Below, in pieces: positions 1 through 64,000 of a stretch of 64,000 nt of DNA (the stretch's first letter is position 1; every line of letters starts with the position of its first letter). This stretch comes from Ginglymostoma cirratum (lineage: Eukaryota), in assembly GCA_024137785.1 (NCBI GenBank), contig JAHRHZ010000021.1, positions 15,454,097 to 15,518,096 on the forward strand. The letters are read 5' to 3'. Below the pieces are notes generated by a model. The model was given only the letters and a program-made list of their open reading frames with translations. It ran no database searches and was not told the DNA's origin. A program made the translations under genes and the position numbers.

Positions 1-412
1 CTGAACTGTGTTAAACTCCTTTAGAGAAAAAATAAAACTTCCTTCTAAACTCAACACTGGTGTCTTCTGAACTTAACATTTTGCTCAAACAGATTCTTCA
101 GAACTGAAAACAAAGCTCCGTGTTTACACTATATGTAGTGAGCACAACAGCATAAACATCTTTCCATTAATACCACAAGGGTCCACAGTAATCTGCTCTG
201 GAAAAACATTGGATTTAAAACACTATACTCGAAGGACTCAACATTTAAGAAACTCTTCTCATAATAATCATCTGCCTCTATTTTGAAATTGAAATTCCAA
301 ACGTGACACACAAATATACATCTTTTGTCACAAGATTATAACAAAATCAAAAAGTCAGCAAATGAGATTCGTTGTTTCAGAAAGAGGTCACAAAAGCAAG
401 CCAAGTATCACG

Positions 413-1231
413 AACATAGAACAGTACAGCACAGTACAGGCCCTTCAGCCCACGATGTTGTGCCAAACTTTTACCATAAGCCTAAGGTCTATCTTACCTC
501 CACCCCTACCTTATACCATTATCCAAATGCCTATCTAGTAGCAACTTAAATGCCCTAATGAGGCCGACTCCACTACCCTCTCCAGCAACACATTCCACAT
601 CCCTACCACTCTGAGTAAAGAACCTACCTCTGACATCTCCCCTATATCTACCTCCGACATCTCCCCTATATCTACCTCCACTCACTTCAAAACTATGCCA
701 CCTTGTAATAGCTACCTCTACCCTAGGAAAGTGTCTCTGGCTGTCCACTCTATCCATACCTCTGATCATTTTGTACACCTCTATCAAGTTACCTCTCGTC
801 CTTCGTCGTTCTATAGAGAAAAGCCCTAGCGCTCTCAACCTTTCCTCGTAAGACCTTCCCTCCATTCCAGGCAACATTCTGGTAAATCTCTTCTGCACCT
901 TTTCCAACACCTACACATTTTTCCTGCAATGAGGTGACCAGAACTGGACACAATACTCCAGATGTGGCCAAGCCAGGCTTTTGTATAGCTACAGCATAAT
1001 TTCATGGCTCTTGAACTCAATCCCTCTATTAATGAAAGATAACACACCATACGCCTTAACAACTATCCACCTGGGTGGCAGCTTTCAGGGAACTGTGAAC
1101 ATGAACCCCAAGATCCCTCTGTTCCTCCACACTGCCAAGAATCTTTCCATTAACCCTGTATTCTGCTTTCAAGTTTGTCCTTCCAAAATGAATCACCTCA
1201 CACTTTTCAGGGTTAAACCTCATCTGCCTTG
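413..1231 (-). mobile_element. CR1-clade LINE (shark HER1-like) 3' fragment, relatively young
   Basis: Frameshifted ORF2 C-terminus: MRFNPEKCEVIHFGRTN...EEQRDLGVHVHSSLK and LEKVQKRFTRMLPGMEGRSYEERL; typical tail gtgctgtactgttctatgttc. Confidence 0.92.
624..679. repeat. 24-bp tandem duplication inside the CR1 fragment
   Basis: ctacctc(t/c)gacatctcccctatat x2 plus a partial third unit. Confidence 0.9.
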
Positions 1232-1749
1232 AACCTTGAAACTCAGTCTCTTCCATAACTACAATAATCAAATCCTGGTCATGTTTCAAGAAGCATGAAG
1301 GCTGATGAGAGGTTGCAGAAGGGATTATCAGACCATAAAGGGGTTTGAAGAATTTTCCTAAAAAATTAAAATGAGAGTTTTAATGTTGTTCTCTTTCAAA
1401 AAGGTGGTTGAAGGGAGATTCCACAGGATTAAGGTCTAATTTAGCTGAGGTGCACAAAACATTGCTGCATCATACAAGGATGAGAGAGGACAGTTTAAAA
1501 TTTCAGAAAGATGTAGGGAGATGGTGAGAATTCTTTATGTACACCAAATTGGATGGATACAGGAATACAGCAAGAGGACACTGACCAGAGTGCTCTATGG
1601 AAAGCCAGCAATCTAGTTGAGACAAGTAGCTGTTTTGTGTGCTGAAATAATGAATAACTTCAGATCCAAAGTTTCATCACATTGTTATGTCCTGTTAAAC
1701 AGTAGTAGTAATAGTAGTTTAGTGAGTGCCAATGACTGCTTGAGAATTT

Positions 1750-2070
1750 TTATTTTCATCCATTCATGAGGTGTGGGTATTACTGGCTAGTCCAGCATTT
1801 ATTGCCCATCTCCAGAGGTCAGTTAAGAGTTAATCACATTGCTGAGGGTCTAGTATCACATGTAGGCCAGACTGGGTAAGGACATCAGATTCTTGCCTAA
1901 AGGACATTAGGGAGCCTGATGGATTTTTATGACAACCAGCAGTGGTCACAAGGCTAACTCGTTCCAAATTTTCACTGAATTCACATTGCACCATCTGCCA
2001 TGGTGGAATTTAAACCTACGTCCCCAGAAATATTAGCCTCGGGTTCTGGATTACCAGTCAAGTGATTCAT
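1750..2070 (-). mobile_element. Shark tRNA-derived SINE with LINE-like 3' tail
   Basis: Shares blocks (ccagcatttattgcccatc, taggccagac..gtaagga, ggacattag, ccatggtgg) with copies at 14465-14850 and 16560-16710. Confidence 0.7.
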
Positions 2071-2954
2071 AAAATTATGTATTCATGAAATATTAGATTC
2101 AAGTGATACAGAAAAATTGGGAACAGAAACTATAGGAATATACCACAAAGCTATAACTTTCAACTGATTTCACAGATAGAAGCATATCACATTGCTGCAA
2201 TCCAGCTATGTGTGGGCTTCCGACGCTAATCAAAATAATACAAGCTTACCTTTGAGGAATTTTCCTTCCAAACTGCCAGTCGCAAATCTTTCTCAGTTGA
2301 AGCAGTCTAGCACAGTCCAAAATTGTGCAACAAAATGGATCAGCATTGAAACACTTCATTGACAACTCAACCATATTCCAGAATTCAAATGTTCTTGATC
2401 CACTTTTACAGCTGATAAAAAGGTAAGTGAGGTGCTTGGGGAGCAGGCAGTCGGTTGACAAAAGGCTGAGTGCTTAGGTAAAAAGGGTGGAGAGGCTTTG
2501 GGCTCCAGAGATATGGTCAGGGTGATCATAGGAGAAATCCATGGGATGGGTGTGGGAGTCAGCGATGTGTCAGAAGGTGTCACTTAAATTGTCCAATTAG
2601 TGGGTTTTTAATTCTTCTTGTTTTTCATGGATAACTACCAAGCAAAGGCTGTTAGAAGCCTCCAATTCTAACACACTTGAGGACTTTGCAAAGGGCTCCA
2701 AACACTGACTAACTGCCTACATTAGACATCTCAAATTCCTGGGCAATTTTCACTGTCAGGAGTTTTGCATGATCCCCACGTTCAATTCCAATCTACGTTG
2801 CAGCAACCACCACCTTCTTATCAGAAGTTTTACGTCACCGTCTGCAATGTGAAAAATAGAAATTTTCACTTAAGAACTACCAATTATGACTGTACCAAGT
2901 ACAGCCTACCCTATCCTGGGATTTTATAACTCACCCACATTTGACTTCACATCA

Positions 2955-3720
2955 GAAGACAGGGTAGATAGAGATTGTTTCCTCCTTGTGGGAACTTCAA
3001 GGACCAGAGGAAGAATTTCAGAGTGAGGAGTCTCCCTTTCCTGGGATGGCTGGACTGATGTATGAAGAGAGACTGGATTGGTTACCAACGATATTCACTG
3101 GCATTTGGATAACATGTGGGGAGAGTATTAAAATCCTATAAAATTATAACAAAACTAGACACAGTAAACAAGGATGTGCCTGATAACCAGGGAGCCCAGA
3201 ACCAGGGATTAAGTTTAAGGATACGGCGTAGGCTAGTTAGGACTGAGATGAGATGAAATTTCTTTGCCTAGACAGTGGTGAGCCTGTGAAATTCACTGCC
3301 ACAAAACAGAAGAGGCCAAAACATTGACAGTTCAATACAGTTCTTAAGGCTAAAAGGGATCAAAACAGGAAACAGAGGACTGAGATAGATGATCAGCCAT
3401 GATTTCACTGAACGGCACAGCAAACTTGAAATGCCAAAAAGACTACTCCTGAGCCTAGTTTGTGTTAAGGCAGAAACGAGGAATTTTTTGAGGGAGAAGC
3501 ATCTGTGAAATTCTTTGTAGTAAAGAGCAGTCGAGGCCGAAGGACTAATTACATACAAGGCCGAGGTAGGCAGATTTCTAATCATTAAGGGAATCAAGGG
3601 TTGAAGATAAAGCAGGAAAGCGGAGTTGAGGCTATCAGATCAGCCGTTCTCCATTGAACAGTGGAGCGCACTTAACAGGCTGAATGGCCAACTCCTACTT
3701 CTATATTGTACAGTTTTATA
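2955..3720 (+). mobile_element. Two nested CR1 LINE 3' fragments
   Basis: Two sets of CR1 3' motifs (gtgaattc/gtgaaattc..gcc..aaag; gatcagccatgat..gaa.ggc.gagca). Confidence 0.75.
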
Positions 3721-3924
3721 TTCCAACAGGTGCAAACCTACAACTTAGAGCCTTATTTTGGAAATAAAGCAGCAATGCACTGAAAAATTGATCTAACAAA
3801 TTATCAACTCAATTATTACTGCTCCATTGTATTTTGAACTCAAACAGACCAGAATTTAAAATTCTAGTTGTTGAACCAGGTTGAAGAATGAGAGTGTCAT
3901 TTGAAAAGCGAATTACACAACATT

Positions 3925-4480
3925 TGGGACAGTTCAGCAGTAACATTCTTGACCAAAATCAGAAGATTGTAAGTCCAAAGCACTGAGCATACAAATCAGG
4001 GTGTCACTTCAGTGCTGAGGAAGCTCACTGTGTGCCTTTTGCGTGAACTTTTTAAAACAGTGAGCCTATACGCACATAAAACACTCATTTTACTAATCTC
4101 CTGCACTAGTTAAGAAGATTGCACTTTCAAGTTGCATCCCAGAACAGCACAAAATTTAACCGGACACAGAACTGAAAGGGTGCTGCATCGGCAGTCGTTT
4201 TCTTTGAGATAAACTATTAAACCAAGAGTTTGTCTGTAACCCCAGATGGACGTGAAAGATCCCTCAGCTCTACTGTAAAAAACCAAATGACTGCTCGCTG
4301 GTGCTCAAGCCAATACTTATTCAACATCACAAAAATAGAATCTGGTCTTTTCCAAATTTTCTTTGAGACACATGTTTAATTTTGCTGCATATTTTCTTCA
4401 GTGGTAACTTCAAATTTGCTATTTGCTTTAACAGACACCTTGATATTGTGAAAGATGCAATGTAAATCCAATTTTTTGCT
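3925..4480 (+). mobile_element. DeuSINE (SacSINE1-like), degenerate
   Basis: tRNA-like head (tcagaagattgtaagtcca) plus Deu-domain-like gagata..ttaaacc..gtctg..ggacgtgaaagatcc and a tail ending aaatcca..ttttt. Confidence 0.6.
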
Positions 4481-4632
4481 TTCATGTGATGACCTGATCA
4501 ACATTTATACCGCAATCTAACAGTATACCTATAAGCTTATGTCACCAGCATCAGGACTATGCTGGATAAAAATGGGTTATGCTTGTCTACATTATATACA
4601 TTAGTTGTTTGCTGTGGAAATGCGTAAGTGTC

Positions 4633-4905
4633 TTTATTGTGTGGAAAAAACTAACATTTTCATCAATTTGTAATAACGTTTATCAAAAATTTTCCAGATA
4701 AGCTGTGCATCAATGCATCATTTCTACACTACTTTGTGTTAATTTCAGAAATGTGCGTGCAATTTACAGGCTACTTTGCCCACAGGATGTAATGAGAACA
4801 CAAAAAAGACAGACTTCTTTTTTTGATAAAGCATGTATTGAAAATAATCAAATATAAACACATTGTATAAGAATACTTACAAAGTATTTAGTACAAAAGT
4901 TTATT
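4633..4905 (-). terminator. Candidate polyadenylation signals of ZFC3H1
   Basis: Minus-strand AATAAA at 4900-4905 and 4633-4638. AATACA at 4834-4839 is followed by a GU/U-rich tract (gtctgtcttttttgtgttctc). Which site is used cannot be determined from sequence. Confidence 0.55.
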
Positions 4906-5678
4906 TGTCAAATACTTGTCACTCTTCAAGTTTTCCTTAAACCATAAAATAAATAAATTCTCACAAAACAAGATTGCACATAAATTGACCAGCCTCAAGA
5001 ACTGATGCACTGGCATGCATAAATTTTAGTGTTCCAACTTTTCCACTGCAGTAGATTTTGTCTTCAAGTATGTTAATACATAAAACAAAGAGTCTCTGCA
5101 GCAGCAAGTCCACCACACTGAACATGAGAAAGGGTATTATGCAACCCCTCCTGGAATCTTCACCTGGCAAAGCAGTCACTTTGGACTTTCTACCAAGGCA
5201 ATAACACTTTTTTTCTGTGAAACCTGCTGCTTTTGAACCTGTAATAAAAAATCTCAAACAGAAGTTTAACAAGGGAGGGGGGAGAAAAGAAAACAAAAGA
5301 ATTGAAACTGCCTTATTCATGTGCATAGAACTGCACTAAAATTTAGCCAATTTTACATGCAGCAGTTTGTATAAAGACTAAAGACACACGACATTTAAAA
5401 AATAATTCATCATTCTGAGGTACCATACTTACGGACGTGATGTTACGACAATCTGACAGGGCCCAGAGGCCAAGTAGGAGTTCATTGATCTTGTTTTGGG
5501 TCACTGGTTCGTAAGCTCCAAGATTTTTGACCACGTAGTGAAGAAAGCCGTTGGGAAGGACACGTGCATCTCCACAGATTATTATCTGCGTTTGCAGATA
5601 TCAGCTACAGACCAGCCAAGTCTTGACGAGCCACCTCTTTTACGTAGGGGGACCAGGAAACATTTTTACGCTCTGTTA

Positions 5679-5810
5679 TCATTGCCCTCTGTTCTGGGAA
5701 GGGCTTAAATTTAAGAGCTCATCTAAGCTGACGCCAATCTCCTGACACCTGGTAACTAGTTTTCTGAGATTATCAGTTTTACCTCCTTCTGAAGCTTCAA
5801 ACAAGAGTTG
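5679..5810 (-). CDS. ZFC3H1: ZFC3H1 last coding exon (132 nt incl. TGA; tandem TGA TAA)
   Basis: tctctttcag|CAACTC; QLLFEASEGGKTDNLRKLVTRCQEIGVSLDELLNLSPSQNRGQ*. Confidence 0.96.
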   Translation of the reverse strand, partial: QLLFEASEGGKTDNLRKLVTRCQEIGVSLDELLNLSPSQNRGQ

Positions 5811-6065
5811 CTGAAAGAGATAGGGGAAGCACTTAAGTAAGACCTAGCCACCAATTAAAAATTACCTTGTCACTGGAAAAGGCTGCTTTTACAACAACGT
5901 TTTTTTTTAAATCATTCATGGAATGTCAGCACTGGCTAGGCCAGCATTTATTGTCCATTCCCAATTGCAAACTAGATCAGAGCTCAAATACCTAAAATCA
6001 TTGCTGTACAAAATCTAAAAATATAGAAAATAAAAATCAAAGGAAAATGTAATGGGAAACTTTAC

Positions 6066-6128
6066 ATCTTTCCAGAGCGTTGCACAAAGGGGTAACTTCT
6101 TAAGTGCTCGCTGGTAAAGCTGCCGAAC
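6066..6128 (-). CDS. ZFC3H1: ZFC3H1 exon 34 (63 nt, phase 0/0)
   Basis: atttttcag|GTTCGG ... AAAGAT|gtaaag; VRQLYQRALKKLPLCATLWKD. Confidence 0.95.
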
Positions 6129-6621
6129 CTGAAAAATAGCAAATAGCGAGTGGGAGCACTTGTGTGGAGATACTAGTGGGAAACAATAGTACAGAACTGC
6201 TACACAGCCAGAATTACTAAATTAGGAAAGATTCACTAAGTGAATCTGTGAGCAAAGCCATCATTTAAAACAAGGAAAAAAATATACACAGTACTGTGTA
6301 CATAGAGCAAAGGATGTAGAAAGAGGGCTGGAAAGTTGCTGTGAAGTCCACGATAAGGCACAGTTGTATTGAATGCTGGAACAGACTCAACAGGCTGTAT
6401 GATCTACTTCATTTTTTACAGCAAAGAGCATTAGCAAATTACATTACTATCATTCAATCAAAACTTGAAATATCAAAACTACTTTTTTGAATCAGGATGA
6501 CAAGATTGCCCAGAATGCAGTCTGCTACACAAGTCAAATTATTATAATTGTGCATAACTTCAAACTGTTAAGCTTAAAAAAAGTGTGGAAGAGCACGAAA
6601 ATGTGAAACACATACACTTAC

Positions 6622-6664
6622 CTCATTTTGGTGGTCCTTTAACATGCTTTCAACAGCTATGGCT
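6622..6664 (-). CDS. ZFC3H1: ZFC3H1 exon 33 (43 nt, phase 2/0)
   Basis: tttgctttag|AGCCAT ... AATGAG|gtaagt; AIAVESMLKDHQNE. Confidence 0.92.
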
Positions 6665-7097
6665 CTAAAGCAAAGAGAAACAAAAACGAGGTCAATAGAA
6701 TTTTGAGACTTCTGGATGCCACCATAAAACGTTAGAAAGCACCGCACATTAGTATAACAGAGGGATCAAAAGAATTTTCTTCACGTGTTTAATTTAAAAG
6801 CTATAATTATAAAGGTATAGAGGGAGACTTGGACTTGGAATATCAATTTCACAAAGGTACAAAAATGAAATAATTGCTCATTTAGTAAATCTGTCGTTAA
6901 ACAAACAAAGTGGATCAAATGACAACCCAATTTCAGACGACTTGATTATTTGACAACTGAGTAAAATCTTCTCAAAGGTCTCAAGCAATTTACTCAAATA
7001 AAAATCAGACAAAAATAAGCAAACATCAATAAGGTTTCAAACAGTTAAACCATTCTATAAATTAGTAATAATAGAACAAATAAAAACTTGATATTAC

Positions 7098-7199
7098 ATT
7101 TTCCAAATTGGCAGACAGATTGGCAGAGAATGTGTAAACATATTTGATTGTAGTTTGAGGTGCTGGATATTACCCTCCGTCCATTCCAGTTCCAGTACT
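7098..7199 (-). CDS. ZFC3H1: ZFC3H1 exon 32 (102 nt, phase 2/2)
   Basis: tctccctacag|AGTACT ... AAAAT|gtaata; VLELEWTEGNIQHLKLQSNMFTHSLPICLPIWKI. Confidence 0.93.
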
Positions 7200-7337
7200 C
7201 TGTAGGGAGAAAACAACAAGCAAGTTGAAACAAACACATACATTATGAATTAGTTTGCAATTCTCGGCAAACTGTACAAAGCAAAAGAATCAATATTTTC
7301 AACAAGACATTTTTAACTGCGGAATTAATATTTTTAC

Positions 7338-7438
7338 CTGAGTGCTAGTCCAACATTAGTTGGCATAATGGAAGGGAACCTTTCCAATGCTTTGCAATGC
7401 TGGGATTGAGGAAGGCAGCTTAGATAAAAGGAAACCAC
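7338..7438 (-). CDS. ZFC3H1: ZFC3H1 exon 31 (101 nt, phase 0/2)
   Basis: ctttttcag|GTGGTT ... CTCAG|gtaaaa; VVSFYLSCLPQSQHCKALERFPSIMPTNVGLALR. Confidence 0.95.
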
Positions 7439-8344
7439 CTGAAAAAGAGTTACATTCAGTGCATCTAAGTTAAATAACTCTTCCAAAGAAATCGTGTAAA
7501 CCAGTCAAACAAGCCACTGGAGACCTTACATATTAATGCCAAATTCAAATGCTTCAAAGTTTCGCATCAAACTTTAAACAGGTAGAAGTTTCCAGCTAAG
7601 GAACGCTATAGAGAGAGAATAAAATATATAGCATACAAGTGTCACGTAAATACTAATGTCAGTAAATGTTCAGGCTTTAATGGCCAGAATTTCTTAACAA
7701 TAAGGCTCCCTATGAGAGTAAATATAACAAACATACAACGAAGTCACGAGAAATTAAATACAGAAAAACAGGAGGATGCTTTCAGAGCTCCTCAGCTGCT
7801 CCATTACTTCCATTCTCTTAGTATACACATCAAGAGTCTCAGCATTCAAATACGTGCAACATTAAATTGTTGTAGTCGCTCAATAGATAATCAAACTTGT
7901 CAGAAAAGACTAATCTGTTCAAGCCAAAGTGAATTTTAAAAAGGAGTGGTAAATTTAATTTAGGGATGGGCAATAATAAGTGCTGCCTGGTCAGCAACAC
8001 TCTCATGCCATTAATGAATAAAGGAATTATCAGCAAATCATTGCCCTGGTGCAGAAATGTTTATTTGAGCATGCGTGACATCTCATTTCTCATTTAATTA
8101 TTATTCAGTACCAAAACTTCAGAGTTCATAACTTTTCCTCTCCAAATTACCCTTTTCTTTTTGTCTCTATTTCACTTAATGCATTATTTGTTACAGCACT
8201 GACTATTCTAACTTAGACTTCCTGGATCAGATTCTGCACGGTTCAGCAAAGACTTGTCAATCTGTCAGAAGAGGAAAACAGTAACTGCGAAGCAAAATTT
8301 CACTGAATCTATGCAACACAGATTATGCACTTGTAAACTGAAAA

Positions 8345-9062
8345 CAGGAAAGCAAGTTATCATCTGAACGTTGACAGATCGACAAAAGAGGGTGATACAA
8401 AGTATGCGTAAACCAGCTGCTGAAAGCAAGCATACAGGTGCAGCAGACAGACTACAAATGGTATACCGGCCTTCATTACAAGCAGTTCAGAGTGTCGAGC
8501 AGAAATGTCAAGCTGCAATCGTACAGGGCTTTGAGAGATCACTGGAGTATCTTATGTAGTTTTGGTCTCATCTGTCTATGAAGGAAGTGCGAAGGATTTT
8601 TTTTTTGTTAGATTCCTGATCCAGACTGACTCTTGGGATGACCGAATTGCCGTGAAGAGAGATGGACTGGTAAGGACAACTTCCACTTGAGTGTGGAAGA
8701 ATGAGGGGGGAGTCTCAGAAACCTGTAAAATTCTAACAGGACTGGACAGGATAAATGCAGGAAGGATGATCCTGATGACTGGCGAGTCCAGAACCAGGGG
8801 TCAAGTCTAAGGATATGGGGCAGTCCATTTAGCACCCAGATGAGAGAAAATTTCTTCATCCAGCCAGTGATGAGCCTGTGGAATTCTCTGCCACAGAAAG
8901 CATTTGAGGCCCACACATTAAATGTCTTCCAGAAGGAGTTAGATATAGTTCTCGGGGCTAAATGGTTTGAGGAAAAAGCAGGGACATGATACGGAGTTGT
9001 ATGATCAGCTATAACACTAAATGGCAGAGCAGGCTCAAAGAGCTGAATGGTCTATTTTCTAT
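8345..9062 (+). mobile_element. CR1 LINE fragments
   Basis: gagtccagaaccagggg..agtctaaggatatgggg..gagaaaatttcttc..gtggaattctctgccacag; similar to the 3041-3460 copy. Confidence 0.8.
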
Positions 9063-9964
9063 TACTGATATTCAAAAGCAGTACATCTTAGAAAGCAGGA
9101 GAATCTATCAATCCAAGGTTGAAGATTAAGTTGAGCACTGGACTGCTAAATGCACCTATGAAAAGTTGGGTTCAACAAGCACTCGAGCATTATAATGGGC
9201 ATTCCACTTGGAATGAAATGACACATGCCTACTATTAGTCTAATTTGCAAATATTCTTCTCAAGCATGAATTATTGTTTAGTGAGAGGGTGTCCCTAGCT
9301 TGAAAGCTACATGCTGAATGTTCATAAAACCAGAGTTTCCGGAAGAACAGTCTCACCTACTTAGCCTATAATCTGACTGAAGACTGCTTCTGTGGCTAAT
9401 GTTCTTAGCAAGGCGTCGCAGGAGATTTCCCTATATTCTTCTGGAAACATAATCATTACATTGCTACACTGCAAGTTGAGTACCATGCTGGTGAATTTCA
9501 AGCAAAATTCGTATGAAAAGCCGTCCACGCATGACCTATTCAATCAATAACAGTACTGGCAATAAATACTTGCTGGTGGTTTCCAATAGCACAAGAGTAC
9601 TGGCATCATTTCCAGAGGGGTTGCCATGAGTGGCAAACATCATCTCTCAAACACCAAGGAGAGAGAACAGGTCGATGTTTGCGGTTCGCTAGAATATAAA
9701 TAGAACACGAGGCAGACAGACAGTAAACTTGAACAGGGAATACTTTTGTACACCTTCTCAGTTCCACAGTTGGTTTTAGTCTGCCTCCCCTAGCTCCTGC
9801 ACCAGATCACCTGACGCACTATCAAAAGGGGCAACACCAACTACATATGTAAGTGCACCCTGGAAAGATATGGATCCTGAACTTGCCCCCTCAATCGGAA
9901 AGGAACAGGACCAATATTTTTCCCAGTTTCTTCTTTCTTTCCAATTTCTCACCTGCTACTGGAG

Positions 9965-10340
9965 CATCTACTGACTTTCAGCGATGCCAACCTTCAGATG
10001 AGATACTAAACAGAAGTCCCACCTGGATGTTAAAAAAGCCTGACCAAAGCGTGCATGGATTTCGTGAATTTCACAGCACTATTCAAGAAAGTGCAGAGCG
10101 CTCTCCTAACTAACAGTCATGCTTAATTAAACTCAGGCACAGGTTAAATCATTGTTGTTTGTGGAGCATTGTGGGAAAAATGACTTGAACTTTCATCTAC
10201 GTAAAATGACTGCACAATGCAATTTAGCCCATGTGAAGCTGTACGAGTATGGAAAAGGATTCCGAAGGATCATGAACTCAAAATGTTAGCCAGACCGGAG
10301 TTTCTCAAGCAATTTCTGTTCTTGTTTCAGAATTTCAGCA
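9965..10340 (+). mobile_element. DeuSINE fragment followed by Penelope-type tail fragment
   Basis: tgccaaccttcagatgagatactaaacaga..ggatgttaaaa; then tttctgttcttgtttcagaatttcagcatctgca. Confidence 0.5.
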
Positions 10341-11284
10341 TCTGCAATTTTGTTTTGTTAGAAAGGAGTGTTACTTCCTTCAGAAGACACTGACTTTGAG
10401 GGGGCTTACCGTTCTTAATGTAGCAGCCTCCACCTTTGCCACTATTCTGATGCCTCAGTCAAGCTATATTAAATTAGCCTCAGACAATGAGCACTGAGCA
10501 ACGACCCCAGCTATGACAATTGAGCTCAATGCTGTCCTTACGGATGTGCACTTTTAATCGGCGACAAGGTGCCAGAGCTCAACAACTGTATGCCAAGTAA
10601 TTCATTGCTGAATTTCCCTGCTAATAGCAGACACATTTCTCCCCCCAACCAACCCACCTTATATTTGAATAAATGGCTGGAGTTCCAAACTTACACCAAC
10701 ACTTCAACTCATGCATTTTTTTTTCCCATTAGACTGTCACCTGCTGAGATTTACAAATGGGATCCTCCAGTGAGATGAAGACAAATCAAATATTACACGA
10801 TGCATCATTTAAAATATCTCCTAGTTTAACCTAATGCTTAATTGAGACTGCATTGCTGAATGTAACACCAACTATTTCAGTTGTCGCAACATGCTGACAC
10901 TTCACAACATTAACTTTAGCACAGCTATAGCTTTATAATGGCAAAATTCCATTTGAACTGCCCTTGTAATATTTTGGTTCTGCTTACTGTACTAGGAGAC
11001 ACCATAAATCTCAACACATGAAAAAACCCATTAGTGTAGATAGCTAATATTAAAAAAATCCCACCTGATTATGGCAAAAGTAAAATCAAGTTAGGTGGTT
11101 TCTCAAAGTTGAGAAAGGGATGACTCCCAACAGCGTCAGAAAGACTTATGCTCAACATTCTACCAGCACTACTTAATTACTAATAAATAGGTCTTTCCGC
11201 CAATTTTGTTCCCTTAAGAATTCACTCTTCCCAGATTCAAACATTTTCTAATCAACCTGTTCAGATGTTATCATGCACCTCTCT

Positions 11285-11480
11285 GAACCAGGTGGGACCT
11301 GAACCCAGGCCTCCTGGCCAGTCTGCACCGACCCCCAGAACAGCATCCTAAACAGACCCAGCATCTAACTCGATCCCCAAAACCCTATGTTTACCATGGC
11401 CAACCCACCTAATCTACACATCCTGTGGCACTATGGGGCAATTTACTGCCAACCTACCTAACCAGCACATCTTTGGACTA
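11285..11480 (-). mobile_element. HE1-like SINE fragment
   Basis: catggccaacccacctaatctacacatc..gcactatggggcaattta..cctaacc.gcacatctttggact; reverse copy at 56310-56480. Confidence 0.7.
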
Positions 11481-11918
11481 CCACAATAGCCCCACTTTCC
11501 CGATGCATGCAAATATCTTTACCACCTGTGACATAGCCACGTAACCATTTCTCAGGAATCTCCAGACTGAGAGGACACAAGCAATTCCAGAAATCTCTCA
11601 GCTGAGCTCGAGCCCACCTCAAACACATTCAATGAGTCAGGATAGATGGACAAGTAGTAACACAAACTCAGATGTCCACATTCCTAGTCCAGGAGTGTCA
11701 AGACCATTTAAAGCTCTCTACCAGCCCTCTGGCTAAAATCAGCTAATTTAAAGCAAGTACAGGATCAAATCACGACTCTGGCGCAGCCTTAACCAAGTGA
11801 CCCATCAGGAAAAAAAAAATTACTCAAACAAAGTAGAGCTCTTGCTTGGACCGGCAGGACCACATACTTATGTAACCATAGTTATTGGAAACTGGAAATA
11901 AAGGAAAAAATCTATCAC

Positions 11919-12084
11919 CTGATTATGAAACTCGTAGTTGCTCCAATAATTGGCAGAACTGAATGGTATAAGCATTCTTGTGGGGACAGTGACCAAACAC
12001 CTATGCACCAAGTCTGTAAACAGTTTAAAGTCTTGGTTCTTGTTCGTGGCACCAACAAGCTGCCTACTGGTAAAAACAAGGTAA
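11919..12084 (-). CDS. ZFC3H1: ZFC3H1 exon 30 (166 nt, phase 2/0)
   Basis: tttttctgcag|TTACCT ... AATCAG|gtgata; YLVF...FTDLVHRCLVTVPTRMLIPFSSANYWSNYEFHNQ. Confidence 0.96.
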
Positions 12085-12213
12085 CTGCAGAAAAAAACAT
12101 CCATCATTGTTAGTATGTTGGAAACAACAGTTGTTAAAGACATTAATTCCATAGATAGTGATATCACTATAAGATTAGAATTACTTTTGTTTCCTTTTGC
12201 ATGTTGTACTTAC

Positions 12214-12318
12214 TCCATCCAGATTTGTTGCACTACATCATTCTGCATAACTGTACCAAGAGCTGTTTCAAAGGTGTCCACAGCTTCCCTCGAGCCTGCA
12301 TTAATGGACTGCCACAAG
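12214..12318 (-). CDS. ZFC3H1: ZFC3H1 exon 29 (105 nt, phase 2/2)
   Basis: atatgtag|CTTGTG ... ATGGA|gtaagt; LWQSINAGSREAVDTFETALGTVMQNDVVQQIWM. Confidence 0.93.
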
Positions 12319-12552
12319 CTACATATTTTTGAAGGTTGAACATAAAAAAGGAAAATTAAAAAGGTTGGCTATGATAGGTAGGATTGCTCATTTCAGTCAC
12401 GCAGTAATTTTCCTTCACTGAAGTTCAACAACACATACATTTATCAGTATTAACAGGAGAGTCTTGTCAAAGCCACTACCCTCTAGCAGATAAAGACTTC
12501 TTTGAATTTTAGTATTTTGCTCAAGATTAAATTCATCTGCAAGATTTCTTAC

Positions 12553-12663
12553 CAGAATATCAACCATAGATAAGGGATCTGGGTGTTCAGCAGCTCCCCA
12601 TTCAATAGTTCTTTGCATGAAGGTGCCCTGAAGTCATAAGGCATGGGATAGTTCAGGAACTGA
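12553..12663 (-). CDS. ZFC3H1: ZFC3H1 exon 28 (111 nt, phase 2/2)
   Basis: tctttttcag|TCAGTT ... TTCTG|gtaaga; QFLNYPMPYDFRAPSCKELLNGELLNTQIPYLWLIFC. Confidence 0.93.
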
Positions 12664-14464
12664 CTGAAAAAGAATGAAAATCCTTCAAACACATTTTTAA
12701 AACAAACACAAAATGGAACCAACTAGAATCCAAGAACAGCAAAGTGAAAGGCTTAACCAGATAATTTACTAGACTGTTGCATGATCCCAGGAAGCCTTCC
12801 TATCAATTAATACATTATTTTTGGTTTTAAAAATGACCAGTGGTGGAGCATCAAACAATAAAATTCACTATAGGTTCAAATCGGGTGATTTAAATTACAT
12901 CAAGCCTTCCAGGTCCTGAACCAAGACAGCAAATATTTTTTGGGAAAAAGATTATGCGTGTTTCGGAATGTCATAAAAAGGTGACTAATACATTCCAGCA
13001 TAACGCGAATGGCATAGTTAAAATATCATTCAACATCTACCTTCCCAGAATGTCAAGAAAACGCAACTTTCTGGAAGCATTTTTCAGGCTCGAACATGTT
13101 CAATTTCAGATATTCACATTTCATTTTCTAATTTATTCAAATTTGTTCAACATAGAAATAATTTTTAAACTGAAATATTCCAAATCTTTTCTCAAATTCA
13201 TTCCAAATAAAACCAATAAAGGTACGGACACAGTTTGGATGAAGAATTGCCACAGACATCATACTGTTGTACATACATTCTAGGTCAACGAATGCCTGCA
13301 ATATTGACATTTTCTTATAGTAATCTGTCCTGATTTCTGACATTTCCAGTTACACAAAAGAAAACAAAAACAAATCTGATGAAAAAGACACACACTAATA
13401 TATTAAGAAAAGAGACAACCCTCAGGATCCGCTGTCTGAAACCTTCATCTTAAAAGACTGCAAAGTACTTAAATACAAAAGCAGAACTTGAAAATACATG
13501 AGGGTCCAAACAAAAAGCCGGAAAAAAATGCAGCTCAAGCTACAATTCAAGATCAAAGCCACTTCAATGAAGAATGTGGCAAATCTGGATAAATGAATAT
13601 ACATTAGCGAGGATAACTGACAGCATCTCCTTAGGGCCTGTGGGTAATATCCTGACACTACAAAAATAATTTAACCTATTGGAAGATTTTCTAGAAATCA
13701 AAAAGCGCATACAAGACCAAATTTTACACAAAATGGCTGGCATTCTCAAGTAGAACACCAGTACAAATGTTCCTGTTTTAGTACTGAGAGATCAAAATGG
13801 ATCATGACCGCCAAATTTCAAAGATCCAAAAATCGAGCAAAATGTACAGTTGAGTGATTGAAGCAGCACTGGAGAAAGCCAATATAAACTGCCCCACCTA
13901 GATTACGGAAAGATTTTAGTTCATGTTTTGCAGAACTGAAGAAATACAGGTTCTTAGCAATTTAATGAAATGGTTTTCTCGGCTGCTATTTGATACCAAA
14001 GATTTTGTGAGGTAGAAAATTCAATTGAAATCTCAATTTCCTAAACAGTAAACATGAAAGACCCTCACCATGGCAAATAAGAACTTTTATTGTACTAACC
14101 AGAATAATATGCCACCAAGAGATAAAAGAAATATGCATGCATCTATTCTGAGACACAATATGGAAAGATCATATCACATGAAAACCTCAAAGCGGTGTCT
14201 GCACAGTTCTATCACTCTGAATAACAAATTTTGTAAATAAATGGATGAATTCATGTCACAGATTATGCAGTACTTCAATGAGTATACATTGCAGCTCTGA
14301 TATCCTGTTTTCACAATTTATAGTGGAAACATTATCAGAAGGCATCAATGAACATGGGTGGTATCAACAACATACTGGCTTCTTACAGCAACTCATTGTA
14401 TTTACACAATGGTCACTGAAAAGAACAACCACATTTTAATAGTTCGGATTCTCAAACCATGGTT

Positions 14465-14850
14465 ATTTTTCTTTATTCTTTCATGGGATGTGGGCATTGC
14501 AGGTAAGCCCAGCATTATTGCTGATCTCCAGTTTTCCTTGAATAGGAGTGACTTGCCAGACCATTTCAGAGAGCAAATAAAAGTTGAGCACACTGCTTTG
14601 AGTCTGAAATTAGAGGTCAGATGAGGTAAAGATGACAAAGGTCCTTCCCTACAGAACATGAATTAGATGGGCTCTTACAACAGTTTGACACTTTCACGGT
14701 GACCACCACTCAGACTGGCTTTTATTTCCAGATTTGCTAATGGAGTTTAAATTCCACGAGCTGTCATGGTGGGATTCAAACCTATGTCACCAGATCGTTA
14801 ATCCAGCGGTCCAGGCTAAGAGTCCAATCGCATTACTATTACACCAGGTT
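14465..14850 (-). mobile_element. Shark tRNA-derived SINE
   Basis: Same family as 1750-2070; B-box-like ggtttgaatcccaccatg on the minus strand. Confidence 0.7.
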
Positions 14851-15071
14851 CTCTCCATATGTGGTGTGAAAGTAAACAGATTTCTGCAAGGAGGGCTCAC
14901 GTTAGGAGAAAAAGGGTTCCACAATTTCTAGCAAACCTGGCTTATACAACTTAAATACTTTAAGTACAACAATTAAGGATTTAAATTCAAGACAAGGATT
15001 TCACTAAATAGCAACACAGTAAGTCTGTTCTTAAAATAGAGCTTTTTCCGGGCACTGAGGTCAAACCTTAC

Positions 15072-15166
15072 CGTAAAGTATTTGCAGGGTGGCACGTGGG
15101 GACTTCCCCCTCAAAGAAGGAGTCGATAAATTCTTGAAACAGAACAGGAATAAGGTCTCTCTTTTT
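15072..15166 (-). CDS. ZFC3H1: ZFC3H1 exon 27 (95 nt, phase 0/2)
   Basis: cttttttgtag|AAAAAG ... TTACG|gtaagg; KKRDLIPVLFQEFIDSFFEGEVPTCHPANTLR. Confidence 0.92.
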
Positions 15167-15684
15167 CTACAAAAAAGAGAGATGCTGAAATGATAATTTG
15201 CTTTTTATGTATCGCAGTATTTCATACTTCATTTACAACAGCCAAACGATTTATAACTCAATAGAAAATACAGCCAAGGAGACAATTTGACTACTTTGCT
15301 TAAATTTCACTTAACCAGAAGAAAAGGTCTTTTAATGTTTTAAATAATGTCACCGGCCTAATGAACTAGCTCCAGATTAAGATTAAGACCCCATTACAAC
15401 AACCATGGTTATACAAAATGGTGGAGCAGGCTAATTGGTTCAATGGCCTAGTCCTGTTCCTATTTCTTATGATCCTGAACACAATTTGTTTAGCAAATCA
15501 CCGAATAAGAGGAATTAAGTGGGCAATGGAGAGAAGATTCTGTTCCTACTTCCAAGGAGTTAGAAGATCTTTCAGCTCCCAGTACCAATCAAAACTCTGA
15601 ACTGTCTGGTGCAATACATGGAATCTGTCAGTCTTGCAATATATTCTGTTTGAGAAGGGAACATGCAAAAACGTAAATACATAC

Positions 15685-15883
15685 CACTGAAATAAAGAAC
15701 TTGAATGCATAATAGAATAATTGAGCGTTATGGGGGTTCCTTCTAAATGCACAGAGCCACTCATTAGCAGCATCTTCGATTTGTTTTCTCTCTAAATAGA
15801 GGTCAGCTAAAGCTTCAGTAAGTTGATAAGCAGCTGGACAGGATTGTAGCAGTGTCTTGCAAAGTTTTTCAGCAGTTTCCCAT
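15685..15883 (-). CDS. ZFC3H1: ZFC3H1 exon 26 (199 nt, phase 2/0)
   Basis: tttttcag|ATGGGA ... TCAGTG|gtatgt; WETAEKLCKTLLQSCP...NPHNAQLFYYAFKFFISV. Confidence 0.94.
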
Positions 15884-16071
15884 CTGAAAAAAATAATTCC
15901 AAAACGTAAGGACCCTGAAATTAACAAGTACCAAACAAGTTACTGTGTTTTAGTATTCAATTAAGTAGAACTTTAAAGGCATTGACATTAAACACTAATG
16001 TCATTAACGTGTGTACAAATTAAATACTCCATTTCTACTTCAATGTTACTTGTGAGCTTAAGTAACCATAC

Positions 16072-16177
16072 CTTCCCATTAACTTCAGTACTAAAATCAT
16101 ATTTCTGTAAATTGAAAGACAGGCTGCAATTCTCTCCTCCGTTGAAGGGCAGTCTTCAGAACATGCACGGACAGCAT
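16072..16177 (-). CDS. ZFC3H1: ZFC3H1 exon 25 (106 nt, phase 1/2)
   Basis: tttgcttag|ATGCTG ... GGAAG|gtatgg; DAVRACSEDCPSTEERIAACLSIYRNMILVLKLMGR. Confidence 0.93.
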
Positions 16178-16274
16178 CTAAGCAAATTGTTTAAAAAGAA
16201 ATCATGAAACCATTGAAATTTTGACTTGTAAATTAACAAGCTGCATTAAAAGATTCAAAACTTATCAACTTCAC

Positions 16275-16515
16275 CTTCAAACAATGCAAGTAATGTGTCA
16301 GGATGTGTTTTTATATCTTTTGACGTTTGCCAAGGGATGAGAAATGGCTCCTTCATTACAAGTTTGGAAGGAACTGCTACAGCTGGATCGAAGAACCGGC
16401 AAGGCAGAGTGTTGAATTCAATGAGGTGAATATAGGCTAACCAAGCCAGACAGCAGTCATTTGTATTTAAATATCCTGCCACACTTTTGTTACCATCTGA
16501 ACTTTTCAAAGCATT
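16275..16515 (-). CDS. ZFC3H1: ZFC3H1 exon 24 (241 nt, phase 0/1)
   Basis: gttttacag|AATGCT ... GAAG|gtgaag; NALKS...CLAWLAYIHLIEFNTLP...HPDTLLALFE. Confidence 0.95.
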
Positions 16516-17079
16516 CTGTAAAACATGATCAAAAATATGTTAACAATTGTTAATTCATACATTCAACTTTCATCCTTACCTGGTCTGGCCTAGGGGTAAT
16601 TCCAGACCCACAAAAATTCCGTTGACTCTTAACTGCTTTCTGGGAATTAGGGATAGGTAATATATGCTGTTCTAGCCAGTGATGCTCACATCCCATGAAC
16701 CAATTTTTAAAAAAAAGTATTAGAAAACTCAAAGAAAATTACCAAGATGCAGATGTCCTATCAGCATAACTCAAAATCCTGAAAATTTGAAAATATGGAA
16801 GTTTTACTTTTACCACAAAAATGCAAAGTGGTAAATTGGGACATCCTTACTCAGACTGAATATTACATTTTAATCAATGTGCAATTTATGTTGGAAATTT
16901 ACAAAGCTGGCGTCAACTTAAGTGACCTTCTTTACTTTTAAAAAAAGTGAAAGATTTATCTTAGTATTACTTTAGAAATAAAAAATCATCTTTAGGTATG
17001 AACAGGAAACAAGTTTGAACCATTTGGATATCAAGCGAGACAACTGTTTTCAAATTTACAGATAAAACAACTGAGTACA

Positions 17080-17700
17080 AAAATGACACTGCCCTGCAAG
17101 GGATTACTGAACAAGATGAAAAGAAGAAAAACGCTGAAGAAATTCAACGTCAGTAAGAGTCTGCAAATTTGGGCTAAAAGTGTACAATGGAAGCTAGGTG
17201 GTACGGAATGCATGGGAGCAGCTTATGTTCAGAATGTATTTAAAGCAGCAGCTCAATTGGATAGGGACATTAGAAACAGCTAATGAAATACTGAGGCTTA
17301 TGGCAAGAAGGCTACACAAGAAATGAATCAATATGTAGCGATAAATTTGTACATCACGCTGTATCACAATTGGAGGTGGTGCAGAGTTTTGGGCTCCACA
17401 TTAGAGGGTAAAACAGTTTGAGAGCATTGCGCACATTAGGAAATATAATTATGAAGACAAATAAAAACTGGAGTACATGATTTACTACAGATGTTTAAAA
17501 TTATGGAAGGTAAATAAATCGAAGCAAACTACTTGGAGCAAACAACTGGACTATAATGAAGGGACTGTGTTAAAGGTGCTGTGGATTGAACTACTAGAAT
17601 TTTTGATCAAGGAAATGCTATAGCAACTTTTGAAAATTTAGAAGGTTGGTTTTAAAGAATGAGAGCAGGGCAGGCATAAAGATTTAAGACAACCGTTCAA
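17080..17700 (+). mobile_element. Highly degenerate CR1 LINE fragment
   Basis: Remnants of YKTLVRPQLEYC and aggagtacatgat..gatgtttaaaattatg motifs. Confidence 0.45.
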
Positions 17701-18869
17701 GGAGAATAAATGCCACACTATTAAGTTGAAACTTTAAGTGCACTGGAATTCTGACCATCAACCAGAAATTAGTCATGCATGCACACTCAGCCACAATGTA
17801 GCCACCAATACATGCACGATCAATCTTAACGCCATGCTGGTCAACAACAGGAGCATCGTTATAGCAAATCCCAATTCCTGCACAGCCCAGGTAGTTCCAA
17901 TCAATAATTAAAGACTCAATCCTAAAGATTCTGTTTTTCCAGCCTTGTGTTGGGAAATGTGTTTGTAATATTTATTAGGCACAACAATAAAAAGTTTATT
18001 TTTCTGGGAAAGCCTAACTACTGAAGAATACTTTTCTTTGTATAAAGTAATACTGTATGCAAGGACAAGACGATACATTTTGATACTGCTCAGTTTTCTG
18101 ATCGCATCTGCAGAAGTCCAATTAGGAAAGTATTTCAAATGTATCCAAGACGGGAATTTTATTAATAGTGACTGGCAAATGAGCAGAACATTTTGGAGAA
18201 ACCGTCAATACTTACAGGATTCTGTTTTACTTTATATGCAAATACCTGGATTTAGTTAGCATCTTAATTTAAATTCAGATGCCAGTGCAGTTGAAAATGA
18301 GGTGTAGAAATCAGCTGTGATAAAAGTCTCAATTACAATGGCTGACACTGCCTCTGCATGTGCAGGAAATGCTCCCGCTTGTGTTGCAGCATAAATAAAC
18401 GCAACCTTGACTGCTATAATATTTATGCCATCACATCCCAAACATTTGACCTCTGTGGCTCTATGTAGAAGCTTGAAAATGATTCTAATTTGTCACTGAG
18501 GCCTGTCAGTGTGGAAGGATAGCTGTGCATCTCACTTGGTTGGAGCACCACATGCCTAAAATTTCAGCTTGTGATCCCATTTTGGGCAGCCCTGGTATAT
18601 GCAATTCCAGAACCTCATGCCTGATCCTGGTCCAGTCAGCACACAATGGACAATTCATCAGCTGAACAGCAACTTAAAGGTCTAGTGGGCATATCTTCAA
18701 TTTTAATAGCTAGGAATACCAGGGCCAATTCTAAAGCTACAAAGAGCAATCTGCTAAAAGACTAATACAGTGAGTACATTTAGAAGTGAGAAATAATGAA
18801 TGGTTATCATGGACTTCCAAAGAAAATTTTGTTTGAATACCAAGACTTAACAGAATATATAGTAATGCA

Positions 18870-19560
18870 GGTGCTATTTACGAGGATTCTTAAAAGGCTT
18901 TTGATGAGGTACCCCATAATACATTAATGAATTAGGTTACAGAATGCGAGATCGGGACAAGCAGCAGAACAGCCTGCTAGCTGGCTTCAAGATAGAAATC
19001 AGAAGGTGGGTGTAAAAGGTTGACAAAGTTGGAAATGGCGTTCCGTAAGGATCAGTCTTGGGACTCCGTTCTGATGACCATAATACAGGGAAGGTATAGA
19101 AGCAATTGAAAGGGTGCAGAGAAAATTTTAGAATGACAAGTATATGGACACACACGTCAGAAAAACAAAGGTGGGCTTCTCGTCCTTGACAAGAAATGTG
19201 ATTGAAGGTTCGTAAAATTATGAAAGCACTCAGGAATGAATACAGAGCATGGTTCCTTTTGTAGCCACCCATTTAAGACTGTCACCAAGAAATCCAAATA
19301 GTAATAAACCTTCTGAATTTCCCAAGGCAACTAAGTAATATGGAACTATTGACCACAGGGAGTGGTTGAAGAACATACAGACACTTTCAGAGGAAACCAA
19401 AGATTTGAGCGAATGGGAATAAGTGGTTACAATGCGATTTAGATGAGAAAAATTGGGACATTAAGAAAAATTGAGAGGAGGCTTGAATGGTATAGTGTAG
19501 TGTGGACTGGTTGGGCCAAATGGTTTATTGCTATTTCATCTATTTCACGTAATCCTATGT
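18870..19560 (+). mobile_element. Degenerate CR1 LINE (RT to 3' end, with internal deletions)
   Basis: aaaaggcttttgatgaggtaccccataa (KAFDEVPH), gttccgtaaggatcagtcttggg (GVPQGSVLG-like), ggactggttgggccaaatgg tail. Confidence 0.7.
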
Positions 19561-20842
19561 AAGCTGACTAACTTTAAACCAAGTTTCAAAAAACGTTCAT
19601 AGTATCTTATTAATAAAAAGGTAGGAGTGCCTGATGATCTAAACAGAATTATAAAACCAGAAGTTATAAAACCAAAACGAACTAAAATCACTTACATAAC
19701 TATATGGAATTTTTTTTTTTAAAAAAGTAGCAACATTCCATGAAAAGAACTGAAGTGGCTAATAAATCTATTTTGGTACATTAAACCAACTCCCAATTCT
19801 TCAGTGCCCAAAGGTTCTTCAACATACACCTGAACCATTCGGACCAAGGCAAGCAGTTTTGGCCAATTTTCCACAAAGGATTTGGAAATGAATCTCAGAT
19901 TTAAATTCTCTTTACAGCTATCCGGTGCAGCTTGAGACAAAGAAGAATTCATCTGTTAATGAGCCATACAGATGGCTAGACAGACAATTTTGGGGAATAT
20001 TGCTATTCAATGATTCCAACTTAAACAGACTGTCAGGATGTGTCCCATTTATTGTGAAAACTGCTAGTAGTTTCTAGAGCTCACACTTTAAGGTAGGCAT
20101 AAAAGTGGAATCTGGCATGTAAAGGAAAATGTGAAAACTTCCAAAGTTGATCAGAACCAGGAGTCTATCCCAGAAACGTTAAATTAGCAAGCTAATAACT
20201 TTTACTTCATTTCCATCCAAATGACTAGAGACCTATAACATCCAGTTCATGTCAGAACTGAAAAATGTATTATTAAATACTGGGTATCTGAGGAATATCA
20301 CGAAATAAGAGACAACCAAATCTCTGACCAGGGTTTCCAGCAATACCAAACCAGAGAGAACACCCAAGACAAGCTTGAAATGTGTCACACCATGATTCAA
20401 GTCTGCAAGAATGGACGATTAGATCTCTCAATAATTGTAACCATGAAGGCCAGTACAGATGAGAATTGTTCCAATATCTCAAATTCCTAATACAAACAAT
20501 CTTGGATTCTCAATTCAGAATTATATCAAAGAGAAACCCCCCAAAGGTAATCTCTTTCAAACTTGCTGACTCATTTAATTTAAAAAAACACCAAATGAGA
20601 AAGCAAATAACTGGATATTGAAATCAGGCTCCCCAGGTCAGTGGGCCATAAGGCCTTCACCCATAGCTGGGATAATGCTGCTCAAGAGTATCTAGGAATC
20701 AAGGACCCTCTAATGGCAGCAGTATAATGAGGACACAGCAAATGTACTCAGTGCTTATGAAGTCTGCTTACACCATCAAGGCAGCTCAAAATTTGGAACT
20801 AAACCATAGTTAATGTACACATGAACAATTTCTGAGGCTTTC

Positions 20843-21880
20843 ATTTATTCACGGATGTGGGTGTCGTATCCTGGGCCAATTATTGCCCATCCCTAGCTCC
20901 TAGGTGGTGGTCATAAACTGCCTTCTCAAATCACTGCAGTCCATTTGGTGCAGGACAATGCCGCCATGGAGGGATTTCTAGTATTTTGACCCAACAACGT
21001 GAAGGAATGGCGATCTATTTCCAAGTCATAATGGTGAGTGGCTAGGAGGGGATCTTGCTAGTGGTGGTATCTGCTGCCCTTGCCCTTCTAGATGTTAGGG
21101 ACCACGAGCTTGGAAGGAGTTATGTAAGGAGTCCTGGTGAACTTCTACAGTGCATCTTGTAAATGGTACGAATTGTTGTTACTGAGCATTGATGGCAGAG
21201 GGAGTGGATGTTTGCAAATATGGTGCAATCAAATGGGCTGCTTTGTCCTGGACGGTGTTGTGTTTCTTGGGCATAGTTGGAGCAGCATCCATCCATGAAA
21301 GTGGGGTGTATGCGGACACAGTTGTGCATTGTAGACAATGGACAATAGTTCTGGGTGAGTCAGGAGGGGAGTTACTTGCTGCAGGATAGCTAGCCTCTGA
21401 CTTTTTGTAGCCACGGCATTTATATGGCTCCCACTAGTTCAGTTTCTGGTCAATAGTAACGCTCAGGATGTTGCTAGTGGGGGAATTCAATACTGATAAC
21501 TTCACTGATGTCTTGGACACGTGGCCTGGCATTCACATGGCACGACTATTAGATACCACGTTTCAGCCCAAGCCTGGATAATATGCAGGTCTTGTAGCAT
21601 TTAGAGACAGACTGCTTCAGGATCTGAGGAGTTGCAAATGGAGCTAGATGTTGTGCAGTCAGTGACAAACAATTCTACTCCTAACCTTATGTCAAGGGAA
21701 GGTAAGTGAAGAAGCTGAAGACCGCAGGACCTAGGACACTACCCTGAAAGAACTCCTGCAGAGATATTCTGGAAGTGGGATGGCTGACCTCCAACCATCT
21801 TTCTTTGTGCCACGTACGATTCCAACAAGTGCACAGTACCCACCCCCACCCTTGATTCTCGTTCAGATAGAAATCCTTTA
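20843..21880 (-). mobile_element. LINE of the CR1/L2 group (second shark family), RT C-terminus plus 3'UTR
   Basis: Minus-strand translations ATKSQRLAILQQVTPLLT and ANIHSLCHQCSVTTIRTIYKMHC; tail ggatgtggg..gccaa.ttattgcccatccc. Confidence 0.8.
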
Positions 21881-22114
21881 TGCCACAGCAAAACTATGCA
21901 AAGCTAACAAATATGTCATCTAATATTTGTAGATATTACTGCACAATAAAGGGTGCTCTCAGGAAGTTATATTAAACTATTTTCTCAGGAAGAGAATTAT
22001 CAGTCCAAAATGTTTTTTTTGGGTCAATGTGAAATAATTTTAGATTAGCTTATTGATAGATAGTTTAAAAACATCAAGTTAATCAAAAGCCATCTCCAAT
22101 TCTTAAAATTATAA

Positions 22115-22685
22115 CATGAAAGCACAGATCATTATTCAGCCCACTGTACCTGTTACAGTACTTCACTAAAACCAAGTACTCCTAAGTCCCCTGCTCTTTC
22201 TCCACAGCTCCACACTTTTCTCACCTTTCAGTACTCCAATTATTTATGCTTTTCAACATACACATTGAACCTTCCTCCACTGTGCTTTCAAGCCGTGCTT
22301 CTCTGTTCAGTGCAGTTCATTACTGCAGTATTATTTTGCAAATTTCATCCATTTTCTATGCTAATCTATCGCTTCTGCCAAGAGACCTAACATCAGGAAC
22401 AGTTCTCATGATTCTGAGCAGCTCTCAAATCTGTTTTTAAAAAACTTCTATTGTAAAGATTTTCTCGAATTAAGTCCCTCACCATTGGTACTATTCCAGC
22501 AAATCTCTTCCGCATTTTCTCCAAGGCCTCATTGTCGTTCCGAAAATATGGTTTCAGAATTGAACACAACACTCCCAATTGGGGTCAATTTGTTCATGCG
22601 TGTTCTCTTGCTTCCATACTCCAAAATCAACGCTGGGACCACCATACACTTCTCTCCATGTACCAGATCGTACAATTTCAAACTC
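22115..22685 (-). mobile_element. CR1 LINE 3' fragment ending about 20 nt from the exon 23 donor
   Basis: Minus translation GVLCSILKPYFRNDNEALEKMRKRFAGIVP. Confidence 0.7.
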
Positions 22686-22706
22686 AAAGAATTCCAAAAT
22701 ACAAAC

Positions 22707-22898
22707 CTGAAAGATGGCCAGTGCATTCTGATGCCTTCCAGTAAAGAGACTTAATTGCACCCAATAAAGGAGGGATTGAAGTAGTTGAAAAGACAGAATT
22801 TCAGATTTTTCAGATTTTTCAATTGTTTCCATTAGGAACTGCACAATTCGACTGCACACATAGTCTTTTCCATCAAAGGAATTCTCGAGCGTCAAATA
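22707..22898 (-). CDS. ZFC3H1: ZFC3H1 exon 23 (192 nt, phase 0/0)
   Basis: gattgcag|TATTTG ... TTTCAG|gtttgt; YLTLENSFDGKDYVCSRIVQFLM...LSFQLLQSLLYWVQLSLFTGRHQNALAIFQ. Confidence 0.95.
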
Positions 22899-23259
22899 CT
22901 GCAATCAGAAAATAACACTACGGATGTAAAGGAAGATCAATCTCAAACATTCCAAACAGCACACAGTCATTGAATCACTTTTCGAACAGTGTTATTAGAT
23001 AGGGAACCACTGAAGGTAAATTGCAACGAAACCACAATAAAATAACAGACAAATTAATAATCCTTTGATGACTAAGTATTACATTTTGGTTACAACACTA
23101 GGTGAATCTCTGTTTCCCTTCTAGTATTTGGAACAGTAACAATCCAAAATAGATACTTAATCTAACATCTCAACTTAAAAATTGCACATCCAACAAGCAA
23201 GATTTTCACATTACTGTGCAACACGGAAAGCTAGATTGAGTGCAAGTTTTTGTTTTAAA

Positions 23260-24240
23260 TGCTTTCAGGGGTGTGGGCTTTGCTGACTGAGCCAGCATTT
23301 ACTGCCCATCCTTATTTGCCCTGCAGAAGGCAATGGTGAACTGTCTTGAACCACTGCAGACCATTTGGTGTACACAGATCTACTCTGCTGTTAGGGAGGA
23401 AGCTCCATGAATTTGAACCAACAACACTGAAGGAAGAACGATATATTTCCAAGTCAGGACGATGGGTGACTTGGAAAGGAGGTTGCAGGCAGTGGTGTTC
23501 CCATATTTCTGCTGCCGTCAACGCGCATCTGGTTGTCAACGAACAAGTGCATCTACAGCAGGCAGGTTGGTGAGGACAAGGACAAGTATATTTCCCCTCT
23601 CCTTGGTTCCATCATCACAGTCCAGCAATAAGTCCTTTAGGACTCAATCAGCTCAAATCAGTAGTGGTATTTCTGAATCAGTGAACTGCATTGAAGTACA
23701 CTGTGCACCCTTGGCCACCATCAGTACTTCCTCAATGTGCCCCTGCAATGCTCAGTGCTTCCTCCAAGTAGCTGCCAACAAGAAACACTGATTCAACAGA
23801 AAGGTGGGGGTTGCAGGGGCTTCTGGTAAATCAGGTTTCTTTGCCCATGTTTGACCTGATGACATGGGACAAGGAACTCTGTCCCGAACAGCATTGTGGG
23901 TATACCTAAACCAAATAGACCGCAGCAGTTCAAAATAGCACTCATCACTACCTCCTCAAAGGCAACTTGGGATGGGTAATAAATGCTGGCCCAGGCAATG
24001 ACACCCACATTTCATGAATGGATTTCAAAAAAACTTGAGTCCAGGGTTAATGTTGAGCACACTCAGGTCAACTCACGTTCTTCCATATACAACTGTACCA
24101 CCACCTCTGCCGAGTCGGCCCTGCCATTGGGACGAGACATACACAGGGAAGCACGGTGGTGTCATATTCAAACGGTAGGCATTTGCTTGACACGTCTGAG
24201 ACACAGTTCTCTAACTACCTCAAAATCCAGGGTGCTATAT
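23260..24240 (-). mobile_element. Second-family LINE fragment interrupted by an opposite-strand 3' tail (about 23870-24030)
   Basis: Near match to the 20843-21100 3'UTR; internal reverse-complement copy ggatgggtaataaatgctggcccagg..cccacatttcatgaatgg. Confidence 0.7.
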
Positions 24241-24443
24241 TTGAAGGATTAGAAATGAGGTTACACAGCACCAATGTTGAATTAAATGTTTAGTCCTTGT
24301 TCTCAAGGCTCATGTAATCAGAGGATACAGCAAGAAAGCAGGCACAAGTTATTGAGTTGGATGATCAGCCTACCCCTGCTTCTACTTTCTATATTCCCAT
24401 GTTACCTAATATTGATATTTTCAGACAATTCCAAAGTACTTAC

Positions 24444-24630
24444 AGTCCACCAAACAGCATTTGTAGGGGCATACTGTACAGCCGTCTCGCACATTTCTTG
24501 AACCTCTTCCTTTGTACCTCGTTTTGAAAACAAGTTGAGATAATGGCACCAAATTTCAGGATCTGTTCTGTTAATTTCAAGTGCTCGAGCTAAAGCGTTG
24601 AGTGCTGCATCTAAACATTCTGTTGGAGTC
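24444..24630 (-). CDS. ZFC3H1: ZFC3H1 exon 22 (187 nt, phase 2/0), HAT/TPR-like repeats
   Basis: tttttactag|GACTCC ... TGGACT|gtaagt; ECLDAALNALARALE...PEIWCHYLNLFSKRGTKEEVQEMCETAVQYAP. Confidence 0.96.
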
Positions 24631-25314
24631 CTAGTAAAAAGCAATCAAAATCAATGCAAAGTCCAAAATGAGAATTTTTCCAAGACACACTCTAGCATTT
24701 AAAAAGAGGACAATGTAGGCACCATCCCCATAATTCCCATATGTTAATTTTCTCATCATTCAGGGAGGAAAATAGAGGGGCCAGGCAGCAGAGTACTTTG
24801 AGAGGAAAGGCATGACATTTTTCTTTGAAATGCAAGTGTGAAATTACTAAAGGGTGTTTGCAATGCACACCTCCAACATCCATGATGTTAAAGTGTTTGA
24901 AAATACATTAGTGCCAACTACTGACAAGGAGCAGCTATCTAAAATACAGTATTCATTTAAATAAATAACTGACCACAGAAAGTAGAACAAGAGATTTTAA
25001 TGCAGTGACAAGTTTCAGTTGAAGTATCTGCCCAAATTTAGGGCATTCAAAATATCAGCTCTATATTTTCAGATGTTTCACCATCATTATTCTTCTGAAT
25101 CTGGCTATAACTTTGGAATTTGGCACAATGGAAAAACACTGAAATCCTGATGTTCTGGTCAATAATTTTTTTGCTTCACCACAGGTGGTATTGTGCTCAT
25201 CTCAACAACTCCCACCTACCATCGTAGCTACCCAATTCCACGAGTAAATCAGCAAAAGCTGATCAGGCAAGAACTTCATTATTACTCATACCTGACAGAC
25301 ACCCCACAAAAAAA

Positions 25315-27535
25315 ATCAGTTGGCAAGACAAAGGAGTGGATAATGATCACACGAGGAGGGTGAATAGCTGTTAATGGGGACTTTAGTTGCTAACGAAAGG
25401 TAGATTATAAGATAACAAAGCCTGGTGTTGGGGGTAGGGGGCTAGGACGTGGGACAGTTCAGGCGCTAAAAAGATTGAACTGGATATGGAGTCCTGAAGG
25501 CTGCAGGATCCCCAAGCGGAAAATAAGGTGTTGTTCTTCCAGCTTGCGCTGAGCTTCACTGGAACACTGCAGCAAGCCAGAGATAGAGATGTTGGCCAGG
25601 GAACAGGGTGGTGTATTAAAGTGATAGGCAACTGGAAGCTCATGGTCTTTCTTATGGGCAGAATGTAGATGTTCTGAGAAGCAGTCACCCAGTCTACACT
25701 TCTTCCCAATGTAGAGACAACCACATTGTGAGCAGCGAATGCAGTAGACTGGATTGTGAAGTGTAAGTGAAGTGCTGCTTCACCTGAAAGGCATGTTTGG
25801 GCCCTTTGATACTGGGGAGGGAGGTGGTAAACGGGCAGGTGTTACATCTTCAGCGGTTGCAGGTGGTGGTGTGCGGGGCTGTGGAGGGGAGCTGTTGGGA
25901 GTGAAGAACAGTGGACCAGGATGTCCTACAGGGAATGGTCCTGTGGAAGGCAGACAAGGGAGGGAAGGGGAACGTGTCTGGTGGTGGCATCTCACTGAAG
26001 GTGGCAGAAATGGCAGCTGATGATCTCCTGGACGTGGATGCTGGTGAGATGTTAGGTAAGGAGAAGAGGAACCTATCACTGTTACAGAAGGTAAGAGGGG
26101 GGGCTGAGGGCTGAAGTGCAGGAGATGGGTGAGACTGATGTGAGAGTCCTGTCGACAATGGTGCTGGGGAATCCTCGGTTGAGGAAGGAGACAGACATTT
26201 CAGAAGCTCCCTTGTCAAAGTTGGCCTCAACAGAACATATGCCGCAATGGAGGAACCGGGAGAATTGAATGGAGTCTTTATGGGAAGCAGGGTGCAAGGA
26301 AGTCAAGTCCAGATAGCTGTGGGAATCAGTGGGTTTCTACTGAAAATTAGTGGCCAGTCTATGCCCACAAGTGGAAACAGATGTCAAGAAAGGAAGTGAG
26401 GAGTCAGTGATAGGCCAGGTGAAAGCGAGGGTGGGGTGGAAATTGAAAACAAAATCGATTAAGTTTTTCAATTCCAGACGAGAGGGAGAAGCAGCACTGA
26501 CAACATCATCGATATATTGGAGAAAGTGTTATGGGTGGGGGCCAAAATAGGATTGGAACAAGAATGCTCCACGTACCCAACAAAGAGACAGGCATAACTG
26601 CGGACCCACATGCATACCCAAGACCACCCCTCTGACCTGAAGAAAATGACAGGAGTTAAGACAGAAGCTGTTCAGAGTGAGGAAGAGCTCAGCCAAGTGG
26701 AGGAGGGTGGGGGATGGTTCAGGCCTTTGTTCCAAGAAGAAGCAGACAGCGCTAAGGCTGTCCTGGAGGGGGGAATGGATGTACAAAAGGATTGCACATC
26801 CATGGCAAAAAGAGGTGGTGGCTGGAGCGTGGAAACTCAAACTGGCGTAAAACGTCTGAGGAATCACAGCTGTACATGGGCAGGGACTGGACCAGGGGAG
26901 AAAAGACTGAGTCAAGGTAAGAAGAGATGATTTCTGTAGGGCAGATGCAGGCAGAAACAATGGGTCTGCCCGGGCAGTCCCGTTTGTGGATTTTTAGAAG
27001 GAGGTAGAAGCAAGTTGTGGGGGGCCGGGGGCAAACAGCTTGGAGGCTGCGTGCGAGCGTGGGGGAAGAGGGCAGAGATCACCACCTTATTTTCTGCTTG
27101 GGGACCCTACAGCCCTCAGGACCCTATTTAGAGTTCAATCATTTTAGGGCCTGAACACACTCCCACATCCTAGCCCCCTATCCCACATACCAGGCCTTAT
27201 CATCTCTCAGCCTGCCACTACACACTACCTATTTGTTAGCCAGTGACGGTCCACAACAACAGCTGTTCACCTTCCTAGCCAGATTGTTATCCATTCCTTT
27301 GTCCAACCGGTCTTCTCTCTCTTTGGGCTCTATCCCCACCTATTGTTTACTCCTGACCCCTCCCCCCACCCTATCTTCTGCATGTAAAAGCGACATTTTT
27401 CTAGGTACCATCAGTTCTGAGAAAAGTTACCAGACCTGAACTTTAACTGATTTCTCTTCAGATGCTGCCAGACCTTTTACAGCAATGCCGGCTTTTGTTT
27501 CCAATTTACATCATCGCAGTTCTTTTAGTTTTTAT
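25315..27535 (-). mobile_element. Penelope-like retroelement (RT + GIY-YIG remnants) with inverted terminal arms
   Basis: Minus frames give FLQVRGVVLGMHVGP (RT), IQFSRFLHCGICSVEANFDKGASEMSVSFLNRGFPS (PLE thumb) and a GIY-YIG C-terminus; 25318-25531 is inverted at 27082-27308. Confidence 0.85.
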
Positions 27536-28959
27536 TAAGTTCTTAAAGAATCAATTCATGACTGATTTTTAAAACTAGATACTTTTATCAGTTTAGTTTC
27601 TTCATAAAATTGTTTCTTTTAAAAGCAATCTAACAACTACGCCCTAATCTATGAAGTAATTCAAAATACCAAAATTTGTGTTTTTAATAACCCAAATGAA
27701 GTGACAAAAGTACATTCAAGCATATGACGAATAAAAATGCAGGAAACTGGCAATGCAAATCAGTGTCATCGGTAATTACTTGTGAAGAGTACGATTGTCT
27801 ATCTAAGAAATTCTCAGCCTTCCAGGTAATAAGAGGAGAACTTTGCTAATTTAAAAATTTTCTAAAATCTTGAAAGCTTGTGATACTGTAGGTTCAAAGC
27901 AAGTAAGTGGGCACCATGCTTATTTACTTACTCACAACATACTTATTTATGGTGGCCACCAAATTACTTATTCTGCTGCAGATTAAGTTGACACACAAGT
28001 GTCAGGAACGCAAAATGCCCTTTTAGAAACTTGTCTTCTCAAAGCCTGAGTAACCTCAGCTATAAGTACACTAATACTCAAGTTCATAAATAAATGGGAC
28101 AAGTTGAAGCTAATTAAGGCAATAAGGAAAAACTGGAACCAAAGGGCATGCACTGTCTAAGATTATGAATGAAATTTGGGTTTAAATAGGTTTTGCAGCA
28201 TTGTTCTGTCATAAGCCTGATGAAATACTATTTGACAAGTATGAATAATACATTATCTAATGAAGACAACAAAATATTTCTGCTTTGCAGCCAAAGTCTA
28301 CTTGCTGGGTGAACATTTCAACATTTTACTGCAAGAACCCTGGATGCTTTTTCCTTTTTATAGAACAATCTGATCACGCGATCACAACACTGTCTCTCCC
28401 CGTTGGCCCATCGTAAACAATTCCTGAAACCCAGAATCAATATCCCACAATTTCAAAAAGCTTCAGAAGCTGCTCTAACTGGAAACTTCTGCTAAATGCC
28501 ACTTGCCACTCCCTGGTACTTCTGGGTGCTAGTCATTCCTACCTCTACATGCTTGGGCATCAGATTCCCCCATTCTTAACATGCGCAGAAATCTCAATGT
28601 GTGTTTTTCGAAAATCATAAAACATGTCGCAATTCAGTCATTTAGAAAGTATGCAGGAATAAATCAGAAGCAGAAATTCCTGTGCTGCTGTGCCTTTGAG
28701 CACTTATTTTCATTTGACGTAAGAAATAAATGCGGCCTTCAGAAGAGGAGACAAGTCTCTGCACACAGTAACCAGTGACGGAAACTTTTGTGAAAATTAA
28801 ACAATTTGAACAGGAAGGAGGGAGAACTTTTGATAGTAAGATGTCTTCAAATTAATAGAGAGCATAAATCACATTTTGATTTTCGTTTATTTGTATACAA
28901 GACAGGGATAGAGTAGAAAAGAATGAAGGGCGAGGGAGAAGAAGAAAAAGGAAATTGCA

Positions 28960-29815
28960 AGTAGAAATAAAGATCAGGCTTGGTTGCCAAACACAGGAAC
29001 ACAGATGTAAGATTAGGCCACTCGTGCATCCTGTATCACAGCTGGCTGTCTACCTCGACACTTTGCAATGTTCCCACATCCCTTGATAGTAATTGTCCAT
29101 CGATCTATCTTGAACACGGTCAATAACTGAGCTGCCAAAATCCTTTGGAAAATTCCACAGGGACACTACTTCACAAATAAACAATTCCTCATCTTCCATA
29201 TACCCACCAGCCAAGAAAAACATTCTTTCTGCTATTACATTGAGCCCTTTAAGTTATTTTGTTTTACAAGTTCCGAGGATCCCCATTCATTCTTTCAAAC
29301 TCTTCTGACTCTGTCTCCATCTTTTCTTATACGACTGTCCTGCCATTCCAGGAAGCAAGTCTCGTTTATCTTTACTGAACAGCAAGTTTATCCTTACTTA
29401 GGTAAGCAGAACAGAAGTGCACACAAATAATCCAGGTGCCTCTGAGACTTATACAATTGAAGCAAGATAGCTCTAATCCTGTACTCAAATCCTCTTCTGA
29501 TTAAGTCAGCATAAAGTTGGCCTTCCTCATTGCTTGCTGCACCTACATTTACCTTTCAATGATTTAGCAACAAGAAAAACCAGGTGCCTTTGGATATTAA
29601 CACTTGCTAATCACTGACAAAATAATCTTCATATCAATTCCTCCTATCGGCGTGGCTACCCTTACACAATCCGGGCCAGTGTATTACCCCCTCCTTTTGT
29701 GCTGTAATGCTGTTCACTAGCTTTTTATGTGGCATTTCATCAAATGCCTTCTAAAAATCCAAATATACCATATTCACTGGTTCCCCATTATCCACAATGC
29801 TAGTAACATCCTCAA
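28960..29815 (-). mobile_element. Degenerate CR1 LINE
   Basis: atcaaatgccttctaaaaatccaaata (reverse of YLDF.KAFD), cctgtactcaaatcctct, ttgcttgctgcacct. Confidence 0.7.
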
Positions 29816-31205
29816 CACAATTACTACCCAAGGTCTCTCGGTTGAATCACTGGATGACTACCAGCTCCTGCAGAACTATGGTCAAACAAACATCCTGAGC
29901 GAGTTAAGAAAGTTTAAGAAAAACTCCCTTAGAATTGAAGACTTGTAGCATCCTACTTAAATTTCCTTAATACATTGGCATGATGAAACTATGGTACTAA
30001 AACAAATGATTTGGCTGCAGAGACAGCAAATAGATGCAATGTCAAGTGTGATATTTTAAAAAATGGTATGAAATCAAATCAGTAGCAGACTGATTTTGAA
30101 AGCTACAGATCAGATTCTGCCCTTTAAAAATAATAGAAAATGGAAAATAATGAGTGGGGGAAATAAATAACTTGAACGCTCAAGGATCAGAGGAGGATCA
30201 CAAGAGAAAAGGATCCCCGCAACTGGATGGAGGCACAACCACAGGAAGTCACAAAAAAGGGAAGCTTAAAAAAGGTACAGATGAGTGTTCCACACATGGC
30301 TCCATTTTAATTTGCCTAAGACTTAACGACTTCATACAAAAATAGCTGACTGCAATAGCATATTAATAGGGGAAGTTCTTGAATGCCAAGACATATCTGC
30401 AAAATATAATTTACATTGTCATTAATTTTCAGATCTTCCATGACCAAAATGTTGTATTTTTAATTATGCTAGGCTCCTTTAAGAGTGTTTCTACACTTCA
30501 TAGCTTCTCATGTTAGGGCTTCCTGACTTAAAGGAATCCTAGATTCCAGTGGCTTACACTCAATAAGAAACTAAGCAGATTCAAAACACCAAACCTTTCT
30601 GCATTTAAATTGCAAATGGTAAATATCAAGTAACTCTAATATTAGTGCTCATGTACATGAGCAACTAACTCAACACAATCTCAGAAAACCTAGGCTATAA
30701 AAGAACAAGCCTAGTCAAATTTTATTAACTCCTATATTTTGTGGTGTTATTACATGTACCAATTTATTAGTATGCTGTTGCACAAAAATATTTAAGAAAT
30801 TCATGGCCTGCAAAACCTGATGCAAAAATAATTGGTAAAATTTGAGTTTTCTTGCTTTGCTTGTACCTCAGAACAAAAATTAGAAAAGTTTAAAACCATT
30901 TGACACATGCAACCAATGCAGGTTAATTTGAAAGTGTGTTAATACGCAATTTAGCATATCTGAACGCTAACAATAATGCACAACATATGCAAAGCAAAAC
31001 AATGCACTACATATGCGACAACTCAAATTTCCTTTAAATTGGCTATTAAGGACAAGTTTCTTGGTAATAAATAAATTTATTTGAACGTTAACCTTCGGAA
31101 AGGGAATGTCTTACAAATTAATTTTAATCAAGTAAATTAAATATTAACCTATCTACAGTTACTTGATTTACTTTCACTAGCTATGGAAATAACTGACAAA
31201 CATAC

Positions 31206-31419
31206 CCTTCCTTCTGATTCATGTACTTATACGCAAGTTTAATCCAAAGCTGCACATCTTGGGGATTCTCCATCACACTGGTTTCAAGATTGGCAATGTC
31301 ATCAGTCTCTGCTGCAAAATACCGAACATCATCTGGGGTAATAACTGCATCCAAAGCATGGGTTCCAGGCCATGAATGTTCCACAGACTTGGCTGAAACA
31401 GAGGACATTGTTTTATGTT
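31206..31419 (-). CDS. ZFC3H1: ZFC3H1 exon 21 (214 nt, phase 1/2)
   Basis: ctttcctgcag|AACATA ... GAAGG|gtatgt; ALDAVITPDDVRYFAAETDDIANLETSVMENPQDVQLWIKLAYKYMNQKEG. Confidence 0.94.
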
Positions 31420-32565
31420 CTGCAGGAAAGAGAGATCCAAACTTGAGAAACTGAGCATTTAAGAAAATATCCCCATGAAAATAATTGATTTGTCACAAAA
31501 TTAAAAGCGATTACATTACATACAGTTTCAGAAATTTCACCGTGTTACTCAAAAAGATATTACAAGCTCCCCATGACAAACAAACCCCCAGCCCACCCAA
31601 AATATAAACCGCAAATATTCCTGGTTGAAGCACCAGTTAATTCAAACATTTAAGGCAACTTCAGTAGCCCTGTCAGAAAAACTTCCCATATTGCCATAAT
31701 ACTTCAATTTACTTTAATTCAAAGCTACATTCCATCACTGAATACTACAGGTAATTGTTTCTTTAATGGAATTTTTGATGCGTCAAATGACTCAGCAGTG
31801 CTGCATTGTCAAGTTGGGGCATTTAAAATAAAGATATAGGTTTAAGTTTTAATATCTTTGCTAATAAACTTGAAGTATTAAAGTGTTGTTTTTAATTGGA
31901 GGGATGAGATTTATTGCAGGATGGACAGTAGAGATATTGTCGGGGCAGTGATAGCTCCCAAAATTTCCAGCGATCTGCTAAGGAGAACCATTGTTAAAGC
32001 TGGGGAAAAAAAAGGTTAACCTATGAGAACTGCCCAAAATCTTAAACAGTACAATTTTTAGTAGTCTTTTCTTTGAAATGTTTGACAAATGATTACAGCT
32101 AGAAATAACATTAAATAAGACCAATATGCAAATTCAGTCCTATATCTTAGCTACATAATTCCTGTGTAAGCACTTCAAGAGTTAACACCACATGTATTAA
32201 AACATTGTTTATTTAAGTTGTTGCTAGGAAAATACTACTGGCCTTTGAAGGATAGATTTTTGATGCATTTTTATCTGCAGTGAAAGAAGGAAAATTTCAT
32301 TTATACAATAAACACTATCCACTTATCAAGACCATCTACTATCAGAAGACGACATGGAGGAGGACTGTGCTATGAAAATCACATGAAAAACTGAACAGGT
32401 GAGCCATGTCAATTGTATACTGCTTTATCAATGATACACTTTCATTCAAAGAACAGTTGCCCACATATTCAGAATGGATAACGATCGCTTTGTCCCAATG
32501 TTGCAAAAGCAAAATCGAATAGTTTTTTAAAACTTCTAAGCTATCCACAGAAATCTGATGCATAC

Positions 32566-32691
32566 CATATCTTATTGGCCCAGAATTTTGTTCATCATCA
32601 CTGCCATTAATGGTGCCACTCTCAGAAACTTGCTTTCTCAAAATGTGGGGCTTCCATTTCCTTCTTTCTTTGAAAGTTGTAAAAGGTGGTG
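32566..32691 (-). CDS. ZFC3H1: ZFC3H1 exon 20 (126 nt, phase 1/1)
   Basis: ttgtttcag|CACCAC ... TATG|gtatgc; TPPFTTFKERRKWKPHILRKQVSE...SDDEQNSGPIRY. Confidence 0.94.
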
Positions 32692-32759
32692 CTGAAACAA
32701 ATATTACATGCTACATTTTTAACTTGCAAATATATCATTTTTGACAATTTCTAAAATCA

Positions 32760-34550
32760 TTCCTGAAATGACATCATGGAGAAACTCAGCCGTCTGACAT
32801 CTGTGGAGGGGGAAACAGAATTAATGTTCCAAGTCCAGTCAGAATCTTCTTCAGATCTGAAGGAGACTGAGAAATGATGACCTTTATATTGTTGACAAAA
32901 CAAGGAGACCAAGCGTAACAGACAGTGTGCCCAAAGCAAAAAAAAAACAAAACTGACTGTAGGTCTAAAATAGGTCAACTTAAAGCAAATTTATGCACAC
33001 GAGACACAAGGAAATCAAAACATTCATGCTCTGAAGTTGCTGAACTCAGCATCGAGTTCCAAAAGCTACCAAGTGAAAAATGAGGTGTTGTTCCTCCAGC
33101 TTGCTTTGGGCTTCAGTGAAGCAATGCAACAGGGCTAGGAAATATTAGCATGCGAACAAGATGGCATGCTGAAATAACAAGTAACTGGGAGGTTGGGCCA
33201 TTCTCACAGACAAAGCCAAGTTGTTGCCATCTCCCAGTTGGCATTTGGTCATGCCAATGTAGAGGTGACCACACTACGGGTGGCGAACACAACAGGCAAC
33301 ATTCAAAGTACAAATAAACTGCTCCTTCAGCTGAAATTTGTTTTGGGGGCCTTGAACAATGAGAAGTGAAGAGATAAAGGGAAAGCATACACCTTCTATA
33401 TGTGCACAGGAAGATGGCTTGGGAGAAAAGAGGGGTCAAGATAGCCTGACAATTTTTTTTCAGCACACAGACCTCCAAGGTCTGTGGTGCTGCAGCAACT
33501 TCCAAAACTGTAAGGACATGCATCAGTATGTCGACTGACATCCAGAGAACCTTAAAGCAGCTCATGGATGAGAGAGGACACTGAGGTTTGGGTGGTGGGA
33601 CGAAAAGAAATGAGGAAGGGTAGGAGCAGAAAGATAGACCAGGAAGTCACAAAGAGAATGACCTCTGCGAAATGCTGACATGGGAGGGGAGGGAAGCAGC
33701 ATTTGGTGGTGGCATCGTACTGGGAGGTGGCAGAAATGGCAGACTGGTGGGGTGAAAGATGAGGACAAGGGAATCCAATTGTTGTTGAGGGGGGAAAATG
33801 GATGTGGGAGAATTGCAAGAAAGAGAAGCTGAGAGCCCAACCACAGGGTGAATCCTCAGTTGAAAGAAAGGAGAGAACATGCGAAAGCGACCCTGTGTAA
33901 TGTGGGATGTGTAATCAGTAGAATGCAACAGAGATGGGGAAAAACAGCGAGAATGGAATGGAGTGCATACAGGAAGCAGGGTATGAGCAAGTCTAGTCAA
34001 ATTAACTATGAAAGCCACGTTTATGATGAATTTTGGTGACTGAACTGCCCAGAAATCGATGTCAAGGAAGCGAAGAATCAGAGATGGCTCAGGTGAAGGC
34101 TAGAGAAGGATGAAAATCAAAAGCAAAACTGAATTATTTTCTTTGTTTTCCAGACAAGAACAGGAAGCAACACCTACACCTGAGTAAACAGTGCAAGGTG
34201 GAGACCAACACATCAAGTGATAACAGCAACATCCTTGTCAGTAGATTGGATAAAGTTAAGGTTAAATCTGAGAGAACAGAGTGCAAATTCAGAAGCAAAC
34301 AGGTTAGGATGGTGAGGGGGAGCAAAGAAATTGAGATGACGCATGCGACTGACAGTTTTTGACAAAGAGACCAAATACAAGCTCAAAGCTAGAGGTGGGT
34401 CCAAGTGGAGGAAGAGTTATGGAGGTGGGGGTAAGAGAGTCCATGCAGCAAGAAGAGGACTCTTGTCTTAAAAAAAGTGAGCATGGGGTGAAGGTGACAG
34501 AGTGCAAGGTCACACCATGTCAAAGATTCACTGAGATTGAACAGTAACGT
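32760..34550 (-). mobile_element. Degenerate Penelope-like element
   Basis: Shares blocks with 25400-26500 (gaggtgttgttcctccagcttgc, tggtggtggcatc..gaggtggcagaaatggcag, gaatcctc.gttga); terminal catctgtggagg..aaacaga.ttaatgttc. Confidence 0.75.
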
Positions 34551-35146
34551 CAGAAAACACAGTCCGTTGATAAGGACAGATCCTTCAGCTTAATTCTGGT
34601 GTAAATTGTAATTTCAAAAAACCAAGAATGTGGATCAGTTTTGAAAAAGTAGCATACATAAATACAATAATCAATATTGAACTTCACAAAAATCATTTTA
34701 CAAAGCTGCACTAGATTAATTCATTTAAATGTGCTTCAAACCATTTCCAAGTTAAATGCCTGACTCTGTCGTGGCACACTTTCCAATAAATTAAAAGAAC
34801 TTCAATGCACATTTAAATTTAGATCATCTCCACAGGATCTATAGCCACATGAGAACCCGAGCATTTTCTTCCTCACTCTTTCTTGCTCAAGCAGGAACTA
34901 ATTTGCATTATGATGTGTCAACCAAGTGTCCATTCTTCATGATATTACATTGATGCATATTATTTTGAGAACGCTGTGGAAGTAATGCTTAACTCCGTTC
35001 AGGGGAGATCTTAACAGGAGGTACAGTCAGGCTAACTGCTCAAATTTCACCAATAGGCTGTAAACTTGAACAAAAGTAAAATAATTTGCATGCTCGAAAG
35101 TAAATATTTGAAGGACTTAAGTGAGAGAAAATAAACTTTCACTTAC

Positions 35147-35248
35147 TATGACCAGAACTCTCATTCACTTGGCTAACAAGCAGAACCGCCATCTCATCCG
35201 TGGTCATACGATCTTTGTTTTTGCCGAACTGTTTATCCACGTAATTTT
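35147..35248 (-). CDS. ZFC3H1: ZFC3H1 exon 19 (102 nt, phase 1/1)
   Basis: tttacatgaag|AAAATT ... CATA|gtaagt; ENYVDKQFGKNKDRMTTDEMAVLLVSQVNESSGH. Confidence 0.94.
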
Positions 35249-35467
35249 CTTCATGTAAATAAAAAGTCTATTAGTTTTATGCAATGAGTTCTCACTTCAG
35301 AATGCAGTATACCTTCAACTAAAAACATTTGGTATAACATTAAGAACAAGTAGTGGTGAATGCGGTGATCGCACTTTGAACAGTCATACATAGTCACATT
35401 ACAAGTACTTCATAGTTCAAAGCCCAAACAATACACAAACATCTAGACCATTCGGCAACTTAATTAC

Positions 35468-35589
35468 CTGCTGCAACCCTGATTTCTTCATCTGTACTGA
35501 AATCTGAACATTTAATCAGAGATAAATTGTAGGAGAGAAGATCTTGAAACAGCTGGCATTGATTTAAAATGCAGTCTCTCATGTGTTGC
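35468..35589 (-). CDS. ZFC3H1: ZFC3H1 exon 18 (122 nt, phase 2/1), zinc finger His
   Basis: tttctctag|GCAACA ... GCAG|gtaatt; QHMRDCILNQCQLFQDLLSYNLSLIKCSDFSTDEEIRVAA. Confidence 0.95.
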
Positions 35590-36074
35590 CTAGAGAAAAA
35601 AAATTCAGATTTTAAGAGGTTTATGAAGCTTTACCCCTCCACATTACCCAGCGTTGTATTGCAACAGGTGTAAGTCAACTTCCACAAAAGACAAACCCTC
35701 AACTTTAGGCTCTGTGTGCTGGAAGCTAAAATCCAAAATTATTGCTAATTAAGGAAATAAACCTTAAGTAAAAATGGAGAAGAGCTACTAATTCTTATGT
35801 ATTGTACACTTCAAACATGCTCTAGTGAGCAAGTAATTACTTGATTGTTAACAACCTTGAAACTAAATACTTTTAAATAGCATTAATTTGAACGGGGTTT
35901 CCAATACTCCTGTTTTAAGGGCAGACCATTTACAATTTTTCTGCAAACATACCTAGTTGGACTTATTGATGTTTGTGCTAGATCCGACTGCCAGAACAGG
36001 CATTCTTTAGTATTTACCACTGCATCATTGATTTTATTAAGTTAATTTCATGCAAGACCAAGCAATATACATAC

Positions 36075-36206
36075 CATTGGCAATCATCATCATTGCATGT
36101 ACCAGTTAAATCAAAGCGACAGAAACTTTGCTTGGGGTCAATCAAGTTGCTGTAGGAGACTGAACTAATCAGAAGTTTTTCCTTGTTACGAAAGTAAGGA
36201 CTGAAC
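36075..36206 (-). CDS. ZFC3H1: ZFC3H1 exon 17 (132 nt, phase 2/2), C3H1 zinc finger cysteines
   Basis: cctttctgcag|GTTCAG ... CAATG|gtatgt; FSPYFRNKEKL...FCRFDLTGTCNDDDCQW. Confidence 0.97.
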
Positions 36207-36584
36207 CTGCAGAAAGGAAGAGGTTTGAGCATATGAAAACAACACTCATTGAACTTTGGCGGCCCTTGGAAATTAAGGAAGAAATGCATGCGTTTCAGTT
36301 TTACATCACCTTATCTGAAAAGCATTTCAGATTTTCCAATTTCAAACATGCACATTTATCAGCAATGTTAGTTTCTCATCTCATTCTGGTTTAAGCATAA
36401 ACTAAAATTTGTTACTGTGACAGCAATCACTAGTGAACTCAATTTCTAAGTGAGCTGATCTTTCAACATCTCAGCATTTAAAAAGGTAAAACCATGTCAT
36501 GTACTTGGTCCCATCTCCGTGAATGCATGCTTACAGTCAGATAAATCATAACTAACTGAAATTGACCTATCCAAACGCAGTTTA

Positions 36585-37160
36585 ATTCATAAGACATGGA
36601 CACCACAGGTTAGGCCAGCATTTATTGTCCATCCCCAGTTGCCTCGGAGAGGTGAGATGCTTTCTTGAACAAGTGCAGTTCTTGAGAATAGGGACTCTCA
36701 GTGCTGTTCATAAAGGAGTTGCAGGATTATGACCTATCAACAATGAAGGGAACTCACAGGTGATGTTCCATGCAACTGATTTGCTTGACCTTCTAGATGG
36801 TAGATGTCACTAGTTTTGAAGGTGCCATCCAAGGAGTTACTGCAATGCATCTTGGAGACGGTACACACATCTGCCACTGTGTCCATGTGAAGGAAATATT
36901 GAAGGTGGTAGATAGGGTGACATTCAAGTTGGTATCAGTTGTCCTGGATGGTGTCAAGCTTCAAGCATTGTTTGAGCTGCATCTATTCAGAAATTGGAGT
37001 GCACAACACCACATTCCTGGCTTGTGCCTTGTAGGTGGTCAGACATCAGGGAGACAGCGAAAGTTGCTCAGCAATCAATTCCTAGCCACTAACCTGTTTT
37101 TGTAGGAAAAGTATTTAAATGGCTAGTCCAATTAAGCTTCTGGTCAATGATAACCTCCCC
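36585..37160 (-). mobile_element. Second-family LINE 3' fragment
   Basis: ggccagcattt.attgtccatcccc..ttcttgaac; matches 20843-21480. Confidence 0.7.
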
Positions 37161-37174
37161 ACCCCATCCTACAC

Positions 37175-37535
37175 CGGAGGGGCAAACTGATAGAAGTATA
37201 TGAAATTATGAGAGGTTAATACTCAGAGTCTGTTCCCAGGGTTAAAGGGCCCAATACTAGGGGGCATTGGCTTAAAAGCGAGAGGAGTAGTTGTTTCAAG
37301 GAGATGTTATGAGGCAACTTTTTGTTTTTACACTGAGGGCAGTAGATGCCTGGAAGACACTGCAGGGGCAGTGGTAGAAACAGATACAACAGCAACATTT
37401 AGAGGCATTTAGACAGACATATAAATAGAGAATAAAAGGGATATGAGCCATGTATCCATAATATGGATTAATCTAGAATGGCATCATGGTCAGCACAGCC
37501 ATGGCGGGCCAAAGGGCCTGTTCCTGTAGCATGCT
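37175..37535 (+). mobile_element. CR1 LINE 3' end
   Basis: tgatagaagtatatgaaattatgagagg ... atggcgggccaaagggcctgttcctgt. Confidence 0.8.
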
Positions 37536-38899
37536 TCCAGATACAGTACATACTCCAGCAAGGAGAGGTACAGCATTTGATGCACAACTTTTAGAAAATA
37601 TGTTCATCTACTGCAATAATCAGCAGATCCACCAGTTTCATATTTTAAGATCAACTATTAAATCTAACTATTAATTAGGTTTAACTAAGGCATACACGTG
37701 CCTTGCACCAAATTTCAGACTAAAACATAGAAAAATTGGGACTAACATTACTGCACTTCTCCCCCTTCATCAAATGAAATCAATTATATTATTAAAGATA
37801 ATTCAACATTAAGAAACATAGCTGAATCACCACTAAGAGACAAATACAACTATGAAAGTGCATTTCTCCACCACGAATCTACAAATTTCCTAAAAGCAGG
37901 AATAAATTTAATGCACAAAACATTTATTGCTCACATATGGTCCCCTTCAAAGTTATGAAGTCAAACTTCAGTTTATAAGCACTGCCTGAGATCACAACAA
38001 AAAATTGAGTATGCTTATTACATCGAGGGTACAAGGCTGCAAGTGCTGGCTCATTTTCTCGTCTGAAATTCTCTGCGTTTCTTAAAAGATTGCCCATTTT
38101 CTTTTTCAAAAAGCTGACACACAACTGTGATACAGATTTAACATTCATTAAATGCTAATTATCTATCACTCGAACCTTATGGTATTGTTGAAGGCAAGTC
38201 AAGGACACATTGTAAAGAACTCTTACCACAGCCAAACTAACATTCTGTCACAATTTCTTCCAGTTAAACACTGGGATTGATAATTGAACTGCCCTTCGCT
38301 CCTTCCCCTAAATGTTTACTTTGGCCACTAATTCTAATCTCTTTTCAAATAGTCTTGGGCTCAACCAGACTATCTGCAACTTTGGTATCCAGTTTCACAA
38401 AGCTGACTTTTATAAATTTGGAATTTACAAATTTCCTTCTTCATGCTGGCAGCCTCTAATTGCGCTCCTCCACGATTCTTTAGCCTCATTCCTGGCAAAA
38501 CATTTGGATAACCCAATTAATATCTCTGTTCTCTGCACCCACTTCCATGCAATGCACAGAATTTTATCAGAGATAATTGTTACAAACGCAAAATGGAGAA
38601 CGTGTCATTGACTATATTCTGCCCATTTCTGGATAAAGCCCTCAACTGATAAACTAATAGGCAGCTATTTCCCTGAATAAACAATTAAGAGTTTTACTTC
38701 AAATCAGCATACATCTATTTCCGTACTTCAGTACACGCAAGGTAAATCAACCCTATTAGGCTGTTTCAGTTGCAAACAAGATCAAAAGAAAGCCAATTTC
38801 ACGTTGAACAAAGGTTTCTGAAAATATTAAACCATACTATACAGGTTAAATATGGAATATAATTCTGGTAAGTGTTAGGTACATTTTTGAGGGTGGGGG

Positions 38900-39730
38900 G
38901 CAACAAGGGAAGGATGTACACTATAAATGGTATTGTGTACTCAAAGTACTGAGCAAAGGGACCTTGGTGTACAAGTCCATAGATCCCTGACAGGTAGACA
39001 AGGTGGTGAAGACAATGTTAGAGACTGCTTCCTTCTTTAGCTTGGGCTAATGATCAGAACAAGGAAATCTTGTTAGAAAACTTTTTTTAGGCCACAGATG
39101 GAAGAGAGTTCAGTTCTGGTCATCACACTGTTGGAACGACATAACCACACTGGAGAGGGTGCAGAGGAGATTTGCCAGGATGTTGTCTAGAATGAAAAGT
39201 CTCAGTTACGAGGAGAGATTGGGTAGGCTGTTTTTTGCTTTCCTTGGAGCAGAAAAGGCCGAGGTGGGGATCTGATTGAGATATACAAAATGATGTGAGA
39301 CACAGACAGTAGAGCGTGAGAATCTCATCCCCACAGCAGAGGTGTCTAAGACCAGGAGGCATAAGTTTAGAGGTGAGGAACAAGCGGTTTACAGGAGATC
39401 TGAAAGCATTTTGTTCCACCGAGGCTTGTAGAAATATGGAATGTGCTGCCTGAGAGGGTGGTGACAACAGATTCTCTTGCAAATTTAAGCAGCATCTGGA
39501 CATGTACTTAAAATACCAGGTTCCTCAATCCTGCACCAAAATTCAAGACGATCACGGCTGATTTGTTGTGTTTGGAATTCTACATTCCCATCTACCCTCT
39601 ACAAACTCCAAGTTACTTGGCTAACAAGACTACTTAAATTTACCGGAAGATTTTAAGTGGCCCACTTCCACCACCTCGTGAGATAAAATCAAAGCTGCAC
39701 AGTCCTCAATCTCTCCTCACCACTGTCCAA
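38900..39730 (+). mobile_element. CR1 LINE fragment (short minus-strand CR1 tail after about 39530)
   Basis: gaccttggtgtacaagtccatagatccctga, ggagagggtgcagaggagatttgccaggatgttg (ERVQRRFARML). Confidence 0.8.
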
Positions 39731-39931
39731 GTTTGGAGAGTTTTGGTGAATGTAAGGGGTTTTGCATGGGTCAAATGCATCTTTAGCAATTTTTTGCTTT
39801 TACCATTCCGGTTTATCACAAAGTGAAACACACATTTTTCACCTTTGTTTTAAATTTCAACTGAACAGTTTTATCAGGATTGTAGGAAAAGTACCGATGA
39901 ATATTGAACAAAATCAGTTTAAATTTCATAC

Positions 39932-40041
39932 CTGTAAGATTTGAAGACCAAAAGTGGGCTATTATACGGTCCAAAAGCAGCTGGCTTCAAATCAGTTTGT
40001 CTCGACTGTGCCAATACTATATCCAAATCCACAGGAATCTC
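39932..40041 (-). CDS. ZFC3H1: ZFC3H1 exon 16 (110 nt, phase 0/2)
   Basis: tcttctacag|GAGATT ... TACAG|gtatga; EIPVDLDIVLAQSRQTDLKPAAFGPYNSPLLVFKSYR. Confidence 0.95.
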
Positions 40042-40829
40042 CTGTAGAAGACATCATTTTATCAATAAGTACAACCAGAAGTATCCTGAAAACACACGGC
40101 ACTGAGTTCAAGAGATATTCAGAACGAAAAAAGTTTACTTGTAACTTAAAGTACCACGATAGAGTTAACACATCTAATGAATGTTAATTTTGAGCCAAAA
40201 ATCAATAACCTTCCCAAAGAAAGTGCCATTACGCTGATTATAAATGTCACTGCATGATTATTTCCTATCAGAATTCTTGTTCAAATCAGCAATACCACTA
40301 GTGATGTAAATTTCCAGTTTACCTAGATTTTCATGTTTAGTTTTTTAACAATTCATATCCACAAATACCGCTGCAACTGCATAAATACCAAATTAGAAGG
40401 CAATCCTCAACAGCAAACTTCTCATTAACAGGCACCAATGGGACCAGGCATGTACCAGTTGATCAAATGGTCCAAATAATCAATGTAAAGACACACTAAT
40501 AGGAATGTAATGCCTGGGGTATAAACATCCCTTATACATTATTTACAACATAAGCCAATAATAATGCAACTTTGCCAGCCGACAGCCATCTCACTCACCC
40601 CCTCAGCAGACTACTTGGATGTTGCAGATATTATGACACTACAGTGAACGTGTGGTATTTGAGGCATATAATTTTTGCTGGTTTATCAAAACAGCCAGTT
40701 CAGGGGTTGCTGTACAGAACAGATGTAAACAAAACATTTTCTAAAATACTAGCATATGTTGTAAACCATGGTGACTTTGTATTCTTGCCAGGTTTTCTAC
40801 TGGACATGTTGTGAACTTTAGCATTTGAT

Positions 40830-42505
40830 GATAGCAGTGCCGTAGAGCTCGACGGCATCAAAAACATACTTGGTCCAACTCTTCCATGCCGACCTGATAT
40901 CCGAAATTAATCTAGTCCCATTTGCCAGCATTTGGCCCATATTCCTCAACCCTTCTTATTTATATACACGCCCAGATGCCTTTTAAATGTTGTATTTGTA
41001 CCAGCTTCCACTACTTCCTCTGGCAACTTATTCCTTATGCGATAATGCAGAAGTTGAACTTATTAACGGTCCCATATTTATACTTGAACAAACTTACTGT
41101 CTTGGGGAAGCTAGCTTCGAATCCTAAAAATTTTTATTTAAAAGTCTAAATAAACATGCAAGGAATATCCAGACCATGATATAATGTTTGATCAGAAGGC
41201 AACACAAGCCGACTTGAGTTCCATCACTAAATCTTCTCCACAGTAAAAACGGACAGGAAATATTTGTTTGGTATCTTACCCATTTCCTTTGGTTCCACTC
41301 TTAGCTGATCTCGTTTATCTTTAAGAGACCCTATTCTCTCCCAAGTTACACTTTTCCTCAATATATTTGTAGCATCTCTTTGGATTCTCTTTAACCCTAT
41401 TTGCCAAAGCTTTCGCATGTCCCCTTTTTTGCCCTCGAGTTTTCTCTAAGTATACGCCTACTGCCCTTATACTGTTCTAGGGATTCACTCGATCAAAACT
41501 GTCTATACCTGATATACATATCCTTCATTTCCTTAACGATCCTCAATTTTTCCAGTCATCCAGCATTCCCTACACCTTCCAGCCTTGCCCTTTGCACTGA
41601 TAGCAACATACTCCAAACTCTTGTGATCTCCTTTCTCAGTCTCCCACCTTCCAACTGTCCCTTTACATGCGAACAGCCTTCCCCAATCAACTTTTGAAAG
41701 TTCTTGCCTAATACTTTCAAAATTGATCTTCGTTCAATTCAGAATTTAACTTTTGGATCAGGTCGATTCTTTTCCATAACTATTTTAAAACTAACAATTA
41801 TAATCACTGGCCCCAAAGTGCTCCCCAAGTGATACCTAAGTCACTTCCCCAGTCTTATTTCCCAACGGAAGGTCAAGTTCTGTTCCTTCTCTAGTCAGTA
41901 CATCCACACACTGAAAACAGCGTATTGAATATAAGAGAGTTGGGACGTCATGTCCCAGCTGCACGAGACATTGGTCAGGCCACTTTTAGAATACTGCATT
42001 CAATTCTGGTCTCTGCTATAAGAAAGATGTTGTTAAACTTGAAAGGGGTCAGAAAAGATTTACAAGGATGTTGCTGGGATTGGAGGTTTGAGTTATAAGG
42101 AGAGGCTGAATAGGCTGGGGCTTTTTTCCCTGGAACATCAGAGCCTCTGGGGTGCCTTTAAAGAGGTTTATGAAATCACGAGGGCATGGATAGAGTGAAT
42201 AACCATGGTCTTTTTCCCCAGGGTAGGGGAGTCCAAACTAGGGGGCATAGGTTTAAAGTGAGGGGAACAATTTAAAAGGAACCTAAAGGACATTTTCACA
42301 CAGGTGGTGGTGTGTGTACAGAATACACTGCCAAAGGAAGTGGTGGAGGCTAATACAATTACAACATTTAAAAGCCATCTGGATGGATACACAAGGAGGA
42401 TTTAGAGGGATAGGGATCAAATGCTGGCAAATGGGAGTAGATTAATTCAGGATATCTGGTCAGCGTACACAAGTTGGTATGTTTTTGTGCTGTATAACTG
42501 TCTAG
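40830..42505. mobile_element. CR1 cluster: minus 3' end (40830-41040), minus ORF2 piece (41230-41915), plus 3' end (41916-42505)
   Basis: IGSLKDKRDQLRVEPKEMGKIPNKYFLSVFTVE (minus); ttggtcaggccacttttagaatactgc..gaaaagatttacaaggatgttg (plus). Confidence 0.85.
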
Positions 42506-42719
42506 GTAGCATTTCTCTTGCCAATTATAGATTGTACGTTCAGCATAGTCATTCAAGCAGTAATGTGCCATTTTACAACTTGATTGACAGAGAAAAAGAA
42601 TCAAATTTACAATTACTAACACTCATTAGCCTCAGATTGCTGGATAGTATTCGCACCTTCCAAATCAAAGTTCAGAGTTCAATTTTCACACTAGAGATGC
42701 AAGGATAAAGACCTATTGA

Positions 42720-43020
42720 ACTCATCATTGCTCAAGGTGTTGAGTTTCAGACAAGACATTAAATCAAACCTCTGACAGGCAGACATTAAAGATCACAAGG
42801 TATGAATAATTTTAAGAGCAGATACATGACTCAGCCATTATTTAACGGTCAATCAACATCTACAGCAAATTATCTGGTCATTATAAAATTATTTAAGGGA
42901 CCTTGCTGCGCGCAGATCGGGTGTTAGATTCCCCAAGTTACAACAGTGACTAATGGCAATAAAATACTTGGGATGTCTTGTGTTTATGAAAGGAACTATG
43001 TAAAATAAAAGTTTTTCTTT
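42720..43020 (+). mobile_element. DeuSINE (SacSINE1-like) fragment
   Basis: tcaatcaacatc..aaattatctggtcattat..gggaccttgctgcgcgca..ttacaacagtgact. Confidence 0.7.
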
Positions 43021-43136
43021 TCACTTATGTCATTATTATTAATTTGCAAAGGAAGATAAAATTTACTGATGAGCTTCCTAAAATTGCAGTTTTTTGCATT
43101 ATTTCAAGTTACAGACATCAATTCCATTCTACTAAC

Positions 43137-43691
43137 CTGGCCATACACAGGTTTCTCTTTGGAAGACACTGATAGTGAAGTTTTCTGAAGCAATGTTTTC
43201 AAGTCATCAGCCTCTCCATGAAGCTTTTTGAGATCATCAATATTGAGCCCAAGAAAAAGCTCAGGTTCGTCAAAGCTTTTCTTCATAGGCTTGCTTAAAG
43301 TTTCTTTCCCCTGGCTTAGATCTTTGTGCTTGAGATTTGGCTTAGTAAAAGAGTTTGATTCTCGGAATGACCTCCTTCGTTCCCTTAGAGATGGAGACTG
43401 CACTTCATCTTCTGCATCATTTTCTTCAGTGTCAAGAACAAGTTTATCCTGTGTAAGGTCATGCAGAGAAGGCTGGGACACCACAAATGCATGCTCTTCC
43501 TCTATCCCTTGCAAATCAGGTTGCCCGGCATTCCTTAAGGCCTGTGCCTCCTTCAGTTTTTGAATCTTCAGCCGATACTCATATTCAAGTTGCTGCAAAC
43601 GTTTTTTCTCCATAGCTATATATTCAGCAGATTGTTTCTTTAAGATTGCCACACGTTTAGATGAGCCATCCAACCGGATATTCTTGTTAGC
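43137..43691 (-). CDS. ZFC3H1: ZFC3H1 exon 15 (555 nt, phase 0/0)
   Basis: tactttcag|GCTAAC ... GGCCAG|gttagt; AMEKKRLQQLEYEYRLKIQKLKEA...QPSLHDLTQDKLVLDTEEND...RERRRSFRESNSFTKPNLKH. Confidence 0.96.
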
Positions 43692-44264
43692 CTGAAAGTA
43701 AGTTATTTTAAAAATCAAATACTAATCATGGTAAGGCAGCATTTAAAAATTATTTAAGTGTGAAAGGTTTAACAGAATAATTTGGCCCTCATGTCAGAAA
43801 TGCAAAAAACGTAATCCCTTTCAAAATAATAAATACCAAACAAAAACCTTGAGGAAATAGTTACTTGTTCTAAACCACATTAATTTTCATTTGATAGTAT
43901 TCAAGAACAGTAGACAAAATATTTCAGGGCATATCATAGCCATCTGGAAGAATGAATTAGACCTTTACACTCAGGCCACATCATAACGCAGCTGGAGTAA
44001 AGAATTAGATCTTTAGGCTAACACTGCCTATTAACTTTTGCATGACAGAGCAAAACAATATTTTAACTTCGATTAAAACCAAAAACAAACGTTAAATATA
44101 GAGAAGACACAAGACAACCAAGTACTGATGCAGTATTTAGGGTTTCCTCTTGTTTGTGATATTACTCAAAAAAATCTTACAGCAGATTTAGTGACAAAGT
44201 GCAAGACATATTTCAGCTGTATTACACATTGCATCCATTTATTATGCATTTGTAAGATCAAAAT

Positions 44265-46635
44265 TCATTGAGGAAGATTCTATAAAAAGGATGCATCAGC
44301 CATGGCTAACTAAGGAAGCTAAAGTTGGTATCAAAGGACAGATGTCCAATGCTGCCAGATTTAACGATTGCTAGAAGACAGACACTTTAGAAACTAGTAG
44401 ATGGAAGAGGAGAAATTGAGGAAGAATTGCAAGTATGAGAAAAGTGAGAATACAAACAGCCAATAAAATTTTCTGTACAGATTTTAAAAAAGCAGCCTAA
44501 TGAAGCACTGATCCACTACAAGTCAAAAATATGGAAAATTAATATTAGGAAACAAGTAACTTGCAGATCTTTGATCAAGTGTTTTGTATCTGACTTCAGG
44601 AGTCAAAGGCCAAAAAGCAACCCAAAAACTGTCAAGAAAAGCAAATGGAGGAACTTAAAAACAAACAACAGAAAAACATACCAGGAAACCTGATGGGAGT
44701 AAACTGACAAGACCTCTGGACCTGACAAACTGCATCTAGGGTACGTAAGTGACGTGAAGGTGCCGGACTGAGTTGGACAAGGTCAAAAATCACAACACCA
44801 GGTTATAGTCTAACAGGTTTATTTGAAAACACGAGTTATCGGATGCAGTGGCTGTAATCTTTCAAATTCCCTAGATTCAGTAAAGGTGCCAGTGGATTGT
44901 AAAACTGCAAATCTAATACAGCCCTCTCGGAAGGAGAGAAAAAGCAGGAAAAAAAAGTTAGTCTGACACGATAGGAAAAATGCTATAAACCATTGAGGAT
45001 TGAGAAACAGGATACTTAAAATCCCAATAGAATTGAGCAGAGCCAAAACAACATGGTTTCTGACAAATTTGAATGTTTGAGAATGGACAGTGAATAAGGG
45101 GAAATCAAACTAGATCTGTACCGTACATTTCTTCAACAGACAAGATAACGTTCCATGATATTTGGCACGATATATAAACAGAGAACCGGCTTACTGAGAG
45201 AAAACAGTTGTGGGAAAAGATGGGCAGATTTCAGGTTGGCGAACTGCAACTAGCAGATTGCCACAGAATCAGTACTGTGGCATAAACTATTCATCTTTTT
45301 AATGACTTGGATGAGGGGACCATTTGCACTATGCTTGCTGGGGGTTTGTTTAATTGAGTTTTATGAAGGCATGAGGCAGAAGCTGGGTGGGTTGACTTGG
45401 GAAATTATATTCGAAAGGCACATCCATAGTCAAACACAGGACAGTCTTTGGCTGAACAGCAACTATATTTCTTCAAAGTGCACAAACTCAAGCAAGTTCA
45501 GTCAAGTTAAGGACTGTGGAAGATTAAAATGAAAAAAGGTTCAGAAGTCAGAGTCACAGAGGTCCACAACACAGAGCAAAGGTCTTCAGCTCATCAAATC
45601 TGCACCAGTCAAAAACAAGCACCTATTTTCCAGCACTTGGCCCACAGCCTTGTAACCACTGTGCACATTTACATGCTCGTTAAATTTTACGATGATTTCT
45701 GCCTCTACCACTTTTACAGGCAGCAAGTTCCAGACTTCCACCACCATTGATGAAAAATGATTCTCTCACATCACTTCTTTCCCTGACCTTAAACCTAGGC
45801 TCCCATGCAATTGATCCCTCCATCAAGGGGAAAAGTTCCTTCTTGTCTACCCTATCTATGGCCCGCATAATTGTATACATTTCATGTCACAGCTCGGTGT
45901 TCTCTGCTCCAAGAAAAGTAGTATCTAATCTTACTTCATAACTGAAACTGTCCAAAAATAGTCATAGTCATAAATCTGAGGACTGGCAAGTTTTTAGAAT
46001 ATAAAGAGGACCTAGAAACTGATAGAGGAAAAGTATAATGCAAAACCAATATAGCAAAAAACAAAAATTGACTAGAAGCATCCATAGGTGCTTAACGAAA
46101 AAGTATTTGGTGAAGATGAATGCAGGTTCATTCAACACAGTCAGAAGGATTTATAATGGAAATTGGGAAATGGCCAAAAACTTATGACAACTGTCTTTTT
46201 TCAACACGTAATATATACAAGAAAATCTCCCAGAATTAGACGTCCAAGTGACCAGACAGAATAAGAAGCTGAAGTGAATTAACAGTACTAAACTAGTCAG
46301 ACTGGAGCAATTAGTGGGGCTGAAAGTTGATAAATCCCCAAGACCTCAGTCTACATTCCAGAATGTTGAATGTGTTGCTACGGAGATGTGTTGCATGCGA
46401 ATCATATCCTGAAAGTCCTGTAGATCCTGGAATGATTTCCACAGACGAGAAGCTTGAAAATGCCACCCCACTATTTAACAATGGTGCAAGGGATAAAACA
46501 GGGACACAGACCTATCAGTTTAACAAACTGGCTTAGTTATCTTTTGAGTATGTTGCTAATAAAATTATTGGAGACCTGGTGGATGTGGTGTATCTAAATT
46601 TGGTGATAAGGAGCCCCCACAGGAAGTTACTCATG
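44265..46635. mobile_element. Degenerate CR1 ORF2 fragments (plus 44265-45320, minus 45545-45950, plus 45955-46635)
   Basis: ccatggctaactaaggaag (PWLTKE), cctctggacctgac..ctgcatc, aaatgccaccccactattta, gtggatgtggtgtatct (VDVVYL). Confidence 0.7.
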
Positions 46636-46835
46636 CCTGCTCTGGCTTTGAGATTTCAGATTCCCAGCAGCAGAATGCTTTAAAACTGCTCTTTGAAATG
46701 GCCAAGCAAACCTAGTTGTTGTATTCAAGTGGGCTAAGTATCACCTTACATTCTTAAGGGAAGTTAGGGATTGGAAATACATAGACTAGTCAGCCAAATC
46801 CACATTCTGTGAGTTCTTTCAAATAGTCAACTTAC

Positions 46836-46964
46836 AACAAATGAATCTTGTTCACGTTTACGTTTGCCCACTTCTTGACTAGCAACCGCTTTTGCTCTTG
46901 CAAATTCTTCATATCTTACTGATAAATTCTTTTTAACCTGTATTCGATGTTTTACTTTATGGAT
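46836..46964 (-). CDS. ZFC3H1: ZFC3H1 exon 14 (129 nt, phase 0/0)
   Basis: ttgccccttag|ATCCAT ... TTTGTT|gtaagt; IHKVKHRIQVKKNLSVRYEEFARAKAVASQEVGKRKREQDSFV. Confidence 0.94.
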
Positions 46965-48119
46965 CTAAGGGGCAAGAAAGAAAATTGGTCATTGTCAAAA
47001 CAGTTAATATTGCTTAAATGTGAGAGCTGGTCCAATGTAAAACTGCAATGCACTAAACATGAAAAAATTCATTTAAGACTTGTTACACAAATCTTTTTCA
47101 AACCCCACCATGGCAGTAAGGAACTACCTCTTCAGTAAGATCAAATCAGGTGAGATTAATCTTTTTCTGCTTATTTTACAATTCAGATAAATGTCTCCAT
47201 TCAGTTAGAAAAAACCTGGTTGTGTTATACGATTCCAGAACAAAAGCCAAGAAATTAGTAGACATTCAAACTACTGCTTCACCATTCAAAAAGATTAATG
47301 TAATTCTGATCAGATTGTGTTACTATAGTTTGTTGCCTGCCTTCGAACCTTGACTTTCCTGCAAAACTCTATCCAACTCAGCTTAAATGCATTCAATTAT
47401 CAAAAGCCTTCACTGCTCCAAGGAAGAGAATTCCAAACATAATTTCTCAAAAGTAATTCTTCCTCATCTCAATCTTAAGTGGGAAAATATTTTCATGTTG
47501 TGTCCTTAGCTTCTATCTTTCCCGACGAGGAGAAACATCCTCACAATCATCACTAAAAGTGCTGATCACCTCAGAGTTTGTATACGAACTACCTGCTACA
47601 TCTTCCTGCATTAACAAGGACTGTATTTCCAAATTACTTAGTTGTAGAAGTACATTAAGGCATTTCAAAATGACATGTGCCATTCCCATGAGAAGAATGG
47701 AAGGTGTCTTACGCATATCCTATATGCTACAAAAAGGAGAGAATTAATTAGCTTTTCATTTTCAGTTTCTTTCCTCAAAATATAAGTCTTGCTGGAGTAT
47801 ACTTCAAGGGGACCATCGTTCTCAATTCCCTCCAAACTGTGACATGGAAACACTAGTAGGCAAAGTAAAAGGAGTGCATGACAGTGGAACAATTTTGACT
47901 ACACCCATATTCCAACAGAGGCATTTCAGCACAGAAACTATGAGAAGATTTAACTCCCATCCTCTTGCCCAGACCCAGGTCGAAGACTAACTGCACTATT
48001 TCCCAATCAAGAATAACTGCTTTTTTAAAAATGGACCAACTTAACTTACAGAATAAAACTATTCTCCACTAGGAACTGTTCAGAGAATGGAAATTTCCAA
48101 CAGAATTTATGTTGCCTAC

Positions 48120-48294
48120 CTGTTCTTGAAGCTTTTTAAGAAGCATTCTGTTCGCATTCACAATCTTTTCAGCTGCCTGCAACTGTTCTTTGTGCTTCAT
48201 ATATTTGGCTTCAGCTTGACGCAGTGCTTCTTTCTTCTTTGCTTCTTGTTGTAACAAATTTGATAGAAGAGATTCATCTTTTGTCAAGAGGAAA
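48120..48294 (-). CDS. ZFC3H1: ZFC3H1 exon 13 (175 nt, phase 2/0), coiled coil
   Basis: attttag|TTTCCT ... GAACAG|gtaggc; FLLTKDESLLSNLLQQEAKKKE...NRMLLKKLQEQ. Confidence 0.95.
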
Positions 48295-49173
48295 CTAAAA
48301 TAAAAGCAAAATCAAAATCTTACACAAGTTGATTTTTAAATGATTAACACCAAAGCAGTAGAGTGGATATTGTGTGCTTTTAATACCTGTAAGAGAAAAC
48401 AGTAAACGTTGGCATAAATTCAAGTTATTACCATAGGTACAACCTACATAATTAATAAATCTCAAATAAACTTCATAATGTGGGTTTCGGTTTTCTGTGT
48501 CAAGGACGCCATACTTTGCTAACGAAAAGTGCAGTAGCTACTCAAAAGGTAATAAAGAAAAAATAGATGGAGAGACGTCCCATTGTAGGCAGTTGTATTT
48601 TGAAAATTGAGGCATAAATAATCTTGCTTGAATTTTCCTTTCCTATTCTGACACTTGTGTCAAAGTGAAACCCAAAATATTTGATGCTCTGCAACTGTTT
48701 TCAGTATGAGAAACAAATGAATGATGCTAGTTATTAACACAACAGCATAAGATATTTGGGGACCATACCCAAAAAAAGCATTTTATATCAGGTATCAAAT
48801 TGGGAAGGTGGCACTCATTTTGGTTCAAACTGAACTGATGGTTGCCAGAGATCTTTAACAGAGATCCTTGGAAACCACAAATGATTATTGTCAGCTTACT
48901 GATTCAAGTTGCTGCATAAGAACCTGAACAGAAAACCTTTTCAGGTGGATAAAAATCCCAAGCAACTACTTTAGGAAAAATCGAATCGGCTCATAGTGTC
49001 TTAAGACAACAATTACCCAATTGGAAAAATAGCTGGTCTGGTCAGTCTGAGGATGTCAGGTAGACTGCCGTGATACGAAAGTTTATCAATAAGACAAATT
49101 TGTCCAACACTCCTTACTGATGTTCAGACAAAAGAAAGTTCACTTAAAACTATTAAGCACAACCAAAACTTAC

Positions 49174-49320
49174 TTGTGTTTTCTGAGTCTGTCTTCAACA
49201 TCTGACAGTTGTTTACTAACCACTGTTCTTTTTCCAATAGCATTTACTTCAGCATCTGAGCAAACCAGTGACGGACTAGCCCTTGACAAATCCGACTTCA
49301 GCAGTCGCTGTTTCTCACGA
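49174..49320 (-). CDS. ZFC3H1: ZFC3H1 exon 12 (147 nt, phase 2/2)
   Basis: tttttttcag|TCGTGA ... CACAA|gtaagt; REKQRLLKSDLSRASPSLVCSDAEVNAIGKRTVVSKQLSDVEDRLRKH. Confidence 0.94.
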
Positions 49321-49688
49321 CTGAAAAAAAATTAAGCCAAGCCAATGAGTACAACGGCACTGGGCTAAGCACTGAACTTAATTAACATTATTTTGACAGA
49401 CGACAGTCCTCTCACGCTCCATTCATGCTTGGCAGTAAACAAACAGAACAAGCTTCGTGCTTATTACAAGTTTGCAGTCACAAGATTCAAGCGATATTAC
49501 TCAGAACCAGCCACGCTCTCTGGTATTCCTCCATTCAATCAACACCATCACTGAAGTGAAGACACATTTAGCTTACAGTAACTACTTTGAATCATTTAAG
49601 AATTGGGTGAGGAAAGTTCATAGCACCAAATGACTATTAAAATTAACAAAAGCAAATAAAATTATCAAAAAACAAACTGAACATTTAC

Positions 49689-49807
49689 CTGATATTTTCT
49701 TCCTTTAAAAGTCTATTTTCCTTTTTCGCCCCCTCGGAAGGTCCATCTTTGGTTCCAGCAGGATCATTTTCCTTTTCTGCTTTTAGTTTTGGCTTCGGTT
49801 TTGAGGC
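49689..49807 (-). CDS. ZFC3H1: ZFC3H1 exon 11 (119 nt, phase 0/2)
   Basis: ctttgtctgaag|GCCTCA ... ATCAG|gtaaat; ASKPKPKLKAEKENDP...ENRLLKEENI. Confidence 0.92.
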
Positions 49808-50984
49808 CTTCAGACAAAGAAAGTTTTCAGCCTTGATCCACAGCGCAAAAGACAAAGAATATCCGTACTCAAAAATGAAACTGACACTTTTAAAATGAGC
49901 ATTAATAATCAATGAAATACTACAGCAAACTGGAGCTCCTCCAGTCTACCATGAATCTCAAAAGCAGATCTTCTATCAAGGCATTAATTTTGAATATTAC
50001 AATGCACGATGGTGGAATCAGAAAAGACTCTTCTCTCATCGGGTTGGTTACAAAAATTAAGGACCTTCAACTGCCCCTTTGCAAGTATCTGCAAAACTCA
50101 TTTCTTTTGTTATTTCCAAGATCTCTGGGCTACTGTTTTACACAGTGAGTATCCCCTGCATAAAAAGTGAGGGCTGACCCTTTCAGCTTGAAACCACACT
50201 ACATGCAGAGATTCCGATATCCTCAAATAGTCAAGTGAAAAGTCTGTAAGGATGTTAGATAAGTTTGGGGCCTTCTCTACCAGTAGTATCGCAGGGTGCC
50301 TCGCAATAAGGTGGCACACAAAATTACTGGGCAATTGATTCATCCGACTAGTCCAGGTCATAACTATATCAAAAGGTTTTGGGTATAGCTCCATATAAAA
50401 AATGCTGACTGTATACCCAGCAATAAATGCAAAAAGTAGGTCAGACAGACACTGTGAAGAGAAACGGAAGAGTTAATTCAGGACAACAACCTTTCTTTGT
50501 AATCTCAAAACATTCTGTTTCTCTCCCAAACACATTCAATGTGTTTATTTTGGATTTTCAGCATTTGCAATAATTTGATTGTGCAGACTCAGTTCTATCT
50601 GCATGCTTTCAGATTAAAGACATTTTTAGTCAACCTGTTCTACTTACATTTTGTGGTGTCCACCTTTCTAGCTTAAATTTGCCATGTCAATTATACCAAA
50701 TCTGCTAGTTGGTGATGCTGTAGTGCATCTGTCAAATTGACACACATTTTCCCTTCATGGCGAGTTTGATAAATGGGAGGTAAGTTACATCCATGGGGCC
50801 TAATGCAAACTCCCTCTGCCCTGTAACGCCACTGCCAGAAGACTCCAAGTATAACACTGAGAAAGTGCTTTAGTAAAATTTTTTAAAAATCAAGTTAATG
50901 TTAACACTAAATATAATCTATGACTTTTACTATTCTATTTACAAATTTAAAGAACACAAGTACATTAGCCATGGATCAGGAATC

Positions 50985-51190
50985 ATTCAGCATTATTTTG
51001 ATAAGCACAGGATCCTAATGAAATTCCATCCCTCAATCTACAATACAAACAGATTGCGTCACAATAGTACTGTCTGTTGTGGGATCTTGCTGTGTGGATT
51101 GGTTGCTGCACTTCCTATGCAAATGACTGCACGTTGAATATTTAATCTGCTGTAAAGCACCCTGGGTCTTGACAAGGAACCCTGATGGAA
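50985..51190 (+). mobile_element. DeuSINE fragment
   Basis: atccctcaatc..gtctgttgtgggatcttgctgtgtg..ttggttgctgc..gctgtaaagcac. Confidence 0.6.
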
Positions 51191-51242
51191 TACAACACTG
51201 TACAAGAATGTTATAATTATGTACGACCAAGTTTTTGCACAC

Positions 51243-51380
51243 CTCTGCAGATCTTCTGGCTTCTCGAATCATGGACTCCAAACCTCCAAAGACACCTACA
51301 TTTAAATTGGATTGTTCATTATCTGACTCACTATCATCAGAGTCATCCAGTCTCACAACTACAGCTTTGTGCCTTGGAAT
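51243..51380 (-). CDS. ZFC3H1: ZFC3H1 exon 10 (138 nt, phase 0/0)
   Basis: tttgcag|ATTCCA ... GCAGAG|gtgtgc; IPRHKAVVVRLDDSDDSESD...FGGLESMIREARRSAE. Confidence 0.95.
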
Positions 51381-52628
51381 CTGCAAATTTTAACAAAAAC
51401 CAAAAAAACAATGAAAACAGGGAAAAGGGAAGACCAGGTCACAATACCCCAAACATTTACATGTGATTTCAGAAAGATTTGCAAACTACACTTGATTCCA
51501 TAAAACTCCCAGGAATGCAACTTTCAGCCAAACATTTTGCAAAAATTAGGCCAAGAAACATAAGAGTAAAAGAGTAAATCTTCCAGTTAGCAAGAACAGC
51601 AAGACTAGGGACCAATGTAAAATACCCAAGAAATCAAATAAAAACTGCAAAGATATTTCTTTCTGCAGAGTAGTGAGAATATGGAACACTCTACCACAAG
51701 AATTGCAAGAAAGTATACAAGAGGAAGAAGGGCACAGAAAGGGTGCATTGGTGACGTTAGACAAGGAAGAAAGGGAAGGAACTCAAGCGGAGAACAAACA
51801 CTTGAAGGTGCATGTTGCTGCATTACATATTCAATGTAATTTCCTGCCTTCAGAAAAGCTGCGAAATCTTTAGTACGTATACCCATATGTTGACAAGTAC
51901 CAGCAGGGTGGACTTCTAAATGAAAACATGAAAACTATTCCACCAAAATCTACATTTTAAAAAAGGCACACAGAAGATATATTTTCTAACAACCTGCATG
52001 AGCTTGGTTATTTTGTTTCAAAGTTTTCTGAAACTTTCAATTCACCATCTGATAAGTTTGTTGCATTGAAATAACCGAGTGTTTGAACCCAAAGGTATTT
52101 TGCTAAAGGTGGCATTGTTTCCATTTAGATGTTTACCTCTGTGCAAGGTTATAGTGGCCACTTTTACAAGTTCCAATACAATTGAAACATTTGCGTGGAA
52201 AAGTAATCCTATTTTGTACTTAAATTTACCCATTCTAAGTAATAAATCAAATGATTAATGTTTCATTATCAATTATTCAGTTAAGTTGTCAATTAAATAA
52301 CATTCTTACATTTACTGTTAAGATATTTCGAAAATATAGCATTGAAAGGAAACAGTCAATCCACAAACTGAATACACCATCACAATTGTACAGAACAGAA
52401 AAACCACATTAATGAATAGAAGGTATCACTAAAATGAAGAACAATTAAAAAGGTCTTCTACTCAATTTTGAAAAAGGTTTACTTCATTGCTAAATTTTAA
52501 ATTCAATCTTCATGTTGTGTTCTCCAGAAATTTCTGGAACTCTTTTCTCCCTACAATTTTTCACATCTAAAACAAAGGCTACATATCTGAAATAAAACAC
52601 AGATCACGCTGCCAAACAAAATGCTTAC

Positions 52629-52793
52629 CATTATTAATGGACGAGGAGCTGAAGGCCCTCTTGTAAACTTTGCACTTTGGGGACGTGGTTGTAATGTAGA
52701 GTTCAGGTCAGCAGTTGAAAGATTTATTGGCCCACATTGGGAGTTTTCAATAGGAAGAGGTGGGAAAGCCATGTCACAATTATCAAGTGAATC
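52629..52793 (-). CDS. ZFC3H1: ZFC3H1 exon 9 (165 nt, phase 0/0)
   Basis: caaaacag|GATTCA ... ATAATG|gtaagc; DSLDNCDMAFPPLP...QPRPQSAKFTRGPSAPRPLIM. Confidence 0.92.
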
Positions 52794-53360
52794 CTGTTTT
52801 GAAAAGTCGGAGAGAGTAAGTTAATTAGAACTAAATTTATTTCTTTGCTATTCCTACCAATGTCCAGTTTGCACTTGAGTGAACACCACCCCCACCACAA
52901 TTGTGCACACGAACTAACAAGTGCCATCGAAACAGGAGAAAACTATTTTTAAAAGGCACATGTAAACATTAACCCCTCCACAACACAATTATATGTGTGA
53001 ATAGGAAGGGTCCAATATGTTCTACACCCCTCCAATTATTTTATTTTCAGTATGGCCGAGACTTCTTTGGAGTACAGCTGAGGAAGCATCAAACAAGAGC
53101 TGTAAAGAAACAGGGAGTGCCAGCAAGGTTCTGCAGAGTTGCAAAGTTCAGCCAAATCTGGCCCTTATTCATCACCACGACGAAGGGCATAATGTAATTA
53201 ATTTGTATTAAAAGCAATAAAAACGATGGAGGAGAAATCAAATTAGAGGATTTCCACACAAAAATTAAGAACTTCCATCTAAAATAAACTTGAGATCCAC
53301 AGCCAAATTCAAAATCACCAACCAAAAATCATTCCAAATAAATATCCTCACTTGTAGAAG

Positions 53361-53378
53361 ACTGCCCTCTGGTGGCAA
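53361..53378 (-). promoter_or_regulatory. CTCF-binding consensus motif
   Basis: Minus strand TTGCCACCAGAGGGCAGT matches the CCACCAG(A/G)GGGC core. Confidence 0.6.
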
Positions 53379-53411
53379 AATAGAATTTTACAACTAAACT
53401 ATTTCAATTAC

Positions 53412-53624
53412 CTCTGGTTTCAAAGCACGCCGATTTGCTATGGATTTTAACAATTCCTCTCTAAGGAGCATTTCTTCTTCTTCTTCCTCATCAGCAAACG
53501 GAGGTTTAGGTGGCTGCTCAGGTTCCTCTGGAGGTAGTGGTGGGGGTGGTGGTGGCATAGGCAGTTCCAAGGGATTAGGGAAGTAGGACTCTAAGTAATT
53601 CGGAATTACAGGATCCACCATGTT
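53412..53624 (-). CDS. ZFC3H1: ZFC3H1 exon 8 (213 nt, phase 0/0), Pro-rich and acidic
   Basis: tttttag|AACATG ... CCAGAG|gtaatt; PPPPPPLPPEEPEQPPKPPFADEEEEEEMLLREELLKSIANRRALKPE. Confidence 0.96.
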
Positions 53625-54077
53625 CTAAAAACGGAACAGATTTGCAAAAGCGTTAGATGTTTTTACAGATGCAAAATAACAAACCAATTTACAATGAAAT
53701 AAGGAAGTGGCGGAGATTGTTTTGTTACAGCTTATACAATAATTGAACAGAGATATTGTTCAATCACACTTGGCTATTAAAACAACTTCACCTCATTTAA
53801 CTCTTTCCTCAAAATCAAATGAAGCCACCACAACGGACAGTCATTAAATAAGCTACTTTCAACTGCAAAATGATAACAATGCACACAAAGTAATGATGGT
53901 GCAGTTTCAGTTTGGAAAGAAGTACTGAAAACCAATCAATTTGACAGTTCACAACACAAATGAAAAGGTAATAATTTGGAAGTTAATTTATGCCGTAAAT
54001 AGCACTAAAAAACATAACAGCAGCATAATATCACAGAATCAGTTTTATATTAGGACTAATGCAGAAATGAAACTAAC

Positions 54078-54169
54078 TTGATGCTGTAAAGATACTGGCA
54101 CAGGTGGCATTGGAACAAAATACCCTGACTGGTAATCCACAGAGATTGAAGATGGCACTGGAGATGATA
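54078..54169 (-). CDS. ZFC3H1: ZFC3H1 exon 7 (92 nt, phase 1/0)
   Basis: ctcttctaacag|TATCAT ... CATCAA|gttagt; VSSPVPSSISVDYQSGYFVPMPPVPVSLQHQ. Confidence 0.88.
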
Positions 54170-54751
54170 CTGTTAGAAGAGAGCACATTTCAAATCAGTA
54201 AAAACCATATCAAAGTTGTCGACAATCAGGAATAAAATCAAGTTTATCACATTTATACACATGGATAAACCATTTACCAAAACCTTTTCACTTTGAACTG
54301 ACTGGTAAGTGTAATTACACGTATAGATATAGATTAATGGGTACAAAAAGCCGTACTGACTGGAGTTTATTCCTCAGCCTCTGATCTTTCAGCAATGACA
54401 TCCTTACACATTATTTTAAGTATACAATTATTGGATTTCTGGCAATGGTTATGCTACTTGCACACCATCATCGAAATAAAATTAGGATTTTATAAAACAC
54501 CTTTCAGAATCTGTTTCCAAATTCTTTCAAAAAAGAAATCCAGAATCAGTCATTAACAAAACATGTGCAACATTGACCATGAGCTATATTCACGTCTAAT
54601 GCCCACTACAATTTAAAAAATGTTGACAATCACCTCCCAAGACACAGGCTGGATTTTGTGGTTAGTAAAGTAGCATCCATCACTGACATCTGTCCAGAAA
54701 GCTTTTGTTGGCCTCTGAACACAGATCTGCTTTAATCAGCATCTAAATCAG

Positions 54752-54770
54752 TGTCACCCTCTAGTGGGCA
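54752..54770 (-). promoter_or_regulatory. CTCF-like motif
   Basis: Minus strand TGCCCACTAGAGGGTGACA; one core mismatch. Confidence 0.45.
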
Positions 54771-55357
54771 CATTAGAGAATTGGAAGGTTTCAGAAGACA
54801 CGTTGCCATAATGCACGTCATAATCACGAACAAAGATCCCCGCTCCGGACCTTAGAATGATGGAAAGCCATTGTAGAAACAGCCAAGTTGTTGCAACACG
54901 TTGTTTCTAGGACACTACCCTAAGGGCACACGGTACAAATATCCTAGCTAAGATGGCTGGCCTGTTACAACCAAAGTATCAATCCAATTGTAAGGCATCT
55001 TCGAGCAATGGACAGCTTACATCTTGATTGCAATTGGATTCAGTTGTATGTTAAGAGCTTGTCCCCACTGACTGCACACTGTGCTACCAAATCTGGTAGT
55101 CTGCCCAGCCATTAAGACAAACCCTTTACAAAGAGTTTAATCCAACAAAGAATGAAGCGTGCTTCAATTTAACACCATTTGGATTCCCACCTTAAAAATG
55201 TATGGTAGTTGCTGTGTAATTTACTCCTATATAAAATTGAGCATTTAAGTTTCACTTAGACTTTGCAAAGTCTAAGCTGCTAATTTCACAAAAGAAAGTG
55301 AATGACATGGAACAATTTGATTTTAAATGCAATTTACAGAACATGGATGATGCTTAC

Positions 55358-55478
55358 CTGGTGAACTGGTTTCACTATCTGTTTCCATAGCAACTTCTTC
55401 ATAATTATCATACTGGTACAAGTTTCCAGATTCTTCCATTGGCCTCTCCTGTGATTTTTTGATATCAAATTCTGTCGA
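55358..55478 (-). CDS. ZFC3H1: ZFC3H1 exon 6 (121 nt, phase 0/1)
   Basis: gttttag|TCGACA ... CCAG|gtaagc; STEFDIKKSQERPMEESGNLYQYDNYEEVAMETDSETSSP. Confidence 0.94.
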
Positions 55479-55499
55479 CTAAAACATGCATAATAATTA

Positions 55500-56032
55500 T
55501 GTCCATCCTGGGCTTCCTGCAATGCCACAGTGATGCCACCCGAAGGCTGCAGGAACAGCAAATCATATTCAGCCTGGGAACCCTGCAGCCCAATGGTATC
55601 AATGTGGATTTCACAAGCTTCAAAATCTCCCCTCCCCCAACCACATCCCAAAACCAGCCCAGCGCATCTCCACCTCCCTAACCTGTTTTTCCTCTCACCT
55701 ATCCCCTCCTCCCACCTCCTATCTACTAACATCAACCCCCCCCACCTTGACCTGTCCGTCCTCCCTGGACTGACCTATCTCCTCCCTACCCCCTCTACCT
55801 ACACTCACCTTTACTGGCTCCATCCCCACCTCTTTGACCTGTCTGCCTCCTCTCCACCTATCCTCTCCTCTATCCATCCTCTATCCGCCTCCCCCTCTCT
55901 CCCTATTTATTTCAGAACCCTCTTCCCCTCCCCCATTTCTGATGAAGGGTCTAGGCCCGAAACGTCTAGTTTTCCTGCTCCTGTGATGCTGCTTGGCCTG
56001 CTGTGTTCATCCAGCCCCATGCCTTGTTATCT
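55500..56032 (+). mobile_element. Penelope-like element 3' fragment, young, with 11-bp TSD and hammerhead motif
   Basis: SILGFLQCHSDATRRLQEQQIIFSLGTLQPNGINVDF (GIY-YIG end), C-rich tract; TSD cataataatta at 55489-55499 and 56033-56043. Confidence 0.88.
55939..55966 (+). ncRNA. Minimal hammerhead ribozyme-like motif inside the Penelope element
   Basis: CTGATGA-aGGGTCTAGGCCC-GAAA-CGTC: both core boxes, stem II hairpin, palindromic ACGT mini stem III and GUC triplet. Stem I is weak. Confidence 0.55.
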
Positions 56033-56309
56033 CATAATAATTAATATGGCTTACAAATCCCTTCAACGCATCTGCTTTTTGATTTGGCTAACTGTCCAAT
56101 AAAACATTGCTGGCAAAACTCAGCACATCTAGCAGCATCTGTGGGGAGAAAGCTTTACATTTTATGTCCCCATCTCTACAAATTTTAGATCCACATCCCT
56201 ACAAATTGCCCTCAGATGCCCAATCTTTAAAGTGTTCTGGATGTCTCAAGTACCTTTGATCTTAATTGCTCCAGGGTTGTTGTCTATATGTACAGTTGCT
56301 TAGGCCCCA

Positions 56310-56480
56310 TGATTTGTGATTCACATCCTACAGTCCAAAGGTACGCATGTTAGGTGATTTGGCCCTGGTAGGTGCAAGGTTACAGGGGGCTGGGTCTGAG
56401 TGGGATTCTCTATGGAGGGTCAGTGTGGACTCAATGGGTTGAATGGGCCTGCTTCCACACTGTAGGTCTTTTAATCTAAT
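56310..56480 (+). mobile_element. HE1-like SINE fragment
   Basis: cagtccaaagg..gttaggtgatttggcc..gggtcagtgtggactcaatggg..gcctgcttccacactgtagg. Confidence 0.7.
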
Positions 56481-56559
56481 CTACACTCTCCACCACCCGT
56501 GCTTCACTTTCTTCATGACACTCTAAAACTTCCTTACAAAAAGGCAGCACAAGGACAAA

Positions 56560-57480
56560 CTGAAGATTTAAATTTATAGAGTCCCTGAAAAATTAGTACA
56601 GCTATTACAGAACACGTATAAGGAATGTCAAACAAGAGTAAGCAGCAGTGTGCAAGCATGAGAGTTTCAAAGTCAAAGTTGGATTAGACCAAAGACTGGC
56701 ACTGAACCTCTTCCTGATTGTCACTGACCTTCTAAGTGAGATGGGAAGTGTCATGGGTCAATGATGTTCGCAGGTGACATCAGATAGGGGTGAAGTTGAT
56801 TGCGGACTGGACAAAAGCTCGAACACTGGTAAGAATCTCAAGCAGGCTATTTGTGGACCCAGTGAGAGTGTATGGAAGAGGATCAGAGTGCAGATTTAAA
56901 TATTACGCGAGAAGACTTGAGGAAAGCGGACAATTTCAAGTAAAAGTTATTAGCATACAGGCTAACTTCCTTTTGTCAGGTGAAAAATTGTGGCTGGGTG
57001 GAACTTAATTCGTACACCATGTATAAGTAAAATCATGACTTTTGGGTCAAAAAAAAAAACGACATGATCCACCTAGTTGGGGATCAGTAAGGGGAAATGG
57101 AGTTATGGAAATGAAACAGACTACTTCTGGTATGGGTAGCTGCAAGAACAGCAATAAACATTGTGTAATGGAAAATCATTGCTGAAACTGAATGGAACAA
57201 CCTACATGTTTGAGAGACCTGCCTTGTTATACAGCACAGAAACCAGGGCAACATGGAGAGGAATAACAATCAGATACTACCGATTTGCAGATGTGAGAAC
57301 ATTGTGTGGAGTAATGCCAAAGGAAAGAACATCAGGAACCAGCACATTTTGGGAAGAGCGAGGAAGGCGGCAGTGGAGCACATATTAAGGAGTATCAAAG
57401 AGCTAAGAGATTCAAACTTTATGATATGTTGCAGAGAAAGAAGAAATGTGGTTAGGTGTGCAAGGGTGATAGGATCACCA
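56560..57480 (+). mobile_element. Degenerate RTE-clade LINE fragment
   Basis: KVKVGL(D)Q..ALN.FL, MMFAGDI (MMFADD-like), RPALLYSTET and IRNQHILG motifs. Confidence 0.65.
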
Positions 57481-58264
57481 TGAAGATCTGATTTTGTTTC
57501 AGATTTCCAGCCCCCGCAGTATTGAGCTTTCACAATTTTGTTAATACAGGACACCACAACTCGTAAGTTATACACAACTGTAATGAAAATTGACTCATTC
57601 CCACAACAAATCAGAACCTGGGATAGAAAATGCAAAGATTGTCTACACAGTCTATGCAATAAAATTCACAAAGTATGCCACTTATACTTTCAACATAATA
57701 TTCGGAAATATATCCAATTTTCAACTGAAATTCTAATGGTATTCATGCATTGAATTCTCCATAATTTAGGAATGATGTAGGTTTACCCTCCAATAAGCTA
57801 GATAGGTTTCCACTAACCTGGATGCAGAGCATGCATATTAAATAAAACATTCATCAACCAACAGAAAATACAATATTCCTTAGAATATTGGACAAGGACC
57901 ACTAAAAGAATTGAGATTTCACTTTTAGTTTTAACAGTTAACATTTGTTTGAAACACAGTCAACATTGCATTAAATTCAATAAAGACTAACCCATTTCTA
58001 ATTTCACAGATAATCAGAAGCTGAATTTACCTTTGCCAAAAAAATGCAATTTACATTTACCAAATTCTTACAAAACAGAGAATCAGTTCTGCGACCTTAC
58101 GCAAGACTGGGGCTATTGTTTCTTCTGAAACTGCTTAAACCTGAAGTAATAAGTATTCCAAACAATACATACTGCGCATATTAATAGTAGCCTGTCATTA
58201 GAAGACTTCTCTTCTAAATCATTACTTAGCACAACTTAAATACATTAAAGCAATTAAGTCTTAC

Positions 58265-58500
58265 CTTGCTACCAGATCTTCTTTTCCCTCCTACAAGTTT
58301 CATAAAACGATTGTACTGCTCCTCCTGATTGGAGAGGTCACGAATTTTTCTGATTTCATCCTCACGTTTTTTGCGTTCTTCCTCTTCTAGAAGTTTTTTC
58401 TCTTCCTCTTCCTTTCTTTGCTTTTCTTGTTCTTTTTGCTGTTGTAGTTTTTTCCATGCACTTGTTTTCTGCCTTCGCATAACCTGCTTTGTAGCGACAG
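58265..58500 (-). CDS. ZFC3H1: ZFC3H1 exon 5 (236 nt, phase 1/0), coiled coil
   Basis: ttttcttcag|CTGTCG ... AGCAAG|gtaaga; AWKKLQQQKEQE...IRKIRDLSNQEEQYNRFMKLVGGKRRS. Confidence 0.96.
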
Positions 58501-59379
58501 CTGAAGAAAATATTTAAAGCAAAGCATTAGTACTGACTGCATATCAAGTTTATATAGAGCTTCCACTCAAATGAACATTTACAATAAAACAAATACACAA
58601 AAACCTTAATCAGCTGTGTTTTAATGATGAATGAATAACATCCGCTCACCCCATTCAAGTTCTCTTGCTTTCTGTCCATCATATTTCAAGTTCCTTGCCA
58701 CCATGAACTAAAATTCCACTATTGCTGCCAACATTATTTGTTCTGCAGAACTCGAGAATAAACTTTAAGTCACGTCCAAAGAGCCCAAATTGCATTATTA
58801 GGCAAGCCTTTTTGAAACTGTCAAGTAAATCAATTATTCCCACTCCCTCATCATTTGTGTTCTTAAATTTTTCTCATCCTGTCCATTCTCCAGGTACATG
58901 TCTTACCTTCATGCCCTCAAAAGGATCTTGATGATCTGGTCAAACCATATCAAGCACTACTGGGGCGCACACTGCTCTGCCAAATCATTGCACACCGTTC
59001 AGCTCTATTTGCAATTTTTCAAATGATGCGTGCTTGCGGACCCCAACATTTAAGATTGGACCATAAACTAGCAAATAACACTCACGTCACATAACTACCA
59101 AGCAATCACAAATTGGAAGACTTTACTTCCCTTGATATTCGATAGCATTACTAACATTCTAGGATTAATGACCTAAACCCCACACAGACAAGCTACAAAA
59201 TCAAAACAATGGTTGTAAGAATGGATCACAGGCAACGTTCACTCCAAGCTGCACAGCAGCTTTGATCTTCCATGCAGGGCAAAAGGCATCAGCACGCCAG
59301 TGCACTGAATTCCAAAAGCCTATGCAGTCTATAAGAAAGTTAGAGGAAATGCTGATCACGGGCTGGGTATTCAACTGGT

Positions 59380-59910
59380 AACTCACCTTCAAATTCTCAA
59401 AGCCTCTCCAACAGCTACAAGGCACATCAAGAGTGTGATAGAATATTCTCCACATGGGTTGATAACTACAGCTCCAACAATAATCTAGGACAACACAGCT
59501 CCCTTGATTGGCACACAATCCTGCAGATTAAACACTCATCCCTCTATCACCAAAAAATGTGCGACAGCAGCATGCACCATCTACAAGATGTCACAGTGCA
59601 TTTCATCAAGGTTTCACCAACACTACATTCCAAATGTGACCTCTACTATCTAGAATAAGGGCAGCAGATTCATCGGAACACCACCACCTGCAAGTCAGAC
59701 ACCATCGTGATCTCAATCACCATTAATTGCTGCCAGGTTAATATTCAATAAGTTTTGCCTAACAGTAATGTTGGTGCACCTATACCACACTGACTACACT
59801 GGTTCAAGGCAGTGGTGATGGCTCACCACACCTTTAAGGTCAATTAGGGATAACTAATAAATTGTGACCTTGACCAGGGCATCCACATCCAATGAACAAG
59901 TGAAAAAATG
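59380..59910 (+). mobile_element. Second-family LINE 3' fragment
   Basis: ctacaaggcacatcaagagtgtgatagaatattctc (YKAQVRSVMEYS-like), tgcaccatctacaagatg, tail ccacatcccaatgaac. Confidence 0.75.
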
Positions 59911-60229
59911 TACTGCTTACCAGGATGGTCCTTGATCATTTCTCACTAACAATCAAATAGAACACACATCACCTATTCTTCCTTATTCCTAAAACCCTGG
60001 AACTTCTAACAACAAGTATCCAAACCACTCTGACCTTGGTTCAAGGTGGCAGTGGTTCATGAGCAACAAACATGTTATTTTCTAAGAGATAAACTCAGCA
60101 ACCTCTAATACTTTTCTTCACATCGACCAAGCTCAATATTCCTAGTTCTAGTATTAGTTCTGAACCCATAAGCTTTGTTTATCCCTTTCTTCACACCCCC
60201 TTTGCTCCTACTTCATTCCTTCTGAAGAC

Positions 60230-60980
60230 CAATCACCATCCTAGTGCCCATTTGGTCATTGTAAAATAGTTCCCTCTCCACATTTTCAGAACCGCCAACA
60301 ATCCCATCCTCCAAAATTCATCCTCCTTTTCCCCTTTCCTAAAAACTGCTGCCCAACTCCAAGCTCCAGAAAGCATCAACCAAATCCACATCTTTGAAGC
60401 AATTCAGACAGTTGTGACAATTAAATCTTCTCCCGATCACAAAGGCTTTAAAGTCACAAATAACTCCTTTGACCATGTTCAACCCTTCCTTGTTCCCTTC
60501 AACTTCTGTGCAATCTGACAACCAACCATTTAATCATCCTCAAAAGCCTTTCCACTTCTTTGTCAGTGAGACTGTTTTTGCTTCACTCATCTATACAATT
60601 GTAGACCCAGCACAGATATCACCTCTTACATACCCCTTCCTCCCTAAACAGTTATCTCTAGTGTCACCCATGTGAATGTCTGACTTAATTGATCTGCTGC
60701 AGAAACCCTTGTCTATATGCCTTTGTCACCTCCAGACTCAAACATTACATACACGGTGTCCTATGTTCATCCAAAATTTACCATCCCCTCACTGTCCTAC
60801 ATCCATCCCCAGTCTTCCAAAACTGGAAATTTAAAACTTGCAACCAGACTGCCTGGGCATTCCTCATCCTTTCTTATCCCTGCCTACATGTGAGCTGTAT
60901 GTACAGGAATACCTTTGCTAAACCTCTGCACCTTTATTTCCCTTTTAAGGCTTCCATAAAACCCAGCTTTTAAAAACCAA
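60230..60980 (+). mobile_element. Degenerate L2-clade LINE fragment
   Basis: LYAFVTSRL (IHAFVTSRLDY-like) motif; tail cttccataaaacccagcttt. Confidence 0.55.
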
Positions 60981-61116
60981 GCTATCATTCACTCTCATTC
61001 CTATTTCATTTCATTGTCCATTTGCATATAATGATGTAATGAAACATTTATATAACATTGAATAATACCATATAAATGCATTATTAGCTACCCAAAACCA
61101 CCATCTGAATACCATA

Positions 61117-61247
61117 GATAGTAGGAACTGCAGATGCTGGAGAATCTGAGATAACAAGGTGTAGAAGGGTCTAGGCCCGAAACGTCAGCCTTCCTGCTCC
61201 TCTGATGCTCCTTGGCCTGCTGTGTTCATCCAGCTCTACACCTTGTT
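61117..61247. mobile_element. Miniature Penelope-derived insertion with 14-bp TSD and internal inversion
   Basis: TSD atctgaataccata at 61103-61116 and 61248-61261. Contains gaagggtctaggcccgaaacgtc, as in the 55500-56032 element. Confidence 0.85.
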
Positions 61248-61543
61248 ATCTGAATACCATACTTGGGTCACCGCTCTTTTAAAAGATCAGAACAAAATAA
61301 AAAAGGACACACTTACAAATGTCATTTAAAGGAGAATTCTAATGGCAGGCAATGTTCCAACCAAATCTTTACCAGTACAAATTGCAAGCCTTGTTAATAA
61401 AACTATTTCAGCAATTACCTATCCATTCACTAAACTAAAACTATTCATGAATAAAATAGCTGCAAGTTCTATCACTACTTGCTATCCAAATTTTGCCAAC
61501 TCAAGAGAGAACTGAGCAACATTTTCATAAATTTGGGTGTTAC

Positions 61544-61775
61544 CTGTAGTAAGTGGTTTCTTCAGCATATGGGTTTTCGGGCTACTTCGCACTTTCTGCT
61601 GAGAGATTTTTTGCTTTGTAAGCTTATCTTTGCTCTCCTTCATTACACATTGTTCTTTTTGTTGCCACTTTCTACTAGCAGACTGCAATGCAAGAAGGCG
61701 CAACTGGAGTTCTGACAATTCTTCCTCCTCTTCCCTCTCTTCCTCAACTTCTTCATCGTCCACTTTGACAATGTC
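61544..61775 (-). CDS. ZFC3H1: ZFC3H1 exon 4 (232 nt, phase 0/1)
   Basis: ttaacag|GACATT ... ACAG|gtaaca; EEEELSELQLRLLALQSASRKWQQKEQ. Confidence 0.95.
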
Positions 61776-61907
61776 CTGTTAAATGTTAAAAAGTGAATTA
61801 CCCAATCATACCAGTTAAATCCTACATTCAAACTGGTGCAACTTGGACAGTAGTAATAGAAAAATCCAATTCCAAATTCTTTTAACACAAATATGTCAAA
61901 CATTTAC

Positions 61908-61978
61908 CTTGAAAGGAGATTCTGTCAAAAATCCTTTACTCTTTGAACTAGAATGGTCTGGATCTTTATTTTCAGACT
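61908..61978 (-). CDS. ZFC3H1: ZFC3H1 exon 3 (71 nt, phase 1/0)
   Basis: ttcttccag|AGTCTG ... TTCAAG|gtaaat; ESENKDPDHSSSKSKGFLTESPFK; required to bridge the phases of exons 2 and 4. Confidence 0.88.
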
Positions 61979-62052
61979 CTGGAAGAAACCGTAACCAAGT
62001 TAGTAACAAATGGTAGTGTATCCATTATTTTCACAAATCATATTCCACATAC

Positions 62053-62439
62053 CTGGTTTATTTGTTGAAGGCTCCAATGGTTCTGGTTTTTGGCTGTCTT
62101 GTTCCATCTGAGCTGGTGCACGTAGCTTCTGTCTTAAAGGTTTCAGTTCAAATGCCTGAAAAGCTTTCACCTGAGGTTTTTCAGTGGATAGCTGTAAATT
62201 GTTCTTTTCAATACTGTTGGTTTCTACATTAACATTCCCAGACACAACATTACCATCCTCCTCCAGCAAGTTTTCTCCCTTGGTAGTCTGAGACATTTTT
62301 TCTTCTCTATTAAGACATTCCAGTTCCAGCTGAATCTCTTTATATTTCCTAAGAAGATCTTCAAATGTTTCATCCATATCATCATCATTTCTGCAATACT
62401 GAGCTGGTCTTCTTGATGGGAACCGTCCAAAGAATTTTG
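62053..62439 (-). CDS. ZFC3H1: ZFC3H1 exon 2 (387 nt, phase 1/1)
   Basis: ctcag|CAAAATTC ... CCAG|gtatgt; KFFGRFPSRR...DETFEDLLRKYKEIQLELEC...KAFQAFELKPLRQKL. The exact acceptor is slightly uncertain because exon 1 is absent. Confidence 0.9.
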
Positions 62440-62462
62440 CTGAGTTAAATGTGTAAAGGAAA
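62440..62462 (-). promoter_or_regulatory. U12-type (minor spliceosome)-like branch site and 3' splice site of intron 1
   Basis: Minus strand TTTCCTTTACACATTTAACTCAG|: a TTCCTTRAC-like motif with its A about 14 nt from the 3' end of the intron. The donor is outside the window. Confidence 0.5.
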
Positions 62463-64000
62463 CTTAACATTTTCAATACCTAATAACTAAATACTCGAAC
62501 TTCTGTTATACAAAATGTAAGTGTCAAATCTTGCACAAATATTATAAGCAAAGGATATATTAAAGTTTCTCAGTACATCCTCACTTGGTTTAGTCGAACT
62601 CTACAGTCATTCAGGGGACACATATCAAGAAACTTGACATAAAAAGCTACTGAGGAATGGCACAATAATGAGAGTAGTCTGTTCATGCTAAAGGCTGAAC
62701 AGACGAGACAAAAGGAAATAAGCAGTTGCTCATACTGACCATAGCCCAAGTTAAAATACTTAGCCAACCAGAAAAAAAATCACAAGGTCGACAACTACAA
62801 TGTCTTCATAAGCAAAAAGAATTTCCTCTGTAATAACTTAAGTGAACCTCAAACTTTTTAGTTTGTAGACTTTTCAAATGGAATTAATGGACCTCCAATC
62901 TAAATGCTCTACAACACTAACCTTATTTCAAAAATATACTTTAGTCATAAGAAATCTTTAAAGAAGGTCACTAAAGCAGTCTGTACAGTCACTGCACATA
63001 AAAAACGGCTTTGGGTTTTTTCCAATTATGCAGGATACCATTTGCATACATCTGTGGCACCTGGAGGGTCCAATAACTGATACAAAAGTGCTGTGCATAA
63101 AAGAGATTTTATGTTTGTTTGTTACACAAGCATTTGTTTAACAATTTAAGAACTATCTATCTGATGTTGACAGTGATGTGACATACCAGACAGAGATAAA
63201 GGAATAGTCTGACTCCATTAACATTCTAATGTAAGCTGAATGAACTGCTGGCAATAGGAATAAACGCTGCATGTTAATATCAAACATATTTGACCAGTTC
63301 ACAGTTGACATTCAGGTAAAATCAGTACCAACAGTAGCAACACCATCATTGGAATATTAAATCGGTTCATGGTAATTCCCAGAAGTTTCCTTCCCTCCAA
63401 ATTGGGAGTCCTCACCTGAATGGGATATTCTTAAATATGTTGCACACTAGTACAAACTGAGCTTAATTTCTCAGTTATTTAAAATAAATCACGTAATGAC
63501 AATTTATTATTTATGATTTACATTACAGTATAATAGTACGAATAATGAAAAGTTCAACTGAGCTCTGTGATTATATTACTGTCTTGGTTTGATTCTAATA
63601 AACAGAATATGCTGGAAAAACTTCAACAGACCAGTTATTGTAGTCTAACTTGTTCACAATGTAAATTCACCTGAATTTCATAACAGCAGTTGGCTTCCAC
63701 CTATCTTGCTCCCATGCCAAAAGTAAAGACCGTCTGCCTGAAACCAGAGTAGCCCAGATACCTAACACGACAAAGGGGGCAGAATATTTGGAATCTCTCT
63801 AGGAGCATCAGATATGTAACTCATGAACACCCTGTGTAGGACTGAAGTTCTTTTGAGTTCATACAAAGTGCAGAGCTTGCCTAATTCTTATTCCTCGCCT
63901 TTCACCATTATGTTTTTCCTTCTCTTGCATATAAGAGATTATTTCATGAATAAAGATCACAACAGACTGGAGTTTGAAAGCCTACAAGTTTTCCTAGAAT

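What the first reader, a model, noticed from the sequence alone, without database searches (positions are those of the whole stretch)
62440..62620. Best lead: 42-nt micro-exon candidate bounded by U12-like signals on both sides, just upstream of exon 2
Seen (minus): TCCCCTGAATGACTGTAG| (weak U12-branch-like motif at 62609-62618), then AGTTCGACTAAACCAAGTGAGGATGTACTGAGAAACTTTAAT (62600-62559), then a perfect U11-binding donor |ATATCCTTT (62558-62550) only about 110 nt from the U12-like branch/acceptor of exon 2. There are two readings, both inference. (a) With a phase-1 exon 1 it reads xAG TTC GAC TAA, a poison exon. (b) The AT donor could pair with the AC 4 nt upstream of the AG (ttaac|TCAG, 62444) to form an AT-AC intron, joining the open frame SSTKPSEDVLRNFN directly to SAKFFGR in the ZFC3H1 frame, which needs a phase-0 upstream partner. 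An internal U2-like donor (CAA|gtgagg) is also present. This could be a minor-spliceosome-sensing switch on the PAXT adaptor, analogous to U11/U12-dependent regulation of SNRNP48, RNPC3 or SRSF10. Caveat: a single 9-mer can occur by chance in 64 kb; the positional clustering is the argument.
Basis: partly seen in the sequence, partly recalled or inferred. Interest (0 to 1): 0.7.

Follow-up and report, generated by a model that had tools for sequence, protein, structure and literature searches.

The report
Nested AT-AC intron in shark ZFC3H1
Inside the first, minor-class intron of a shark ZFC3H1 gene sits a second 115-base minor intron that one transcript assembly shows cut out exactly; this removes the signal needed to splice the big intron and would leave a dead-end message, more likely a tolerated splicing leak than a control switch.

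Summary
ZFC3H1 intron 1 is an ordinary U12-type GT-AG intron (4,469 nt, phase 1), known as such in human and mouse. Inside its 3' end, ATATCCTTT (62558) and the AC at 62445-62444 bound a 115-nt AT-AC intron that shares the branch site. One transcript-derived contig set (run X1) carries exactly this joint; the canonical joint has depth 138 there. It is 1 of 6 RNA-like runs laid, and the other five did not cover the donor. The contig runs unbroken through the proposed micro-exon acceptor, so the upstream part is retained intron. The predicted RNA keeps 4,350 nt, a stop 22 codons in, and no usable branch site. Donor, branch, AC and AG are unchanged in one close relative (P=0.52 for the donor by chance). 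The 42-nt frame is broken there. The AC is absent in human. About 2-3 such donors per genome are expected by chance. Verdict: a real but thinly sampled U12-within-U12 splice, probably a leak; a regulatory switch on PAXT is not excluded. The scan's earlier notes held nothing on it.

The parts
62053..62439 (-). ZFC3H1 exon 2 (canonical, 387 nt)
   Evidence: tblastn of P0044; joints L001 536-5006 and 75-150; exon 1 to 62439 gives RKPKFFGR as in chondrichthyan proteins
62440..64000 (-). 3' part of intron 1, U12-type GT-AG, 4,469 nt; its donor GTATCCTTTT lies outside the window at G000:C21:15521004 (66908 in extended window numbers), exon 1 CDS at C21:15521485-15521005
   Evidence: canonical joint in X1, X21, X3, X20; human and mouse ortholog listed as minor intron
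62440..62441 (-). AG acceptor of the outer GT-AG intron, 14 nt after the branch A
62444..62445 (-). AC acceptor of the inner intron, 10 nt after the branch A, 4 nt upstream of the AG end
   Evidence: joint in X1; unchanged in organism B
62453..62461 (-). Shared U12 branch site TTCCTTTAC (8 of 9 consensus; branch A inferred at 62454)
   Evidence: no difference in organism B over L001 537-575; sharing is inferred from position
62444..62558 (-). Inner 115-nt AT-AC U12-type intron
   Evidence: X1 contig joint L001 540-656, skips 115, ends AT..AC on minus, both=0
62550..62558 (-). Inner U11-type donor ATATCCTTT
   Evidence: complementary to the 5' end of the genome's own U11 at +4 (G-U) to +9; unchanged in organism B
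62559..64000 (-). Retained intron-1 sequence upstream of the inner donor (4,350 nt in all, continuing outside the window)
   Evidence: X1 contigs cover L001 656-1650 and 1636-4960 at depth 8.2 and 9.1; contigs do not prove one molecule
62559..62600 (-).
   Evidence: no joint at its 5' end; weak acceptor; 46 nt in organism B

Best explanation
A second minor-spliceosome donor (ATATCCTTT) inside the U12-type GT-AG intron 1 of ZFC3H1 is joined to an AC four bases upstream of the normal AG, excising a 115-nt AT-AC intron, and this likely yields a dead-end RNA as a tolerated, lineage-limited leak rather than a selected switch. Mechanism: U11/U12 can pair the one branch site either with the exon-1 GT donor 4.4 kb away (ends at AG, productive, dominant) or with the AT donor 104 nt away (ends at AC). 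Shown: both joints exist in contigs of one run. Inferred: both use the same branch A; the AT/AC and GT/AG pairing follows the known preference for matched termini. Inferred: the inner splice deletes the branch site, so the remaining 4,350 nt can no longer be removed by the minor spliceosome at that AG. Predicted: the RNA carries a stop at codon 182, 4,285 nt upstream of the new joint, plus an unused donor, and would be held in the nucleus and degraded or removed by NMD.
For: Joint L001 540-656 with AT..AC ends, both=0, on a 1,029-nt contig with 0 mismatches, at the position predicted beforehand from sequence. Canonical joint depth 138.2 against contig depth 8.18 in the same run. No second copy lacking the 115 nt in G000 (1 match) and no such joint in 2 of 2 DNA runs of organism B. 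The five bases before the donor equal the five before the final C of the inner intron at the same 115-nt offset, but the contig carries base 62559, not 62444, which a homology-driven template switch would have kept. Best branch match left for the AG after the inner splice is 4 of 9. Stop position. Matched termini preferred, optimum branch-to-3' distance 11-13 nt (PMC3584512, passages). GT-AG beats AT-AC in engineered competition (PMC8280824, passages). For 'leak': 2.1-2.7 such donors expected per 700 introns; no AC at this place in human; flanks diverge at background rate (23 substitutions, 4 indels in 380 nt).
Against: One contig, one run: 1 of 6 RNA-like runs; X1 is not on record as RNA (its canonical joint implies it). 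Splice against template switch rests on one base. Contig depth is a mean over 1,029 nt and does not count junction reads; assembly cleaning may have dropped the unspliced path, so the ratio is unknown. Contigs do not show that the 4.35 kb and the joint lie on one molecule. Against 'leak': donor and 15 adjoining bases (L001 644-667), branch, AC and AG have no change in organism B (P=0.17 for 24 nt, 0.52 for 9 nt); no X1 contig covers the 115 nt while the rest of the intron is covered at depth 8-9, and the index share 0.81 matches the 0.80 expected for that gap, which hints that most intron-holding RNA there is AT-AC spliced; the human intron also has frequent internal events.
Confidence: 0.58

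Rival explanations
1. Selected switch: the inner AT-AC splice is a conserved kill step that sets ZFC3H1/PAXT level by the relative activity of A-type against G-type minor splicing, its product being a PAXT substrate (feedback).
For: Signals unchanged in organism B; gap over the 115 nt in X1; A-type introns depend on CENATAC far more than G-type, 92% against 24% (PMC8280824); human intron 1 has high basal retention (PSI 0.30 in control, 0.60 on CENATAC depletion) and internal AD/CE/AA events, and a CAT9 event at 0.24 in marrow and 0.29 in testis; PAXT controls its own mRNAs (PMC13391367, passages); ZFC3H1 retains RNAs with unused 5' splice sites (PMC9074902, abstract; shown for U1-type sites).
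Against: Conservation tested only in a relative with about 94% intron identity; no conserved block around the donor; AC absent in human and apparently in a skate-like read-through, P0059, whose peptide has K where the window has N (inference); human internal events have no coordinates in the rows seen and rise when minor splicing fails, as cryptic U2 sites do.
Confidence: 0.2
2. Poison micro-exon: exon-1 GT donor to the AG at 62601, 42-nt exon, AT donor to AC or AG; the X1 contig is the half-spliced intermediate.
For: Downstream joint is real; stop in the third full codon; organism B keeps a YAG and, by hand reading, an in-frame stop; NMD and contig cleaning would hide the product.
Against: No joint at 62601 in 8 of 8 runs laid (only X1 informative); contig passes through unbroken; branch match 6 of 9 is matched by 67 of 307 AGs; 3 substitutions and 2 indels in L001 668-720.
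Confidence: 0.1
3. Artefact: the joint comes from reverse-transcriptase template switching, a mis-assembly or a private deletion; the motif is a silent chance match.
For: Single contig; 5-nt direct repeat at exactly the 115-nt offset; motif frequency compatible with chance; not seen in 5 other RNA-like runs (none covered it).
Against: The diagnostic base is the splice form (both=0, 0 mismatches); ends fall on a perfect U11 site and an AC 10 nt after a branch site; a genomic deletion would remove the branch site of an intron that is spliced at depth 138 in the same run.
Confidence: 0.09
4. Coding micro-exon or internal first exon giving an N-terminally different ZFC3H1.
For: Open frame through the AT-AC joint; by hand reading, one insertion in organism B makes an in-frame ATG five codons before the donor.
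Against: Exon 1 is phase 1, joined frames stop; no fetched protein up to P0071 holds the peptide; two 2-nt insertions in organism B; intron coverage in X1 continues to within about 45 nt of the exon-1 donor.
Confidence: 0.03

Closest known systems
U12/U12 alternative splicing in human cells: one event of ten using both an alternative U12 donor and an alternative U12 acceptor (Cologne et al. 2019, PMC6800510, passages)
   Same: Two U12 donors and two U12 acceptors in one intron; half of such events give PTC forms
   Different: Gene and subtypes of that event were not identified here; whether it mixes GT-AG with AT-AC on one branch site is unknown
Engineered P120 minigene with tandem A-type and G-type minor donors (de Wolf et al. 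2021, PMC8280824, passages)
   Same: Direct AT against GT competition, G-type dominant
   Different: Artificial, tandem sites; here natural, donors 4.35 kb apart, the AT site next to the branch
SRSF10 intron 2/exon 3 (Meinke et al. 2020, PMC7244321, passages) and MAPK8/9 (PMC8329584)
   Same: A second minor donor lies inside a minor intron, rarely used in SRSF10; competition decides productive against unproductive RNA
   Different: There the second donor closes a conserved exon with a U2 acceptor and the contest is U2 against U12; here no upstream acceptor is seen and both routes are U12
U2/U12 twintrons: prospero, NCBP2, PRMT1, CENATAC (PMC3564746 part 1 of 3; PMC8329584 parts 2-3 of 6)
   Same: Nested introns competing for one stretch; in PRMT1 and CENATAC the U12 route is the unproductive one
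   Different: Defined by two different spliceosomes and deep conservation; neither shown here
USSE of SNRNP48 and RNPC3 (PMC8329584)
   Same: U11-type site in an intron linked to unproductive RNA
   Different: USSE is a tandem, is not used as a donor and activates an upstream U2 acceptor; this site is single and is spliced
ZFC3H1 intron 1 of human and mouse (PMC6717393, PMC8280824, PMC6800510 supplement rows)
   Same: Same U12 GT-AG intron, same position and phase
   Different: Human has GT where the window has the AC; no inner AT-AC intron in the rows seen

Membership tests
U12-type intron (outer, GT-AG) | RTATCCTT donor pairing with U11 | tested here: met
   GTATCCTTTT at 66908; own U11 5' end
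U12-type intron (outer, GT-AG) | U12 branch site about 10-20 nt from the 3' end; spliced in RNA | tested here: met
   8 of 9 at 14 nt; joint in X1 and X21, exon-1 loose end in X3 and X20
U12-type intron (inner, AT-AC) | ATATCCTT donor, branch site, AC end at the right distance | tested here: met
   9 of 9 donor, branch 8 of 9 at 10 nt (lower edge of the 11-13 optimum)
U12-type intron (inner, AT-AC) | Excised in transcripts | tested here: inconclusive
   exact joint in one contig of 1 of 6 RNA-like runs; the other five did not cover the donor
U12-type intron (inner, AT-AC) | Dependence on U11/U12/U6atac | not testable with these tools
   needs knock-down or suppressor snRNA
U2/U12 twintron | Alternative introns of two spliceosome types | tested here: not met
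   both observed joints have U12 donors
USSE (SNRNP48/RNPC3) | Tandem U11 sites not used as donors | tested here: not met
   one site only; other RTATCC in intron 1 lie 480 nt or more away and are weaker; site is spliced
USSE (SNRNP48/RNPC3) | Activates an upstream U2 acceptor; stretch highly conserved | tested here: not met
   no joint upstream; 3 substitutions and 2 indels in 53 nt in organism B
Conserved poison exon | Both boundaries used in RNA | tested here: inconclusive
   3' boundary seen, 5' boundary not; contigs drop rare forms
Conserved poison exon | Rises on NMD inhibition | not testable with these tools
   no such data set
Conserved poison exon | Deep sequence conservation | tested here: inconclusive
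   only one close relative readable; no intron DNA of distant vertebrates found

The most novel reading that the evidence does not exclude
A natural GT-AG/AT-AC pair on one branch site acts as a self-destruct switch: the short AT-AC splice deletes the branch site of ZFC3H1's minor intron, traps the transcript as a PAXT substrate, and so reads the ratio of A-type to G-type minor splicing (CENATAC-dependent) into the level of the nuclear decay adaptor; conserved across cartilaginous fishes and perhaps mirrored by the internal events of the human intron.
Probability: 0.2. Interest if true: 0.72.

Novelty: new variant of a known kind. Interest (0 to 1): 0.43.

Why it matters
Alternative splicing within the minor spliceosome is rare, and subtype competition (AT-AC against GT-AG) was seen here in print only as an engineered reporter. 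A natural locus where one branch site serves both subtypes, each with its own matched acceptor 4 nt apart, would be a ready in-vivo reporter of A-type against G-type efficiency and of how termini are matched, even if it is a leak. If selected, it would tie minor-spliceosome state to PAXT dosage. If neutral, it shows how cryptic U11 sites near a branch site turn apparent 'intron retention' into an irreversible product that retention counts would misread.

Tried and rejected
No RNA holder on record was listed by the run search; X22 laid 0 reads (no test); X21 gave 36 reads, none over L001 571-950; X2 had no contig over exon 2 or L001 541-710; X3 and X20 had none over the donor. These blanks are not evidence. 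Two metagenome scans for vertebrate intron DNA found nothing. Protein searches and cluster look-ups gave no protein with the micro-exon peptide among P0001-P0071 (regex); among P0072-P0157 the N-termini printed were canonical or plain intron read-through (proteins without the anchor motif were not printed). None of 5 unannotated human ZFC3H1 junctions in PMC8091538 lies in intron 1. Paper searches listed no paper on an inner donor in ZFC3H1; the library lacks most subscription papers; Dietrich 2005 is not held; file 4 of PMC6800510, file 13 of PMC8280824 and bioRxiv supplements were not seen and may bear on novelty. Earlier scan notes: nothing relevant. Rejected: recursive rescue at the same AG (branch 4 of 9); U2 donor inside the 42 nt (mutated in organism B); second genomic copy.

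Full report
Setting. The window is G000:C21:15454097-15518096. The exon at 62439-62053 (minus) encodes part of ZFC3H1; the closest named protein is from Stegostoma tigrinum, 98% over 98% of the query, and P0044 maps over the window in 31 tblastn pieces. Exon 1 lies outside the window: ATG at 67389 in extended numbers, 481 coding bases, then GTATCCTTTT at 66908. Exon 1 joined to 62439 reads RKPKFFGR, as in the shark proteins fetched, with one residue varying in skates and an electric ray. Intron 1 is thus a 4,469-nt phase-1 U12-type GT-AG intron with a branch site at 62461-62453 (8 of 9 of the recalled consensus). The human and mouse introns are listed as minor (PMC6717393 supplement rows), so this part is known. 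The genome has a U11 gene whose 5' end pairs with both donors, the exon-1 donor by one base more.

Observation. Every motif is at the stated place. The inner donor alone is within chance for the window (1 found, 1.52 expected). Within 200 nt of a given acceptor its chance is 0.3-0.4%, or 2.1-2.7 cases per 700 introns. The upstream branch-like motif and acceptor are ordinary: 67 of 307 AGs in the intron score as well, and 66 of 147 YAGs are as pyrimidine-rich.

RNA evidence. Of 24 listed runs 8 were laid: six RNA or RNA-like (X21, X22, X1, X2, X3, X20) and two DNA (X18, X14). X1, not on record as RNA but carrying the canonical joint at depth 138.2, has a contig with the joint L001 540-656, that is 62443-62559, skipping 115 nt with AT..AC ends on the minus strand, no ambiguous bases, 34 bases on the exon side. 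The same contig continues unbroken to L001 1650 with no mismatch, and a second one covers 1636-4960, at depth 8.18 and 9.08. No X1 contig covers the 115 nt; the index share of 0.81 fits the 0.80 expected for that gap. No joint uses 62601. The other five RNA-like runs did not cover the donor: X22 0 reads, X21 36 reads with 2 canonical, X2 nothing over 541-710, X3 only two depth-2 pieces upstream, X20 exon only. So the joint stands in 1 of 6, with 1 informative. Limits: depth is a contig mean, cleaning can drop a path, and contigs do not prove one molecule.

Artefact check. Five bases before the donor repeat the five bases before the last intron base at exactly 115 nt offset. A homology-driven switch would keep base 62444; the contig has base 62559. 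The splice reading therefore holds, on one diagnostic base. G000 has a single match to the region and two DNA runs of organism B show no such joint.

Conservation. Organism B, a close relative, differs by 23 substitutions and 4 indels in 380 intron bases and by none in 107 exon bases. Branch, AC, AG (537-575) and donor with flank (644-667) are unchanged; chance of that is 0.08, 0.17 for the 24 nt and 0.52 for the 9-mer. A 24-nt indel lies 4 nt behind the donor 9-mer. The 42-nt stretch has two 2-nt insertions and two substitutions, one removing the inner GT donor. By hand reading it keeps a YAG and a phase-1 stop, and gains an ATG in frame with exon 2 through the AT-AC joint. The human acceptor has GT in place of the AC (PMC8280824 supplement row); a skate-like read-through peptide also implies no AC (P0059, inference). 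Intron DNA of distant vertebrates could not be obtained.

Mechanism. Shown: two joints into exon 2, four bases apart. Inferred: one branch A serves both, at 14 nt from the AG and 10 nt from the AC, with matched termini as reviews describe (PMC3584512 passages); the G-type route dominates as in an engineered contest (PMC8280824 passages). Inferred: after the inner splice the best branch match for the AG is 4 of 9, so the step is irreversible for the minor spliceosome. Predicted: the RNA retains 4,350 nt, stops at codon 182, 4,285 nt before the joint, and keeps an unused donor; nuclear retention and PAXT decay or NMD would follow. ZFC3H1 retains RNAs with unused 5' splice sites (PMC9074902 abstract) and PAXT acts on its own mRNAs (PMC13391367 passages), which makes feedback plausible but untested. 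In human the same intron is much retained (PSI 0.30 control, 0.60 after CENATAC depletion; 0.29 against 0.57 with ZRSR2 mutation) with internal AD, CE and AA events (the meaning of these labels is recalled), and a CAT9 event at 0.24 in marrow and 0.29 in testis. No coordinates were given, so homology to the shark site is open.

Comparison. It works like a twintron in which the inner route is unproductive (PRMT1, CENATAC) but is not one, as both routes are U12. It is not a USSE. SRSF10 has a rarely used second minor donor inside its minor intron. [quoted passage not shown] Nine paper searches listed nothing on an inner donor in ZFC3H1. Papers seen: passages of PMC12179342, PMC6717393, PMC8091538, PMC8280824, PMC3584512, PMC1874599 (nothing useful), PMC7244321, PMC13391367, PMC1557818, PMC6800510; parts 2-3 of 6 of PMC8329584; part 1 of 3 of PMC3564746; abstract of PMC9074902; supplement rows of PMC6717393, PMC8034651, PMC6800510, PMC8091538, PMC8280824.

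Verdict. The event is a U12-within-U12 AT-AC splice (about 0.85 real), most likely a leak that yields dead-end RNA (0.58), possibly a selected switch (0.20). Interest 0.43.

Noticed in passing
L001, extended window numbers 66005 and 66730 (intron 1, outside the window): Two further AGs in intron 1 have 8-of-9 U12 branch matches 9 and 13 nt upstream; possible cryptic U12 acceptors for the exon-1 donor. No joint to them.
   Followed up: partly
window 62571 region, organism B: A 2-nt insertion appears, by hand reading, to create an ATG five codons before the inner donor, in frame with exon 2 through the AT-AC joint; the window has CTG there.
   Followed up: no
window 8816 and 3224, minus: RTATCCTT matches in near-identical contexts, probably copies of one repeat; 8816 lies in a late ZFC3H1 intron.
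   Followed up: no
window 61978-62052 (intron 2): Intron 2 is only 74 nt, U2-type, spliced in 3 reads of X21; mammals have a well-known 345-366 aa short ZFC3H1 isoform group that may end near here.
   Followed up: no
window 63508: One AATAAA in the retained part of intron 1, a possible intronic polyadenylation signal.
   Followed up: no
human chr12:71657302-71663012 (paper supplements): The human ZFC3H1 minor intron is G-type yet responds strongly to CENATAC depletion and has unexplained internal splicing events.
   Followed up: partly
L001 about 1020-1053, 2556-2900 and 3802-3841: Short repeat-like pieces in intron 1 draw many foreign reads and contigs.
   Followed up: no
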